DNA of 64,000 bases from an uncultured Actinomycetota bacterium (GTDB taxonomy: Bacteria; Actinomycetota; Actinomycetes; JAHEKZ01). Position numbers and translations under genes: made by a program. The notes beneath the pieces are model-generated. The model had not been told where the DNA came from, made no database searches, and saw nothing but the letters and a program-made list of their open reading frames with translations. Every line of letters starts with the position of its first letter. Positions within the stretch are counted from its first letter, which is position 1. This document shows, one piece after another, positions 1 through 64,000 of the stretch. The DNA lies in NCBI GenBank assembly GCA_963743915.1, contig CAVURN010000001.1:1-64000 (forward strand). The letters are read 5' to 3'.

Positions 1-178
1 CACCCGAAAGTCAACAGCGGCTCCACCGGAGATGTCTGGGGTCCCCTGGGGTAGTCCGACACCCCTTTCGCAGGAGCCTGCCGCAACGACTTCCACCGGA
101 CCATCGATGAGCGCAACACTGACGTAGGCGAGCCGAGACCTCAGTCGCTCGGTCGTCTGCGGGCCTGGGAGCGTAGGC

Positions 179-1260
179 ATGGGAGCCTCCGGAGCGGCGA
201 GGCGTGGCGTCGCGCTGTTCCTCGTCGTAGCAGCAGTCGCAGCGTGCTCGGAGGGTGACCGCGACGACGGACGGCAGTCCCTCGGGTCGCCCAGCGCCGC
301 GTCGACCGCGGGGAAGGTCGCCCTCGTCGGCCGGCCCCTCCGCGTCGCGTTCCCGCTGTCGGAGCCAGCACTGCCGGAGATCCAGACGCTCAGGTCTCTC
401 GGTGGCGTCACAATGAAGGCCACACACACCGCCGACTGGATCATCGTGGCCTTCGGTCGTGCCTGGGTCACGGGTCGGGACAGGGAATCGGGGTCTTCGA
501 CGCGCGGACGGGTCGCTCCGAGGGTTCGGTCCCCGTGCCGAACGAACCCTGCGCGGCGGCAGCGGTCGGGTTTGGCGCGATCTGGTCGGCCACCTGCGGA
601 GACGTCCGGGGAGTTGTCCGCATCGATCCGCACCAGGCCCGGGTGACCGACAGTGTGGAGCTCGACTTCGCGCAGCCCGAATCCAGCGTCGGCGCAGGAG
701 AGGGTGCGGTGTGGGCCATTGCCAACGGGGCTGGCTGCTCCAACTGCGTCCTCGTGCGGATAGACCCCGGGACGGTCTCGATCACCGACCGGTTCCGGGT
801 GCCCTCCGGAGCGTCTGCGGTCCGCGCCGGGCTTGGCGGCGTCTGGATCACCTACTTCGGCGACGATCACGTCCTCCACGTGAACCCGACGAATGGTGCG
901 ATCGAAGCGGTGATCCCCGTCGGCGCCAAGCCTGCCTTTCTCGACATCGGCGGGGGCTCGATATGGGTCATGGCCTCTTACGACGGAGCCCTGTGCCGAA
1001 TCGATCCGCAGAGCAATCGGGTCCTCTCACGCACCGTTCTCGACCCGGGTGGTGGATACGGAGACCTCACGGTAGGGGACGGGTTCGTCTGGTGGCGCGG
1101 AGTCGAGGCGCTGGTGACCCAGGTCGACCAGCGTGACGGCACAGTGGTCCGCCGGATCGGGGTGGGCGGAGTGGGAGACGGCTCCGCGGCGGCGGGCTCC
1201 GGCACCTTGTGGATCTCAGCGCATGACGTGGCCAGGCTTTACCGAGTCGATGTGACCTAA
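179..1260 (+). CDS. Secreted beta-propeller lipoprotein (YncE/Vgb-like), one frameshift near 472-478
   Basis: Signal peptide with lipobox-like AVAAC in ORF 179..646. Repeated 'GxGAVW...RIDP' blades in ORF 535..1260. The frames join as ...AWVTG/GQGIGVFDARTG... Confidence 0.7.
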
Positions 1261-2018
1261 CGGCACACCATCAGCGGCGGAGATCCCAGCGGGCGGGGTC
1301 CTGCCCGTAGAAGTGCCTGGAGGACCACGTACAGGTCGGGACTCTCCTCGAACAGATCCTCACCGCGGGTGAAGAAGGCCTCGGTGGCCACGGCGAAGAA
1401 CTCGCTCGGACGAGTCGCGGCGTAGTCGGACAGTAGAGCGCTTCCTTGGCCCCGTCGCAGTGCCGAAAGCTGCCGCCCGCAGACGGTGATCCACCGATCG
1501 CGTTGCCGCGGGTCGGTGAACCGTGGCGTGCCGTCGAGTGTGCCGTCCTCGGCGTCGAGCATGTGAGCGAACTCGTGGAAGACGACGTTCTGCCCGCCGC
1601 GGGGGTGCCTGGCCTGGTGCTCGGCGACGTCCCAGGCGATGAACACCGGCCCTCGGGCAGACGTGTGACCCAGCACGGGGACGGCGTGGTCCTCGACCGT
1701 GCCCGGGATCGGTCCGGCCCGAGGGCCGGTCATGGTGATGGTTCCCGGGTGGACGACAACCGCGTGGACCAGGGGATAGACCGGGTCGGGCAGACCGGAC
1801 GCGATCAGGGCAGCGTGTCCGGCGATCGTTCCGCGCACCGTGTCGTCGAGGACGAAGTCGCGGGACGCCTCCCAGGTCACCTTGTCCAGCAGGTCAGCAG
1901 CGATGTGTTCGAGCCGGTGCTGCTCAGCAGCGGCCAGCAGAGTCCACTGCCAGAGCCGCTCGGTCACCACTTTGCGAAGTTCCGGAGTCAGCTCGCGCCG
2001 GCGTCGATGCAGAGCCAC
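1257..2018 (-). CDS. MtfA/YeeI-like (M90) zinc-dependent peptidase; probable frameshift in the last ~20 codons
   Basis: NVVFHEFAHMLD zincin motif and YAAT-x-PSEFFAVATEAFF. The family-typical C-terminus HFYGQDP is in another frame near 1300-1320. Start uncertain. Confidence 0.8.
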   Translation of the reverse strand: MALHRRRRELTPELRKVVTERLWQWTLLAAAEQHRLEHIAADLLDKVTWEASRDFVLDDTVRGTIAGHAALIASGLPDPVYPLVHAVVVHPGTITMTGPRAGPIPGTVEDHAVPVLGHTSARGPVFIAWDVAEHQARHPRGGQNVVFHEFAHMLDAEDGTLDGTPRFTDPRQRDRWITVCGRQLSALRRGQGSALLSDYAATRPSEFFAVATEAFFTRGEDLFEESPDLYVVLQALLRAGPRPLGSPPLMVCR

Positions 2019-2227
2019 CAGCAGAACTCCTCTGCGCTTGTGCCACGGAAAGTCAGGGCGGGGTCACGATCCGTCGACTGGCCTCAAGTGACCATTGTCC
2101 GCCCCCCCGAGCGTCTCTACGGTGACGTCCACATTGTGGGGGGCGAAGCGACCATGTCGCTCGGGGCATCGGGCATGCGTGAAGCCATCGGGACACCGAC
2201 CCTGCTCGGAACCAGAGGAGGCTTTGC

Positions 2228-2710
2228 ATGCGTTTTGTGTCAACAGCGAGAGGTCGGTGGCTCATCCTGCCGGTGCTCTTGGCCCTGGCAGCTGTGCTGT
2301 CCCCCGGGGCAGCGACGGCGGCGCTCGGCAACAACGGCACCATCAAGATCGACTCCATGCCGTGGGACGATCTCCCCAACAACGAGCCGCACACCAGCTG
2401 CATTTTCCAGGTCGACTTCTACAACTACGAAAAGGGCGACTACTACGCAAAGGTGCGCTTCTTCGCGCAGCCACCGACGGGCCGAGACATCCTGCTCGCA
2501 CGCGACAGCATCTTCATCGGTGGGGATGCGGCCGGCGGTGGGACGGACATCGACGCCGAGGAGACTTTCGACCTCACCTCCGCGCTCGAGCAGTACATGG
2601 CACACATCAACCAGGGGTACCACGTCAAGCTCAAGGTGTACGCGCCGCACTCGATCGGCAAGGACACGAAGTACAAGACCTTCTGGGTCACTGGCTGCAA
2701 GGGGTACTGA
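2228..2710 (+). CDS. Secreted hypothetical protein
   Basis: GAGGAGG RBS, signal peptide, strong GC3 codon bias, two Cys. Confidence 0.8.
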   Translation: MRFVSTARGRWLILPVLLALAAVLSPGAATAALGNNGTIKIDSMPWDDLPNNEPHTSCIFQVDFYNYEKGDYYAKVRFFAQPPTGRDILLARDSIFIGGDAAGGGTDIDAEETFDLTSALEQYMAHINQGYHVKLKVYAPHSIGKDTKYKTFWVTGCKGY

Positions 2711-2735
2711 GACACCGCCTCAGCAGAGCTGAAAT

Positions 2736-2771
2736 GATCCTGGTCCGGCGCAGTCGCGCCGGACCAGGATC
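2736..2771. terminator. Perfect 16-bp inverted repeat between convergent genes (bidirectional terminator-like)
   Basis: GATCCTGGTCCGGCGC-AGTC-GCGCCGGACCAGGATC. Confidence 0.75.
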
Positions 2772-2779
2772 GGTCTGTG

Positions 2780-4210
2780 CTATGCCACGTACTCCGGAAC
2801 GGGCTCCGGTTCGGTCATCCGGGTCCGCTGACGCAGGTACACCGGAATGCCGATCAGGAACGCGACACCCGCCATGATGAACGGCGAGAACTCCTTCAGG
2901 AACGGCTCACCGGTCATCCGCGAGTACCAGAGGAACAGCGCGGAGAACACGAGCGCGATGGCGGCGACGGTGACGTCGCGGACGAAGCGGGGTGTCTCGA
3001 GCTGTCGGTGGTCAGCCAGCCGCCACTTGATCTGGGCCAACGCCGAGACCGCGTAGGGGATGGCCGCGGTGATGCCCGTCATGTAGACCAGCACGTTGAA
3101 GACGTCGTACCCCGTGTTTCCCCAGAACGCCAACACCATCACGACGGATGCCAGGGCCGTGCTGGCCACGATGCCGAACGTCGGCATCGCCCGGTCGGAC
3201 AGGCCCGCGAAACGCTCAGGGAAGACGCCGTCCTTGGCTGCTGCGTACGGCATCTGGGCGCAGATCATCGTCCAGCCCACCAGTGCACCGAAGCCGGAGA
3301 CGATCACCGCGGCCGCTGCGGCCTGGCTGGCCCAGCTGCCCCACATCGCGTCGAAGGCGGTGGAGAAGGGAGCCGAAGACTCGCTGAGCCCCACTGTCCC
3401 GACGATGCCGAAGACGGCGACCAGCGAGAGCAGGTAGACCACCGCGGACGCGAGCGTCCCCATGATCGTGGCCCGAGGAACGTTGCGGTCGGGGTCCCGC
3501 ACCCGGGCGGCAGCGACGGACGCGGTCTCGACGCCGAGGTAGCTGAACAGGCAGAGCGCCATCGCACCGCCGATGGCGGCGAGAGTGGTCTCTCCGCTGG
3601 TGTTGAACGGCGTGAAGTTGCCGCTCGAGACGTACAGCAGCCCGACCGTCGACATGATCGCCAGGGGGATGAACTTGATGACCGACGTCCACACCTGGAA
3701 CGAGCCCATGTTGCGGAGCCCAGAGAGGTTGATCAACGCCGGTAGCCAGAGCCCCATCAGGCAGAGCGTGATCGCGAGGAGGTCGACGGTCGTCCCGGCG
3801 ATGGTCACTGTCCACGCGAGCGTCCAGTACTCGCTGAGGAAGTACTGCACGTAGAAGACCCAGCCGACGACGATGGCAGCGTTTCCTGCCCACGAGGTGA
3901 CCCAGTAGAGCCACGCGCTCGAGAACCCCGTGAGGTTGCCGAACGCGACGCGCGCGTAGGCGTACGGACCGCCGTCAGCCGGCAGTCGCTTCGACATCCC
4001 GGCGAACATCACGGCCAGGGCCACGGCGCCGACGGTGGTGAGAAGCATGGCCACCAGGCTGATCGGTCCGTAGGACGCGAGCGAGCCCGGCAGGTTGAAG
4101 ATGCCGACGCCGATGATGCTGCCGACGATCAGCGCAGTGGCTGGGGGTAGTCCCAGTCGAGGGCTGTCCGCCGGCGCCTCAGGCGTCCGCTGGAGAGTCT
4201 GTTGTGTCAT
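2780..4210 (-). CDS. APC-family amino acid/polyamine permease (PotE/AdiC/ArcD-like)
   Basis: GSIIGVGIF, GGPYAYAR and FSYLGVE motifs, ~12 hydrophobic segments, GGAGG RBS before ATG 4210. Confidence 0.9.
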   Translation of the reverse strand: MTQQTLQRTPEAPADSPRLGLPPATALIVGSIIGVGIFNLPGSLASYGPISLVAMLLTTVGAVALAVMFAGMSKRLPADGGPYAYARVAFGNLTGFSSAWLYWVTSWAGNAAIVVGWVFYVQYFLSEYWTLAWTVTIAGTTVDLLAITLCLMGLWLPALINLSGLRNMGSFQVWTSVIKFIPLAIMSTVGLLYVSSGNFTPFNTSGETTLAAIGGAMALCLFSYLGVETASVAAARVRDPDRNVPRATIMGTLASAVVYLLSLVAVFGIVGTVGLSESSAPFSTAFDAMWGSWASQAAAAAVIVSGFGALVGWTMICAQMPYAAAKDGVFPERFAGLSDRAMPTFGIVASTALASVVMVLAFWGNTGYDVFNVLVYMTGITAAIPYAVSALAQIKWRLADHRQLETPRFVRDVTVAAIALVFSALFLWYSRMTGEPFLKEFSPFIMAGVAFLIGIPVYLRQRTRMTEPEPVPEYVA

Positions 4211-4296
4211 GGCGGCCTCCCGGCTGCTAGGGCGCAGGCCGGACACCTCAGCAGGCGCACACATGCCTGACGCCCATCTTCAGCGTAGAGAAGCCG

Positions 4297-4340
4297 GGAG
4301 TGCCGGGGCAGGGACTTAGATCCCTACTCCCCGGCACTCC
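4297..4340 (-). terminator. Hairpin downstream of the M43 protease gene
   Basis: GGAGTGCCGGGG (4297-4308) / CCCCGGCACTCC (4329-4340), with inner AGGGA/TCCCT. Confidence 0.6.
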
Positions 4341-4366
4341 ACGGGCAAGGCTCCGCGGGCGCGGCG

Positions 4367-5341
4367 TCAGCCGCGGTAGGCCTCCCAGGTCGCCGACATG
4401 CGGGCGTTCTGTCCCTCGGTGAACTCGAACATGCACTCGTCGTACGTGTAGTCCATGAAGTTCGTGATGGGGTCGACCCCGGGCTGCTCGCAGGTGTCGC
4501 GTCCGACGGGGCACTGGAACGCCGGCGATGCCTCGTACGGCGTGTCGTCGACGTGGTCGCCGGGCTCCTGGCAGCCGTTGTCGAAAGTGTGGGCCAGTCC
4601 GAGCCAGTGCCCGACCTCGTGCGTCCCGGTGTCGCCGGAGTCGTAGGGACCGAGGTCACCGCCGGGCAGCGAGCGGTACTCGAGCACGACGCCGTCGTAG
4701 AAGCGCGGCAGGGGGTCGGTGCCTTCGAAGCTCCAGGGGTAGTACGCCCAGCCCAGCAGGAACTGGCCGAGCTTGGCGGTGTAGATGTTGAGGGTCTCCG
4801 GACCACCGGTGTGGAGGGCCTTCTTCATCTTCACCTCCTTGCCGCTCCCGCGGTACAGCCGCCGGTCGTCGCCGTTCGCAGGGATCAGGTTGAACCACGA
4901 CTCCTTGGTGGTGCGGTCCACCGAGTCGAGCTCGAAGCGGATGTTGGACGCCGCGCCGCCCGTCCTGCCGGAGAAGGAGTCGTTCAACACCGTGATCTGG
5001 TCGTCGATCCACTGACTGGGAACGTTGCCGCCGGCCACCGTCGTGTTCTTGCGCACGACGTGGAAGGCCACGGGAATGGTGACCGCGACGCCATCTGCCG
5101 CGGCGCGTGCCTGAGCGGGATTCTGCTTCATCCACCGCGCCACGGGATCAGCGCCCCGCAGGGCCATCATGTCGTCGCGAGGGATGAATCCTTCAGGTGC
5201 ATCAGCCACGTCGTTGTAGCCGAGGCAGTCGGTGCCCTCGGGCATGCGAAGGGCGCTCGCGGACGGTGCCGCGACGAGTCCGACGGCCATCGCGATGGCG
5301 CTGACGGCAGCAAGGTCACGCAGACGGGGGACGAGCTTCAC
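4367..5341 (-). CDS. Secreted M43 (pappalysin/ulilysin-like) zinc metalloprotease
   Basis: HEVGHWLGLAH metzincin motif, NFMDY Met-turn, signal peptide, AGGAG RBS before GTG 5341. Confidence 0.9.
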   Translation of the reverse strand: MKLVPRLRDLAAVSAIAMAVGLVAAPSASALRMPEGTDCLGYNDVADAPEGFIPRDDMMALRGADPVARWMKQNPAQARAAADGVAVTIPVAFHVVRKNTTVAGGNVPSQWIDDQITVLNDSFSGRTGGAASNIRFELDSVDRTTKESWFNLIPANGDDRRLYRGSGKEVKMKKALHTGGPETLNIYTAKLGQFLLGWAYYPWSFEGTDPLPRFYDGVVLEYRSLPGGDLGPYDSGDTGTHEVGHWLGLAHTFDNGCQEPGDHVDDTPYEASPAFQCPVGRDTCEQPGVDPITNFMDYTYDECMFEFTEGQNARMSATWEAYRG

Positions 5342-5477
5342 GATGGTCTCCTGGCGCAGAGTCGGATCCTCGAAGGGAACGTACGCCGTGGAGCTATCGG
5401 GATGCAGCGAAACCCCAAAGTGCTCGAGAGCACAGCGGCTCATTCAGGACGAATCTGGCATCGGGCAGGATGACGGG

Positions 5478-5810
5478 GTGACCTCAACCCCGGATCCCCG
5501 CTTCCTTCAGGCCAACGAGCGCACCTACCTCGCCTGGTTGCGGACCGCACTGGCCGTCGGGGCAGCGGCACTGGGGATCGCTGGGCTGGCCCCGGTCACC
5601 GACCCCACGTGGGTCCGTCCCGCGGTCTCGCTGATGGTGGCTGCGTTCGCGCTGGTGGTGCTCTCCTGGGCGCTGCGCCGCTACCGTGCGACGGACGCCG
5701 CCCTACGGGCAGGCGAGCCCTTACCGGCTCTCCGCTACTCCGCCCTGCTGGCAGTGGGGCTCGCAGTGGTTCTCACGCTGTCAGTGACGGCGCTGCTGCT
5801 CGCGACCTGA
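5478..5810 (+). CDS. DUF202/YidH family membrane protein
   Basis: ANERTYLAWLRTAL signature, three TM segments. Confidence 0.85.
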   Translation: MTSTPDPRFLQANERTYLAWLRTALAVGAAALGIAGLAPVTDPTWVRPAVSLMVAAFALVVLSWALRRYRATDAALRAGEPLPALRYSALLAVGLAVVLTLSVTALLLAT

Positions 5811-5852
5811 GGGCGGAGGGCTCTGGCCGCTCCGGCGCGCTAGCGTTGGCCC

Positions 5853-6413
5853 ATGACTCGCGCCACGTTCACCCGTATGCAGGACGGCACCGCTGAGGAC
5901 TACGCAGTGGTCGAGGCGGCCGAGGTCGAGTTCACGAAGGGTCTGCCGGATCGCATCCTCGCGGCCGTCGAAGCCCTCGGCGACGCCGGTCTCGGAGGGT
6001 ATGCCGTCACCCGCCTCGAGCACAGCCTCCAGTCAGCCACCCGTGCTCTCCGTGACGGCCGGGACACCGACTATGTGGTGGCCGCGCTTGTCCACGACAT
6101 CGGCGACGAGCTTGCTCCGTACGCGCACGGCTCGTACGCGGCCAGTGTTCTTCGGCCCTACGTGTCGGAGAAGCTGGTTTGGATCGTCGAGCACCACCCG
6201 GTCTTCCAGATGTACTACTACGCCCCGCACATGGGGGGCGAGAAGGACGCCCGCGACCGCTACCGCGAGCACCCGTGGTTCGACGACACGGTCGAGTTCT
6301 GCGAGAAGTACGACGAGAACTGCTTCGACCCCGAGTACGACTCGCTCACCCTTGACGACTTCGCACCGCTCGTCCGTGAGGTCTTCTCGCGCGAGCCGTT
6401 CAGCAAGGCTTGA
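5853..6413 (+). CDS. HD-domain metalloprotein (PhnZ/TmpB-like ligand pattern), leaderless
   Basis: LEHSLQ...ALVHDIG...H...HH...D pattern; TAGCGT-N6-ATG. Confidence 0.8.
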   Translation: MTRATFTRMQDGTAEDYAVVEAAEVEFTKGLPDRILAAVEALGDAGLGGYAVTRLEHSLQSATRALRDGRDTDYVVAALVHDIGDELAPYAHGSYAASVLRPYVSEKLVWIVEHHPVFQMYYYAPHMGGEKDARDRYREHPWFDDTVEFCEKYDENCFDPEYDSLTLDDFAPLVREVFSREPFSKA

Positions 6414-6425
6414 GCGAGCTCCGGT

Positions 6426-7522
6426 TCACGACGCCATCACCGTCCGGTAGTACTCGTTGAACTGGTGCACGTAGTCGTCCTTGAGGGGGTAGACGCCGTG
6501 GGCGAATCCTCGTGAGGTGATCCCGCGCTGGACGCGCTCGCTCACGGCGTAGTCCTGGCCGGCCACGAGCTCGCAGAAGTCGACGACCGGCTGGTGGTCG
6601 AAGTCGGGCTCGGCGATGTCCTCGGGCAGGAAGAGGTACTCGGTCAGGACGCGGGTCTGGGTCGGACCTTCGGGTACCAGGCGAGTGGTGACCACGTTGC
6701 TGCCCGCGATGTCGATGAACATGTTGGGGAACACCTGGCTGCCATAGATGGAGTGGGCCATCTCCTCGTTCATCCCCGGCAGGACCGCTCGTCGTGCCCG
6801 GGGGTCGTCGGAGTAGCTGGTGCCGCCGGTGATCAGGGCGACGCCACCGTCCGCCCGGCTGCGGTCACCCGTCTCGCCCTTCTTGTAGGTGGGAACCACC
6901 TGCACGAGCTCGGGGTGCACGATCGGGCAGTGGAGGCACTCGTTGTAGTTCTCGATGATGATCTTCCAGTTCGCCCCCACGACCGACTCGGTGCGGTGGA
7001 CGGTGACCAGGTGGTCCATCTCGTGCTTCTCGAAGCGAAGGGGCGAGTCGTAGTGACCGTCCAGCGCCTCGCGCAGCGGCGTCACGGCTCCGCGGTCGAG
7101 GTTCACGAACATGAACCCCTGCCACGTGTCGATGTGCACCGGCTTGAGTCCCAACGTCGGCCGGTCGACCTCGTCCTCGCCGACCCGGGGCGTGGCCACC
7201 AGCGCGCCGTTCAGGTCGTAGCACCAGGCGTGGTACGGGCACTGGAAGACGGCCTTCGTGGTGCCGCGGGTGTCGTCGCACAGCTGCGCACCGCGGTGGC
7301 TGCACACGTTGTAGAAGGCCTTGAGTCCGCCCTCGTCGTTCCGGGTGACCAGGATGCTCTGGCCTGCGATGTCGACGGTCAGGAAGTCACCGGGGGACGC
7401 CACGAGCTCGGCGCGTCCGGCGTAGACCCACTGGCGGTACCACAGCTGCTCCTGCTCCCGCGCGTACGTCTCCGGCGGTAGTAGTCGGGAGCGGGCAGCG
7501 TGTGACGGACCTCGGTGGTCAT
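6426..7522 (-). CDS. Rieske non-heme iron oxygenase alpha subunit (choline monooxygenase/GbcA/Stc2-like); frameshift near 7476-7480
   Basis: CSHRG...CPYHAW Rieske motif and ENYNECLHCPIVHPE iron site. N-terminus MTTEVRHTLPAPDYY follows a GGAGG RBS in another frame. Confidence 0.9.
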
Positions 7523-7550
7523 GGTTCCTCCGTTGTTGGCCGACCGCGAG

Positions 7551-7580
7551 TGACTGGTTGGTCAGTCAGTCAAAAGGATA
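7551..7580 (-). promoter_or_regulatory. Palindromic operator (TetR/BetI-like) next to the -10 element of the Rieske gene
   Basis: TGACTG-N6-CAGTCA at 7551-7568; minus-strand TATCCT at 7575-7580; second copy at 16965-16986. Confidence 0.65.
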
Positions 7581-7665
7581 CTGCCAGTCCTGTCCCCGCG
7601 GAAGCCCCGACCCGCGGCGTGAGGTGTCGTAGGGTCGGCGCGAAGTTCGAAGGCAGGAGCTCTGG

Positions 7666-8907
7666 GTGCGTGTAGTCGTTGTGGGTGCAGGTATCGGCGG
7701 GCTGACCGCGGCATTGAGCCTCCATGCTGTCGGTATCGACCACGTGCAGGTGCTGGAGTCAGCTGCTCGAATCGAGCCGCTCGGTGTGGGGATCAATGTC
7801 CTGCCGCACGCCGTTCGGGAGCTGACCGAGCTGGGCCTGGTCGATCAGCTGGAGACGATCGGAGTCCGGACGGCCGAGCTCGCGTACTACGACCGCCATG
7901 GATCCAGGATCTGGTCCGAGCCACGCGGCATCGAGGCGGGCTACCACTGGCCTCAGTACTCCGTGCACCGCGGTCACCTGCAGCTCCTGCTTCTGGAAGC
8001 TGTGCGGGAGCGGCTCGGGGTCGACGCCGTAACCTGCGGCGCCCGGGTGCGCTCGGTGCGGATGGATGGAGACCAGGCGACCGTGCAGTGGGGGCCACCT
8101 GACGACCTGCGAGTGACGCACGCCGACGTGGTGGTCGCCGCGGACGGGATCCACTCGACGGTAAGAGCCGAGCGTCACCCCGATGAGGGTGCTCCCATCT
8201 GGAACGGATCCGTGCTGTGGCGGGGGACCTCGCACGCTCGCCCCTTCTTGACCGGCCGGAGCATGATCATGGCCGGGCACCGCGACCTCAAGTTCGTGGC
8301 CTATCCGATCGGTCCGGCGCGTGACGGCGTCCAGCTCATCAATTGGATCGCAGAGCGACGGGCCCCCGACGAGACCTTTGCCCGCGAGGACTGGAACCGC
8401 GCGGTGGACACCGATGTCTTCGCCGGACACTTCAAACGCTGGCGGTTTTCGTGGCTGGACATCCCAGAGCTCATCGCGACCGCCACGAGCGTCCTCGAGT
8501 ACCCGATGGTCGACCGACTCCCTCTGGCGGACTGGACCGTGGGGCGGGTGACGCTCCTGGGGGATGCCGCGCACCCGACCTACCCGATCGGCTCGAATGG
8601 CTCCTCCCAGGCGATTCTGGATGCGCGCGTCCTGGCGCACTGCCTTGCGTCGCACCCGATCGACCAAGCCCTCCGATGCTACGTCGACCTGCGCCTTCCA
8701 CCCACCCGTGCGCTGCAGGAGGCGAACCGGTCGATGGGGCCAGAGATCGTCATGCAGCTTGCGCACGAGCGTGCACCGGACGGCTTCGACTCCGTCGACG
8801 ACGTGTTCGGACCGGACGAGCTTGCGTCCCTCGCCGCCGAGTACAAGCGCGTCGCCGGGTTTCACCCCGATGACCTCAACCACCGCGCGTCCTGGAGTGT
8901 CCGATGA
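7666..8907 (+). CDS. FAD-dependent monooxygenase (group A, PhzS/salicylate hydroxylase-like)
   Basis: GAGIGG, ADGIHS and LLGDAAH motifs. Confidence 0.9.
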   Translation: MRVVVVGAGIGGLTAALSLHAVGIDHVQVLESAARIEPLGVGINVLPHAVRELTELGLVDQLETIGVRTAELAYYDRHGSRIWSEPRGIEAGYHWPQYSVHRGHLQLLLLEAVRERLGVDAVTCGARVRSVRMDGDQATVQWGPPDDLRVTHADVVVAADGIHSTVRAERHPDEGAPIWNGSVLWRGTSHARPFLTGRSMIMAGHRDLKFVAYPIGPARDGVQLINWIAERRAPDETFAREDWNRAVDTDVFAGHFKRWRFSWLDIPELIATATSVLEYPMVDRLPLADWTVGRVTLLGDAAHPTYPIGSNGSSQAILDARVLAHCLASHPIDQALRCYVDLRLPPTRALQEANRSMGPEIVMQLAHERAPDGFDSVDDVFGPDELASLAAEYKRVAGFHPDDLNHRASWSVR

Positions 8908-9320
8908 CGGCGATAGCCCCGCCTCGGCTGCGATGGGTGGCACGGGCGACGGTCGAGGTCGGGACGCCCATTGCGTTGGACTCGACCCCCGAAGGGCGGC
9001 ACCGCCTCGTGCCGATTCGTGGAGGTCACGTCGTCGGGGAGTGGCGTGGGGTCATTCTTGGTGGTGGAGCCGACCGGCAGACCGTTCACGACGATGGTTC
9101 GGTCGTGATCGATGCCCGCTATCCCGTGCGGCTCGAGGACGGGTCGATGGTGTGCTTCATTGCCCGCGGTGTCCGTCCCGCTGACGCGCCGGATGGTGGG
9201 TTCTCGACCTCCTTGATCCTGCGCGGGGATGCACCACCGAGCATCAGCTCGACGGTGTACCTGGCTGTGGGGCACAAGGCGGCCGGGGCCGTCGAGTTCG
9301 CCGTCTTCGAGGTGGCATGA
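8904..9320 (+). CDS. DUF3237 family protein
   Basis: RLVPIRGG...GVILGGGADRQ...IDARY pattern; ATGA overlap with the upstream gene. Confidence 0.7.
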   Translation: MTAIAPPRLRWVARATVEVGTPIALDSTPEGRHRLVPIRGGHVVGEWRGVILGGGADRQTVHDDGSVVIDARYPVRLEDGSMVCFIARGVRPADAPDGGFSTSLILRGDAPPSISSTVYLAVGHKAAGAVEFAVFEVA

Positions 9321-9784
9321 GGCAGGACGCAGCTGCGCCATCCATGGTCTACGCCTTCACGATCGACGTGGCGTTGCAGACGCCGATCGTCCTGGGTGAC
9401 TCCCCCTTGGGACGCCGCGTCTTCATTCCCATCATGGGAGGCACGGTCCGTGGCGCTCGACTTCAAGCAGAGATCCTCGCGGGGGGAGGGGACCGGGCGC
9501 TCGAACGAGTCGGGGACGTGATGGACATCCATGCGCATTACCTGATTCGCACACTCGATGACGTCTTCATCGAGGTCGACAACAGAGGCCATTGGCGCGA
9601 GATACCAGGCAAGCCACCGTACTTCGTCACTGCACCGGTGTTCTCAACGGAAGACGAGCGGTACCGGTGGCTCACCCGCGGTCTCTTCTTCGGCATGGCG
9701 CATGAGGTGGATGAGACCCGCATCGTGATCGATGTGTACGAGAGCGTGCCGCGCGTCCGCCCGGCAGTCGAGGGCGGCTCGTGA
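9317..9784 (+). CDS. DUF3237 family protein
   Basis: RRVFIPIMGG...ILAGGGD...YFVTAPVFST...YRWL pattern; ATGA overlap. Confidence 0.8.
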   Translation: MRQDAAAPSMVYAFTIDVALQTPIVLGDSPLGRRVFIPIMGGTVRGARLQAEILAGGGDRALERVGDVMDIHAHYLIRTLDDVFIEVDNRGHWREIPGKPPYFVTAPVFSTEDERYRWLTRGLFFGMAHEVDETRIVIDVYESVPRVRPAVEGGS

Positions 9785-11266
9785 GCCGAACGCTGCCAGA
9801 CCTCTTTGCGGATCGGCGTCCCGCGCCTGGTGCGGCATTTCTGCACGAGCCGGACGGTGGCGTCGTCACCTACCAAGATCTGGAGACCGAGGTCGGGCGG
9901 TGGGCGTCCGGGCTGTGGCACTCGGGGGTCCGCCGCGGTGACCGGGTGGTGTATCAGGTCCAGAAGTCCCCGGCAGTACTGGCGCTCCACCTGGCGCTGC
10001 TGCGCTGTGGCGCGGTGCAGGTGCCGCTGAATCCCACCTACTCCGACAGCGAGGTCACTGCGCTGTTGGCGCACGCTCAGCCCACCATCGTCGTCCGTGA
10101 CCCGGCGATGCGGGCTCTCGCCGGTCCGTGGGCGTCGCTGACGTTGGACGCGGCGGGTGACGGAACGGCACGAGACCTGCAGACCGACGCGTCCGCGAAC
10201 CTTCCCCGCATCCGGGTCGATGACGGAGCCGCGCTGCTCTACACGTCCGGGACCACCGGACGCCCCAAGGGGGCGTTAGCTGACGCACGCCAACCTTGCA
10301 GCACAATGCGACGGTCGCTCGTCGAGCTCTGGGCATTCACTGAGCAGGATGTCCTGCTGCACGTACTTCCGCTGTTCCACACGCACGGGCTCTTCGTGGC
10401 GGCGCACTGCGTGCTGGCCAGTGGGGGCTCGATGGTCTTGCTGCCCGCCTTTGACGTGGGCGATGCCTTGGCTTCGCTGCCTCGGTGCACCGTCTGATGG
10501 GGGTGCCGACGCACTACCAACGACTGCTGTCCGACCCGCGCCTCGACGCCGATCTGGTGCGACAGGTGCGGCTCTTCATCTCCGGGTTCAGCACCGATGT
10601 CGATGCAGCTGCACGATGCGTTCACCGCACGCACCGGACAGACGGTCCTCGAGAGGTACGGGATGACCGAGACGTCGATGCTCACGTCGAACCCCCTGCA
10701 GGGCGTCCGGAAGCCCGGGTCGGTGGGCCGGCCGCTGCCGGGCGTCGAGCTCCGAGTGGTGGACGAGTGGCACGGACGGTGGCCACCGGGATCGTCGGCC
10801 AGGTCGAGGTTCGGGGGCCGAACGTCTTCGCCGGCTACTGGCGACGCCCGGAGCTGGCGGGTGAGGCCTTCACCGACGACGGCTAGTTCCGCACCGGCGA
10901 CCTCGGCCGGGTCGACGACGACGGCTATCTCGAGCTGGTCGGCCGGTCGAAGGACCTGGTGATCACCGGAGGGCTGAACGTCTATCCGAGGGATGTCGAG
11001 GAGGTGCTGGAGGGCATCGACCGGCGTCCAGGAGGCTGCCGTGGTCGGCGTCCCCGACGCCGATCTCGGAGAGCGCGTCGTCGCGGTCATCGTGGGCGAC
11101 CCAGGGATTGATCTGGAGATCGTGCGCGCCGCGCGCTCGCGAGCGTCTGGCGGGCTACAAGGTGCCGAAGCGGATCGACCTGCGTCGACGAGCTTCCTCG
11201 CAATGCCATGGGCAAGGTCGACAAGATGGCGCTCGCGATCCACTGGCATCTGGGCTCGCCGAGTGA
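9781..11266 (+). pseudogene. Acyl-CoA synthetase (MatB malonyl-CoA ligase-like), multiply frameshifted with an in-frame TAG; pseudogene or sequencing error
   Basis: [44 protein letters not shown] and PRNAMGKV motifs are spread over different frames. TAG at 10884-10886 in DDG*FRTGD. Confidence 0.8.
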
Positions 11267-11272
11267 GCGGCA

Positions 11273-12688
11273 ATGCGACCGGCGCTGCTCGTCGACCGGT
11301 CCGCTCGTGACCTGAGTGATGCGATTCGTCGTCGCGAGCTCTCGTGCGTCGACGTGGTGCGTGCCCATCTGGACCGGGTCGATGCCGCTCGACGGCACCT
11401 ATCACGCCCTCATCAGCCGACGATCCCGTGGACGACGTCCTGGCCGAGGCAGCGGAGCGTGATCTCGAGCTGGACCGTGGATTGCTGGCGCGGCTGGATG
11501 CACGGTCTTCCGCATGCGGTGAAGGACCTGGCGACGGTCCAGGGACTACCCACGACATCCGGCTTCCAGTCACCGTCGGATGCGCCTGTGGCGATCGATG
11601 ACGACCCCTTCGTCGCCAGGATCCGGGCGTGCGGCGCGGTATTCATCGGGAAGACCAACACTCCCGAGTTCGGGCTGGGATCCCACACCTACAACGCGGT
11701 CGCGCCAACTACGGGCAATGTCGTCGACCCAGCCATGAGTGCCGGCGGCAGCAGCGGCGGTGCTGCCGTCGCGGTCGCCTCCGGGATGGTGCCCGTCGCG
11801 GACGGCAGCGACTTCATGGGCTCGCTGCGCAACCCGCCGGGATGGAACGGCGTACTGGGCCTGCGTCCCACCCCTGGGGTGGTCCTCGACGCCGACGACG
11901 ACCCCGCCGCGCCTGGCAGCGGGGTGAACGGCCCCATCGCGCGGTCGGTGGCAGATCTTGCGGCACTGCTGAGCACGATGGCCGAGCCCGGGTACGCCTT
12001 CGCTGCTGAGCCCAGCGACCGGATGCCGAGGATCGGTTGGCTCGGTGACCTCGACGGCACGCTGCCCCTCGAACCGGGGATCGGCGAGACGTGCACCGCG
12101 GCCCTGACGCGGTGGAGCCCTGATGTCGACGACACTCACCTCGAGAAGCCGGAGACGCTCTGGCCGCTCTGGCTCGTGGTGCGTCACCACGAGGTGGGGG
12201 GCGCACTGCTCGAGAGCTACTCGGAGGTGGAGCGTGCGCGCATGAAGCCCGAGGCGCAGTGGGAGATCGAGGGGGCACGGCGCCTGACGAGTGGACAGAT
12301 CCAGGAGGCCCGGCACCGGCGCCGGGCCCTGCGTGCTGAGGTGCTGGGGCAGCTCGAGCGATTCGACATGCTCGCCCTGCCGACTGCTCAGGTGTGGCCG
12401 TTCCCGGCGGAGCAGCACTGGCCGGCGGCCGTGGCGGGGGTGCCCATGGACACGTACCACCGCTGGATGCAGGTCACGACGCTCGCGACCCTGACCGGCC
12501 TGCCGGCGCTCGCCGTCCCCGCTGGTGTGAACCAGGCGGGCCTCAGCATCGGCCTCCAGCTGATCGGTCGACCGAACGGCGAGCAGCAGCTGCTGTCGTT
12601 CGCGGCCGATGCCGAGCGACGCGGGGTGTTCCAGGTGCGCCGCCCGAGCCTGGCTGCCGGCCGACGCCAAGACCCGCCGAATGCGTAG
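11273..12688 (+). CDS. Amidase signature family protein (5' part disturbed by compensating frameshifts, ~11395-11480)
   Basis: HAVKD, GKTNTPEFG, GGSSGG and GSDFMGSLRNP motifs. Confidence 0.9.
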   Translation: MRPALLVDRSARDLSDAIRRRELSCVDVVRAHLDRVDAARRHLSRPHQPTIPWTTSWPRQRSVISSWTVDCWRGWMHGLPHAVKDLATVQGLPTTSGFQSPSDAPVAIDDDPFVARIRACGAVFIGKTNTPEFGLGSHTYNAVAPTTGNVVDPAMSAGGSSGGAAVAVASGMVPVADGSDFMGSLRNPPGWNGVLGLRPTPGVVLDADDDPAAPGSGVNGPIARSVADLAALLSTMAEPGYAFAAEPSDRMPRIGWLGDLDGTLPLEPGIGETCTAALTRWSPDVDDTHLEKPETLWPLWLVVRHHEVGGALLESYSEVERARMKPEAQWEIEGARRLTSGQIQEARHRRRALRAEVLGQLERFDMLALPTAQVWPFPAEQHWPAAVAGVPMDTYHRWMQVTTLATLTGLPALAVPAGVNQAGLSIGLQLIGRPNGEQQLLSFAADAERRGVFQVRRPSLAAGRRQDPPNA

Positions 12689-12700
12689 CTGGTGGCCGGC

Positions 12701-13702
12701 TCAGGTGAGGGTTGCCACCATCAGGGCCTTGATCGTGTGCAACCGGTTCTCGGCCTGGTCGAACGCGATGTTGGCGGGTGAGCGGAACACCTCGTCGGAC
12801 ACCTCCAGGCCCCCATGCACTCCGGTGAGCGCGGCCACCTCGGCGCCGACGGTGGTGCGGTCGTCGTGGAAGGCAGGCAGGCAGTGCATGAACTTCGCCG
12901 CTGGATTCCCCGTGGCCGTCAGAGCCGCGGTGCTCACCTGGTACGGAAGGAGCTCCTGCACGCGCGACTGCCAGACCTCGCGGGGCTCTCCCATCGAGAC
13001 CCAGACGTCTGTGTGGACGAACTCGACCCCCGAGAGCCCCTCGCTCAGGTCCTCGGTGAGGGTGACGCTCCCACCGGACGCCGCGGCGCGTTCGCGCGCG
13101 ATGCTCTGCACCTCCTCGTCGGGCCAGAGCGACCGAGGTGCGCAGATCCGGACGTCCGCACCCATGATCGCCCCCATCACCAGCAATGAGCGGCCCATGT
13201 TGAACCGACCGTCGCCCATGAAGCAGTACCGCAAGGGCGCCTTCGGGTCGGCGGCGTGCTCCTGCATCGTCAGGAAGTCAGCGAGCATCTGGGTCGGGTG
13301 CCACTCGTCGGTCAACCCGTTGTAGACGGGGACGTCGGAGAACTCGGCTAGCTCCTCGACGGTGGCCTGTGCCTTGCCGCGGAACTCGATCGCGTCGTAC
13401 ATGCGGGACAGCACCCGTGCGGTGTCCGCAGCCGACTCCTTGTGACCGATCTGTGAGGAAGACGGGTCGAGGTAGGTGACGTGTGCACCCTGGTCGAAGG
13501 CAGCCACCTCGAACGCGCAGCGCGTACGGGTGGACGACTTCTCGAAGATGAGAGCGATGGATCTCCCCGTGAGGGCGCGCTCCTCGCGTCCTTCACGTTT
13601 GGCTCTCTTGAGTGCTGCAGCGAGGTCGATGAACTGCTGCAGCTCGTCACTGGTGAAATCGATCTCTTTGAGGAAGTCACGCTGACTCAGGACATCGCTC
13701 AT
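12701..13702 (-). CDS. argF: Ornithine carbamoyltransferase
   Basis: SSTRTR, HPTQ, DVWVSMG and HCLP motifs; start MSDVLS. Confidence 0.9.
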
Positions 13703-13856
13703 CGGCGGCACCACCCCTTCGGTCGACACGGATCTTCTCACGCAGCGAACCCTGGCCGGCGCCCCAGTACCTGCTGATTCGTGCTCCAGGAGCCGCGACC
13801 ACGGAATCGCGCTGCCGTACGGCCGCAATCGGAGCTTCATCAGGCAGGGTGGTGCC

Positions 13857-15206
13857 ATGACCGACATGACCCCTCCAGCCACAGCGCCTCGTCAGAGCGT
13901 CCCCCTTGTCAGACTCGAGGTTCCCGACTACGAACTCGGACTGCGCGGAAAGGTCCTCCGTGCGGACAAGCTCTCGAAGCTGGGACGCAGCGCGTTCTGC
14001 ACGATCCTGTACGGACTGGATGCCATCGACGATGTCACGGACATTCCGCTGTCGTCGGCGGCCAACGGCTTCCCGGATGCCTTCGCGATGCCGGATGAGG
14101 CGACCCGGGTGGAGATGCCCTGGCGACCAGGGACCACCGCGGTAGTTGCTGACCTGGTGCATGAGGACGGCCGTCCTGTCATGGAGTCGCCGCGACACGT
14201 GCTCAACGACCTGGTCACCCGGTTCGCCAAGCATGGCCTCGAGCCGGTGATGGGATTCGAGTACGAGGTCTACGTCGTCCACGCTGACGACGACGCCCTC
14301 CGCCTGCGGCAGTACGACCGGCTCCGTCCGGTGGGGCGAGTGGTCAACGGGTACAGCAGCGGGCGAGTGAGTGCCATCAGTGAGCTCGTCGACGAGTTCT
14401 TCGCCCGGTGCGAGGCGGTGGAATCGCCGCTGGACGCGTTCCACTCTGAGATCGGTCCCGGGTTCTTCGAGTTCGCGCTGTCGCCGGCACCGGCCGTCGA
14501 GGCGGCCGACCGCGCAGCGCGGGCCCGGCAGCACTTCAGTGAGCTGTGCGCCGAGAACGGGCTGCTGGCCACCTACATCGCCAAGCTGCGCATGGACGCG
14601 TCCGGTTCCGGCGGGCACGTGCACCAGAGTCTCCGCCGCGATGGACGCAATGTCTTTGGCGACGGTGCTGGGGGCCTGTCCGACGTGGGGCGGAGCTACG
14701 TCGCTGGACTGGTCGAGACCATGGGTGACTTCACCGCGCTCTTCAACCCGAACCTCAACTCGTTCAAGCGGCTCCAATCGTCGTGGTTCGTCGCTGAGCG
14801 AGCCACGTGGGGGATGGACAACCGCAACGCGGCCTGCCGGGTCATCGGCAACGCCGGCGACGCAGCTGTCCGGGTGGAGCACCGTCGTCCGGGGGCTGAC
14901 GCCAACCCCTACGTGGTGGCCTCGGCGGTGCTCGCGGGCGGCCTGCACGGGATCGAGACAGTCGCCCAGCTTGGAGAAGAGCTCGTGGTCGGGGCGGATC
15001 TCGCCACCACTGGTCCGGCACTTCCAACAGACCTGCGCGAGGCCACCGCGCGCTTCCTGGCCTCGCCGGTGGCCCGGTCCTCCCTGGGCGACCGCTTCGT
15101 CGACGCCTACGGAGCCACCCGCGTCGCGGAGGCCGAGGCTTTCGACCGCTGGTTCCGGTCGCGGATCACCGACTGGGAGCTCGCCCGGTACCTCGAGGCC
15201 TTCTGA
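13857..15206 (+). CDS. Glutamine synthetase-like (gamma-glutamyl-amine ligase, PuuA/PauA-like)
   Basis: [34 protein letters not shown] and [12 protein letters not shown] motifs. Confidence 0.85.
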
Positions 15207-15210
15207 CCCC

Positions 15211-15816
15211 ATGACGCTGATCTCAGCGCAGGACCCGAAGCCATGGTGGCGCGTCGTCGCCGTCACGATCTTCGCGCTCACCGTTGTCCAGCTGGCGGTG
15301 GCCACCTTCGTTCCCGGGCTCGAGCAGTTCGAGGGCAAGGCCTTCGGCGCAAGACTGCTCGGCTACCCGCTGATGATGCTCGTCGTCCCGGCGAGCTACG
15401 CCTGGTGGGCGCGCCGCCAGCGTCCACGGCCGAGCACCCCGTGGGACGCCTACGCCTTTCTCTGGGCACCGTTCCTGATCGATGTCACTGGCAACACCCT
15501 CGACCTCTACGACTCCGTGGTCTGGTGGGACGACGCCAACCACTTCGTGAACTGGTTCCTGCTCGCCGCCGGTGCCGGACTGATCCTGGCGCGCAGCTCC
15601 CTGGCTCAGCCCTGGGCGCTGGGGTGGCTCACCGTGGGCATCGGCGCGATTCTGGCGATCGCCTGGGAGCTGGGCGAGTGGTACACGTTCATCCGCCACG
15701 GCACCGAGCTGGACACGGCCTACGAGGACACCCTGGGCGACGAGGTGCTCGGCACACTCGGCGCCGCCCTCGCGGGTGTCTGGATGACCCTGCGCAAGCG
15801 TCGCGAGCAGCCGTGA
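15211..15816 (+). CDS. Integral membrane protein (DUF2238-like)
   Basis: Five to six TM segments with WWDDANH, WELGE and YEDTLGD polar motifs. Confidence 0.65.
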   Translation: MTLISAQDPKPWWRVVAVTIFALTVVQLAVATFVPGLEQFEGKAFGARLLGYPLMMLVVPASYAWWARRQRPRPSTPWDAYAFLWAPFLIDVTGNTLDLYDSVVWWDDANHFVNWFLLAAGAGLILARSSLAQPWALGWLTVGIGAILAIAWELGEWYTFIRHGTELDTAYEDTLGDEVLGTLGAALAGVWMTLRKRREQP

Positions 15817-15835
15817 TCGATGGGTAAGGGTGCGC

Positions 15836-16930
15836 TCAGGCGCGGGGCTTGCGCTTGTCCGGGTCGAAGATCGACAGATCTGCGACGGTCGCATCCGACC
15901 CACCGACCGCGACGACGGTGTCGTTCGCGGCTGCTGACGCGTCCAGGATGGCCAGGGCGATCGGACCGAACCGCGGGCTGTCGGTCGGGCTCGTCAGGGT
16001 CCCCACGACCTGGCCGTCCCTGGTGACCTCAGAACCCGCCTCGGGAAGGTCACCCGCCTGGAGCCGCAGTGTCTTCAACCGACGCGGTGGCGATGGGGCG
16101 ATCTGCTGCAGCGCCGTCTTGCCCACGTAGTCGATCTCGGGGGCGAAGCTGACCATCCGGTCGAGGCCGAGGTCGAAAGGGGTCCGCTGACCAGGCTCGT
16201 ACTCGTACTCGAAGACGATGAGCCCGGCTTCGACACGCGCGACATCGATGGCGTTGAACCCCACCGGCCGTACGCCGGCCTGCTCGAGCGCCAGCCAGAG
16301 CGGCTCGGCTTCGGCGCGCGCCGGGATCAGCTCGTAGCCGAGCTCTCCGGAGAAGCCGGTCCGCGACAGGAAGACATCGATCCCGGCGACCGTCACCGGC
16401 TCGGCGAACCGGAAGTAGCCGAGCGAGGACAAGTCGAAGTTGCTCAGCGACTGCAGGATCTCGCGAGAACGTGGACCCTGCACCGACACCAACGGCATGT
16501 CGTGGAGCCGGTTCTCCATGGTGACGTCCGCATGGGGTGAGTGACCGCGCACGTACTCGTCGAAGGTCTCGGTGTTCGTGAACGCGAAGTACGAGCCGTC
16601 GACCCGGCGGTAGATCGTGCCCTCGTCCAGCAGCAGGCCGCTGTCGTCGACGAATGCGCCGTACCGAACTTGACCCACCTGCTGGGTCGAGAGGTTGTTG
16701 GTGAACCCGCGCTGCAGGGCGGCCTGGGCGTCCGGGCCGCTGACGTGCCACTTGTTGAGGGCGTAGACGTCCCACATACCGGCACCCTCGCGGAGAGCCT
16801 CGTACTCACCCGCGACGTCCCCGAAGTCCAGGGTCCACATCCAACCGCCGAAGTCGTCGAACGTCCCGCCCTGGCGCTCCTGCACGTCGTAGAGCACCGA
16901 ACGCACCGGTGCCACCTCGGCCTCTGCCAC
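15836..16930 (-). CDS. GcvT-family aminomethyltransferase/THF-dependent demethylase
   Basis: VQGPRS, SRTGFSGELGYE and ARVEAG motifs; GGAGG RBS before GTG 16930. Confidence 0.88.
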   Translation of the reverse strand: MAEAEVAPVRSVLYDVQERQGGTFDDFGGWMWTLDFGDVAGEYEALREGAGMWDVYALNKWHVSGPDAQAALQRGFTNNLSTQQVGQVRYGAFVDDSGLLLDEGTIYRRVDGSYFAFTNTETFDEYVRGHSPHADVTMENRLHDMPLVSVQGPRSREILQSLSNFDLSSLGYFRFAEPVTVAGIDVFLSRTGFSGELGYELIPARAEAEPLWLALEQAGVRPVGFNAIDVARVEAGLIVFEYEYEPGQRTPFDLGLDRMVSFAPEIDYVGKTALQQIAPSPPRRLKTLRLQAGDLPEAGSEVTRDGQVVGTLTSPTDSPRFGPIALAILDASAAANDTVVAVGGSDATVADLSIFDPDKRKPRA

Positions 16931-16964
16931 GCGAACCACCTCCGCACCCACCCTGGCGCAGAAC

Positions 16965-16986
16965 TCACTGGTCGGTCAATCAGTCA
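16965..16986 (-). promoter_or_regulatory. Second copy of the TetR/BetI-like operator, upstream of the GcvT-like gene
   Basis: TCACTGGTCGGTCAATCAGTCA, 19/22 identical to 7551-7572. Confidence 0.6.
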
Positions 16987-17951
16987 GTGACAGCAGTCTT
17001 CGGGCGTTGCCCGCGTAGAGGTCCGGCAGCAGAGCGGGGTCGAGCGCCGCACCGTCGATGGTCCAGCTGCCCTGCGGAGGCGTCGGCTCGCCGGAGTAGT
17101 CGAAGCCCGACGACGTCGGTCTCGAGGAAGCGTCGGTACCGCGCGTAGTCGTCGACCGTCGGGGGGAAGCAGTCCGTGCCGAGCAGGACCCGGTCCGGGA
17201 AGCTTTCCACCAGACGGCGAAAGTCCGCGGGGCGCCGCCCGATCTCACCGAGGCGCCCGCCCAGATCGACGTTCCAGTGAGGATGCTGGTGCAGCATGCG
17301 GCCGACGGCTTCGAGGTCCTCGGCCCAGCAACCGACGTGGGCACCCACGAACGTCGTGCCGGGACAGGCGGCCAGGAGCCGGTCCAGGGCTCCGATGAGC
17401 TCTGCGAACGTCGGGTACCCCGGAGCTCCGAACCACCACTCCGGATGGACCTGCAGCTCGTCGAAGCGCTCGTTGTCCAGGGTGAGCGGTTCGAAGAACG
17501 CCACAGGGTCGGCGGTGTGGATCAGGACCGGCAACCCGAGCTCGCCGGCGGCGCGCAGCACGTCGACGACCCGACCGTCGTCAGGTGGGACGAGCGATCC
17601 TGAGCTGTCCCGGACATCGAGTCCGAGGTCCTTCCACACCTTGACGCCGCGCGCACCGGACGCCGCGGAGGCCTGGAGCTGCTGGGTCATCCGCTCCACC
17701 TGGGCGGCGCTGTTGTCGTCCTGACCCAGGACGCCCCAGTCGACGTGGCAGAACGTCGCGAAACGTCGGGGGTGGGCACGGTCGTAGCGATCAAGGTTCG
17801 CCTCGAGCTCCTCGTCCCACCGGCCGTCGAGGTTGACGACGACCTCGACAGAGGCGGCGTCCATGAGTGTCAGCAGGTCGCCGACATCGGGGACGAGCCA
17901 GTCACCCGTGGACGAGAGCCAGCGACCGAGATGGTTGTGCGCGTCGATCAC
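16976..17951 (-). CDS. Amidohydrolase_2 family metallohydrolase; frameshift near 17105-17115
   Basis: IDAHNH, KVWK, LIHTAD, GAH and LGTD motifs. C-terminus LYAGNARRLL is in the frame of ORF 16976..17344. Confidence 0.8.
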
Positions 17952-17986
17952 GCTGCCATTGTGGCCGGCCGAGGTCTCGGGTGGCG

Positions 17987-18610
17987 TCAGCTGCCGGGTC
18001 TGGGACAACGCCACACGCCGAGCCGCTGGCCGCGGGCCGCGGACTGTGCGGTCAGGAACTCCCGCTGCCAGGCGTACGGGTCGTCGTAGGTGTACTCCAG
18101 CGCATGCCCTCGGCGCACGACCTCCCGGTTGAACATCGCGGCGTGTCCGCGAGTGGTCCAGAGGTAGGCGAGGACGCGGTCGTAGTAGTCCCGACGTCCT
18201 TGCGAGCGGTCGAACTCCAGAGCGACCGGCTCGTCGAGCAGCCGCCGTGTCGCGAACAGCGTCGCCTCAGGCCCATGACACTCGATCGGTTCGGTCGGGT
18301 GGACGGTCTCAGGGGTGTCGATCCCGATGAGGCGCACGGTCAGTGTCCGGCCTCCGCGAGTGACATCGACCGTGTCGCCATCGACGACGCGGGTGACCTT
18401 CCATCCGCTGCTGACCGGCCCTTTGGCCTGACCGCCCACACCCTGGCCCGGCTTCGGCGTCTGGCTCGGTCGCGGTGTCTGGCTGGGCTGGGTCGTCGCT
18501 CGGTCGCGATCCCGGTGGGGAGGTCGCTCCGGCCGCGCCCCGTCGTCCACGGCGCACGCACCGACGACGAGCGTGACCGCGAGCAGCAGCGCACCGTTAC
18601 GACGGCCCAC
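17987..18610 (-). CDS. Thermonuclease (SNase-like) lipoprotein
   Basis: VVDGDT, VRLIGIDTPE and DYYDRVLAY motifs; lipobox-like VGAC. Confidence 0.85.
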   Translation of the reverse strand: MGRRNGALLLAVTLVVGACAVDDGARPERPPHRDRDRATTQPSQTPRPSQTPKPGQGVGGQAKGPVSSGWKVTRVVDGDTVDVTRGGRTLTVRLIGIDTPETVHPTEPIECHGPEATLFATRRLLDEPVALEFDRSQGRRDYYDRVLAYLWTTRGHAAMFNREVVRRGHALEYTYDDPYAWQREFLTAQSAARGQRLGVWRCPRPGS

Positions 18611-18704
18611 AGGCTCCCCTCGGTTTCGGCCGTGCCGCTGACGAGCGGCCGTGACGGCGCGGTCATTGCCTTCTAGCATCAGGAGTCCACCACGGAGGTT
18701 CGCC

Positions 18705-19664
18705 ATGGCCGCACCCGACTCGCCTCGATCCCTGTCCCAGCTCTCCGGAGCGACCTACCTGACCGAATCGGGTCTCGAGACCGACCTGATCTTCAACCAC
18801 GGGCTCGACCTTCCCGCGTTCGCCTCGTTCCCGCTGCTCGGCAGCGACGACGGCCGTCGACGGTTGGCCGACTACTACCGCGACCACTGGCAGATCGCTG
18901 ACGCTCACGAGGTCGGGGTGGTCTTCGAGACGCCCACCTGGCGAGCCAGCCCCGACTGGGGTACGCACCTCGGCTACGACCTCGGCCAGCTGGCCACCTT
19001 CAACCGGGACGCCGCCTCGCTGCTGCTCGACCTCAGGGACGCAGTGGGCGCTGACGCCGAGCGGTTCGTCGTGAGCGGCAACCTCGGTCCGCGCGGGGAC
19101 GGCTATCAGCCCGGCGCGCGGATGACCGCGGAGGAGGCGACGCGCTACCACTCGTGGCAGGTGGGTGTGTTCGCCGAGAGCGGGGTCGACCTGGTGACGA
19201 TCCTCACCGCGAACTACGTCGAAGAGGGCCTCGGCGTCGCCAACGCGGCAGCCGCCGCGGGACTGCCGGCCGTCGTCTCGTTCACCACCGAGACGGACGG
19301 TCGGCTCCCCGACGGCTCCGAGCTCGGAGCCGCGATCGAGCGGGTGGACGCGGAGGCTGCAGAACCACCCGCCTACTACATGGTCAACTGCGCACACCCC
19401 ACCCACGTGTTGGACACCCTGAGGTCCGAGGATCCGTGGACCGAGCGGATCGGCGGCTTCCGTGCGAACGCCTCACGGATGAGCCACGCCGAGCTGGACG
19501 AGAGCGAGACGCTGGATGCGGGGGACCCCGCGGAGCTGGGTGAGCTCTTCAACGAGGTGCGGACCGCGGCGCCGACGATCTCCGTGCTCGGCGGGTGCTG
19601 CGGCACTGACGCCCGTCACATCGAGGCGATCGCCACCGCCGCCGCTGCCAGCGGACGGCTCTAG
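18705..19664 (+). CDS. Homocysteine S-methyltransferase family protein
   Basis: VNCAHP and GGCCG zinc ligands; GPRGDGY; GGAGG RBS. Confidence 0.88.
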
Positions 19665-20839
19665 CCTGCGAGGCGGCTGGCCTCAGCTCTCTTCGCTTCC
19701 GCCCGACGCAGCGTGTGGCGCACCAGCCGTGCGACAGCGTCGGTCTCCAACAGGAACCCGTCGTGACCGTACGGGGAAGCGATGGTGTGCAGGCCGTCCG
19801 CCGTGGGGATGAGGTCAGCGAGCTCGCGTTGCAGCCGCAAAGGGTAGAGCCGGTCGCTGTCCACCCCACCGACGACGACGGGCACCTGGATCGACGCCAG
19901 TGCGGACGCAACACCGTCGCGTCCCCGACCGACGTCGTGCGTCGACATCGCGTCGGTGAGCGCGACGTACGTCCCCGCGTCGAACCGGCGCGCAAGCTTG
20001 TCGGCGTGGTGGTCCAGGTAGCTCTGAACGGCGTACCGGCCGTCCGCCAGCGGGTCCTCTCCCGCTTGTCCATCGCGTCCGAAGCGGATGTCGAGCTCGG
20101 ACTCGGTGCGGTAGGTGAGGTGCGCAACGCGGCGTGCGACCCCCATGCCGAGATGCGGGCCGTCCCCAGGTGCCGCGTCGTGGTAGTCGCCACCGCGCCA
20201 GCGGGGATCTGCGGTGATCGCATGGATTTGCGCCGTCTGCGTCCCGATCTGGTCCGCGGTCGCGGCGGCTCCGACCGCCACGACGAGAGCGGACCGCAGC
20301 CGATCAGGGTGCGTGACCGCCCACTCCAGCGACCGCATGCCGCCCATGGACCCGCCGATGACGGCCGCCCAGGTACCGATGTCGAGGGCATCGGTCAAAG
20401 CGCGCTCGACGGCGACCTGGTCGCGCACGGTGATGCGGGGAAAGCGCGAGCCCCAGGGACGACCGTCGGGTGCGAGCGACGCGGGACCGGTGGTGCCTTG
20501 GCACCCACCGAGCACGTTCGGTGCCACGACGAACCAGGAGGACGGGTCCAGTGGCGCACCGGGCGCGAGCAGGGCGTCCCACCACCCGGGGGTGGGGTGT
20601 CCGGCGCCGGCCGGCCCGGCCAGGTGCGAGTCACCGGTCAGCGCGTGCAGCACCAGGACGGCGTTGGACCGATCAGCGTTGAGCGTCCCAAACGTCTCGA
20701 AGGCGACGCGGACGTCGGGGATCTCACCGCCCAGCTCGAGCGCGACGCGTCCGAGGTCGACGAACTGACGGTTGCCCGGGTCGTCCCCCTCCTGCCAGGC
20801 GGCGCTGGCAGGAGGGGGCGCCCGGTGGTGGTCGGCCAT
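19661..20839 (-). CDS. metX: Homoserine O-acetyltransferase
   Basis: HALTGD, GGSMGG nucleophile motif, GHDGFL. Confidence 0.95.
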
Positions 20840-20844
20840 GGGTG

Positions 20845-22149
20845 CTAGGCACCCTTGGCCGCGCGGAATCCGGCCTCGAGGTCGGCGAGCAGGTCGGGCA
20901 GACCCTCGAGTCCCACCGCCAGCCGTACCAGGCCGGGCGTCACGCCGGTGGCCAGCTGCTCGTCAGGGGTGAGCTGCGAGTGCGTCGTGGAGGCGGGGTG
21001 GATCACCAACGACCGCACATCACCGATGTTCGCCACGTGGCTGAAGAGCTCGAGCGAGTCGACGAACCTCTTGCCAGCCTGGAGTCCGCCGGAGATCTCG
21101 AAGGAGAGGACGGCGCCTGTCCCGTGCGGGGCGTACTTCTGGCCGCGCTCGTACCAGGGAGAGCTCGGCAGCCCTGCGTAGCTCACCGACTCGACCTGGT
21201 CGTGCTGCTCGAGCCACTCCGCGACGGCCCGCGCATTCTGGACGTGCCGCTCCACCCGGAGGCTGAGCGTCTCCAGTCCTTGTGCGATCAGGAAGGCGTT
21301 GAAAGGTGCGACCGCGGAGCCGAGGTCGCGGAGCAGCTGGATGCGCGCCTTGATGATGAACGCGAGGTTTCCGAGGGCTTCGGCGTAGACAAGGCCGTGG
21401 TAGCTCGGATCCGGAGTGTTGAACTGCGGGAACCGCTCGGCGTTCGCAGCCCAGTCGAACGTCCCGCCGTCGACGATGACGCCCGCAACCGCGGTGCCGT
21501 GACCGCCGAGGTACTTGGTGGCGGAGTGCACGACGATGTCGGCGCCGTGCTGCAGCGGACGGATCAGGTACGGGGTGGCCACCGTGTTGTCGACGATCAG
21601 GGGGACACCCGCGCCGTGAGCGATGGCCGCGACCTCCTCGATGTCGAGGATGTCTCCCTTCGGGTTGCCGATGGTCTCGCCGAAGAACGCCTTGGTGTTC
21701 GGCCTAACGGCTGCCCGCCACGCGTCGAGGTCGTCGGGGTCGTCCACGAACGACACCTCGATGCCGAGCTTGGGCAGCGTGTAGTGGAAGAGGTTGTAGG
21801 TGCCTCCGTACAGCGACGCCGACGACACGATGTGGTCCCCGGCCTCGGCGAGGTTGAGGATGGCGAACGTCTCCGCCGCCTGACCGCTGGAGACCAGCAG
21901 GGAGGCGACGCCACCTTCGAGGGCCGCCACGCGTTGCTCCACGGCGTCCTGGGTGGGATTCATGATGCGGGTGTAGATGTTCCCCGGTTCGGCGAGTCCG
22001 AAGAGCGCGGCCGCATGGTCGGTGTCGCGGAAGACGTACGAGGTTGTCTGGTAGATCGGCAGGGCGCGGGCACCGGTGGCGGTGTCAGCGGTCTGGCCGG
22101 CGTGGATCTGCTTGGTCTCAAACGACCAGGCGGTGGGGTCGGTGGTCAT
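20845..22149 (-). CDS. metY: O-acetylhomoserine aminocarboxypropyltransferase (sulfhydrylase)
   Basis: [22 protein letters not shown] (PLP lysine), HPASTTH. Confidence 0.95.
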
Positions 22150-22271
22150 GATGGCTCCGTCTCAGGTGGGTGCTGCAAGGAAGGGTGAGTCGCCTGGTGC
22201 GGCACGAACCCGGGGTGCGTCCGGCGAGCATCTGCTCGCCGCGCAGGACGGCGGGATGGAGCCCGGGTCCG

Positions 22272-22367
22272 TCAGACCATGCAGGCGCACATGCCGAAGG
22301 GCATGCGGATGCCGCAGCAACACATTCGCGCGCCGAGAGGCGTCACGTGGGCGGCGGTCGGAGTCAT
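22272..22367 (-). CDS. Leaderless Met/Cys-rich leader peptide of metY-metX (MTPTAAHVTPLGARMCCCGIRMPFGMCACMV)
   Basis: 31-aa ORF with 5 Met and 5 Cys; TACCCT (-10, 22374-22379)-N6-ATG; ends 122 nt upstream of metY. Confidence 0.8.
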   Translation of the reverse strand: MTPTAAHVTPLGARMCCCGIRMPFGMCACMV

Positions 22368-22471
22368 GCGTCGAGGGTAGAGACGTCGCGCCGCCGTGTC
22401 CAACCTTTGGGCAGTTGTATCAGGATGTGAGACGGCCGTCGGAAGAATGGATTATGACGCGGTGCAGTGCG

Positions 22472-22546
22472 GCGCCGACATGAGACTTGGCGTCGGATCC
22501 GGCGGGGAAGTGGATCAGGTTCCCACGCCAACCCTCACCTCGGTGT
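22472..22546. repeat. ~75-bp imperfect palindrome (REP-like), upstream flank of the AbiEi-nuclease gene
   Basis: Arms GCGCCGACATGAGACTTGGCGT / ACGCCAACCCTCACCTCGGTGT (16/22 complementary). Confidence 0.65.
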
Positions 22547-22655
22547 GGCCCAGGTCGATGAGTACCGACTGTCCACAGCGGTGTCGGCACATCGTCATCC
22601 AGAGCGGCACGGGCGCTGCCACCGTCACACCGCACACGAGGGCACTCTCCGGCAC

Positions 22656-23666
22656 GTGACCACGCCTGCACCGGACGGCATAGCGCAGCATCTGCTGGCG
22701 CGAGGTGCCGGCGCCTCGGCGGAGGAGCTGCGAGCTTGGGGGTTGTCGGACTGGGACATTCGTCGACTCGTGCGCGACGGCTCGCTCACCCGGAGTCGGC
22801 GTGGCCGGTACGTGCTGCCACTCTCGCCAGAACTGACGGATCGCTGGGCGCGCGCCCGTACCTCGCACTTACGGTGTCTGGCTTCCCTGGCCGGTTCCGA
22901 CGTGGTCGCCTGCAGACGTACCGCCGCACTGGTGTGGGGACTTCCGGTCTCATCGATTCCATCGCTGCCCGAGATCATCCGCCCACCCGGGAGTCATCGC
23001 CCCGGGGGGTCGCGGACGCTCCTCACCGACATCACTTCCGCGGACATCCGGTGGCGCAACGGAGTCCCGTTCACGTCCTTGGAGCGTACGGTCGTCGACG
23101 TCGCTCTTGACCTCCCTACGCCACTTGCACTGGTCACGGCCGACGCTGCACTCCGACGCGGTGCGGACGGGAGCCAGATGCTGGCGATGCTGTCGGAACG
23201 AGGTGCGGTGCGCGGCTGTCGCGAGGCACGTCGCACCCTGGCGTGGGCGGACGGTCACGCGGAGTCGCCCCTGGAGTCGCGCGGACGCGGGGAGCTGATG
23301 CTTCGCGGAGTCCCTCGTCCTCGGTGCAACGTAGTTCTGCGACTGGGTGACGTTGAGTTCCGGGTCGACACCCTGTGGGCACGCGAGGGGATTGTCGGAG
23401 AGGCGGACGGGAAGCGTAAGTACGACCGGGAAGGTCGACAGGTCGAACCCCTCTGGGCCGAGCGTCTGCGGCAAGGATGGCTAGAGGACGAGCTCGGCCT
23501 CCAGGTCGTCCGATGGATCGATGCTGAGGTGCGTCTGGCACCGGAGGGTCTCGCGCGGCGCTGGCGGCGACTGGAGGGCAGACGAGGAGGTCAGCTGTGG
23601 CTACCGCCGGCTGGGCTGGAGATCTCTCAGCGGGTCCTGCCGGCCCCCGGGGGCCAGCGGCGATGA
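22656..23666 (+). CDS. AbiEi-like N-terminal domain fused to a DUF559/Vsr-like PD-(D/E)xK nuclease domain
   Basis: LTRSRRGRY, TAALVWGL, TSLERTVVDVA, ESPLES, FRVD...GEADGKRKY and QVVRW motifs typical of this actinobacterial family. Confidence 0.8.
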   Translation: MTTPAPDGIAQHLLARGAGASAEELRAWGLSDWDIRRLVRDGSLTRSRRGRYVLPLSPELTDRWARARTSHLRCLASLAGSDVVACRRTAALVWGLPVSSIPSLPEIIRPPGSHRPGGSRTLLTDITSADIRWRNGVPFTSLERTVVDVALDLPTPLALVTADAALRRGADGSQMLAMLSERGAVRGCREARRTLAWADGHAESPLESRGRGELMLRGVPRPRCNVVLRLGDVEFRVDTLWAREGIVGEADGKRKYDREGRQVEPLWAERLRQGWLEDELGLQVVRWIDAEVRLAPEGLARRWRRLEGRRGGQLWLPPAGLEISQRVLPAPGGQRR

Positions 23667-23685
23667 GGCGAAGGCGGTCTGCCCT

Positions 23686-23755
23686 CACCGAGATGAGACC
23701 TGGTGTCGGATCTTCCCCTGGATCAGGGTCGAAACCAACGCCGAACCTCATGTCG
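23686..23755. repeat. ~70-bp imperfect palindrome (REP-like), downstream flank of the AbiEi-nuclease gene
   Basis: Arms CGAGATGAGACCTGGTGTCGG / CCAACGCCGAACCTCATGTCG, related to the arms at 22472-22546. Confidence 0.65.
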
Positions 23756-23815
23756 TTCGAACCCGTGTGTCGCACCGCGGGATCGGTCACGTCGTCACGC
23801 AGACTGTTCCGCAGA

Positions 23816-23859
23816 CGCAGAGAGGCCCCTCCAACTAGGCGATGGAGGGGCCTCCTGCG
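23816..23859 (-). terminator. Intrinsic terminator-like hairpin ending the candidate ncRNA
   Basis: GAGGCCCCTCCA (23822-23833) / TGGAGGGGCCTC (23843-23854), 12 bp perfect, plus CGCAG/CTGCG; minus-strand tail UCUGCGUCU. Confidence 0.7.
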
Positions 23860-24116
23860 GTCCGTCCGAGAACGGACCCACTGGCCTGCCCGAGGGCCGA
23901 CCAGGTGGCTCACCCGAGGGTGAACCATCGGCACACCCGAAGGTGAACCGACGACTCGACCGGAGTCGAGTCGGACTCCGCTGCGCTTCCCGTCGGTGGG
24001 ACTCGGTTGCCCTGGTCCCTCCGCCCGGTGGTCTCCCACCGGGATGACCCGTCGGTTTCCCTTCGGGTCGATCCTTGAGGTTTCCCTCTCGGACCGGGTG
24101 CGCCGTGCGGCGTCGT
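23816..24116 (-). ncRNA. Candidate ~300-nt multi-hairpin non-coding RNA of unknown family
   Basis: Nine abutting hairpins with loops GAAA, GAAA, GAGA, GCAA, then UCCG, UUCG, CUCG, CUCG, CUCG. G-U pairs only on the minus strand. Promoter upstream and terminator at the 3' end. Confidence 0.75.
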
Positions 24117-24122
24117 GGAGAA

Positions 24123-24152
24123 GTTCTATGCCCCGGTCACCAGGCCGCGCAA
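24123..24152 (-). promoter_or_regulatory. Putative sigma70-type promoter of the candidate ncRNA
   Basis: TTGCGC-N18-TAGAAC(T), preceded by an A/T-rich tract (24155-24184). The -10 is imperfect. Confidence 0.55.
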
Positions 24153-24183
24153 GGCTTTTCTCGAAGAATCTTCAGAACTTTCT

Positions 24184-24263
24184 TCACCCACAGGTTCGTC
24201 CACACGAAGCCCTGCGTGCGTCCCCAGGACGTCCCCAGGATCATCCACAATGCCTGTGCACGA
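24184..24263. promoter_or_regulatory. Cluster of DnaA-box-like 9-mers
   Basis: TCACCCACA 24184, TCGTCCACA 24196, GCGTCCCCA 24218, ACGTCCCCA 24229, TCATCCACA 24241, inverted TGTGCACGA 24255; consensus TT(A/G)TCCACA. Confidence 0.55.
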
Positions 24264-24297
24264 CGACGGCATCTGGCTGCGTGGAGGCGCCGGTGCG

Positions 24298-24789
24298 TCA
24301 GGCCTTGTCGGCGTCGATCGCGCGCTTGAAGGAGGCCTCGATCTCGCGCTCGGTCTCGGCGCGTCCCTCCCAGGTGGCGCCCTCGACGGACTTGCCCGGC
24401 TCGAGGTCCTTGTAGACCTCGAAGAAGTGCTGGATCTCGAGCTTGTCGAACTCCGGCATGTGGTGGATGTCGCGCAGGTGCTCCTTGCGCGGGTCGTGCG
24501 CGGGCACGCAGACGACCTTGTCGTCCCCGCCGGCCTCGTCGGTCATGCGGAACATGCCGATGGCCCGGCAGCGGATCACGCAGCCCGGGAAGGTCGGCTC
24601 GTCGAGCAGCACGAGGGCGTCGAGCGGGTCGCCGTCCTGGCCGAGAGTGTTCTCGATGAAGCCGTAGTCGGCCGGGTACCGCGTCGACGTGAAGAGCATC
24701 CGGTCGAGGCGGATCCGACCGGTCTCCTTGTCGAGCTCGTACTTGTTGCGGTGTCCCTGCGGGATCTCCACGAAGACGTCGAAGTCCAC
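24298..24789 (-). CDS. ppa: Inorganic pyrophosphatase (family I)
   Basis: RNKYE, YPADYG, DGDPLD and YKDLE motifs. Confidence 0.97.
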
Positions 24790-24898
24790 GACGGTCCCTT
24801 CCGAATGGGCTGGGGGGCGGTTCACGCGGTGGCTTAGGGTCGCTACGCGCAAGATCCAGTGTCCCGTATCGCACCCGGTCCACGAGGAGGGGGTCTCG

Positions 24899-26281
24899 AT
24901 GCCACGAGCCCGCTGGTGGGTCGTGGGTGCGCTCGCCCTGCTCACGGTGACCGTGCTGCTCCTGGACGCCGCCGGCGTCATCTTCGAGGCGGAGCCCGGT
25001 GCCGAACCCCCGTCACCGCTGGTGCTGCCGCAGGGGCTGGACGCCGAGGCCGCCGTCGCCGCACCCTTCGAGCCCACGGGAGGCCGGCTCGACGCGCGGG
25101 TGGTGACCGAGGTCCGCCGGCAGCTGGACGCTGACGCCCTCGGCCCCTCGGTCCACGCTCAGGTCGTCCCCCTCGGCCTGCCCGCGGGCGTGGCCAGACC
25201 TGCGCTCGGCGTCGATGCGGACGCGCCGGCGGCGCCGGCGTCCACCCTCAAGCTCTGGACGGCGATCGCCGTGCTCGATGCCTTTCCGGTCGAGACCCGG
25301 CTGCAGACCTCCGTGGTGTGGGACGAGGGGAAGGGGCGACTCGTCCTGGTCGGCGGTGGTGACACCACGCTCACCACCGAGCAGGCAACGGGTGTCGCTA
25401 CCCCTTCGTTGGAACGGTTGGCCGCCGTCACCGCCCGACGGTTGGCCCGTCTCGACGCGGACGAGGTGCGGCTCGCCTACGACGACTCGCTGTTCACCGG
25501 GCCGTCGGTGTCACCGCAGTGGGAGGACATCTACGTCAGCTCGGGCGTCATCGCGCCGGTCTCCGCGCTGATGGCCGACCAGGGACGCGTCACCGCCGAT
25601 GCGGACACCCGCTACCCCGATCCCGCCCTCGGCGCGGCCGACGCCTTCGCCGACCTGCTCGAGGAGGACGGCATCGAGATCCGCGGATCCGTGCGCGCGA
25701 CCGGGACCACCGACGACGATCCGCTGGCCAGCGTGGAGTCGGAGCCGATGCTCGACCTCGTCGAACGGATGCTCCGCGACAGCGACAACCAGCTCGCGGA
25801 GTCCCTGGGACGCCTCGCGGCGTCCGAGCAGGGCGGGCCGGCCAGCTTCGTCGGTGCGGCGGCAGCGCTGCTGGACGCAGCCGAGCAGCGAGGCGCCCTC
25901 ATCGACGGCGCAGTGGTGCACGACGCCAGTGGGCTCTCGCGGCAGGACCGGATGCCTGCCGCCGCCACTGTCGAAGCCCTGCTTGCTGCGGCCACCGAGC
26001 CGGCGCTGACGCCCGTGCTGAGCGGGCTTCCGGTGGCGGGTTTCGACGGCACCCTTGCGGACCGGTTCTCGGACGCCGGCTCCGAGGAGGCGGCCGGTCT
26101 GATCCGTGCCAAGACAGGCACTCTCACCGGGATCTCTGCGGAGGCCGGGGTCGCCACGACGTGTGCCGGCGATCTGGTCGCCTACGCCTTCGTCGCCGAC
26201 GAGGTGGTCGACACGCTCGCCGCGCGCGCGTCCCTCGATGATGCGGCCGCCGCCCTGACGTCCTGTCCCGCTCGTGGCTGA
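24899..26281 (+). CDS. dacB: D-alanyl-D-alanine carboxypeptidase/endopeptidase (PBP4, S13)
   Basis: PASTLK, SDN and AKTGTL motifs; synteny with ppa and tilS. Confidence 0.92.
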
Positions 26282-26300
26282 GTCCCCGTACGGTGGACCG

Positions 26301-27341
26301 ATGAGCACTCCCTCCGCGGTCGACTGGCGCTACGCACGGGCGGTGGCCCGGCGCGTCGGCGGGACGGGGCCGACGATCGGGAGCGTCGGTGCCCGACAGG
26401 CGGTCGACGAGCTCCGTGCCGGATCGGCGACGGCGGTGCAGGTCGTCCGTGAGGTCACGGGGCTGCATGCGGATGCGAGCCCGGAGTCCGTGCGGGTGGT
26501 GGACCGGAGCCGTTGGGTGGACGCCAATGCCTCCGCCTTCGAGACGCTCCTCGCGCCGATCACCGACAAGATGCGCAAGGACACCGCTCTGGCGTCCGTC
26601 GGTGCGCGGGTGGCGGGGGCCGAGGTCGGCGCCGCCCTCGGTTTCCTGTCCTCGCGGGTGTTGGGGCAGTACGAGCTCTTCACCGCTCCTGACACCGACC
26701 CAGCCCTCATGCTCGTCGCCCCGAACATCGTCAACGTCGAGCAGCGACTCGGCGTCAACAGCTCGGACTTCCGGCTCTGGGTCTGCGTGCACGAGGAGAC
26801 CCACCGCGTGCAGTTCACGGCGGTGCCATGGCTCGGCCCGTGGTTGCGTGCGCAGATCGAGTCGTCCCTGGACGACCTCACTCCCGAGCACGGCGAGCTC
26901 GGACGCCGGATGCGCCAGCTCGCGGCCGCGGTGGTGGGTGCGCTGCGCGGCATCGACGTGGTCCAGGCGCTCGAGCAGATGATGTCCGACCAGGAACGTG
27001 AGCTGCTGGGCCGGCTCACCGCCGTGATGTCGTTGCTCGAAGGTCATGCCGATGTGGTCATGGACACCGTTGACGATGCGGTCATCCCGACCGTCGATGT
27101 GCTGCGGCAGAAGATGTCCGAGCGCCGCGCCAACCCACGGGCGAGCGAGGCGGTGGTCCGTCGACTCCTCGGCATGGAGACCAAGCTCGCGCAGTACCGC
27201 GACGGGTCCCTGTTCGTCCGTGCGGTCGTCGACGAGGTCGGGATGCAGGGGTTCAACCGGGTCTGGGAGTCTCCGGACACGCTGCCGAGCCGTGACGAGC
27301 TGCACGCCCCCGACAAGTGGGTTGCGCGAGTCGTCGGGTGA
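26301..27341 (+). CDS. Zinc-dependent metalloprotease-like protein (Rv3626c-type), leaderless
   Basis: VHEETHRVQF and MSLLEGHAD motifs; TACGGT-N6-ATG; synteny. Confidence 0.88.
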   Translation: MSTPSAVDWRYARAVARRVGGTGPTIGSVGARQAVDELRAGSATAVQVVREVTGLHADASPESVRVVDRSRWVDANASAFETLLAPITDKMRKDTALASVGARVAGAEVGAALGFLSSRVLGQYELFTAPDTDPALMLVAPNIVNVEQRLGVNSSDFRLWVCVHEETHRVQFTAVPWLGPWLRAQIESSLDDLTPEHGELGRRMRQLAAAVVGALRGIDVVQALEQMMSDQERELLGRLTAVMSLLEGHADVVMDTVDDAVIPTVDVLRQKMSERRANPRASEAVVRRLLGMETKLAQYRDGSLFVRAVVDEVGMQGFNRVWESPDTLPSRDELHAPDKWVARVVG

Positions 27342-28363
27342 GCGGACCGGCGCCCTCGGTCGCGGCCGTCCGACGGGCCGTCCGGACGGCGCTGTCGGAC
27401 CTCCCGGCCGGGGCAGTGGTGCTCGTCGCCGCCAGCGGGGGACCGGACTCGATGTCCCTGGCGGCCGCCGCCGCGTTCGAGGCCCGGCGTGGTCCTTGGC
27501 GGCCCGCCGCCGTCGTGGTCGACCACCGGCTGCAGCCGGACTCGGCTCAGGTGGCCGATCGCGCGGCGTCCGAGCTGCGCCGACTCGGGCTCGACCCCGT
27601 CCTGGTGACGGCGGTCGAGGTCGGGACGGATGGTGGGCCGGAGGGAGCGGCACGTGCGGCCCGCTATGCCGCAATCGATGCAGCCGCTGACGACCTGGGT
27701 GCCGCCGCGGTGCTGCTCGGTCACACCCAGGACGACCAGGCGGAGTCGGTACTGCTCGGACTGGCCCGCGGGTCGGGTGCCCGCTCCATCCGCGGCATGG
27801 CGCCCGTGCGAGGGCGTTACCGGCGTCCACTGCTCACGATCGACCGTGCGACCACCCGGGCTGCGTGCGAGGCGCAGCAGCTGGTCGTCTGGGACGACCC
27901 GCACAACCGCGACCCCGGGTTCGCGCGGGTCCGGGTCCGTGGAGCCATGGAGGTGCTCGAAGAGGCGATCGGTCCCGGTGTCGGCGAGGCCCTCGCGCGG
28001 ACGGCCTCCGCGCTGGCAGACGACGACGACGCGTTGGAGCAGTGGGCGCGGGAGGTCCGGTCACGAGCACGTGTCCACGACGACGAGGGTCGACCCGGCC
28101 TCGCGGTCGAGGCGCTCGCGTCCGTCCCTGCGGCGGTGCGACGACGGGTGCTGCGGGCTGAGGTGCTGGAGAGCGGCGTACCAGGAGGTGACCTGCGGGC
28201 CTCACACCTGTCCGACGTCGACGCGCTGGTCGCACGCTGGAGTGGCCAGGGTCCCGTGCACCTGCCATCCGGTGTCCGCGCCTGGCGCGACTGTGGCAGG
28301 CTCGTCCTCGCCCAGACGGACGCCCATCTGGACGCTCAGATGGACCATGGGCGGGAACCCTAG
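27338..28363 (+). CDS. tilS: tRNA(Ile)-lysidine synthetase
   Basis: SGGPDS PP-loop, GHTQDDQAE. Confidence 0.95.
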   Translation: MSGPAPSVAAVRRAVRTALSDLPAGAVVLVAASGGPDSMSLAAAAAFEARRGPWRPAAVVVDHRLQPDSAQVADRAASELRRLGLDPVLVTAVEVGTDGGPEGAARAARYAAIDAAADDLGAAAVLLGHTQDDQAESVLLGLARGSGARSIRGMAPVRGRYRRPLLTIDRATTRAACEAQQLVVWDDPHNRDPGFARVRVRGAMEVLEEAIGPGVGEALARTASALADDDDALEQWAREVRSRARVHDDEGRPGLAVEALASVPAAVRRRVLRAEVLESGVPGGDLRASHLSDVDALVARWSGQGPVHLPSGVRAWRDCGRLVLAQTDAHLDAQMDHGREP

Positions 28364-28375
28364 GAGGCAGCGTTC

Positions 28376-28936
28376 GTGGACGCCGAGGACATGGGTGAGG
28401 CTCTCGCGGCCGTGCTCATCGACGCCGATCGCATCCAGACCAGGCTGCGCGAGGTCGCACAGGAGATCGACCGGGACTACGCCGGCAAGGAGCTGCTGCT
28501 GGTCGGCGTCCTCAAAGGTGCGGTCATGGTGATGGCCGACCTGGCCCGGGCGCTGCACACCTCCGTCGAGATGGACTGGATGGCGGTGTCGTCGTACGGG
28601 TCCGGCACCCGTTCGAGCGGCGTCGTGCGGATTCTGAAGGACCTCGACGCTGATCTCACTGACCGGCACGTGCTCGTGGTCGAGGACGTCATCGACTCCG
28701 GGCTCACCCTCTCGTGGCTGCTCCGCAACCTGAGCTCGCGCGGTCCGGCCTCGCTCGAGGTGTGCACGTTGCTGCGCAAGCCCGACGCGCAGCAGAACCC
28801 GGTACCGGTCAAGTACGTGGGCTTCGACATCCCCGCCGAGTTCGTGGTCGGCTACGGGCTCGACTACGCCGAGAAGTACCGCTCGCTTCCCTTCGTGGGG
28901 AGTCTCTCCCGGCACGTGTACGCCCCGCAGGCCTGA
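28376..28936 (+). CDS. hpt: Hypoxanthine phosphoribosyltransferase
   Basis: [18 protein letters not shown] motif, FVVGYGLD. Confidence 0.97.
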
Positions 28937-28950
28937 GCGGCCTCCGCCGC

Positions 28951-29018
28951 TGATCGGAGCATTCCAGTCGTTTCGGAGCGTCCCGGGGCCCGGTTTTTTG
29001 GCGAAGATGCTCCGATCA
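28951..29018. repeat. 68-bp REP-like element with perfect 12-bp terminal inverted repeats
   Basis: TGATCGGAGCAT...ATGCTCCGATCA, 44-nt spacer. Confidence 0.6.
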
Positions 29019-29156
29019 CCGGTGCGGGTGGTGGAGTCGGGCCGGTCTCCAGCCGGTCAAGGCCCGTTCCCCGTGGGGCGCCTGGCCCCGCTGCCGGTGT
29101 ACCGTCGAAGTCCGAAACCCTGCTGCAGGAGGCACAAGGCGCTCTGCGCCCGCATC

Positions 29157-31133
29157 ATGAACATCAAGCGCATCGTCCGCGGGCCGATCTTCTGGATCGT
29201 CATCGTCGTCATGCTCGCCCTGATCACCGTCGAGGTCGCCAACCAGGCCGGTGGGTACGAGCAGAAGGACACCTCAGAGGTCATCGCCGCCATCCAGGAC
29301 GGCGACGCCGCCAAGGTCACCTTGATCGACCGCGACCAGGAGGTCCGGGTCGACCTCCAGAACGGCGACAAGATCAAGGCCAGCTACATCGAGCCTCAGG
29401 GCCAGCTGCTCACCGACCTCGTCCAGGAGGTCCCGCCGCCGGACGGTCAGGTCTCGGAGGTGCCCACACAGGGCTGGTGGGTGACGCTGCTGTTCACCTT
29501 CGGACCGATCATCTTGATCCTTGGTCTCCTCTTCTTCTTCATGACGCAGATGCAGGGCGGGGGCTCCCGCGTCATGAACTTCGGAAAGTCCAAGGCAAAG
29601 ATCGTCAGCAAGGACATGCCCAAGACCACGTTCTCCGACGTGGCCGGCGCCGACGAGGCGGTCGAGGAGCTCCACGAGATCAAGGAGTTCCTGCAGGACC
29701 CGGGCAAGTTCCAGGCCGTCGGGGCCAAGATCCCCAAGGGCGTGCTGCTCTACGGACCCCCAGGCACGGGTAAGACCCTGCTCGCTCGCGCGGTCGCCGG
29801 CGAAGCCGCGGTCCCCTTCTACTCCATCTCCGGCTCCGACTTCGTCGAGATGTTCGTCGGTGTCGGCGCCTCTCGCGTCCGTGACCTGTTCGAGCAGGCG
29901 AAGGCCAACGCGCCCGCGATCGTCTTCGTCGACGAGATCGACGCTGTCGGACGTCACCGCGGCGCCGGGCTCGGCGGCGGGCACGACGAGCGTGAGCAGA
30001 CCCTGAACCAGCTGCTGGTCGAGATGGACGGATTCGACGTCCAGGGCGGTGTCATTCTCATCGCCGCCACCAACCGCCCCGACATCCTCGACCCCGCCCT
30101 GCTGCGGCCTGGCCGCTTCGACCGGCAGATCGCGGTCGAGCGTCCGGACCTGATCGGACGCGGTCAGATCCTGCAGGTGCACGCGCGGGGCAAGCCGCTC
30201 GCCGAGGGCGTGGACCTCACTGCGGTGGCCCGTCGCACACCCGGGTTCACCGGTGCCGACCTGGCGAACGTCCTGAACGAGGCGGCGCTGCTGACAGCCC
30301 GCGAGGGCAAGGGCCTGATCGACGACGACGCTCTGGATGAGGCGATCGACCGCGTGGTCGCCGGTCCCCAGAAGCGCACGCGGCTGATGAACGAGACCGA
30401 GAAGAAGATCACCGCCTACCACGAGGGCGGTCATGCGCTTGTCGCGGCGGCGCTGAACAACACCGACCCGGTGCACAAGGTGACGATCCTTCCGCGTGGT
30501 CGCGCGCTCGGCTACACCATGGTGCTGCCGACCGAGGACAAGTACTCCACGACGCGTAACGAGATGCTGGACAAGCTCGCCTACATGCTCGGCGGCCGTG
30601 CCGCTGAGGAGATGGTCTTCCACGACCCGACCACGGGTGCGTCCAACGACATCGAGAAGGCCACGCAGCTCGCCCGCGCGATGGTGATGCAGTACGGCAT
30701 GAGCGACAAGGTCGGCTCCGTCAGGCTCGGACAGGGCGAGGGCGAGGTCTTCCTCGGTCGCGACATGGGTCATCAGCGTGACTACTCAGAGCAGATGGCC
30801 GAGGTCATCGACGCGGAGGTCCGCGCCTTCCTCGAGGGGGCGCACCAGGAGGCGTACGAGATCCTGAGCGAGAACCGTGACGTGCTGGACCGGCTCGTCG
30901 TGGAGCTGCTCGACCGCGAGACCCTCGACCAGCATGAGGTTGCGGAGGTGTTCCGCGACATCCGGAAGCGCGAGCATCGACCGGTGTGGCTCTCGTCCAG
31001 CGAGCGGCCCGTCTCGGAGCGCGGACCGGTGCGCAGCCGCAAAGAGGTCGAGGGTGTGAACGGGTCGCCGAACGGGCACGGCGCAACCCCCCAGGACGAG
31101 TCGGTCAGCGGTACGTCCGAGGCGGCGGAGTGA
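29157..31133 (+). CDS. ftsH: ATP-dependent zinc metalloprotease FtsH
   Basis: Two TM segments, [27 protein letters not shown]. Confidence 0.98.
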
Positions 31134-31747
31134 CCTCGGTGGTCGACCCCATCGCTCTGCCCGACGAACCCGTCACAGCCCCCTTCGACCATGACCGTGC
31201 GGCTGCGGCTGTGCGCGAGCTGCTGCTGGCGATCGGCGAGGACCCGGAGCGGGACGGCCTCCGGGACACCCCTTACCGCGTGGCCCGGATGTACGAGGAG
31301 ACGCTGTCCGGACTGCGGCAGCGGGCCCAGGACGTGCTGACGACGACCTTCGACATCGGCCACGACGAGATGGTGCTGGTCAAGGACATCGAGGTGTACT
31401 CGCTCTGCGAGCACCACCTCGTGCCGTTCCACGGCGTCGCCCATGTCGGGTACATCCCGAGCGAGGAGGGTCGCATCACCGGCTTGTCCAAGCTGGCGCG
31501 ACTCGTCGACGTGTATGCGCGACGGCCGCAGGTGCAGGAGCGCCTCACCACGCAGATCGCCGACGCGTTGCTGCAGATCCTCCACCCTCTCGGGGTGATC
31601 GTGGTCGTCGAGTGTGAGCACCTGTGCATGTCCATGCGCGGAGTCCGCAAGCCCGGTGCCAAGACCGTGACCTCGGCGGTTCGTGGGCAGCTGCGGGACA
31701 CCGCCACCCGAGCCGAGGCGATGAGCCTGATCCTCGACCCGCGCTGA
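31130..31747 (+). CDS. folE: GTP cyclohydrolase I
   Basis: [26 protein letters not shown]. Confidence 0.97.
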
Positions 31748-31785
31748 CACCGATGCGCGCGCGACACGTCCTCTAGGCTCGAACG

Positions 31786-32655
31786 ATGGTGACGCCTCGA
31801 CGCCCCGCCGGCCTTCCGGACGGCCTCGCGGCGCTCGACCGCACTGCGGTGATGACGGTGCTCAACGTCACTCCCGACTCGTTCTCCGACGGTGGGCGGT
31901 TCCTCGACGCCGGCCGCGCCGTCCAGCGTGCGCTGCAGCAGGTCTCACTCGGTGCGGACCTCGTGGATGTCGGCGGTGAGTCCACCCGTCCGGGAGCCGA
32001 ACGCGTGGCCGTGGACGTCGAGCTTCAGCGTGTCGTTCCGGTGGTGAAGGCCCTGGCGTCAGAAGGCGTGGTCGTGAGCATCGACACGATGCGGGCCGAG
32101 GTGGCGGGCGCGGCGCTCGATGCGGGGGCGGCCATCGTGAACGACGTGTCGGGGGGCTTGGCGGACCCCGCGATGCTTCCCCTCGTGGCGGCGGCTGGGG
32201 TGCCCGTCGTTCTCATGCACTGGCGAGGACACAGCCGAGACATGGACCAGCAGGCTGTCTACCCGCGCGGCGTGGTCGTCGAGGTCGCGGACGAGCTGGC
32301 CACGCGGGCGAAGGCGGCGCTCACGGCCGGCGTGGAGGCCGACCGGATCGTGCTCGACCCTGGTCTGGGCTTCGCCAAGGATGCGGACCACAACTGGCAG
32401 CTGCTGCGCGACCTGCCGGTGTTGGCCGCGCTCGGCCACCCCCTCCTGGTCGGGGCGTCGCGCAAGCGCTTTCTCGGACTGCTGCTGTCCGACGGTGTCA
32501 CGCCGCGGCCGGTGGAGGAGCGTGACGACGCGACGCTGGCACTGTCAGCGCTGGCGGCCGCTGCGGGAGCCTGGTGCGTCCGGGTGCACGATGCGCGCGG
32601 CAACGTCGATGCGGTACGCGTGGCCGCGGCGTGGGCCAGGGGGGCGCATGAGTGA
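31786..32655 (+). CDS. folP: Dihydropteroate synthase
   Basis: NVTPDSFSDGG, GGESTRPG, SRKRF. Confidence 0.97.
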   Translation: MVTPRRPAGLPDGLAALDRTAVMTVLNVTPDSFSDGGRFLDAGRAVQRALQQVSLGADLVDVGGESTRPGAERVAVDVELQRVVPVVKALASEGVVVSIDTMRAEVAGAALDAGAAIVNDVSGGLADPAMLPLVAAAGVPVVLMHWRGHSRDMDQQAVYPRGVVVEVADELATRAKAALTAGVEADRIVLDPGLGFAKDADHNWQLLRDLPVLAALGHPLLVGASRKRFLGLLLSDGVTPRPVEERDDATLALSALAAAAGAWCVRVHDARGNVDAVRVAAAWARGAHE

Positions 32656-33073
32656 CACCGTGATCGACGCAGTCAGATCTGCCAACGAGGAGCTCTACGC
32701 GGCCTTCGAGGCCGGTGACCTCGACCGCATGCAGGCGTTGTGGGTCGACGACCTGTGGGGCGCCATGGCCAAGTGCGTGCATCCGGGTGGAGTCTTCATC
32801 TCCGGGATCGAGCCGGTGATCCGCTCTTGGGCCCTGGTCATGGCCAACACCGAGAACGTGCAGTTCATCGTCACCGACGTCGAGGTGAACGTGAAGGACG
32901 ACTCTGCCGTGGTGACGTGCACCGAGATCATCCTGCGCCCCGGGGAGGGCGACGAGCCATTTGTCTCCAGCCACGCGATGGCCACCAACGGATTCGTCGA
33001 GATCGACGGCCGGTGGCGAATGTGGTTGCACCACGCCTCGCCGGTTCTCGGGCCGCTGGGAGGTCCGACATGA
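32648..33073 (+). CDS. NTF2/SnoaL-like protein
   Basis: ANxxLYAAFE...CVHPG...WRMWLHHAS pattern; lies between folP and folB. Confidence 0.85.
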   Translation: MSDTVIDAVRSANEELYAAFEAGDLDRMQALWVDDLWGAMAKCVHPGGVFISGIEPVIRSWALVMANTENVQFIVTDVEVNVKDDSAVVTCTEIILRPGEGDEPFVSSHAMATNGFVEIDGRWRMWLHHASPVLGPLGGPT

Positions 33074-33435
33074 CCGCGTCCGACCGCATCACGCTGCGGG
33101 GCATCAGGGCCTACGGGTACCACGGAGTGCTTGCCGAGGAACGTCAGAGCGGACAGATGTTCGGGGTCGACGTCGAGCTCCTGACCGACGTCCGTGAGGC
33201 AGCAGCGTCTGACGATCTCGAGGCCACGGTCGACTACGCGGCCGTTGCGCGAGAGGTGGTACGCGTGGTCGAGGGCGATCCCTGCAACCTCATCGAGACA
33301 GTGGCGGTGCGGATCGCGGATGCGCTCCTCGTCGTCGGGCGAGTGACCGGGGTCCGCGTGACCGTGCACAAGCCGCAGGCGCCGGTCGGGGTCCCCTTCG
33401 ACGACGTGAGCGTCACCGTGGTGCGTCGACGGTGA
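33070..33435 (+). CDS. folB: Dihydroneopterin aldolase
   Basis: GYHGV..EE, TVDY, NLIE, VHKPQAP. Confidence 0.95.
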   Translation: MTASDRITLRGIRAYGYHGVLAEERQSGQMFGVDVELLTDVREAAASDDLEATVDYAAVAREVVRVVEGDPCNLIETVAVRIADALLVVGRVTGVRVTVHKPQAPVGVPFDDVSVTVVRRR

Positions 33436-33947
33436 CGGACGGCGGCTCCTCGCTCGTGCGCGCGGCACTCGGACTGGGCTCGAACCTCGGTGATCGTCGC
33501 AGACTGCTGTCGGCCGCGGTCGATTCGCTTCGGCGTGCGCCAGGAGTCGAGGTCGTCGCCGTGTCTTCGCTCGTCGAGTCCGACCCCGTGGGTGGCCCGG
33601 ACCAGCCGGACTTCCTCAACGCTGTCGTCGTGGTGGAGACCAGCCTTGCGCCGCTCGAGCTGCTGGCCCTCGCCCAGCGGTGTGAGCAGGACGCCGCGCG
33701 TGTTCGGGACGAACGCTGGGGGCCGCGCACCTTGGATGTCGACGTACTGGCCTACGACGCGGTCGTGAGCGAGGATCCGGTACTGACGCTCCCGCACCCG
33801 CGGGCCGTCCAGCGAGGTTTCGTGCTGGTGCCGTGGTCCGAGGTCGACCCGACCTTCGAGCTCGCCGGGCGGACCGTGGGGGAGTGGGCGGCTGAGGTGG
33901 GTACGGCCGGCGTCCGGCCGTCCGGGCTCTCGTGGGAGGTGCGGTGA
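33432..33947 (+). CDS. folK: 2-amino-4-hydroxy-6-hydroxymethyldihydropteridine diphosphokinase
   Basis: LGSNLG, FLNAV, RWGPRTLDVD, LPHPR. Confidence 0.96.
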   Translation: MTDGGSSLVRAALGLGSNLGDRRRLLSAAVDSLRRAPGVEVVAVSSLVESDPVGGPDQPDFLNAVVVVETSLAPLELLALAQRCEQDAARVRDERWGPRTLDVDVLAYDAVVSEDPVLTLPHPRAVQRGFVLVPWSEVDPTFELAGRTVGEWAAEVGTAGVRPSGLSWEVR

Positions 33948-34420
33948 CTCCGACCTCTCTGCGGCTGCTGCTCGTCACCGCCGTCGTCGGCGCGGTGGTC
34001 GGGCTGCTCGGGGCACGGTTCTGGGACCTGCTCACCGGAGCTCCGCCGACCGTTCCCTGGGCGGCACCGGCGGTGCTGGGGCTGATGGCGGCCGGGTTCG
34101 CGATCGCGGCATGGACACTGCGACCGCGGATCGAGCGCCGCGAGGGTCATCGCCCGCTGGACCCCTTTGTGGCCGCACGGACCGCCGTCCTGGCCCTTGC
34201 CGGCTCGCGCGCCGGGGCGGCCGTCACGGGTGTCTATCTGGGATACGCGGCTTTCGTGGTGACCGACCTGAACACCGCCTTCCGCCGTCAGATGCTGCTG
34301 ATCTCGCTCGTCGCCTCCGCCTCCGGGGCCGCCATGGCCGCTGCGGCCCTCTGGTTGGAGCGCATCTGCCGGATCAAGGGGGGCGACGACGACGAGACGG
34401 GTGGGGCCAGCCCGGCCTAG
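33944..34420 (+). CDS. DUF3180 family membrane protein
   Basis: Four TM segments, C-terminal LWLERICR, position after folK. Confidence 0.85.
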   Translation: MTPTSLRLLLVTAVVGAVVGLLGARFWDLLTGAPPTVPWAAPAVLGLMAAGFAIAAWTLRPRIERREGHRPLDPFVAARTAVLALAGSRAGAAVTGVYLGYAAFVVTDLNTAFRRQMLLISLVASASGAAMAAAALWLERICRIKGGDDDETGGASPA

Positions 34421-34467
34421 CTGGACAATCGCCGACCCGCCTCACCCGATCGGCGTACGCTGGGTCC

Positions 34468-35070
34468 ATGTCTCGTGGACGCCATGCCCTTCCCGAACCC
34501 CCGCGGTCCGATGCGCCACTGCTGCTCCTCGCGCTGATCATCGCTGTGGCCACGGTTGCCGCGGTGTGGGCGATCGACACCGAGTGGGCGGTCCAGGTCG
34601 GCGTGACCGGTGTGGCGCTGCTGGGATTGATGGCCGTGTGGTCGGTCTCCCGCGCCGCGCACGAACAGGCGGAGCGGTTCGCGGCCGAGGCCAACGAGCG
34701 GCGCCGTGAACAGCAGCTGGCGCTGCAGCTCTTGGCGGAGGCGCACTCCGAGCTTGCTGACCTCCGTGCCCGGCAGGTCGAGATGCTGCTCGAGCTGCAG
34801 ACCCTGCGTGACGCCAGCACCGAGCGGACCCTGATGCACGAGCTCCTGCTTCCCCGCGCGCCGGCTCCCGAGCCGGTGTACCCCTCGTTGCAGCTGCCGC
34901 TCGTGCGCGCCGCCTTCGCCGCCGAGCTCACGCCCGAACCCGTGGACAGTCTCCAGCAGACCACCGCCCCGCTGCCCAGTGAGGAGACCAGCGGGGATGA
35001 GCCGCGCCCCCCGCGTCAGCTGCTGGACCTCACAGCCAGCGAGATCGCGCGCCTGCGTCCGGCCAACTGA
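34468..35070 (+). CDS. Hypothetical membrane-anchored coiled-coil protein, leaderless
   Basis: Two TM segments followed by a coiled-coil-like region; TACGCT-N6-ATG. Confidence 0.7.
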   Translation: MSRGRHALPEPPRSDAPLLLLALIIAVATVAAVWAIDTEWAVQVGVTGVALLGLMAVWSVSRAAHEQAERFAAEANERRREQQLALQLLAEAHSELADLRARQVEMLLELQTLRDASTERTLMHELLLPRAPAPEPVYPSLQLPLVRAAFAAELTPEPVDSLQQTTAPLPSEETSGDEPRPPRQLLDLTASEIARLRPAN

Positions 35071-35153
35071 GGGTCGACCCGAGGTCTGCCGAGCGTCCCG
35101 TTGCGTGACGCGGCTCGGCGCCCGCTGAGCGTTCCCATGGCAGGATCGCCACC

Positions 35154-36299
35154 GTGACCGAGGAGCGGGTGGTGAGCACGGGTGGTGGAGTCGTGGCCAC
35201 CGACATGGTGCTCAACATCGGCCCGCAGCACCCGGCGACACATGGTGTCCTTCGTCTGCGCCTCGTGCTGGACGGTGAGCGGATCGTCACCGCCGAGCCC
35301 GTCATCGGCTACATGCACCGCGGGGCCGAGAAGCTCTTCGAGGTGCGTGACTACCGACAGATCGTCGTGCTCGCCAACCGGCACGACTGGCTTTCGGCCT
35401 TCTCCAATGAGCTCGGCGTGGTGCTTGCCGTCGAGCGCATGCTCGGCATGGAGGTGCCCGTCCGCGCGGTGTGGGCCAGGACCTTGCTCGCCGAGCTCAA
35501 CCGGGCGCTCAACCACCTGATGTTCCTCGGCTCCTACCCGCTCGAGGTCGGTGCCATCACTCCGGTGTTCTACGCGTTCCGCGAGCGCGAGGCGATCCAG
35601 GAGGTCATGGAGGAGATCTCCGGCGGGCGGATGCACTTCATGTTCAACCGCGTCGGAGGGCTCAAGGAGGACCTGCCCAACGGATGGTTGGGGAGGGTGC
35701 GGACTGCGGTGTCCGGTGTGCGGGAGCGTCTGCCGCAGCTGGAGAACCTGGTCTTCGGCAACGAGATCTTCGCGGCCCGCACGCAGGGTGTCGGCGTCCT
35801 CTCCCAGGACCAGGTGCTGCAGTTCGGGCTGTCCGGGCCGATCGCCCGAGCGTCCGGAGTCGACATGGACCTGCGACGGGACGAGCCCTACCTGGCCTAC
35901 GGCGAGCTCCAGCACGTGCTGCGGGTCCCGACCCGCAGCGAGGGCGACTGCTACGCGCGGTTCGAGGTGCTGAGGGAGCAGCTCCATGTGTCGCTGGACC
36001 TTGTGGACGCCTGCGTCGAGACGCTGGAGCGGCTGCCGAGAGGACCGATCAACCAACGTCTCCCGAAGGTGCTCAAGGCCCCGGAGGGGTACACCTACGC
36101 ATGGACCGAGAATCCCCTCGGCCTCAACGGGTACTTCCTGGTCTCGCACGGCGAGAAGACCCCGCATCGCCTGAAGCTGCGCTCGGCGTCCTTCAACAAC
36201 GTCCAGGTGCTGTCGGAGATGCTGCCGGGCCAGCTGGTCGCCGACATGGTGGCCATCCTCGGGTCGATGTTCTTCGTGGTCGGTGACGTCGACAAGTAG
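35154..36299 (+). CDS. nuoD: Stand-alone NADH-quinone oxidoreductase subunit D-like protein (NuoD2)
   Basis: [25 protein letters not shown]-terminal GDVDK. Confidence 0.92.
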
Positions 36300-36347
36300 C
36301 GCCAGCGTCACGCGAGGTGTCACTCGGCGGACGGTAGATTTCCGGGC

Positions 36348-36836
36348 ATGAGCAGCGATCCGTTCGTGGCGGAGTCCGGATGGACGCCGGTGAGTCCGCG
36401 TCTGGCCACCGGTCGCCGTCTCGTCGCTGTCGGCGCCACCGTGGTGCTCACGGCACTCGTGGTCACCGCTCTCGTCGTTGCCGACCTCCGCGAGTACGCC
36501 TTCCTGGCGCTGCTGCTCGGGATGGTGGTGCTCGGCTGGCTGTGGTGGCTGATCGGCCGTCAGGTTGCTGCCATCGGCTACGCCGACCGGGCGGACGACC
36601 TGCTCGTCGTCAGCGGCATCATCTTCCGCCGTCTGGTCGTCGTGCCCTACGGGCGCATGCAGCTGGTGGACGTCCGTCGCGGACCGATCGAGCGCTACCT
36701 CGGTCTCGCGACCGTGCAGCTGCACACCGCCGCCGCGACGACCGACGCGACCGTGCCCGGACTCCCACCCGACGAGGCCGGACGCCTCCGCGACCGGTTG
36801 GCGGCGTTGGGCGAGCAACGGAGTGCCGGACTGTGA
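36348..36836 (+). CDS. bPH_2 domain membrane protein (YdbS-like)
   Basis: VPYGRMQLVDV..GP...LGLATVQLHTA. Confidence 0.88.
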   Translation: MSSDPFVAESGWTPVSPRLATGRRLVAVGATVVLTALVVTALVVADLREYAFLALLLGMVVLGWLWWLIGRQVAAIGYADRADDLLVVSGIIFRRLVVVPYGRMQLVDVRRGPIERYLGLATVQLHTAAATTDATVPGLPPDEAGRLRDRLAALGEQRSAGL

Positions 36837-38167
36837 GCGAACCGCGTCGCACGCATCCTGTGACGCCCTTGGTCACCATGGTGCGGGCGGCTCCCGTCCT
36901 GATCATCGGTGTCTTCGTCTTCGGTGGGGGCGAAGCCACGGCACTGCTGGGTGGCCTCGGCACCGCCGGCCTCATCGCGGTCATCCTGCTCGGCGTCGGC
37001 GGCTACGCGTACGTCGCCTGGTCCCGCCTGTCCTTCTGGTTCGACGGCGACGGTGACCTCCGTATCCGCTCCGGGGTGCTCGTCACCAACGAGCGTCGCG
37101 TCCAGCTGACCCGCCTGCAGTCGGTCGACGTCACTCAGCCGCTGCTCGCGCGCCTCTTCGGTCTGGCGGAGGTCCGGCCAGAGGTGGCGGGTGCCTCCAC
37201 CCAAGGCACCAAGCTGCAGTACCTGTCCCTCGAGGACGCCCAGCAGCTGCGTGCCGAGCTCATCGCCCGCGCGGCGGGACTGCGGCACGAGGAGGGCACG
37301 GCGGCCCCCACCGCACCCGAGCGGGTGCTGGTGCAGGTTCCCGCTCCCCACCTGCTGGCGTCGTTGGCGTTGCAGCCGGTGACGGTGCTCCTCGTGGCGC
37401 TGGTACCGGTGACGGTGGCTGTAGCCGGGGTCGCCGGCATCTGGGAGCTCGGCCTCGCCGGACTCTTCCTCGTGGCCACGCCGTTCACCGTCGTCGGTGG
37501 ACAGTTCCTGAACTACTTCGGTTTCACCGTCGCCGAGTCCCCCGACGGCCTGCGGCTGCGCTTCGGCCTCACGTCGCACCGCTCGCAGACGGTCCCCCCC
37601 GGACGCGTGCAGGCCGTGCGCATCGAGCGTCCCCTCATGTGGAAGCCGTGGGGCTGGGTACGGGTCGTGGTGAATGTCGCGGGAACCACGTCGGGCGACG
37701 AGGCTGATGACCGACCGTCGATGGTGCTGCCGGTGGCTCCGCTGCCCGTGGCGCGGGCGGTGCTGCAGCGGGTGCTCCCCGGCATCGACCCCTTCGCCGT
37801 ACCACTCGATCCGGTCCCGACTCAGGCGCGGTGGCGTGCTCCGCTGCAGCACGGCAGGCTCGGGGTCGGTGCGACGCAGGACGTGCTCGTCACCAGGCGC
37901 GGGTGGCTCGTTCCGTCCTGGGACGTCGTCCCGCACGCCCGCACCCAGAGCGTCCGGGTGACCCAGGGTCCGTGGCAGCGGTCGCTCGGCCTTGCCTCGA
38001 TGCACGTCGACTCGACGCCGGGACCGGTGCGGATCACTGCGCTTCACCGGGCCGCCGATGACGCCCGCTCGTTGGCTGCGGCCCAGGCCGACCGGGCTCG
38101 TGCTGCGCGCACCAGCGAGCCGGCGGCTCCGCGGCCGGCACCGGCAGCTCAGCCGGACGCGGGCTGA
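36833..38167 (+). CDS. Multi-bPH_2 domain membrane protein (YdbT-like)
   Basis: Three repeats of R-x-Q-S/A-V motifs; GTGA overlap with the upstream gene. Confidence 0.88.
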   Translation: MSEPRRTHPVTPLVTMVRAAPVLIIGVFVFGGGEATALLGGLGTAGLIAVILLGVGGYAYVAWSRLSFWFDGDGDLRIRSGVLVTNERRVQLTRLQSVDVTQPLLARLFGLAEVRPEVAGASTQGTKLQYLSLEDAQQLRAELIARAAGLRHEEGTAAPTAPERVLVQVPAPHLLASLALQPVTVLLVALVPVTVAVAGVAGIWELGLAGLFLVATPFTVVGGQFLNYFGFTVAESPDGLRLRFGLTSHRSQTVPPGRVQAVRIERPLMWKPWGWVRVVVNVAGTTSGDEADDRPSMVLPVAPLPVARAVLQRVLPGIDPFAVPLDPVPTQARWRAPLQHGRLGVGATQDVLVTRRGWLVPSWDVVPHARTQSVRVTQGPWQRSLGLASMHVDSTPGPVRITALHRAADDARSLAAAQADRARAARTSEPAAPRPAPAAQPDAG

Positions 38168-38301
38168 CTGAGCTGCCGGCGTCGAACGGCGTCACCGTCG
38201 ATGAACCTCGAGAGTGGAGACTTGTGCCGACGAGACCGGCACAAGCTTCCACTGATCTTGATCGGCTTTCATGGCTGAGTGAACTGCCGGCGTCGCACGG
38301 C
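38162..38301. repeat. 29-bp direct repeat (26/29) flanking a 41-bp palindrome
   Basis: 38162-38190 vs 38273-38301; hairpin AGTGGA-GA-CTTGTGCCG...CGGCACAAG-CT-TCCACT at 38213-38253. Confidence 0.7.
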
Positions 38302-40863
38302 CTTGTCGAGCGCATCGACGCCGAGCAGCACCAGGGGTGCCGCGACCGCCACGAGCCATCCCACCGCAGTCGGCGGTGCCTGCCCGAGGATGTCGGCCAG
38401 TGGAGGTACGAACACCATGGCCAGGGCGATTCCGAGAGCGACCAGCACCGCCCAGACGAGAGTGGGGTTCGTGCGCCACCCGAGGTGCCGGATCGTCAAG
38501 GTGCTGCTTCGACAGGCGAACGCATTGCCCATCTGTCCGGTCACGACGGTGATGAAGTAGGCACCGGACGCCTGGGTGAGAAGGGTGGCGTCCAAGGTCG
38601 CTCCCCACGTCCACCCTCCACCGATCAGCACCAGGACGAAGGCCGCCATGGCCACCAATGACTCGGTCGGACCCAGCAGTCCGAAGGCCCGCCAGGCGAC
38701 TGTGCCGTTGAGCAGCCGACCGGACACCGGTGGCCTCTGCATGACCCGCCCGTGCGGGTGCTCACCACCGAGTGCCACGGCAGTCAGGGTGTCCGTCGCG
38801 AGGTCGAGCGCGATGATCTGCAGCACGCCCAGGGCCAGGGGGAATGATCCCCCGGAGACTGCCCAGACCAGCAGCGGGAAGAGCTCGGCCACGTTGTCGG
38901 TGAGGTGGTAGGTGAGGAAGCGGCGGACGTTCAGGAACGTGCCGCGTCCCTGCTCGACGGTTGCGACAATGGTGGTGAAGTCATCGTCGAGCAGCACCAG
39001 GTCCGACGCCTCACGTGCGACGTCGCTTCCGCTCTCGCCCATGGCGACGCCGATGTCCGCCTCCTGCAGTGCCGGGCCGTCGTTGACCCCGTCGCCGGTC
39101 ATCGCGACCACATGTCCACGCAGCTGGAGTGCGCGGGCGATGGCCAGCTTCTGCTCGGGTGCGACCCGCGCGATCACCACGCCGTCGTGATCGATCAGCT
39201 CAGCCAGCTCGTCATCGTCGTCCGGCAGGTCGTCACCGACGAGGACCCGACCGTCACCGATCGTCAGGCCGACCTGGTCGGCAACCGCCGCTGCCGTCAC
39301 CGGGTGGTCGCCGGTGACCATGGCGACTCTGATGCCCGCTGCCCGACAGTCCTGCAACGCCTGCCGGGCGGCGGGACGGGCGGGGTCGGAGAGGCCCACG
39401 AGCCCCAGCAGGGTCAGCGAACGCTCGGCGTCCTCCGCTGAGTCGGGAGCAGTGTCGCTGTAGGTCCGCGAGGCGATGGCGAGCACCCGGAGACCATGGG
39501 CAGCCATCGCGTGGACGGCGTCCTGCGCCGTCTTCGTGTCCTCGAGGCACAGAGGGAGCACCGTGTCCGCCGCGCCCTTGACGAGTACCTGGCCGTCGCT
39601 GAGCACCGACATCCGACGACGTCGGGGGTCGAAGGGGAAGAGACGTGCCGGCGGATGAGGTTCGGTGAGGTTGAGTCGCAGCACCAGCGCGTCGAGGGCG
39701 GCCTCCATGGGGTCGCCCTGTGACACCCAGGCTCCGTGCTCCTGCACGACGCGGCCGTTCGAGCAGGCACGGGCAGCGAGCGCCACGGACGCGGCGGCTG
39801 ATCGCGCGGAGTCGGGCCCGGTGATGTTCGCCGACGGCCCGTAGCCCTCACCCTCCAGGTTCAGGATGCCCTCAGGCGTCCACACCTGGACGACCTGCAT
39901 CTGGTTGCGCGTCAGCGTTCCGGTCTTGTCCGTGCAGATGAAGGTGACCGATCCCAGCGTCTCCACCGACTCGAGGTGTCGGACCACGGCGTGCCTCTTG
40001 GCGATGCGTTGGGCGCCCAGGGCGAGCGACAAGGTCACGGTGGGCAGCAACGCCTCCGGAACGAGAGCAACCGAGACTCCGATCGCGAACGTGGCGGCGT
40101 CCTGGAAGTCGATGTTGCCCACCAGCGAGACGACGAGGAACGCCAGCCCGGTCGAGATCGCGATGATCGAGATCACCCGGACGACCCGTCGCATCTCGCC
40201 TTCCAGAGGGCTGGTCGGGCGCTCCACCGACCGGGTGAGCTCGGTGATCCCCGCCAGCCGGGTGGAGGTGCCCACCGCAGTGATGCGCATCAGGGCCTCG
40301 CCCTGTTCGACGAAGGTGCCCCCCGTCAGTGGCGCGCCCACGTCGACGGTGACCGGGACGCTCTCACCAGTGATGAGCGAGGTGTTGACCTGGAGTGCCT
40401 GCGCCTGGACTGCGACGCCGTCGGCGGGAATCCGGTCGCCCGCGCTGAGGACGGCGATGTCGTCGACCACCAGGTCGGCGGCGGCGATCTCGCGCTGTTC
40501 GCCGTGTCGACGCACGAGGACCAGCCGCGGGACGAGGTCCTGCATGGCAGCAGCCGCCCGCTCGGCGCGACGCTCCTGGGCGAAGGCGAAGAGTGCGTTG
40601 ATGACGACCACCAGCGCGATGGCGACGGCCAGCTCGGGCAGCCCCGCAACGACCGAGAGCGCGGAGGCCACCCACAGGAGCAGAGCGAAGAAGTGGGTGA
40701 GCTCGCCGAGCAGACGCCTCCAGGCGGGCGTCGGCGTGGGGGGCGGCAGCCGGTTGTCCCCGAAACGAGCCCGGCGGTCCTCGACCTCCTGGTCGGACAG
40801 ACCGAGCAGCATCTCGCCGTGGGTAAGCGCCACGAGGACACTGTGCTGCGACGGAGGCCCCAC
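38269..40863 (-). CDS. Cation-transporting P-type ATPase (type II-like)
   Basis: TGES, PEAL, DKTGT, TGD and GDGVND motifs; start uncertain (40833 is possible). Confidence 0.93.
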   Translation of the reverse strand: MGPPSQHSVLVALTHGEMLLGLSDQEVEDRRARFGDNRLPPPTPTPAWRRLLGELTHFFALLLWVASALSVVAGLPELAVAIALVVVINALFAFAQERRAERAAAAMQDLVPRLVLVRRHGEQREIAAADLVVDDIAVLSAGDRIPADGVAVQAQALQVNTSLITGESVPVTVDVGAPLTGGTFVEQGEALMRITAVGTSTRLAGITELTRSVERPTSPLEGEMRRVVRVISIIAISTGLAFLVVSLVGNIDFQDAATFAIGVSVALVPEALLPTVTLSLALGAQRIAKRHAVVRHLESVETLGSVTFICTDKTGTLTRNQMQVVQVWTPEGILNLEGEGYGPSANITGPDSARSAAASVALAARACSNGRVVQEHGAWVSQGDPMEAALDALVLRLNLTEPHPPARLFPFDPRRRRMSVLSDGQVLVKGAADTVLPLCLEDTKTAQDAVHAMAAHGLRVLAIASRTYSDTAPDSAEDAERSLTLLGLVGLSDPARPAARQALQDCRAAGIRVAMVTGDHPVTAAAVADQVGLTIGDGRVLVGDDLPDDDDELAELIDHDGVVIARVAPEQKLAIARALQLRGHVVAMTGDGVNDGPALQEADIGVAMGESGSDVAREASDLVLLDDDFTTIVATVEQGRGTFLNVRRFLTYHLTDNVAELFPLLVWAVSGGSFPLALGVLQIIALDLATDTLTAVALGGEHPHGRVMQRPPVSGRLLNGTVAWRAFGLLGPTESLVAMAAFVLVLIGGGWTWGATLDATLLTQASGAYFITVVTGQMGNAFACRSSTLTIRHLGWRTNPTLVWAVLVALGIALAMVFVPPLADILGQAPPTAVGWLVAVAAPLVLLGVDALDKAVRRRQFTQP

Positions 40864-40912
40864 GACCAGGGGCTTCCGACTGAAAGGGGTGGCGCGGGGC
40901 CGGGCAACACCC

Positions 40913-41905
40913 TCACGTCAGCGTCAGTGCGCAGCCTCTGGTCTGGAGCAGCCACCAGAAGCCGCCGAGGGATCCGGCGTCGCGCAGCTCGGCGATCTCG
41001 CCGAGTCGGGACAGCTCGCGGACGTACGTCGCTGGGTCCTGGTGAGCCAGCTCGCGGGCGGGCGCTGTGCCGCTCAGCCCCAGGGCATCCAGTGCTTCGC
41101 GTTGTCGGAGCACCGTCGTGGACTCCGCTCCGGCCCGGCGACCTGCCTCGGCGCACGCATCGACTGCCACGTGTGCGGTGATGTCGCATGTGCCGTCCGG
41201 AACCGGCGGCACCTGGCGCCCGAGACGGTAGCCGGCCAGTGTTCCGCCGTTGAAGGCGCCGGACCGCCGTTCGTCGGCCTGGTGTCCGTAGTCGACGGCG
41301 AGGGCGACGCCGCCCGCGAGGCGCCGGACCACGTCGGCCCATGCCTCGTCCCGGCGGAGGCCCACCTCGCACCGGTCGCCGTCCGCGAGCCCGGGCCACC
41401 ACTCGGCGAGCCACGCGCGCTGGGCAGGAGTCGCAGGCTCGCCGAGCACCTCGTCCCCGGTCCGCGGCTCGACGAGCACCTGGCGGAGCTGCCCGCTGTC
41501 GACCTGGACGACGTCGCACGCGAGGTTGTCCAGCCACTCGTTGGCGATCACCAGCCCGGTGACCGACCGGGGCGGCTCCGCTGTCCACTCGATGGTGTTC
41601 GGGAGCGATGGTGGTCGACCCCGAAGGTCGACGGCGGTGGCGCACGAGCGTGCCCGCAGGTCGGGTGGAAGGTGATCGAGGACGCCTGCCAGAAGCCGGC
41701 CGTCGCCCGCCCCGACGTCGACGAGATCGAAGCGGGGCGGGTGACGCAGGGACTCGTCGACGCGCTGCGCCAGGACCGCGATCACCTCCGCGAAGACCCC
41801 CGAGGCGCTGGTGCTGGTGCGAAAGTGGCTCGCCGGTCGTTGGTGCCGGTAGAAGCCGTCAGGCCCATAGAGGGCCGCTTCCATGGCATCCGACCATCCG
41901 CGCAC
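40913..41905 (-). CDS. SAM-dependent methyltransferase, MidA/NDUFAF7 family, leaderless
   Basis: ALYGPDGFY, DVGAGDG, ANEWLDN, VDYG and DITAHV motifs; TAGCGT-N6-GTG. Confidence 0.85.
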   Translation of the reverse strand: MRGWSDAMEAALYGPDGFYRHQRPASHFRTSTSASGVFAEVIAVLAQRVDESLRHPPRFDLVDVGAGDGRLLAGVLDHLPPDLRARSCATAVDLRGRPPSLPNTIEWTAEPPRSVTGLVIANEWLDNLACDVVQVDSGQLRQVLVEPRTGDEVLGEPATPAQRAWLAEWWPGLADGDRCEVGLRRDEAWADVVRRLAGGVALAVDYGHQADERRSGAFNGGTLAGYRLGRQVPPVPDGTCDITAHVAVDACAEAGRRAGAESTTVLRQREALDALGLSGTAPARELAHQDPATYVRELSRLGEIAELRDAGSLGGFWWLLQTRGCALTLT

Positions 41906-41985
41906 ACCGCGACGCTAGCGAAGCCGCCGTGGACCGGCTCTGGTGGCCGAGCCCACTGCCGCCTCGCCGCTGCTCGTGGTGCCCG

Positions 41986-44900
41986 TCAGGGTGCGACGGT
42001 CACAGACTTGCTGAGCTGTGTCGCCCTGTTCCACCCGTCGGTGACCGTCAGCGTGACCGTGTACGTGCCACCCGCCGCATACGTCTTCGACGGGTAGGCG
42101 GTGGTCGCGGTGGTCCCGTCCCCGAAGGCCCACGAGTAGCGGAGCTGGTTTCCCTCGGGGTCGTTCGTCCCGCTGCTGTCCATCGCGCAGACCAGACCGG
42201 TGCAGTTCGCGTTGAACTGGACCGTGGGTGCCTGGTTGCCGGGCGGCTCGGTCAGCGTGACCGAGCGGGTGGTCGTGGCCGACTTGCCCCAGCCGTCGGT
42301 CGCCGTCAGCGTGATCGTGTAGGTGCCGGGCACGGCGTAGATGTGGCTGGACCCCGCACCGGTGGTGGCTGCCGTCCCGTCGCCCCAGTTCCACGAGTAG
42401 CTGATCACGTCACCGGTGTTCGGGTCGACCGTCCCCGCACTCGTCACGCCGCAGAGCAGCTCGAGGCAGTTCGTCGTGAACGTCGGACTCGGAGCCGCGT
42501 TGCCCGAGGGCTCGGCGATCGTCACCGGCAGTGTCGTGGTCGCGGTGACGCCCCACTCGTCCCGGACCGTCAGCACGACGGTGAACGTGCCGGGGGCGGT
42601 GTACCGCTTGATCGGAACGGATCCACTGGCCGATCCCTGGCCGGTGCCGAAGTTCCACGAGTACGTCAGGGTGCTCGGGTTCTCGTCCGTGGACGTGCGG
42701 GCGTCGAAGCTGCACACGTTCTCGGCGCACGAGACGGTGGCGTTCGCCACGGGAGCCGCATTCGCGGGTCGGGTGACGGTGACGCCGGTTGCCACGCGGC
42801 TTGCCCCGATCTGGTCGTTCTGGTCGGTGGCCCGGACCTCCACCCGGTAGGTCCCGTCGGGAATCACCGGGGTGGTGTACGAGTAGTTCGACCCAGGGCT
42901 CCCCGGGCTGTTGAGGAACGCTGAGCGCCAGCTCGGGCGAGGTGCTGGTGAAGGAGCCCGAAGAGCTCATGTAGCGCCCCGCCGAGTCGACCACGGCGAC
43001 CTCGACCCGGGCGATGCTGAGGTCGTCCTCGGCCCGTCCGGAGACCTGGATGCGGCCGTCGGTGAAGGACGAGCCGTCGACGGGCTGGCCGAGAGTCACC
43101 TCGAAGCCAGGTGCCGCGTCACCGGGGAAGTACAGGTAGCGACCGGTGGCACCGCTGGTCGACGGGTCCTGCTGGCCCGCGGTGTCGATGGCGCGGGCGG
43201 TCACCCGGTAGTCACCCTTGCTCGGAAGGGTCAGCGACAGCGACCAGTTGGTGCTCGTCGCATTCGGGTTCGCCAACGTGGCGTCGAGGGTGGCGGCACC
43301 TGAAGCGAGGGTGCCGTTGGGCTGGACGTACCGCCCGCTGTCGTCGTCGAAGATCGAGACCTTGACCGAGGCGACACCCTTGTCGTCGGTGGCCGTGCCG
43401 TTGAGGTCGAGCTGAGCGCTCGGCAGGGACGGCTGACCGGTGCCCGGAAGGGTGATCAACCCGTTGGGGTAGGCGTCGCCCGGAACCTGGGCGTTGACCG
43501 TGAGCGATCCGCGGCTCGATCCCGATGTCGTCAGGCCGACCTCGTCGGTGGCCTGGACGGTGAACGAGTACCGGCCGGGGCTGAGGTTGAACGGCGTCGT
43601 GTACGACCAGTTGTAGCTCGTTCCGGACAGTCCTGGTGGTGAGATGCGGTGGTATCCGGCAATGACGTCGGTGCCCCACGTCCCGTCGGCACCGAGGTTC
43701 TGGCCGGTGCTGGTGTTCCGCAGGGTGATCTCGACGTTCCGGAGCCCATCGCTGTCGAACGCGGTGCCCGAGAAGGTCATGGGCGATCCCGGTGCCACGT
43801 CCACGGTCGGCGTCGACGCGGGTGGCGTCATGACGGTCGGCTGCTGGATGGTGACGACCGGCGGCACCGTGCTCGAGCTGATGAGGAAGTCCCGGACGGC
43901 ACTGCGCAGGTCGGACTGTCCGGCCGTGTCGATCGCGGTCGCACTGGCGCGCCACTCACCCTCTGAGGGCAGGGAGACCTCGTACGACCAGGTGGCGCTG
44001 GTGGCACCCACGACGTCGGGCAGACCTCGGAAGGTGTTGAAGATCGGTGCGACCGAACCGTCGTCCTGCAGGTACTCGCCGTTGCTGCGGAACCAGTAGG
44101 TGAGCGCGCTGACCCCGTGGTCGTCGTTGGCCGTGCCCGTCATGGTGAAGGTGGTCGACGACTGGAGGCTGCCCGGACCGCTGATGTTGGTGGTGGGGGT
44201 CTGGTCGTCGAAGCTGAACGTCTCCATCGTCTTCAGCGCCTTGGACGGGTCGGACCCGCCACCGACGGCGAAGGCCTTGGCCCTGATCAGCAGCGGACGA
44301 CTGCCGGTCAGGTTCAGCCCGAGGGACCAGGGGCGGACGCCGTTGGCGGCGGTGCCCAGCGTGGTGAGAATGGTGTTGCTGCTGCCCCAGGTGGTCAAGT
44401 TGTCCTGCAGCCAGCGGCCTGAGCTCTTGTCCCGGATCTCGACCTGCACGCGAGAGACGCCGTTCGGTGCCTTCGCGGTCCCCTGGATCGAGAAGGGAGT
44501 CCCGGCCGGGACGACGCGCCCCTCGATGGGGGTGTCGATCGTGGTGTCGATGGCGGTGGCCGCCGGTGCGGTGTTGAAGTCGTAGAACGCGACGCGCCCC
44601 GTGGTGACGCCGCCCTGCTTGCCACCATCGGCGCCGACGAAGAGTCCGCGCGGAGTGGTCTCCATGGCCTTCGCACCCTCGAACGAGTTCGACCCCGGGT
44701 TCCACTCGAGCGCGGTGCCCGTCGCAGGGTCGAGGGCGCCGAGGTGGTCGCGACGGACCACCTGGTCGCCGAGGCCGTAGCCGGAGAGCCCCTGGCCCGT
44801 TCCGTAGCCCACGTTGTCGAGGCCCGGCCAGGGGACGTTCGCCGTCGGCGACTCGTTCCAGGAGAAGTGTCCACCGATGTAGATGGCCGCCTCGGTGATG

Positions 44901-45934
44901 GCCACCGAGTAGATGCTGTCGAAGGCGCGCGACACCCAGATCGGTTCGACGAAGTCGCCGCCGTTGACCGGGAAGGCGATCGCCGTGTCGTTGATCGGGG
45001 GGCGGTCTCCACCCGAACCGCTGGTCACGACGAAGTACTCGTCGTTCGGTGCGATGTCCGCGCCGTAGATGCGCTGGATGCCGCCGACCTCGGGCAGGTA
45101 CTGGTCCCAGATCCGGCTGCGCCACGGGAGCAGCTGCTTGGTCGAGGTGCTGATGAAGGCGACGCCGAGGCGGTCCTGTCCGTTGATCTGTCGGCCGGTG
45201 TGGACGACCATCAGCTTCGCATCGTCGTGCGTGAGTTCCAGCTGCTGGACGGTGAGTGCGCCGCCGACTCCGATGCCACCGGACAGGTTGTTGGTGAAGC
45301 CGGTGTCGACGACTCCGGTGGCGGCGTTCACCGCCGCCAGCCCACTGCGGTCGACGCCGTTGATCTTGGTGAAGCGACCACCGACGTAGAGCGTCGAGTT
45401 CGTGGCCGCCAGGGCCGTGGCGGCGTTGTTGGTGTTGGCGGTGAAGCCGAACCCGGCCACAGGTGCACCGGTCGTGAGGTTGAGGCTGGCGACCTTGCGC
45501 CGGGTGGTGCCGCCGACGGTGTTGAAGGTTCCCGCGACGAAGAGCTTGGTGCCGTCCGGTGATGCCTCGACCGCGCTGACGCCACCGTCGAACGTGGGAC
45601 GGAAGGTGGAGTCGAAGGCACCCGTCACGTAGTTGTACGACGCCAGGGAACGCTGGTTGACGACCGTCCCATTGGCGGTGAGCGAGGTGAAGGAGCCGGC
45701 GATGAACACCCGGTTGCCGACGACCTCCATGTCCCAGATCTCACCGTTGTTGATGCGCGGCAGATTGTTGCGCGGCACAGCTGGCACCAGCGTGGCGTGG
45801 TTCGGCTTCGGTTGCGCGGCCAGCGCCGACGAACCATGGAGCACGGCTGCCGCCGTACCCAGTCCCACAGGCACGGCGAGCGAGGTGGCCAGGGCGGCGA
45901 CGATCAGGGGAACAGCGCGACGACGGACCTGCAT
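41986..45934 (-). CDS. Large secreted protein: beta-propeller, Ig-like repeats and three PKD domains; frameshift near 42935
   Basis: Signal peptide, 'LYVGGxF' blades, repeated 'GTAxDDxGV..V', PKD motifs YSWN(W/F)GDG...Y..PGTYT. Confidence 0.85.
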
Positions 45935-46206
45935 GTGACGCCTTTCGGAGATGGCCACGCCACAGGAGGGCTCCCCCCTGGCCGGTTGTGCACGTGCAGT
46001 GTCGCAAATGGTGACGGGCAACGTCATGCGACATCCCCGAAGTCGCCCTGCTCGACTACCGAGGGTCATCACCGTGTGCCATCCGGGTGACGGCGCTGCT
46101 GAGAGGTTTGGGGTGAAGGCCCGAAATGCGGTGAAGGCTGCCGGTGAGGGACCGACTAGGCTGAACCGACCCTCGTCCGGTACCCCGCAAGGACTGGAAC
46201 GCCTTC

Positions 46207-47121
46207 GTGACCTCCGCACCCTCACCTGACGTCCCGGCTCGACCGGGACGGCTGACCGTCGGCGTGATCAGCGCCGGCAGGGTGGGCGCGGTCCTCGGTG
46301 CCGCACTGGCCAGGGTCGGGCACCGCGTGGTGGCCGTCGCCGCAGTCTCCGACGCCTCGCGTTCGCGTGCCGAGGCGCTGCTGCCCGAGGCGGTGGTCGT
46401 CCCACCGCCTGAGGTCTGCGCAGGGGCCGAGCTTGTCGTGCTGGCCGTGCCGGACGACCAGCTGCCGGGACTGGTCGAAGGGCTCGCAGCGGTGGAGGCG
46501 TGGCGGCCCGGGCAGATCGTGGTGCACACCAGCGGCCGTTTCGGCATCGGCGTCCTCGGGCCCGCCCAGCGCGCGGGTGCTGTGCCCCTGGCCCTGCACC
46601 CGGTGATGACCTTCACCGGCACCTCCCTTGACGTCGACCGGCTGGTGGGCGCGACGTTCGGGGTGACCGCCCCGGCCGGGTTCCTCCCCATCGCCGATGC
46701 CCTTGTCATGGAGATGGAGGCCGAGCCGGTGCACGTCGACGAAGGCGCGCGGCTGCTGTACCACGCAGCGCTGGCGCACGCGTCGAACCATCTGGTGACG
46801 CTGATCGCCTCCAGTGCTGAGCTGCTCAGGGCTGCCGGCATCGACGACCCGCGACCGGTGCTCGAGCCCCTCACCGGTGCTGCTCTGGACAACGCCCTCC
46901 GGCTGGGTGACCACGCCTTGACCGGCCCGGTGGTGCGTGGCGACGCGGAGACGGTCGCTCGCCACATCGACGAGATCGGCAACGTGTCGCCACAGACCGC
47001 CGACCTGTACGTCGCCATGGCCAGGGTCACGGCGCGACGCGCGGTCGACGCCGGTGTGCTGCGTCCGGCAGACGGGGACGCGGTGCTCGAGGCCATCGAA
47101 TCCACTCAGGGGGAGCGATGA
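46207..47121 (+). CDS. Rossmann-like/DUF2520 protein (Rv3603c/PanG-like ketopantoate reductase candidate)
   Basis: SAGRVG, LAVPDD, HTSG, LHPVMTF and LTGPVVRGD motifs; directly before panC. Confidence 0.88.
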   Translation: MTSAPSPDVPARPGRLTVGVISAGRVGAVLGAALARVGHRVVAVAAVSDASRSRAEALLPEAVVVPPPEVCAGAELVVLAVPDDQLPGLVEGLAAVEAWRPGQIVVHTSGRFGIGVLGPAQRAGAVPLALHPVMTFTGTSLDVDRLVGATFGVTAPAGFLPIADALVMEMEAEPVHVDEGARLLYHAALAHASNHLVTLIASSAELLRAAGIDDPRPVLEPLTGAALDNALRLGDHALTGPVVRGDAETVARHIDEIGNVSPQTADLYVAMARVTARRAVDAGVLRPADGDAVLEAIESTQGER

Positions 47122-47972
47122 CCGACGTCGCGCGCACCCGGGCCGAGCTGGCCGCCGCGCGTGCCCAGTGGACGGCGCAGGGCGCGTCCGTGGCGGTCGT
47201 GATGACCATGGGTGCGCTGCACGGCGGTCACGCGGAGCTGATCCGTCGGGCTCGCGCCCGCGACGATCGCGTCATCGTCACCGATTTCCTCAACCCTCTG
47301 CAGTTCGCTCCCGGCGAGGACCTCGACAAGTACCCGCGCACCTTCGCTGCCGACTTCGCGCTCAGCTCCGCCGAGGGGGTCGACCTGCTGTTCGCCCCCG
47401 GTCCGTCGGAGGTGTACCCGGAGGGCGACCCGCTCGTGCGCGTCGGTGCAGGATCGGTGGGCGACATCCTCGAAGGTCAGTCCCGTCCGGGCCATTTCGA
47501 CGGAGTGCTGACCGTCGTCGGCAAGCTGCTGCACCTGACCGCGCCGCACCGCGCGTACTTCGGCCAGAAGGACGCGCAGCAGCTCTGGCTGATCGCACGC
47601 ATGGTGCGAGACCTCGACTTCGACGTCGAGATCGTCGAGGTGCCGACCGTGCGCGACGCGGACGGCCTTGCCCTGTCCAGTCGCAACATCTACCTCTCCG
47701 ACGCCGACCGTCGCTCGGCGCTGACGCTGCACGCTGCTCTTGAGGCTGGCGAGAAGGCGGCCGGCTCAGGACGCGAGGCAGTCCTCAGCGCGGCGCGGGG
47801 TGTCCTGGCCGATGGCTCCATTCGCGCCGACTACGTCGAGCTCGTGGATCCGTCCACCTTCGGGTCGCTGGGCGCGCAGGGAGGCGCAGCGATTCTGGTG
47901 CTGGCTGCCCACGTGGGTTCGACGCGCCTGATCGACAACGTCCGGATGACCGTCGCACCGAGCGAAGGGTGA
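47118..47972 (+). CDS. panC: Pantoate-beta-alanine ligase
   Basis: TMGALHGGH, NPLQF, RPGHF, FGQKD, LSSRN. Confidence 0.97.
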   Translation: MTDVARTRAELAAARAQWTAQGASVAVVMTMGALHGGHAELIRRARARDDRVIVTDFLNPLQFAPGEDLDKYPRTFAADFALSSAEGVDLLFAPGPSEVYPEGDPLVRVGAGSVGDILEGQSRPGHFDGVLTVVGKLLHLTAPHRAYFGQKDAQQLWLIARMVRDLDFDVEIVEVPTVRDADGLALSSRNIYLSDADRRSALTLHAALEAGEKAAGSGREAVLSAARGVLADGSIRADYVELVDPSTFGSLGAQGGAAILVLAAHVGSTRLIDNVRMTVAPSEG

Positions 47973-47979
47973 CCACCTG

Positions 47980-48756
47980 ATGCTGCTGACCATCGATATC
48001 GGCAACACCCAGACGGTGCTTGGGCTATTCGAAGGGGACGAGCTCGACCACACGTGGCGCATCGCCACCTACGACACGCGAACCGCCGACGAGCTGGCCG
48101 TGCTCATCACCTCGTTGCTGGCGCAGCATGAAGGTGGCGTGAAGGTGACCGGCATCGCGTTGTGCTCGACGGTGCCGGCCGCTCTACACGAGATGCGGCA
48201 GATGTGCACCCGGTTCTACGGGGACCTTCCGGTCGTCGTCGTCGAGCCAGGAGTCCGCACCGGAGTCCCCATCCTGACCGACAACCCGAAGGAGGTCGGC
48301 AGCGACCGGATCGTCAACGCGCTGGCAGCGGCGACGCACTTCGGTGGTCCGGCGATCGTCGTCGACTTCGGAACAGCAACGACGTTCGACGCCGTGAGTG
48401 CCAAGGGTGAGTACCTCGGTGGGGCCATCGCCCCAGGGATCGAGATCTCGGTCGAGGCGCTGGGAGCGCGGGGTGCGCAGCTGCGCAAGGTCGAGTTGGC
48501 CAGACCCCGGTCCGTCGTCGGACGCAACACGGTCGAGGCGTTGCAGTCGGGCATCCTCTACGGCTTCGCCGGCCAGGTCGACGGGATCGTGCACCGCATG
48601 GCGTCGGAGCTGTCGGACGACCCGGCCTCGGTCACGGTGATCGCCACGGGCGGGCTGGCCCCGATGGTGATCAACGAGACCGAAGCAGTCGATCAGCACG
48701 ACCCATGGTTGACCCTTCGCGGTCTGAAGCTGGTCTTCGAGCGCAACGCAGACTGA
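47980..48756 (+). CDS. coaX: Type III pantothenate kinase
   Basis: IDIGNT, GSDR, VDFGTATT, GGAIAPG. Confidence 0.96.
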   Translation: MLLTIDIGNTQTVLGLFEGDELDHTWRIATYDTRTADELAVLITSLLAQHEGGVKVTGIALCSTVPAALHEMRQMCTRFYGDLPVVVVEPGVRTGVPILTDNPKEVGSDRIVNALAAATHFGGPAIVVDFGTATTFDAVSAKGEYLGGAIAPGIEISVEALGARGAQLRKVELARPRSVVGRNTVEALQSGILYGFAGQVDGIVHRMASELSDDPASVTVIATGGLAPMVINETEAVDQHDPWLTLRGLKLVFERNAD

Positions 48757-48766
48757 TCGTTTCTCG

Positions 48767-49504
48767 CTACGCCAACCTTCCGCGTACGAAGGACGTGATG
48801 TAGGGCAGCTCGAGGTGCGTGAGCTGCTCCGGCGGCAGCTGGTCCCGGATGGCGGCCTCGGCTGCAGCCAGGAGCTCCGTCCGCCGCTCGTTCAGGAAGA
48901 CGTGGGACCACGACTCCACGACCCCGAGCAGGTGCGCCAGGTCCATCGACTGCGGGTTCGGGAACTCTCGAGACACAACGTCTGTGAACCGCGGCGCCAG
49001 ATCCGGGTCGGGCTCGCCGTGGGTCAGCGACCAGCGTGCCTCGCCACCCGTCACCCGGGTGAGTGCGTCCACCCAGGGAACCCGGTCGTCGAGCACATTC
49101 CAGAGCAGGCCGAGTGCCCCGTCCGGCACCAGCACGCGGGCCATCTCGTCCAGCGCTGCAGGTGCATCGAACCAGTGGAAGGCCTGACCGACGATGACGG
49201 CGTCCACGCTTGCGTCGGGGAGGGGGATCTGCTCGGCGCTGCCGACGTGCACCTCGACCTCCGCCTGGTGACGCAGGACAGCGATCATCTGCTCGTCCGG
49301 CTCGACGGCAACCACGTCGTGTCCGAGCTCGACCAGGCTGCGCGTGAGGCGTCCGGTGCCGGCCGCGAGGTCGAGCACCCGCAGCGGATCGCGGCCCAGG
49401 ACCCACTCGATGCCTTCGGCCGGGTATCCGGGTCGAAAGCGGTCGTAGTCGCGGGCGATGCTGCCGAACGATTGTCGACGCTCGTCGTAGGACGGTTCTG
49501 CCAT
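48767..49504 (-). CDS. Class I SAM-dependent methyltransferase
   Basis: YDRFRPGYP, VLDLAAGTG, QAFHWFD. Confidence 0.9.
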   Translation of the reverse strand: MAEPSYDERRQSFGSIARDYDRFRPGYPAEGIEWVLGRDPLRVLDLAAGTGRLTRSLVELGHDVVAVEPDEQMIAVLRHQAEVEVHVGSAEQIPLPDASVDAVIVGQAFHWFDAPAALDEMARVLVPDGALGLLWNVLDDRVPWVDALTRVTGGEARWSLTHGEPDPDLAPRFTDVVSREFPNPQSMDLAHLLGVVESWSHVFLNERRTELLAAAEAAIRDQLPPEQLTHLELPYITSFVRGRLA

Positions 49505-49552
49505 CGAGCCATCGTGCCTTGCGCCTGGCTGCCGTCGGTAGCCTTGCCTGCC

Positions 49553-51061
49553 ATGACGAGTGAACCGCCGGCTGACGCGTCCTACTCCGAGCAGGAGCGG
49601 ATCCGACGGGGCAAGCTCGCCCGGATGCGTGCGGAGGGCCGTGACCCCTTCGCATTCGGCTACCCGCGGACCTCCGACGTCGCGACGCTGCGTGCGGACT
49701 ACCCGGACCTCGCACCGGACACCAGCACCGGCGACACCGTGGGAGTCACCGGACGCGTCGTGCTGAACCGGGTCAGCGGGAAGATCATCTTTGCCACGCT
49801 TCGCGAGGCCGGTGGAGACCTGCAGATCATGCTCACTCTCGACGGGAGTGGTGCCGACCTCCTCGAACGGTGGAAGGACGACGTCGACCTCGGTGACCAT
49901 GTCGGCGTGACCGGCGAGGTCATCACGTCCAGACGTGGTGAGCTCAGCGTGCTGGCGTCCGACTTCGCGATCACCAGCAAGTGCCTCCATCCGCTCCCGG
50001 AGAAGCACGCCGGGCTGTCCGACCCCGAGGCCCGGGTGCGTCAGCGCTACGTCGACCTGATCGTGCGACAGGAGGCGCGCGACATGGTCTACCTGCGGTC
50101 GGCGCTGGTTCGGTCGCTGCGGTCCACGCTGCACGAAGCCGGGTTCATCGAGGTCGAGACGCCGATGCTCCAGGTGATGCATGGTGGCGCCAACGCCCGG
50201 CCGTTCGTGACCCACATCAACGCCTATGACATGCCGCTGTACCTGCGGATCGCACCCGAGCTGTACCTGAAGCGGCTGCTGGTCGGGGGCGTCGAGAAGG
50301 TCTTCGAGATCAACCGCAACTTCCGCAACGAGGGCGCGGACTCCACCCACAACCCCGAGTTCACGATGCTCGAGATGTACGAGGCGTACGGCGACTACGA
50401 CACCATGCGGGTGCTCACGCAACGGCTCGTCCAGAACGCAGCCATCGACGTCTTCGGCGAGCCGGTGGCGCGTCGTGTCCAGTCGGACGGTTCGGTGCAG
50501 GAGGTCGACCTGTCGGGTGACTGGCCGGTCAGGACGATGATCGGGGCGCTGTCTGAGGCGCTCGGCGACGAGGTCGGGCTCGACACACCGGTCGAGAAGC
50601 TGCGCGCCTACTGCGCGCAGTTCGAGATCGAGGAACCGGCGGACGCCTCGGTGGGAATGCTGCTCGAGGAGCTTTACGTGGAACTTGTCGAGAGCAGGAC
50701 GACCGCACCGGTGTTCTACAAGGACTTCCCGAAGGAGAACGCTCCCCTCACCCGCGTCCACCGCGACGACCCCCGGTTGACCGAGAAGTGGGACCTCGTG
50801 GGTTGGGGTGCGGAGATGGGCACGGGATACTCCGAGCTGATCGATCCGCTCGACCAGCGGGAACGGTTCGTGCAGCAGGCGACACGTGCCGCGCGCGGGG
50901 ATGCCGAGGCCATGCGTCTCGACGAGGACTTCCTCCGGGCGCTGGAGCACGGGATGCCCCCTGCGGGCGGGCAGGGAATGGGCATCGACCGACTGGTGAT
51001 GACGCTCACCGGTCTCGGCGTCCGGGACACGATTTTGTTCCCGCTGGTGAAGCCCGAGTGA
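49553..51061 (+). CDS. lysS: Lysine-tRNA ligase (class II)
   Basis: [31 protein letters not shown]. Confidence 0.98.
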
Positions 51062-51558
51062 CGACCGTCGACATCCGTGAGGCGCGCACGTCCGACGTCC
51101 GCGCCATCCGTACGTTGATGGACGCCTACGCAGCCCACCGCATCCTGCTCTCGAAGGCGACGGTCACCCTCTTCGAGGACGTCCAGGAGTTCTACGTCGC
51201 CGAGGCTGACGGCGTCGTCGTCGGTTGCGGCGCGCTCCACGTCCTGTGGGAGGACCTCGCAGAGGTGCGGACGCTCGCGGTCGACGAGCAGCACCGGGGC
51301 CGTGGTATCGGCGACCTGCTGCTCCGCCGGCTGCTCCAGCAGGCACGTCACCTGGGCGTCGCGCGGGTCTTCTGCCTGACCTTCGAGGTGGACTTCTTCT
51401 CTCGGCACGGCTTCACCGAGATCGAGGGCGCACCGGTGTCCCACGACGTCTACGAACAGCTGCTCGAGTCGTACGACGAGGGTGTCGCGGAGTTCCTGGG
51501 ACTCGAACGGGTGAAGCCCAACACCCTGGGCAACGCCCGGATGCTCCTCGTCCTGTGA
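51058..51558 (+). CDS. argA: Amino-acid N-acetyltransferase (short GNAT ArgA type)
   Basis: GCGALHVLWEDLAEVRTLAV, FCLTFEVDFF, VKPNTLGN. Confidence 0.85.
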   Translation: MTTVDIREARTSDVRAIRTLMDAYAAHRILLSKATVTLFEDVQEFYVAEADGVVVGCGALHVLWEDLAEVRTLAVDEQHRGRGIGDLLLRRLLQQARHLGVARVFCLTFEVDFFSRHGFTEIEGAPVSHDVYEQLLESYDEGVAEFLGLERVKPNTLGNARMLLVL

Positions 51559-51634
51559 CCGCGACCGCGGGATGGGTGCGGCGAGCCCTTCGATCAACGA
51601 AGGCGGTGTCACAGGGCACCCCAAGGGGGGAGGG

Positions 51635-52123
51635 TCAGGCGTCGTCTTCGAGGGTCAGCGCCACCAGCTGCTTCTGGTACGCCTTGAGGTCGGGCGGGGA
51701 CTCCTCCCAGGGCTCGACCTGCGTGTAGCCACTGGTCTCGAAGAGCAGGATCGCCTCACTGAGGGCCTCGTAGACCTCGAGCCGGATGAACTCGAACCCT
51801 GCCACGGCGCCCGCACCCTCGAGAGCGGAGAGCAGCCGACGTCCGATGCTCCGGCCCCGCAGGACCTGGTTGACCCAGAGCCGCCGGATCTGACCGATCT
51901 TGGGCTCGACCTGGCGCAGCGACCCACAGCCGACGACGTTGTCGCGGTCGTCGAGTGCGACCACGAAGAAGTTCTTGCCGGAGTCCTCGCGGGCCTCCTG
52001 GGCGACGTCGATCTCGAGCACGTCGGCGCCGACGCGCTCGACCATCTCGTTGAGGAACTGGGTGACCGCCGCCTGGCTGCGCGGGTCGGTGGGATCGAGT
52101 GCCTCGATGCGGACCGATGTCAT
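51635..52123 (-). CDS. GNAT family N-acetyltransferase
   Basis: VVGCGSL...RRLWV...RGRSIGRRLL; TAGGGT-N7-ATG. Confidence 0.8.
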   Translation of the reverse strand: MTSVRIEALDPTDPRSQAAVTQFLNEMVERVGADVLEIDVAQEAREDSGKNFFVVALDDRDNVVGCGSLRQVEPKIGQIRRLWVNQVLRGRSIGRRLLSALEGAGAVAGFEFIRLEVYEALSEAILLFETSGYTQVEPWEESPPDLKAYQKQLVALTLEDDA

Positions 52124-52342
52124 GCCCAGAACCCTATGACCTGGAGACCGCGTCGCCCGCGCAGGGCGCGCCCGGCGGCACGCCTGCCGTGGTGGGCCGG
52201 TCCCGCGGGTGGGTGGAATTCCGCCCGCACCTTTGTGCCACAATTCGTCCATTCCAAGACGTGAATTAGCCACTGGAATGCAAATTCCCATTCTGGCGTG
52301 GCTGATTGCACATTGATCCGAACCGACGAAAGCAGGCGGGAA

Positions 52343-52675
52343 ATGGCGCAGAAAGTCCAGGTCGTGCTCATCGACGACATCGACGGGGGCCCGGCCGACG
52401 AGACCATCCGCTTCGCCCTCGACGGCACCACCTACGACATCGACCTGTCCAGCGGCAACGCGGCGCGACTGCGGGCCGCCCTCGCCGAGTTCGTCGGCCA
52501 CGCCCGTAGGGCCTCGTCGCGTCCGACCGGACGCCGCTCGCGCGCCGGAGCGGGCGGCAGGAGCGCAGAGATCCGGGCGTGGGCGAAGCAGCAGGGGCTG
52601 GCGGTCAACGAGCGTGGACGCATCCCGGCCGAGCTCGCGGCCAAGTTCGACGCTGCCCACCAGGCCGCGCAGTGA
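52343..52675 (+). CDS. lsr2: Nucleoid-associated protein Lsr2
   Basis: MAQKVQVVLIDDIDG...YDIDL...IRAWA...RGRIP. Confidence 0.97.
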   Translation: MAQKVQVVLIDDIDGGPADETIRFALDGTTYDIDLSSGNAARLRAALAEFVGHARRASSRPTGRRSRAGAGGRSAEIRAWAKQQGLAVNERGRIPAELAAKFDAAHQAAQ

Positions 52676-52692
52676 TCGTGGTCAGGGACTTC

Positions 52693-52706
52693 GTTCGCTG
52701 ACGGCG
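52693..52706 (+). promoter_or_regulatory. ClgR-type binding site upstream of clpC
   Basis: GTTCGC-N5-GCG. Confidence 0.65.
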
Positions 52707-52728
52707 TAGGACCACCCGTTCGGGCTAC

Positions 52729-52754
52729 GGAACGCCAGGCCACGAGCCGACGTT
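52729..52754 (+). promoter_or_regulatory. SigH/SigR-type ECF promoter upstream of clpC
   Basis: GGAAC-N17-CGTT. Confidence 0.7.
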
Positions 52755-52889
52755 GAAGTGAGAACGTCACTCGGATGCCCCTCGGCTCCGCGTGGAGAAC
52801 TCGCCTGCTGCGCAGCGCGGGCTAGCATCGAACAGGTCGACGTCCGACGGCGATCTGCGACCGAGTACCACCCAGAAGGAGACGCGCAG

Positions 52890-55433
52890 ATGTTCGAGAG
52901 GTTTACCGACCGCGCCCGACGGGTGGTCGTGCTGGCCCAAGAAGAGGCCCGCATGCTCAACCACAACTACATCGGCACCGAGCACATCCTGCTCGGGCTG
53001 ATCCACGAGGGCGAGGGCGTGGCCGCGAAGGCGCTCGAGTCACTCGGGATCTCGCTGGAGGCGGTCCGTCAGCAGGTCGAGGAGATCATCGGCCAGGGAC
53101 AGCAGGCACCCTCGGGGCACATCCCCTTCACGCCCCGCGCCAAGAAGGTGCTCGAGCTCTCACTGCGTGAGGCGCTGCAGCTGGGGCACAACTACATCGG
53201 CACCGAGCACATCCTGCTCGGGCTCATCCGCGAGGGTGAGGGTGTTGCGGCGCAGGTGCTCGTCAAGCTGGGCGCCGACCTCAACCGGGTGCGTCAGCAG
53301 GTGATCCAGCTGCTCTCCGGCTACCAGGGCAAGGAGCCGGCCACGGCGGGCGGACCGCAGGGCGAGAGTGCCCCGTCGTCGTCCCTGGTCCTGGACCAGT
53401 TCGGACGCAACCTCACGCAGGCTGCCCGGGAGAACAAGCTCGACCCGGTCATCGGGCGTGAGAAGGAGATCGAGCGGGTCATGCAGGTGTTGTCCCGCCG
53501 CACCAAGAACAACCCGGTGCTGATCGGTGAGCCCGGAGTCGGCAAGACGGCGGTGGTGGAAGGTCTGGCCCAAGCGATCGTCAAGGGCGAGGTCCCGGAC
53601 ACCCTCGAGAACAAGCAGCTCTACACACTGGACCTCGGCGCCCTCGTCGCGGGCAGCCGCTACCGGGGTGACTTCGAGGAGCGGCTGAAGAAGGTGCTCA
53701 AGGAGATCCGCACACGCGGCGACATCATCTTGTTCATCGACGAGATGCACACGCTCGTCGGTGCCGGCGCGGCCGAAGGTGCCATCGACGCCGCCAGCAT
53801 CCTCAAGCCCATGCTGGCGCGTGGTGAGCTGCAGACGATCGGCGCCACCACGTTGGACGAGTACCGCAAGTACGTCGAGAAGGACGCAGCGCTCGAGCGG
53901 CGGTTCGCCCCGATCCAGGTGGACGCCCCGGACGTGGACATGACGGTCGAGATCCTGCTGGGCCTGCGTGACCGCTATGCAGCGCACCACCGCGTCAACA
54001 TCACCGATGAAGCCATCAAGGCTGCGGCGCGCCTGGCAGATCGCTACATCTCCGACCGTCAGCTGCCCGACAAGGCGATCGACTTGATCGACGAGGCCGG
54101 TTCCCGGCTGCGCATCCGCCGCATGACGGCTCCGCCGGATCTGCGCGAGTACGACGAGCGCATCGGTGACGTCCGCCGTGAGAAGGAGGCGGCGATCGAC
54201 GCCCAGGACTTCGAGAAGGCGGCGTCACTGCGCGACCAGGAGAAGCAGCTGCTGGGTGAGCGCGCCCAACGCGAGCGCGAGTGGCGCAGTGGCGGCATGG
54301 ACACCATGCCGGACGTCGACGAGAAGCTCATCGCCGAGGTCGTCGGTCTCATGACGGGGATTCCCGTGTCGGACCTGTCCGAGGACGACGCCAAGCGCCT
54401 CATGCGCATGGAAGAGGAGCTGCACAAGCGGGTCGTCGGTCAGGAGCAGGCGATCAAGTCGCTGTCGAAGGCGATCCGCCGCACCCGCGCCGGGCTGAAG
54501 GACCCCAAGCGCCCCTCGGGCTCCTTCATCTTCGCCGGACCGTCCGGCGTCGGGAAGACCGAGCTGTCCAAGGCCCTGACCGAGTTCCTGTTCGGCGACG
54601 AGGACGCGCTCATCGCCCTCGACATGAGCGAGTACAGCGAGAAGCACACGGCGTCTCGACTCTTCGGCTCGCCCCCCGGCTACGTCGGGTACGAAGAGGG
54701 TGGCCAGCTGACCGAGAAGGTGCGGCGCAAGCCGTTCTCGGTGGTGCTCTTCGACGAGGTCGAGAAGGCGCACCCGGACATCTTCAACTCGCTGCTGCAG
54801 GTGCTCGAAGAGGGACGCCTCACCGACGCCCAGGGTCGCACGGTGGACTTCAAGAACACCGTGATCATCATGACCACGAACCTCGGCAGCCGTGATGTCT
54901 CCAAGGGCGTCAACCTCGGGTTCGCGGCCAGCGGCGACACCACGACGGCGTACGAGGCCATGAAGTCGAAGGTGCAGCAGGAGCTCAAGCAGAACTTCCG
55001 TCCGGAGTTCCTCAACCGCATCGACGACATCATCGTCTTCCACCAGCTGAGCGAGGAAGAGATCGTCAGCATCGTCGACCTGATGGCGGCCAAACTCGAG
55101 GAGCGCCTGAAGGACAAGGACATGGCGATCGAGCTGACCACCCCGGCCAAGCTGCTGCTCGCGAAGAAGGGCTACGACCCGGTGCTCGGAGCACGGCCGC
55201 TGCGTCGCACCCTGCAGCGCGAGCTCGAGGACCAGCTCTCCGAGCAGATCCTGTTCGGTGAGCTCACCCCCGGCTCGATCGTGGTCGTCGACGTCGAGGG
55301 TGAAGGCGAGTCGGCGACGTTCACCTTCAAGAGCGAGCCCCGCGCCACGCTGCCCGACCACCCTGATCTGACGGCGGTCGAGGCTGCGGGCGAGCTGGGG
55401 GACGCGGGAGCGGCGGCCACCAGCGACGACTAG
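52890..55433 (+). CDS. clpC: ATP-dependent Clp protease ATP-binding subunit ClpC
   Basis: [12 protein letters not shown]-domain; two AAA modules ([16 protein letters not shown]). Confidence 0.98.
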
Positions 55434-55444
55434 CTGCTGGCGGC

Positions 55445-56326
55445 TCAGGGCAGCCGGTACGCCCCGGCGGTCCCCTTCACGACCAGACCGTCGGCGAGCA
55501 GGCTGGTCAAGGCTCGGGTCCGCTGGGCGTCGTCGTCCCACGCCGCGTCGAGTGCTTCCTGCGTCACCTGCCCCTCGGCGTCCCGGAGCACAGACAGCAG
55601 CCGTCCACGGCATTGCCGGTCGGTCCCGGCATAGCTCTGGCCACGGCGGGCAGCTCCGTCCCATGCCGGGGACCCGGCTGCGCGCCAGGCGCACCGCGAG
55701 CTGATCGGACACGTGTCACACGCGGGCGCCCGCGCCGTGCACACCAGTGCTCCGAGCTCCATGAACGCGATCGACGCGCGCGCCGCGTCGAGGGGCGACG
55801 ACGGCAGCAGATCCAGGGCGCGCTGACGCTCAGGTGAGGTGACCGTCGCCGAGCGAGGGTGCATGGAGCCGTCGAGCCAGCGGGCGTGCACGCGTCGCAC
55901 GTTGGTGTCGAGCACCGGCTGCCGCTGACCGAAGGCGAACGCCGCGACCGCTGCTGCCGTGTACTCCCCGACGCCAGGAAGCGATCGGAGCTCGGCCACG
56001 TCCGCCGGGACCCGGCCGGAGAAGCGCTCGACGCAGACCTGGGCTGCGGCGTGCAGCCGGAGTGCGCGACGGGGATACCCCAGTCGCCCCCACATGCGTA
56101 CGGCGTCGCCCGGTGCGTCCGCGGCGAGGTCGGCCGGCCGGGGCCAGCGCCGCATCCACGCGTCGTACGCGGGCAGGACGCGGGCCACCGGCGTCTGCTG
56201 CAGCATCACCTCGCTGACCAGGACGCCCCACGGGTCGGGTTCAGACCTCCACGGCAGGGTGCGCGCAGCCGTGTCGTACCAGCGCACGAGTGCGGCGACG
56301 GCAGCGCTGTGGTCGTCCGGGCTCAT
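55445..56326 (-). CDS. mutY: A/G-specific adenine glycosylase
   Basis: SEVMLQQT, LGYPRRA, HhH LPGVGEYTA, 4Fe-4S motif C-x6-C-x2-C-x5-C. Confidence 0.95.
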   Translation of the reverse strand: MSPDDHSAAVAALVRWYDTAARTLPWRSEPDPWGVLVSEVMLQQTPVARVLPAYDAWMRRWPRPADLAADAPGDAVRMWGRLGYPRRALRLHAAAQVCVERFSGRVPADVAELRSLPGVGEYTAAAVAAFAFGQRQPVLDTNVRRVHARWLDGSMHPRSATVTSPERQRALDLLPSSPLDAARASIAFMELGALVCTARAPACDTCPISSRCAWRAAGSPAWDGAARRGQSYAGTDRQCRGRLLSVLRDAEGQVTQEALDAAWDDDAQRTRALTSLLADGLVVKGTAGAYRLP

Positions 56327-56389
56327 CCTGGCCATCGTGGCATGCCCGCAAACGGCACGCCGATCCGTCGACAGCCCTAGGCTGGCCAC

Positions 56390-57022
56390 GTGGTGCTCCG
56401 TCCTGTCGGCGACCTGCCGGCCAGCGTGTACTGGGTCAGGCGGCTGCTGCTCCTCCTCGTCGTGGTCGTGGTGGTGGCCCTCGGGTGGTGGCTGCTGCCC
56501 TTCGGCGATGACGGCAACGACACCACCACGACCCCGGCCTCGGTGTCCTCGGTGTCACCCACGCCGACGCCCAGCAAGACGAAGTCGCCCAAGCCTGAGC
56601 CGTCGGAGACGCCCACGAAGACCGAGGCCGTCGCACCGGACTGCCCCGACTCTGCGATCGCCGTCACCGTCGAGTCCGATGCCGAGACCTATCCGGCAGG
56701 CCGGTCGCCCAGCTTCACCCTCGCGGTCGAGAACGTCTCGAAGGAGACGTGCACCCGGGACGTGGGACAGTCGGCGAACGAGCTGCGGGTCACCTCCGGC
56801 GGAGCCCAGATCTGGTCCTCCGACGACTGCAACCCCGGTGGCGCCTCGGATCCGTCAGAGCTCGACCCGGGAGACCGCTTCGTCCAGACGGTGCCGTGGC
56901 CGCGTGAGGAGTCCCAGCCGGATTGCCCGACACCGCCGGAGACGGCACCACCGGGGACGTACCAGGTGGTCGCCCGCAACCTCGAGATCCTCAGTGAGCC
57001 GGTGGCCTTCGTGCTGGAGTGA
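56390..57022 (+). CDS. Membrane-anchored Rv3587c-like protein, leaderless
   Basis: PVGDLPASVYWVRR, one TM segment, IWSSDDC; TAGGCT-N6-GTG; synteny between mutY and disA. Confidence 0.85.
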   Translation: MVLRPVGDLPASVYWVRRLLLLLVVVVVVALGWWLLPFGDDGNDTTTTPASVSSVSPTPTPSKTKSPKPEPSETPTKTEAVAPDCPDSAIAVTVESDAETYPAGRSPSFTLAVENVSKETCTRDVGQSANELRVTSGGAQIWSSDDCNPGGASDPSELDPGDRFVQTVPWPREESQPDCPTPPETAPPGTYQVVARNLEILSEPVAFVLE

Positions 57023-57135
57023 CGTTGCCGCGGCGGGCTCGCGGTGATGGGCGCACGCTCAAGGTCCGTCCCGTTCCAGACGACATCTGTCTGTACATGA
57101 GACGGCGCTCGGTGACGCCGTTGGCGGGAGGACCG

Positions 57136-58359
57136 GTGCCGGCGTCACACGCATCCCACGACACGGGGACGGTGGGGGCTGCACCTCGTGGCGCCCCGGT
57201 GGTGGTCGCGGTCGTGGCCGGCACCCGCACCCGGATCAAGGTGCTTGAGAAGCTGCTCAACCAGCCCGGACTCATCGTCTGCGGCAGCGCCCAGGAGCCG
57301 GTCGCGGCCGAGGAGCTCGTCGTCGCCTCCCAGCCGGCCGCCGTCCTGCTCGATCTCGACCTCTGGAGCGGCGGGTTGGAGGCCATCGAGCGGATCATGG
57401 CGACCCGCGCCACTCCGATCGTGGTCATCGGACCTGCCGCTGAGCACCCGGAGGCCGCCATCGCCGCAGGGGCGGTCGACGTGGTCGGCGCCCTGGACGT
57501 CGCACCGGGCTCCGCCGAGTACTCGACCATGGTGATGCGTCATCTCAAGATCGCCAGTCGGGTCAGGGTGATCACCCATCCCCGCGGCCGGCTTCGTGGA
57601 CGCGGCCTGCGCGGCGCGGCGACGCCACCGATTCCCACCCGCCCGCCCGAGCCCGTCGGCGCCGTCGTCGAACCCGATCAGCCTGGCTCGCGCCCCACGA
57701 ACCTCGCACCGGAACGCGTCCGCCGCCATATGGCGCAGCGACCTCGCACGGTCGCCCCGCGGCAGGGACCATTGGTGGTCGCCATCGGTGCATCCACCGG
57801 CGGGCCGCCGGCACTCGCGACGATCCTCGCCGAGATCCCGCCGGAGCTGCCGGCCGCCGTGGTGGTGGTGCAGCACATGGCGGAGGGATTCGTCGAGGGC
57901 CTGGCCCGCTGGCTCGACGGCGTCTGCCCCTTGCCGGTCGTGGTCGCGGTCGAGGGGGAACGTCTGCAGCCCGGCCAGGTGTATCTGGCGCCGGCCAACC
58001 AGAACCTGGTCGTGCGCCCGGGCTTCCGGGTGGGGCTCACCGACCCCCCTCCCGGCCAGTACCACGTTCCCGGCGTCGACGTCACCTTCCGTTCGGTGGC
58101 GCAGGTGTCGGGGCAGTACGCGGTCGCCGCCCTGCTCACCGGGATGGGACGTGACGGCGCCGCCGGGTTGAAGGTCCTGCGCGACATCGGCGCCTTCACG
58201 ATCGGGCAGGACGAGTCGACGAGCGTGGTGTGGGGCATGCCCGCGGCCGCACAGGAGGTCGACGCGGTCGACCTCGAGCTGCCGCTCCCCGCGATCGGGC
58301 AGGCGATCGTCACGGCCGTCCAGCACGCCGTCGACGATGTGGTGGAGGTCGGGTCGTGA
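57136..58359 (+). CDS. cheB: CheB-type methylesterase with a degenerate receiver domain
   Basis: GASTGGP, VVQHM, LLTGMGRDG and QDE.TSVVWGMP motifs; GGAGG RBS before GTG 57136. Confidence 0.9.
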   Translation: MPASHASHDTGTVGAAPRGAPVVVAVVAGTRTRIKVLEKLLNQPGLIVCGSAQEPVAAEELVVASQPAAVLLDLDLWSGGLEAIERIMATRATPIVVIGPAAEHPEAAIAAGAVDVVGALDVAPGSAEYSTMVMRHLKIASRVRVITHPRGRLRGRGLRGAATPPIPTRPPEPVGAVVEPDQPGSRPTNLAPERVRRHMAQRPRTVAPRQGPLVVAIGASTGGPPALATILAEIPPELPAAVVVVQHMAEGFVEGLARWLDGVCPLPVVVAVEGERLQPGQVYLAPANQNLVVRPGFRVGLTDPPPGQYHVPGVDVTFRSVAQVSGQYAVAALLTGMGRDGAAGLKVLRDIGAFTIGQDESTSVVWGMPAAAQEVDAVDLELPLPAIGQAIVTAVQHAVDDVVEVGS

Positions 58360-59826
58360 TCGCCCGGGTCCTCACCGAGGAGGAGTACGAGCGGACGACG
58401 CAGACGCTTGTGCGTCTGGCTGGTCTCGTCTTCGACGTCAGCCGGCGTGGGGCGATCAGTGCGATCCTGCACGAGCGCCTGGAGGCGACCGGTCACCCCT
58501 CCGTGGACTCGTACCTGGCGCACGTCGAGTCATCGTTGGGACTCGAGGAGCGGCAGCAGCTGCTGGACGCGGTGACGATCCAGGAGACGCACTTCTTCCG
58601 CAACCTCCCGCAGATGGAGGCGCTCCGCCGGGACGTGCTTCCCGATCTGCTCAAGCGGAACCGCAGCACGGGGCGTCCGCTGACGATCTGGTCGGCCGGA
58701 TGCTCGACGGGTGAGGAGCCGTACACGCTGGCCATGCTCCTCGTCCAGCTGTTCGAGGAGACCGGTCCGTTCCCCGTTCGCATCGTCGGCACGGACGTGT
58801 CCGCCGCGGCGCTGGACGTGGCACGCGCGGGTGTCTACAGCGGCCGGACGATCCACCTGGCGGAGCCGGGCGCGGTGGACCGGTGGTTCGATGCCCGTCC
58901 GGACGACAGCTTCTCGGTGGCGCAACCGGTTCGTGACCTCGTCGAGTTCCGGCTGCAGAACCTGGTCGCGGACGAGCCGCCGTTCGGGCCCGGTGAGGTC
59001 GACCTGGTCGTGTGCCGCAACGTGACGATCTACTTCGGGCGCGAGACGACCCGTCGCCTGGTCGACGGCTTCCACCGGCTTCTGACGCCAGGGGGCTACC
59101 TGCTGCTCGGCCACGCCGAGACGCTGTGGCAGATCTCCGACTCCTTCAGCCTCGCTTCCGGTCGGCGAGGCGTTCGTCTACCGCAAGGAGGTGCAGGCGT
59201 CGCCCGGCAGAACGCCCTCGGTGCCGGCGGCTGCGCCCGGCGCCGCCCCTCGTCCGACTGCTCCGCGCCGGGTGATGCGCGATGTGCTCCGGGTCCCTGG
59301 TCTGCGGCCGAAGCGTGCGCCGGAGCCCGCACGTCCCGTGGCACCCCCGATCAGCTCGATCCCCTCCCCGCTCGAGGACCTGATCAGAGCGCGCGAGGCG
59401 TTGGCTGCCGGCAGCTACGCCGAAGCCGCGACGCTGGCCGACCGGGCGACCGCGACACACCCTCTGCTCGTCGAGGGCTACATCATCGAAGGCCGTGCGC
59501 TCGCCAACCAGGGGGATGACGACGGTGCCATCGCCGCACTGCGCAAGGCCGTCTTCCTCGACCCCACGGCGGCACATGCTCACTTCCTGCTGGCCACGAC
59601 GCTCTCGCGCGTCGGCGATCCGGCCGGGGCGGCACTGTCGTTCGCCGCCGCTGCCGAGACACTGCCGTCCGCCTCGCCGGAGACGCTGACCGAGCTGCTT
59701 GATGGTCGTGCCGTCTCCGATTTGGTAGACCTGTGTCGTCAGCTCGCCGTCAGCCTGCAGCCGCCACCGAAGCCCTCGGTCGGCGTGGGGACGGTTGCCT
59801 CGGAGATCGGACGGAGATCGGTGTGA
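58356..59826 (+). CDS. cheR: CheR methyltransferase with C-terminal TPR domain; frameshift near 59155
   Basis: ETHFFR, WSAGCSTGEEPY, CRNVTIYF and LLGHAE motifs; TPR (ALRKAVFLDP..AHAHF) in ORF 59191..59826. Confidence 0.9.
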
Positions 59827-60236
59827 GCGGCTACATCACGTTCCGCATGAATGGCCGAGACCTCGCCTGTCCGCTGGACGAGGTGCGCGAGGTCGTGCGC
59901 GCGGTGGGCATCGAGCCGCTGCCCGGTACCCGGGCGCCGGTGAGCGGGATGATCGAGCTGCGCAACGACCCGCTGCCTGTGGTCGACCTCCGGTCGGACG
60001 CCTACCCGGGCGAGGAGGGCGACGTCCTCGTCCTCAATCCTGCCGAGGGCGGGATGTACGGCGTCGCCGTGGACCGCGTGCTTGCCGTGGTCAGCGACGA
60101 CGACCTGGTGGCCGACGAGGCGGCGACGCCGGCCGGGCTGCCGCCCTACGTGACCCAGGTCCTCCGGCGGCCGGAGGACAGGGCGCCTGTGATGCTGGTG
60201 GCCCTGCGCGTGCTGGCCGGCCTCGAGGCGTCCTAG
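59823..60236 (+). CDS. cheW: CheW-like adaptor protein
   Basis: VREVV...PLPG...GMIELR..PLPVVDL...GVAVDRV. Confidence 0.85.
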
Positions 60237-61339
60237 ACGTACCGTTCGAGGATGCTCGACTCCGCGAGCCGGGAGAGCCCCTCGCGCACGGTGCGGGCGC
60301 GTGTCTCGCCGACCCCCTCGACGGTCTGCAGGTCGTCGATGCTGGCCGCCAGCAGCCGCTGCAGGCCACCGAAGCTGTCGACGAGACGGTCGACCACGGT
60401 GCTCGGGAGTCGAGGCACCCGAGCGAGCAGCCGGTACCCGCGAGGGCTGATCGTGAGATCGAGGACATCGGGGTTGCCGGAGTAGCCCAGCGCCTTGGCG
60501 ACGAGGGAGAGGTCGAGCAGCTCGACGTCGGAGAGGTCGTCGAGCTCGCCGAGCACCCGCTCGACGGTGCGCGTGCGGCGTCCTCCCGTGGGCAGGTAGT
60601 CGCGGACCACGAGCTCGCGGTCCGCATCGACCCCGCTGATCAGCTCGACGAGCTGCAGCGCGAGCAGGCGCCCGTCCGAACCGAGCTCGATGACGTACCC
60701 GTCGATCTCGCGGGCGATCCGGCGCACCATCTCGAGGCGTTGGGCGACGACGGCGACGTCGCGGACCGAGACGAGGTCCTCGATCTCGAGGTCGGAGAGC
60801 GTGCCCGACACCTCGTCGAGCCGAAGCTTGTACCGCTCGAGGGTGGCCAGCGCCTGGTTGGCGCGGGAGAGGATGGCGGCGGAGTCCTCGAGGACGTAGC
60901 GCCTTCCTGCGACGTACAGGGCGATGATGTTCATCGACTGGCTCACCGAGATCACCGGGTACCCGGTCTGCTTGGCGACCCGCTCGGCTGTCCGGTGGCG
61001 GGTGCCCATCTCGTCGGAGCTGATGCTGGGGTCGGGCATCAGGTGGACGGCGGCCCGATGGATGGTGGTCGCGTCGTGCCCGAGGATGATCGCGCCGTCC
61101 ATCTTGGCCAGCTCACGCAGCCGAGTGGCCGTGAACTCGACGTCGAGGGTGAAGCCGCCGCTGCACAGCTCCTCGACGTCCTTGTCGTACCCGAGGACGA
61201 AGAGCCCGCCGGTCCGTCCACGGAGGATGCGCTCGAGGCCGTCCCGCAGGGAGGTGCCGGGGGCGACGGTGGCGAGCGTGACGAGCAGCTGCGTCTCGGC
61301 GTCGGCAGCCGCCGTCTTGTCGCTGGACGCCACGTGCAC
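60233..61339 (-). CDS. disA: DNA integrity scanning diadenylate cyclase
   Basis: KMDGA, GTRHRTA, C-terminal HhH VEGVG. Confidence 0.97.
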
Positions 61340-61365
61340 TCTCCCCGCTCGGTTGCGACGGGAGT

Positions 61366-62746
61366 CTAGCGGCGCACGACCTCGGCCAGCGCGACAGCCA
61401 GGGCGTCGTGGATGTCGGTCACGGTCGTGACCGACATGCCTTCAGGGACCGGGCCGTCGTAGGCCGGGATGAGCGCGTGCCGGAACCCCAGCCGAGCCGC
61501 TTCGACCAGACGACGGTCGATCCCGGGCACGGACCGGACCTCGCCGGCGAGCCCGATCTCGCCGAACGCCACGAGGTCGCTGGCGAGCGGCCGGTCGAGG
61601 TAGGCGCTGGCGATCGCCATGATGAGCGCCAGGTCGGAGGCCGGCTCCCGCAGCTGCACGCCGCCGACCGTGGCCGCGTAGATCTCCGAGGCGACGAGCG
61701 GGACGCGCGCCCGCCGGGTGAGGACCGCCACCACCATCGCGAGTCGCGAGGAGTCCAGGCCCGAGCTGGTGCGCTTGGGCGTGGTGGCGGCAGAGGGGGA
61801 CACCAGAGCCTGGACCTCGACGACGAGCGGGCGTCGTCCCTCCAGGGTGACGGTGACGCAGGTGCCCGGCACCGGGGTGCTGTGGCGCTGCAGGAACAGC
61901 CCGCTCGGATCGGTGACGCCCTCCACCCCGTGGTCGCTCATCGTGAAGCAGCCGACCTCGTCGGTGGGGCCGTAGCGGTTCTTGGTCGCCCGGCCGAGCC
62001 GCAGGGGGCTGTGCTGCTCGCCCTCGAAGGTGAGGACGACGTCGACGAGGTGCTCGAGCAGGCGGGGGCCGGCGACCGAACCATCCTTGGTGACGTGGCC
62101 GATGAGCACGGTGGCGATGGCGCGCTCCTTGGCGAGGCGGATCAGGGCGCTGGCGACCTCCCGGACCTGCGTGACGCCGCCCGGCGTCCCCTCGACGTCA
62201 GGGGCGGAGACGGTCTGGACCGAGTCGAGCACCAGCAGCCCGGGAGCCACGGTGTCGACCTGACCCAGGACGGCCGCGAGGTCGGTCTCGGCGGCGAGCC
62301 AGAGGTTGGCGTGGACGGCGTTGATGCGGTCGGCGCGGAGGCGCACCTGCGCGGCGGACTCCTCACCGGTGACGTACAGCGTGGTGACCCCTGCGCGCGC
62401 GGAGCGGGCGGCCACGTCGAGCAGCAGGGTGGACTTGCCCACGCCGGGTTCACCGGCGAGCAGGACCACGCCTCCGGCGATGAGCCCGCCGCCGAGGACG
62501 CGGTCGAGCTCGTCGACGCCGGTGCTGCGGGACCGCGCGATGTCGACGTCGACCTCGAGGATGGGACGCGCCGGCGTGCTGACCGGGCCGGCCGTCACCC
62601 CGCGTACCCGCGGACCCGGCCTCGTCGACCGTGCCCCAGGCCTGGCACTCGCCGCACCGGCCGACCCACTTGGTGGTCGTCCAGCCGCACTCGGTGCAGC
62701 GGTAGTCGGCGCGTGCGCGTCGTGCCGGACGCGGGTTGCTGGTCAT
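61366..62746 (-). CDS. radA: DNA repair protein RadA/Sms; frameshift near 62600-62610
   Basis: C4 zinc finger (CTECG...GRCGEC) in ORF 62450..62746; [13 protein letters not shown] and Lon-like C-terminus in ORF 61366..62598. Confidence 0.96.
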
Positions 62747-62771
62747 CGGCTCCTCCTCCTGGGTGTCGGTG

Positions 62772-62793
62772 ACGCTACGGGGACCCCCCGACA
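62772..62793 (-). promoter_or_regulatory. PafBC/RecA-NDp DNA-damage promoter motif upstream of radA
   Basis: TGTCGG-N10-TA-GCG-T, exact match to TGTCGG-N10-TA-N3-T. Confidence 0.8.
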
Positions 62794-62815
62794 GCCAGGG
62801 GTGCCGTGCGCGCGG

Positions 62816-63583
62816 CTAGGAGGAGCGACGGGTCCGCTGGGGGTCGGCGGCAGCTGTGGTGGCGGGGTGCGGAGCCGGTTGGTTGCCGGCGGCGAGGCGC
62901 TCCTCGCAGAGCCGTACCAGCTGGGCGTAGGCCGCCTCGCCCATGAGCTCGACCAGCTCGTCGCGGCTGCTCAGGTACACCGGTTCGCGCCCGACGTGCG
63001 CGTCGGTGTTGGCCGTGCAGTACCAGTCGAGGTCGTGACCCCCCGGCCCCCAACCGGGCCGGTCGTACTCGCCGACGGAGATCTCGAGGTACTCGGTGCC
63101 GTCGGGCCGTTCGACGTGGCGGTAGGTGCGCCGGATGGGCAGCTGCCAGCAGACGTCGGGCTTGGTGGTGACGATGCTGATGCCTCGGTCGAGCGCCAGC
63201 TTGTGCAGGGCGCAGCCGGGACCGGCGGCGAACCCGGGACGGTTGAGGAAGATGCACGCCCCGTCGACGACCCGCGTCTTGCGTCCCCCTTCGTCGTCCT
63301 TCTCGGTGATCTTCTCGGCGCCGTGGAACTGCCAGTCGTCCGGTCCGAGCTCCTTGGCCCACTTCTTGACCCGCTTCTCGTCGTCCTTGTCCGAGAAGTG
63401 GGCGCCGAGGGTGCAGCACCCGTCGTCGGGGCGTCCGGCGTAGATGCCCTTGCAGCCCGACCCGTAGATGCAGGTCCAGCTGCTCGTGAGCCAGGTGAGG
63501 TCGCAGCGGAAGACCTGGCCGGTGTCGACGGGATCGGTGAACTCCACCCACACTCTGGGGAAGTCGAGGTTCACTTCAGGCAC
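62816..63583 (-). CDS. Conserved Cys-rich actinobacterial protein (possible Fe-S/zinc binding, DUF3109-like)
   Basis: [29 protein letters not shown] and WYC motifs; TACGCT-N7-GTG. Confidence 0.8.
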
Positions 63584-63626
63584 GAGGGTCAGCGTACGGC
63601 GCGCGGAGCGGGGTAGCGTCAGCGGC

Positions 63627-64000
63627 ATGGACGGCGGTACGGGCTCAGGCGTGCGGCTCGGCGTCCTCGACGTCGGCTCCAACACCGTCCACCTGCTCGT
63701 GGTCGACGCCCACCACGGGGCGGCACCCCGGTCGGCGTACTCGTACAAGACCGAGCTGCGTCTCGCAGAGTTCCTGGACGCCGATGGCGGCATCGCCCCC
63801 GGGGGCATCGCTGCGCTGACGGAGTTCGTCGGTGAGGCGGCGCGCGTGGCCGAGGAGGTGGGAGCGGAGGAGATGCTGGCCTTCGCGACGTCGGCGATCC
63901 GCGAGGCGTCGAACGGGGAGGGGGTGCTGCGTGCGGTTCGGGCCGCGACCGGGGTCGACCTCGAGGTGCTCTCCGGCGCCGACGAGGCGCGGCTCACCTT
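63627..64000 (+). CDS. ppx: Ppx/GppA exopolyphosphatase family protein (5' part, runs off the window)
   Basis: [23 protein letters not shown] and LSGADEA motifs; not in the ORF track because it is truncated. Confidence 0.9.

What the first reader, a model, noticed from the sequence alone, without database searches (positions are those of the whole stretch)
23816..24152. Candidate novel ~300-nt ncRNA: four GNRA hairpins then five YNCG hairpins, with its own promoter and terminator
Seen on the minus strand, 5' to 3': H1 24096-24069 CGGUCC-GA-GAGG[GAAA]CCUC-AA-GGAUCG; H2 24068-24047 ACCCG-AA-GG[GAAA]CC-GA-CGGGU; H3 24043-24024 CCCGGUGG[GAGA]CCACCGGG; H4 24023-23994 with core GGGAC-CA-GG[GCAA]CC-GA-GUCCC. 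A 20-nt linker follows, then H5 23973-23952 CGACUCGAC[UCCG]GUCGAGUCG; H6 23951-23928 UCGGU-U-CACC[UUCG]GGUG-U-GCCGA; H7 23927-23906 UGGUUCACC[CUCG]GGUGAGCCA; H8 23904-23881 CUGGUC-G-GCC[CUCG]GGC-A-GGCCAG; H9 23878-23859 GGUCCGUU[CUCG]GACGGACC; and a 12+5-bp terminator hairpin. The hairpins are 20-30 nt, abut with 0-3 nt spacers and differ in stem sequence. Stable RNA tetraloops and G-U wobbles all favour the minus strand. Three of the four GNRA hairpins repeat a 2x2 A-rich internal loop. TTGCGC-N18-TAGAAC lies just upstream, and no credible ORF covers the region. Inference: a modular, multivalent RNA such as a protein sponge or scaffold with two classes of binding sites, or a precursor processed into hairpin units. 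I do not recognise it as tRNA, SRP, RNase P, tmRNA, 6C or Ms1. It converges on the AbiEi-nuclease gene, but a functional link is unproven.
Basis: partly seen in the sequence, partly recalled or inferred. Interest (0 to 1): 0.88.

Follow-up and report, generated by a model that had tools for sequence, protein, structure and literature searches.

The report
Structured small RNA behind DnaA boxes
This is a real, conserved, roughly 300-base non-coding RNA gene made almost wholly of hairpins, found only in one family of uncultured actinobacteria, and its promoter sits behind sites that look like those of the replication initiator DnaA, so it may link DNA replication to an RNA regulator.

Summary
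All nine hairpins, the terminator hairpin and the TTGCGC-N18-TAGAAC pair lie at the stated coordinates on the minus strand. The fold is far more stable than shuffles (z -9.8).

It is a real RNA gene. Homologues occur in 14 of 20 genomes of one family of uncultured Actinomycetes and on 4 metagenome contigs. None was found in other families of the class. On the alignment of the 14 long forms, 20 of 49 pairs in the 5' domain change on both sides. Loops stay GNRA on the sense strand only. Whole contigs identical to the window occur in 4 of 4 metatranscriptome runs. Rfam has no match.

First, the "linker" is one strand of a closing stem that encloses the four GNRA hairpins. Second, six helically phased DnaA-box-like sites and an AT-rich stretch lie upstream, at a fixed distance from the -10 (108-110 nt in 18 of 18 homologues). 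In this genome the same motif clusters in only four other places: oriC, upstream of dnaA, upstream of dnaB, and one further promoter region.

The best reading is a DnaA-responsive, abundant, protein-binding RNA. The binding partner and function are unknown, and no link to AbiEi is supported.

The parts
24184..24261 (-). Array of six DnaA-box-like sites. Box0 24261-24254 is inverted. Box1 24249-24241 TGTGGATGA, box2 24237-24229 TGGGGACGT, box3 24226-24218 TGGGGACGC, box4 24204-24196 TGTGGACGA and box5 24192-24184 TGTGGGTGA all point towards the promoter. Starts are spaced 12, 11, 22 and 12 nt, so all lie on one helix face.
   Evidence: The box cores are the invariant columns of the upstream alignment of 10 genomes. 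The layout is the same in 18 of 18 homologues, with box2 to -10 at 108-110 nt. The reverse complement matches TTGTCCACA, the high-affinity DnaA box of M. tuberculosis and S. coelicolor (PMC4285127, Table 1), at 7-8 of 9 positions in boxes 1 and 4; one relative has an exact match. Genome-wide, TG[TG]GGA[CT] forms only 5 clusters of 4 or more in 200 nt. Four of them are this locus, oriC, upstream of dnaA and upstream of dnaB. Random placement gives a mean of 0.07 clusters.
24155..24184 (-). AT-rich stretch between the last box and the -35 (AAGAAAGTTCTGAAGATTCTTCGAGAAAAG). It is UP-element-like.
   Evidence: It stays A/T-rich in all aligned relatives of a 70% G+C genome. Its function is inferred.
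24123..24152 (-). Predicted promoter: -35 TTGCGC 24152-24147, 18-nt spacer, -10 TAGAAC 24128-24123. The predicted start is about 24116.
   Evidence: CTTGCGC and TA.AA are invariant in 10 of 10 same-genus sequences while the spacer between them varies freely. The pair is kept in the two other genera as CTTGCGG or CTTGCCA plus TAGAAC. The sigma-70 consensus scan does not call it. The start site is not mapped.
23974..24114 (-). Domain I. Closing stem P1 (24114-24096 pairs with 23991-23974) encloses four GNRA-capped hairpins: H1 24096-24069, H2 24068-24047, H3 24043-24024 and H4 24023-23994. An alternative local 5' hairpin H0 is possible at 24112-24101.
   Evidence: MFE fold. Covariance-model alignment of 14 long forms: 91% of cells paired against 28-46% when partners are slid; 20 of 49 pairs change on both sides; 0 of 500 shuffles reach the observed values. 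The loops stay GNRA while their sequence changes: GCAA 46, GUAA 6, GAAA 3, GAGA 2, GCGA 1, with 0 on the antisense strand.
23859..23973 (-). Domain II: five abutting YNCG-capped hairpins H5-H9 (UCCG, UUCG, CUCG, CUCG, CUCG).
   Evidence: MFE fold. Relatives have 1-5 such hairpins with different stem sequences, always 3' of the GNRA hairpins. Pairs with changes on both sides appear in the first and last of them.
23817..23858 (-). Terminator hairpin (GCAGGAGGCCCCUCC ... GGAGGGGCCUCUCUGC) with a conserved loop and a weak U-tract.
   Evidence: It is nearly invariant across the genus, and pair 309-319 of alignment A2 switches A-U to C-G in 3 of 10. The terminator scan does not call it.
24298..24807 (-). 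ppa (inorganic pyrophosphatase), the co-directional upstream neighbour. Context only.
   Evidence: Pfam PF00719, E 4.3e-58. It lies next to the RNA in 10 of 10 same-genus loci tested and in both G010 copies, but not in genera g2 and g3.

Best explanation
This is an independently transcribed, highly structured non-coding RNA gene of about 300 nt on the minus strand, from roughly 24116 to 23817. It is confined to one family of uncultured Actinomycetes. Its promoter (TTGCGC-N18-TAGAAC, preceded by an AT-rich UP-like stretch) lies at a fixed distance behind six helically phased sites that match the DnaA box. DnaA therefore most likely sets how much of the RNA is made (inferred). The RNA has two parts. 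In the 5' domain, a closing stem holds a junction that displays four hairpins (two in the short forms), each capped by GG-GNRA-CY. The 3' part is a string of one to five very stable YNCG hairpins followed by a terminator hairpin. The most likely mode of action (inferred, not shown) is a stable, abundant protein-binding RNA. The repeated GNRA hairpins would be the multivalent binding sites that sequester or scaffold a still unknown protein. The YNCG string and the terminator hairpin would protect the 3' end from exonucleases. My confidence differs by step: real RNA gene with a conserved fold about 0.9; boxes are DnaA sites about 0.7; protein sponge or scaffold about 0.3.
For: Fold: z -9.77 on the minus strand and weaker on the plus strand.

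Conservation: covariance model R1 finds one copy in 14 of 20 genomes of the family. The box-pattern scan of metagenome contigs added 4 more.

Covariation: RNAalifold gives 23 of 75 pairs with compensatory change over the whole RNA. For the 5' domain the figures are 14 of 50 on the MAFFT alignment and 20 of 49 on the model-fitted alignment, with 91% of cells paired against 28-46% for slid partners.

Strand: there are 58 GG-GNRA-CY words on the sense strand and 0 on the antisense strand in 18 RNAs. Many G-U pairs would be A-C mismatches on the other strand.

Order: in 11 of 14 long forms the MFE alone gives four GNRA loops, then only YNCG-type loops, then the terminator. All 4 folded short forms give two GCAA loops first.

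RNA libraries: 6 metatranscriptome runs from 4 studies hold 0.38-0.43 of the words of 23750-24350, against 0.83-0.92 in 14 runs not on record as RNA (13 marked 'DNA?', one unmarked). In 4 of 4 runs laid (4 studies), a whole contig with no difference from the window lies inside 23848-24135. The contigs stop within 3 nt of each other at 23848-23850, with no loose end. The tool rates this a weak hint of a discrete RNA.

Promoter and boxes: the hexamers and box cores are invariant while the spacers vary, and the geometry is fixed in 18 of 18. The boxes, promoter and RNA stay together in genera where the unit is not beside ppa.

Box identity: the motif forms only 5 clusters in the genome, including oriC, upstream of dnaA and upstream of dnaB, against 0.07 expected. 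It matches TTGTCCACA (PMC4285127, Table 1).

Not a housekeeping RNA: SRP RNA, RNase P RNA and tmRNA are found elsewhere in the genome.

Non-coding: ORFs over the region have no Pfam or NCBIfam match, and homologues differ by whole hairpins.
Against: No experiment bears on function, and no partner protein or conserved neighbouring gene was found.

Contigs cannot show strand, ends or level, and RNA libraries can carry DNA. One of the four RNA contigs runs to 24135, 19 nt upstream of the predicted start.

The sigma-70 scan finds no promoter in 23000-25000 and does not call the terminator. The -10 ends in C or A, not T.

The closing stem P1 shows 0 of 14 pairs with change on both sides within the genus. 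Its support comes from by-eye comparison with the short forms, and a local hairpin H0 competes with it.

Alignment A4 was fitted to the model, so it leans towards the structure. The sequences are close kin, so the shuffle controls overstate significance.

DnaA binding is inferred from sequence alone. Boxes 2 and 3 (TGGGGAC) are poor matches to the 9-mer. Another protein that binds origin regions, such as MtrA in M. tuberculosis (passage in PMC4285127), is not excluded.

The RNA is missing from three fairly complete genomes of the family: G016 (100% complete), G017 (96%) and G018 (90%). It is therefore dispensable.
Confidence: 0.5

Rival explanations
1. The RNA is an RNA-polymerase-binding RNA, a functional analogue of 6S or Ms1 for this lineage. 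It would be abundant, about 300 nt long and growth-phase controlled, and would sequester RNA polymerase core or holoenzyme.
For: The size matches Ms1 (about 300 nt) and the phylum is right (Ms1 paper PMC9130861, passages). The genome has no Rfam 6S match. The 5' and 3' parts of domain I form a long closing stem. The RNA is present in metatranscriptomes.
Against: There is no central bubble flanked by long helices. The core is a junction of four capped hairpins. Ms1 synteny (a HAD-IB hydrolase or oxidoreductase neighbour, PMC9130861) is absent in all three genomic contexts seen. HAD-IB genes lie elsewhere in the genome. [quoted passage not shown]
Confidence: 0.12
2. The box array is mainly a chromosomal DnaA-control locus that titrates or recycles DnaA, like datA, DARS or the Bacillus DnaA-box clusters. 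The strong transcription unit beside it would tune or insulate it, and the RNA product would have little function of its own.
For: There are six phased boxes in a non-origin locus. dnaA lies on another contig. Such clusters outside oriC are known (recalled from memory; also the titles and abstracts listed).
Against: The RNA carries its own strong constraints: loop class and pairs are maintained by compensatory change, and hairpin order and positions are fixed. An insulator or by-product would not need these. The fixed 108-110-nt distance to the -10 is the geometry expected of promoter control.
Confidence: 0.15
3. The upstream repeats are sites of another DNA-binding regulator, for example an OmpR-family response regulator such as MtrA that also acts at origin regions, and not of DnaA.
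For: Direct repeats with an 11-nt phase are typical of such regulators (recalled from memory). MtrA binds within the M. tuberculosis oriC (PMC4285127, passage). Boxes 2 and 3 match the DnaA 9-mer poorly.
Against: Boxes 1 and 4 match TTGTCCACA at 7-8 of 9 positions, and exactly in one relative. The MtrA box GTCACAGCG differs by an insertion. The same two box forms occur in the dnaA-dnaN spacer and upstream of dnaA and dnaB.
Confidence: 0.1
4. The region is a 3' UTR or terminator stack of ppa. Alternatively it is a precursor that is cut into hairpin units, such as a type III antitoxin-like repeat RNA.
For: It is co-directional with ppa, and no terminator lies between them. One RNA contig reaches 19 nt upstream of the predicted start. 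The hairpins abut with spacers of 0-3 nt.
Against: The unit keeps its own conserved promoter hexamers. It occurs away from ppa in two genera. The RNA contigs span 256-287 nt, not single hairpin units. The hairpins are not sequence repeats, and no toxin gene is conserved beside it. The AbiEi hit is below cut-off.
Confidence: 0.08
5. The feature acts only at the DNA level, as a cluster of palindromes (REP-like or a cruciform) with no RNA function.
For: Both strands fold far better than shuffles.
Against: The features are asymmetric between strands. GNRA and YNCG loops occur on one strand only, with 58 against 0 GG-GNRA-CY words, and G-U pairs are frequent. There is a single copy per genome. The sequence is present in RNA libraries.
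Confidence: 0.03

Closest known systems
CsrB / RsmY / RsmZ-type protein-sponge RNAs
   Same: The RNA is non-coding and almost fully structured. It carries a short loop motif repeated on several hairpins, the number of hairpins differs between relatives, and a terminator hairpin lies at the 3' end.
   Different: The repeated unit is a closed GNRA tetraloop on GG/CY, not a GGA in an open loop. Actinobacteria are not known to have CsrA (recalled from memory). No partner is known, and a second array of YNCG hairpins has no counterpart.
Ms1 and 6S RNA (RNA-polymerase-binding RNAs)
   Same: It is an actinobacterial RNA of about 300 nt, probably abundant, with a closing stem formed by distant 5' and 3' segments (PMC9130861, passages).
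   Different: There is no open-promoter-like central bubble. HAD-IB hydrolase synteny is absent. Rfam 6S gives no match. The short forms are only about 160 nt.
DnaA-box clusters outside oriC (E. coli datA and DARS, B. subtilis DnaA-box clusters) and DnaA-regulated promoters (dnaA, nrd)
   Same: Several DnaA-box-like 9-mers are closely and helically phased at a non-origin locus. The moderately good boxes 1 and 4 are each followed by weaker ones, which suggests cooperative filling. The comparison itself is recalled from memory.
   Different: Here the array sits at a fixed distance upstream of the promoter of a structured non-coding RNA. The searches (listings of titles and abstracts only) turned up no described DnaA-box-driven small RNA.
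rRNA-type strong promoters (UP element plus phased upstream activator sites)
   Same: An AT-rich stretch lies directly upstream of the -35, and phased protein sites lie further upstream. The comparison is recalled from memory.
   Different: The upstream sites resemble DnaA boxes, not Fis sites. The strength of the promoter has not been measured.

Membership tests
Any Rfam 15 family | Score at or above the family's gathering threshold with its covariance model | tested here: not met
   There were 0 matches in the 64-kb window at gathering thresholds. At E up to 10 in 23500-24500, only 3 matches appeared, at 7-17 bits against thresholds of 90-160.
6S RNA | Long, mostly double-stranded rod with a large central bubble; match to RF00013 | tested here: not met
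   RF00013 has no match in the genome at E up to 1. The fold is a junction of capped hairpins followed by a hairpin string.
Ms1 RNA | Conserved neighbourhood with a HAD-IB hydrolase or oxidoreductase gene (PMC9130861, passages) | tested here: not met
   The neighbours are ppa, an unnamed ORF and metY in the window, and GcvT, hemerythrin or a beta-lactamase-like gene in genus g3. HAD-IB genes lie at other loci.
Ms1 RNA | Ms1-like fold (central bubble plus short terminal hairpins) and binding to RNA polymerase core | tested here: inconclusive
   The predicted fold has no central bubble, but Ms1 folds were defined in the paper from suboptimal structures. Binding cannot be tested with these tools.
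Csr/Rsm-type sponge RNA | Multiple GGA motifs in hairpin loops that bind CsrA/RsmA | tested here: not met
   The loops are GNRA and YNCG tetraloops. No search for a csrA gene was made.
Type III toxin-antitoxin antitoxin RNA (ToxI-like) | Tandem near-identical sequence repeats next to a toxin endoribonuclease gene | tested here: not met
   The hairpins differ in stem sequence. Blastn finds the stretch once in the genome. The downstream flank is not conserved in relatives. The AbiEi_4 hit is below cut-off, and NCBIfam gives no hit.
DnaA-box cluster or DnaA-controlled promoter | Several 9-mers matching the lineage's DnaA box, of the kind found in the organism's own oriC | tested here: met
   Boxes 1 and 4 match TTGTCCACA at 7-8 of 9 positions (consensus from PMC4285127, Table 1). 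The same GTCCACA and GTCCCCA forms cluster in the dnaA-dnaN spacer and upstream of dnaA and dnaB. The genome has 5 clusters against 0.07 expected.
DnaA-box cluster or DnaA-controlled promoter | DnaA protein binds the sites and changes transcription | not testable with these tools
   This needs EMSA or footprinting and a reporter with mutated boxes.

The most novel reading that the evidence does not exclude
This would be the first RNA output of the DnaA regulon. Cooperative filling of six phased boxes by DnaA would switch on a very strong promoter, so the level of this stable RNA would report the replication-initiation potential of the cell. Through its multivalent GNRA hairpins, the RNA would then sequester or assemble a growth or cell-cycle factor, or dock into helices of other copies to form a higher-order RNA assembly. 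Either way it would feed replication status into post-transcriptional control in a lineage that lacks Hfq/CsrA-type systems.
Probability: 0.2. Interest if true: 0.85.

Novelty: new variant of a known kind. Interest (0 to 1): 0.66.

Why it matters
Actinobacteria have few understood regulatory RNAs and no known general RNA chaperone or sponge system. This finding gives a clean new RNA family with clear architecture, covariation and signs of expression in nature. It also has a very regular promoter region that points to the replication initiator DnaA as its regulator. If DnaA does drive it, the locus offers a direct, testable link between replication initiation and RNA-based regulation, which I did not find described in my searches. 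The repeated GNRA hairpins are a defined bait for finding a new RNA-binding protein. The main limit is that all carriers are uncultured, so tests must use surrogate hosts or purified parts.

Tried and rejected
Rfam at gathering and at permissive thresholds gave nothing useful. The consensus promoter and terminator scan called neither element.

A blastn search with the box and promoter DNA over 401 genomes of the class gave 5 hits outside the family. On inspection all were 24-33-nt chance matches without boxes or RNA. The 'order' search returned the same 20 genomes as the 'family' search and added nothing.

Model R2, built from 5 short forms, found nothing outside the family in 151 genomes of the class. 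It also hit only 1 of the 4 long-form (genus g1) genomes in that sample, so its reach is small.

The genome-contig scan with the two-box pattern gave 52 loci, and 14 carry the RNA. These 14 probably duplicate the carrier genomes already found (inferred from identical scores and hit lengths; not cross-checked). Roughly half of the rest are gut Clostridia MAG contigs without the RNA. The metagenome scan gave 86 stretches, of which 80 were listed and searched, and 4 carry the RNA.

Search for an Ms1 candidate of the genome itself: two HAD-IB genes were found, but no clear RNA-bearing spacer lies beside them and Rfam gave only chance hits. This remains inconclusive.

Other clusters of GG-GNRA-CY that might be natural targets which the RNA mimics: only two places have 3 words, both inside probable coding sequence and within chance expectation.

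Cover of the flanks in RNA runs: no contig of the four RNA runs lies on 23400-23847 or 24148-24389. 

Composition around the locus shows nothing unusual. Supplementary tables of the Ms1 paper list 824 species and might include relatives of this lineage.

Two genomes flagged as unpublished (G025, G033) were among the genomes searched and among the class-level genomes listed. Neither had a significant match at the locus (in one search, at E up to 10, only short matches of E about 0.07-0.24 elsewhere). No positive claim rests on them.
Full report
OBSERVATION. These are four GNRA-capped hairpins (H1 24096-24069, H2 24068-24047, H3 24043-24024, H4 24023-23994), five YNCG-capped hairpins (H5-H9, 23973-23859), a 42-nt terminator hairpin (23858-23817), and TTGCGC (24152-24147) followed 18 nt later by TAGAAC (24128-24123). 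The minimum-free-energy fold of 24130-23800 reproduces all ten hairpins. Its energy is -207.8 kcal/mol against -150.1 +/- 5.9 for shuffles (z -9.77; 0 of 100 shuffles as good). The plus strand folds less well (-188.9, z -6.57). The '20-nt linker' (23993-23974) pairs with the 5' leader (24114-24096), so H1-H4 sit in a junction closed by a stem, P1. The simple consensus scan calls neither the promoter nor the terminator.

IT IS NOT A KNOWN RNA OR A GENE FOR A PROTEIN. Rfam 15 gives no match in the 64-kb window at gathering thresholds and only three chance-level matches at E up to 10. SRP RNA, RNase P RNA and tmRNA are found elsewhere in the same genome, and 6S is not found. ORFs that overlap the region have no Pfam or NCBIfam match. 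The surroundings are the usual actinobacterial ppa / dacB / zincin / hpt / ftsH block. The RNA lies downstream of ppa and is co-directional with it.

RELATIVES. The genome (2.9 Mb, 70% G+C, 5 contigs) belongs to a family, which is also the whole order, of 20 species-level genomes in the held collection. Public titles call them uncultured Actinomycetes or Actinomycetota MAGs. Blastn finds the region downstream of ppa in nine other genomes of the genus at 70-77% identity.

A covariance model of the 5' domain (R1) finds one copy in 14 of 20 genomes. By genus, not counting the window's genome, the counts are g1 10 of 13, g2 1 of 2, g3 2 of 2, g4 0 of 1 and g5 0 of 1. Three of the six non-carriers are only 69-76% complete. 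G010 has two copies, each beside a ppa, which probably reflects two strains in one bin. In G016, G017 and G018 the sequence downstream of ppa holds neither boxes nor RNA.

Scans of public collections with a two-box pattern added four metagenome copies and no carrier outside the family. Neither blastn over 401 genomes of the class nor a second model over 151 found it in another family. The correct wording is 'not found in those searched'.

ARCHITECTURE IS CONSERVED AND MODULAR. The 14 long forms (233-301 nt) all have four GG-GNRA-CY words at nearly fixed positions (about 29, 54, 79 and 108). These are followed by two to five YNCG hairpins and then the terminator. In 11 of 14 the MFE alone shows exactly this order; in G008, G005 and G010a the MFE departs at one or more hairpins although the words are present.

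Five short forms of about 160-180 nt (genera g2 and g3 and two metagenome contigs) have the same 5' leader. They carry two GCAA hairpins, one or two YNCG hairpins and the terminator.

Loop sequence changes but loop class does not. The counts are GCAA 46, GUAA 6, GAAA 3, GAGA 2 and GCGA 1, all on the sense strand, with 0 on the antisense strand. The window's own copy is the one with GAAA, GAAA, GAGA and GCAA. The constraint is therefore on the GNRA fold, not on a sequence that would pair with a target. In G000 no other place has four such words within 130 nt.

COVARIATION. RNAalifold on the whole RNA from 10 genomes gives 75 pairs, 23 of them with compensatory change. For the 5' domain with a structure I specified, the MAFFT alignment gives 86% of cells paired against 30-45% for slid partners, and 14 of 50 pairs change on both sides (2 of 500 shuffles reach this). 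The model-fitted alignment of 14 gives 91% against 28-46%, and 20 of 49 pairs (0 of 500).

Several caveats apply. The second alignment leans towards the model, and the sequences are kin. The signal sits in H1-H4 (16 of the 35 pairs in helices 4-8). P1 has none within the genus (0 of 14 pairs). P1 gains support only from comparison with the short forms, where an A-U of the long forms is U-A and a C-A mismatch becomes C-G. That comparison was read by eye, and the short forms pair at 87%. A local 5' hairpin (CGCC-GNRA-GGCG, 24112-24101) competes with P1 and also changes compensatorily in genus g2. I cannot decide between them.

SIGNS OF EXPRESSION. Fourteen runs not on record as RNA (13 marked 'DNA?', one unmarked; mostly sediment metagenomes) hold 0.83-0.92 of the sampled words of 23750-24350. 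Six metatranscriptome runs from four studies hold 0.38-0.43, which is about the length of the RNA.

I laid four of these runs, one per study. Each has a whole contig with no difference from the window: 23849-24135 (287 nt), 23850-24112, 23850-24105 and 23848-24107. The contigs stop within 3 nt of each other at the foot of the terminator hairpin, without loose ends. The tool rates this a weak hint of a discrete RNA.

Contigs show neither strand nor true ends. The stops coincide with the points where the sequence becomes identical among relatives, so they may be assembly breaks. One contig runs 19 nt beyond the predicted start. Expression is therefore likely but not proven. The strand rests on sequence features: GNRA and YNCG loops and G-U pairs.

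THE UPSTREAM REGION. Between the ppa stop and the -35, the alignment shows islands of invariance. One is an inverted site (24261-24254). Five are co-oriented sites: TGTGGATGA (24249-24241), TGGGGACGT (24237-24229), TGGGGACGC (24226-24218), TGTGGACGA (24204-24196) and TGTGGGTGA (24192-24184). Their starts are 12, 11, 22 and 12 nt apart, so all lie on one face of the helix. An AT-rich 30-mer follows (24184-24155), and then the -35.

The layout is the same in 18 of 18 homologues in which I could mark it. The distance from box 2 to the -10 is 108-110 nt, including in the two genera where the unit is not next to ppa. Boxes, promoter and RNA thus travel as one unit.

Read on the other strand, boxes 1 and 4 are T(C/T)(G/A)TCCACA. 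This is the actinobacterial high-affinity DnaA box TTGTCCACA with one or two changes (PMC4285127, Table 1), and one relative has it exactly.

I scanned the genome for TG[TG]GGA[CT] on both strands. There are 1158 hits but only five 200-nt windows with four or more. The five are: the dnaA-dnaN spacer, the region upstream of dnaA, the region just upstream of dnaB, a divergent promoter region between a DUF5679 gene and a YgjP/SprT-like peptidase gene, and this locus. Random placement gives a mean of 0.07 such clusters. dnaA lies on another contig, so this locus is not oriC.

I conclude that these are DnaA boxes (about 0.7). Two moderately good sites, boxes 1 and 4, are each followed by weaker ones. 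This is the arrangement that elsewhere gives cooperative, ATP-DnaA-dependent filling (recalled from memory). Binding itself is untested, and another origin-binding regulator is not excluded.

WHAT IT MOST LIKELY DOES.
- Shown: this is a conserved, single-copy RNA gene restricted to one lineage. Its fold is under selection at the RNA level, it has a fixed promoter region, and it is present in environmental RNA.
- Inferred: DnaA bound upstream controls a strong promoter.
- Inferred more weakly: the RNA acts by binding protein. It is almost entirely paired, which leaves little room for base-pairing with targets. Its conserved features are the shape of four (or two) tetraloop hairpins held on a junction, and the copy number of units changes between relatives as in sponge RNAs.
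- The YNCG hairpins vary in number (1-5) and even in form; G003 has one 69-nt elaboration. I read them as a nuclease-resistant 3' module rather than a second class of binding sites.

No partner can be named, and no neighbouring gene is conserved across the three contexts.

COMPARISON AND NOVELTY. It works most like a Csr/Rsm-type sponge in layout, but fails that family's defining feature of GGA loops. It shares size and phylum with Ms1, but lacks the Ms1 neighbourhood and a central bubble. It is not a type III antitoxin: it has no sequence repeats and no conserved toxin, and the AbiEi hit is below cut-off. The box array resembles known DnaA-box clusters and DnaA-regulated promoters, but here it precedes a structured non-coding RNA. 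In two full-text searches (listings only) I found no description of such a case.

I rate it a new RNA family and a new variant of known kinds: a multivalent structured sRNA, and a DnaA-controlled promoter. Interest is moderately high. The RNA itself is a solid new motif, the DnaA link is unexpected and testable, and the lineage is uncultured.

Noticed in passing
G000 contig C3:381426-381567 (L056 2427-2568): A cluster of five DnaA-box-like sites (GTCCACA and GTCCCCA forms) lies directly upstream of the dnaB helicase gene (381625-383052). This suggests that DnaA controls dnaB in this lineage.
   Followed up: partly
G000 contig C1:464755-464887 (L057 2256-2388): Another phased cluster of five DnaA-box-like sites is followed by an A-rich stretch much like the one before the RNA promoter. 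It lies between a DUF5679 gene and a YgjP/SprT-like metallopeptidase gene.
   Followed up: partly
window 22200-23800: The stretch between metY and the RNA has no ORF with the genome's usual third-position G+C. The 399-aa ORF 22467-23666 (+) has only a sub-threshold AbiEi_4 hit and no NCBIfam hit, and the flank is not conserved in relatives.
   Followed up: partly
L028 and L036 (G010 contigs C6 and C15): One MAG carries two diverged copies of ppa plus the whole box, promoter and RNA unit on two contigs. This is more likely two strains binned together than a duplication.
   Followed up: no
L034 about 1250-1350, minus strand (G014): In genus g2 a second terminator-like hairpin with the same CCCCUCC...GGAGGGG arms follows the first about 30 nt downstream.
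   Followed up: no
L059-L110 (genome-contig scan): The pattern TGGGGAY-N4-TGGGGAYRCAMGC also matches about 25 contigs of gut Clostridia MAGs that lack the RNA. It is presumably a conserved sequence of another kind.
   Followed up: no
L002 and L155 (G003 and a metagenome contig): In place of the last YNCG hairpins these copies have a single 69-nt extended hairpin capped by CUCG. This shows how freely the 3' module is rebuilt.
   Followed up: no
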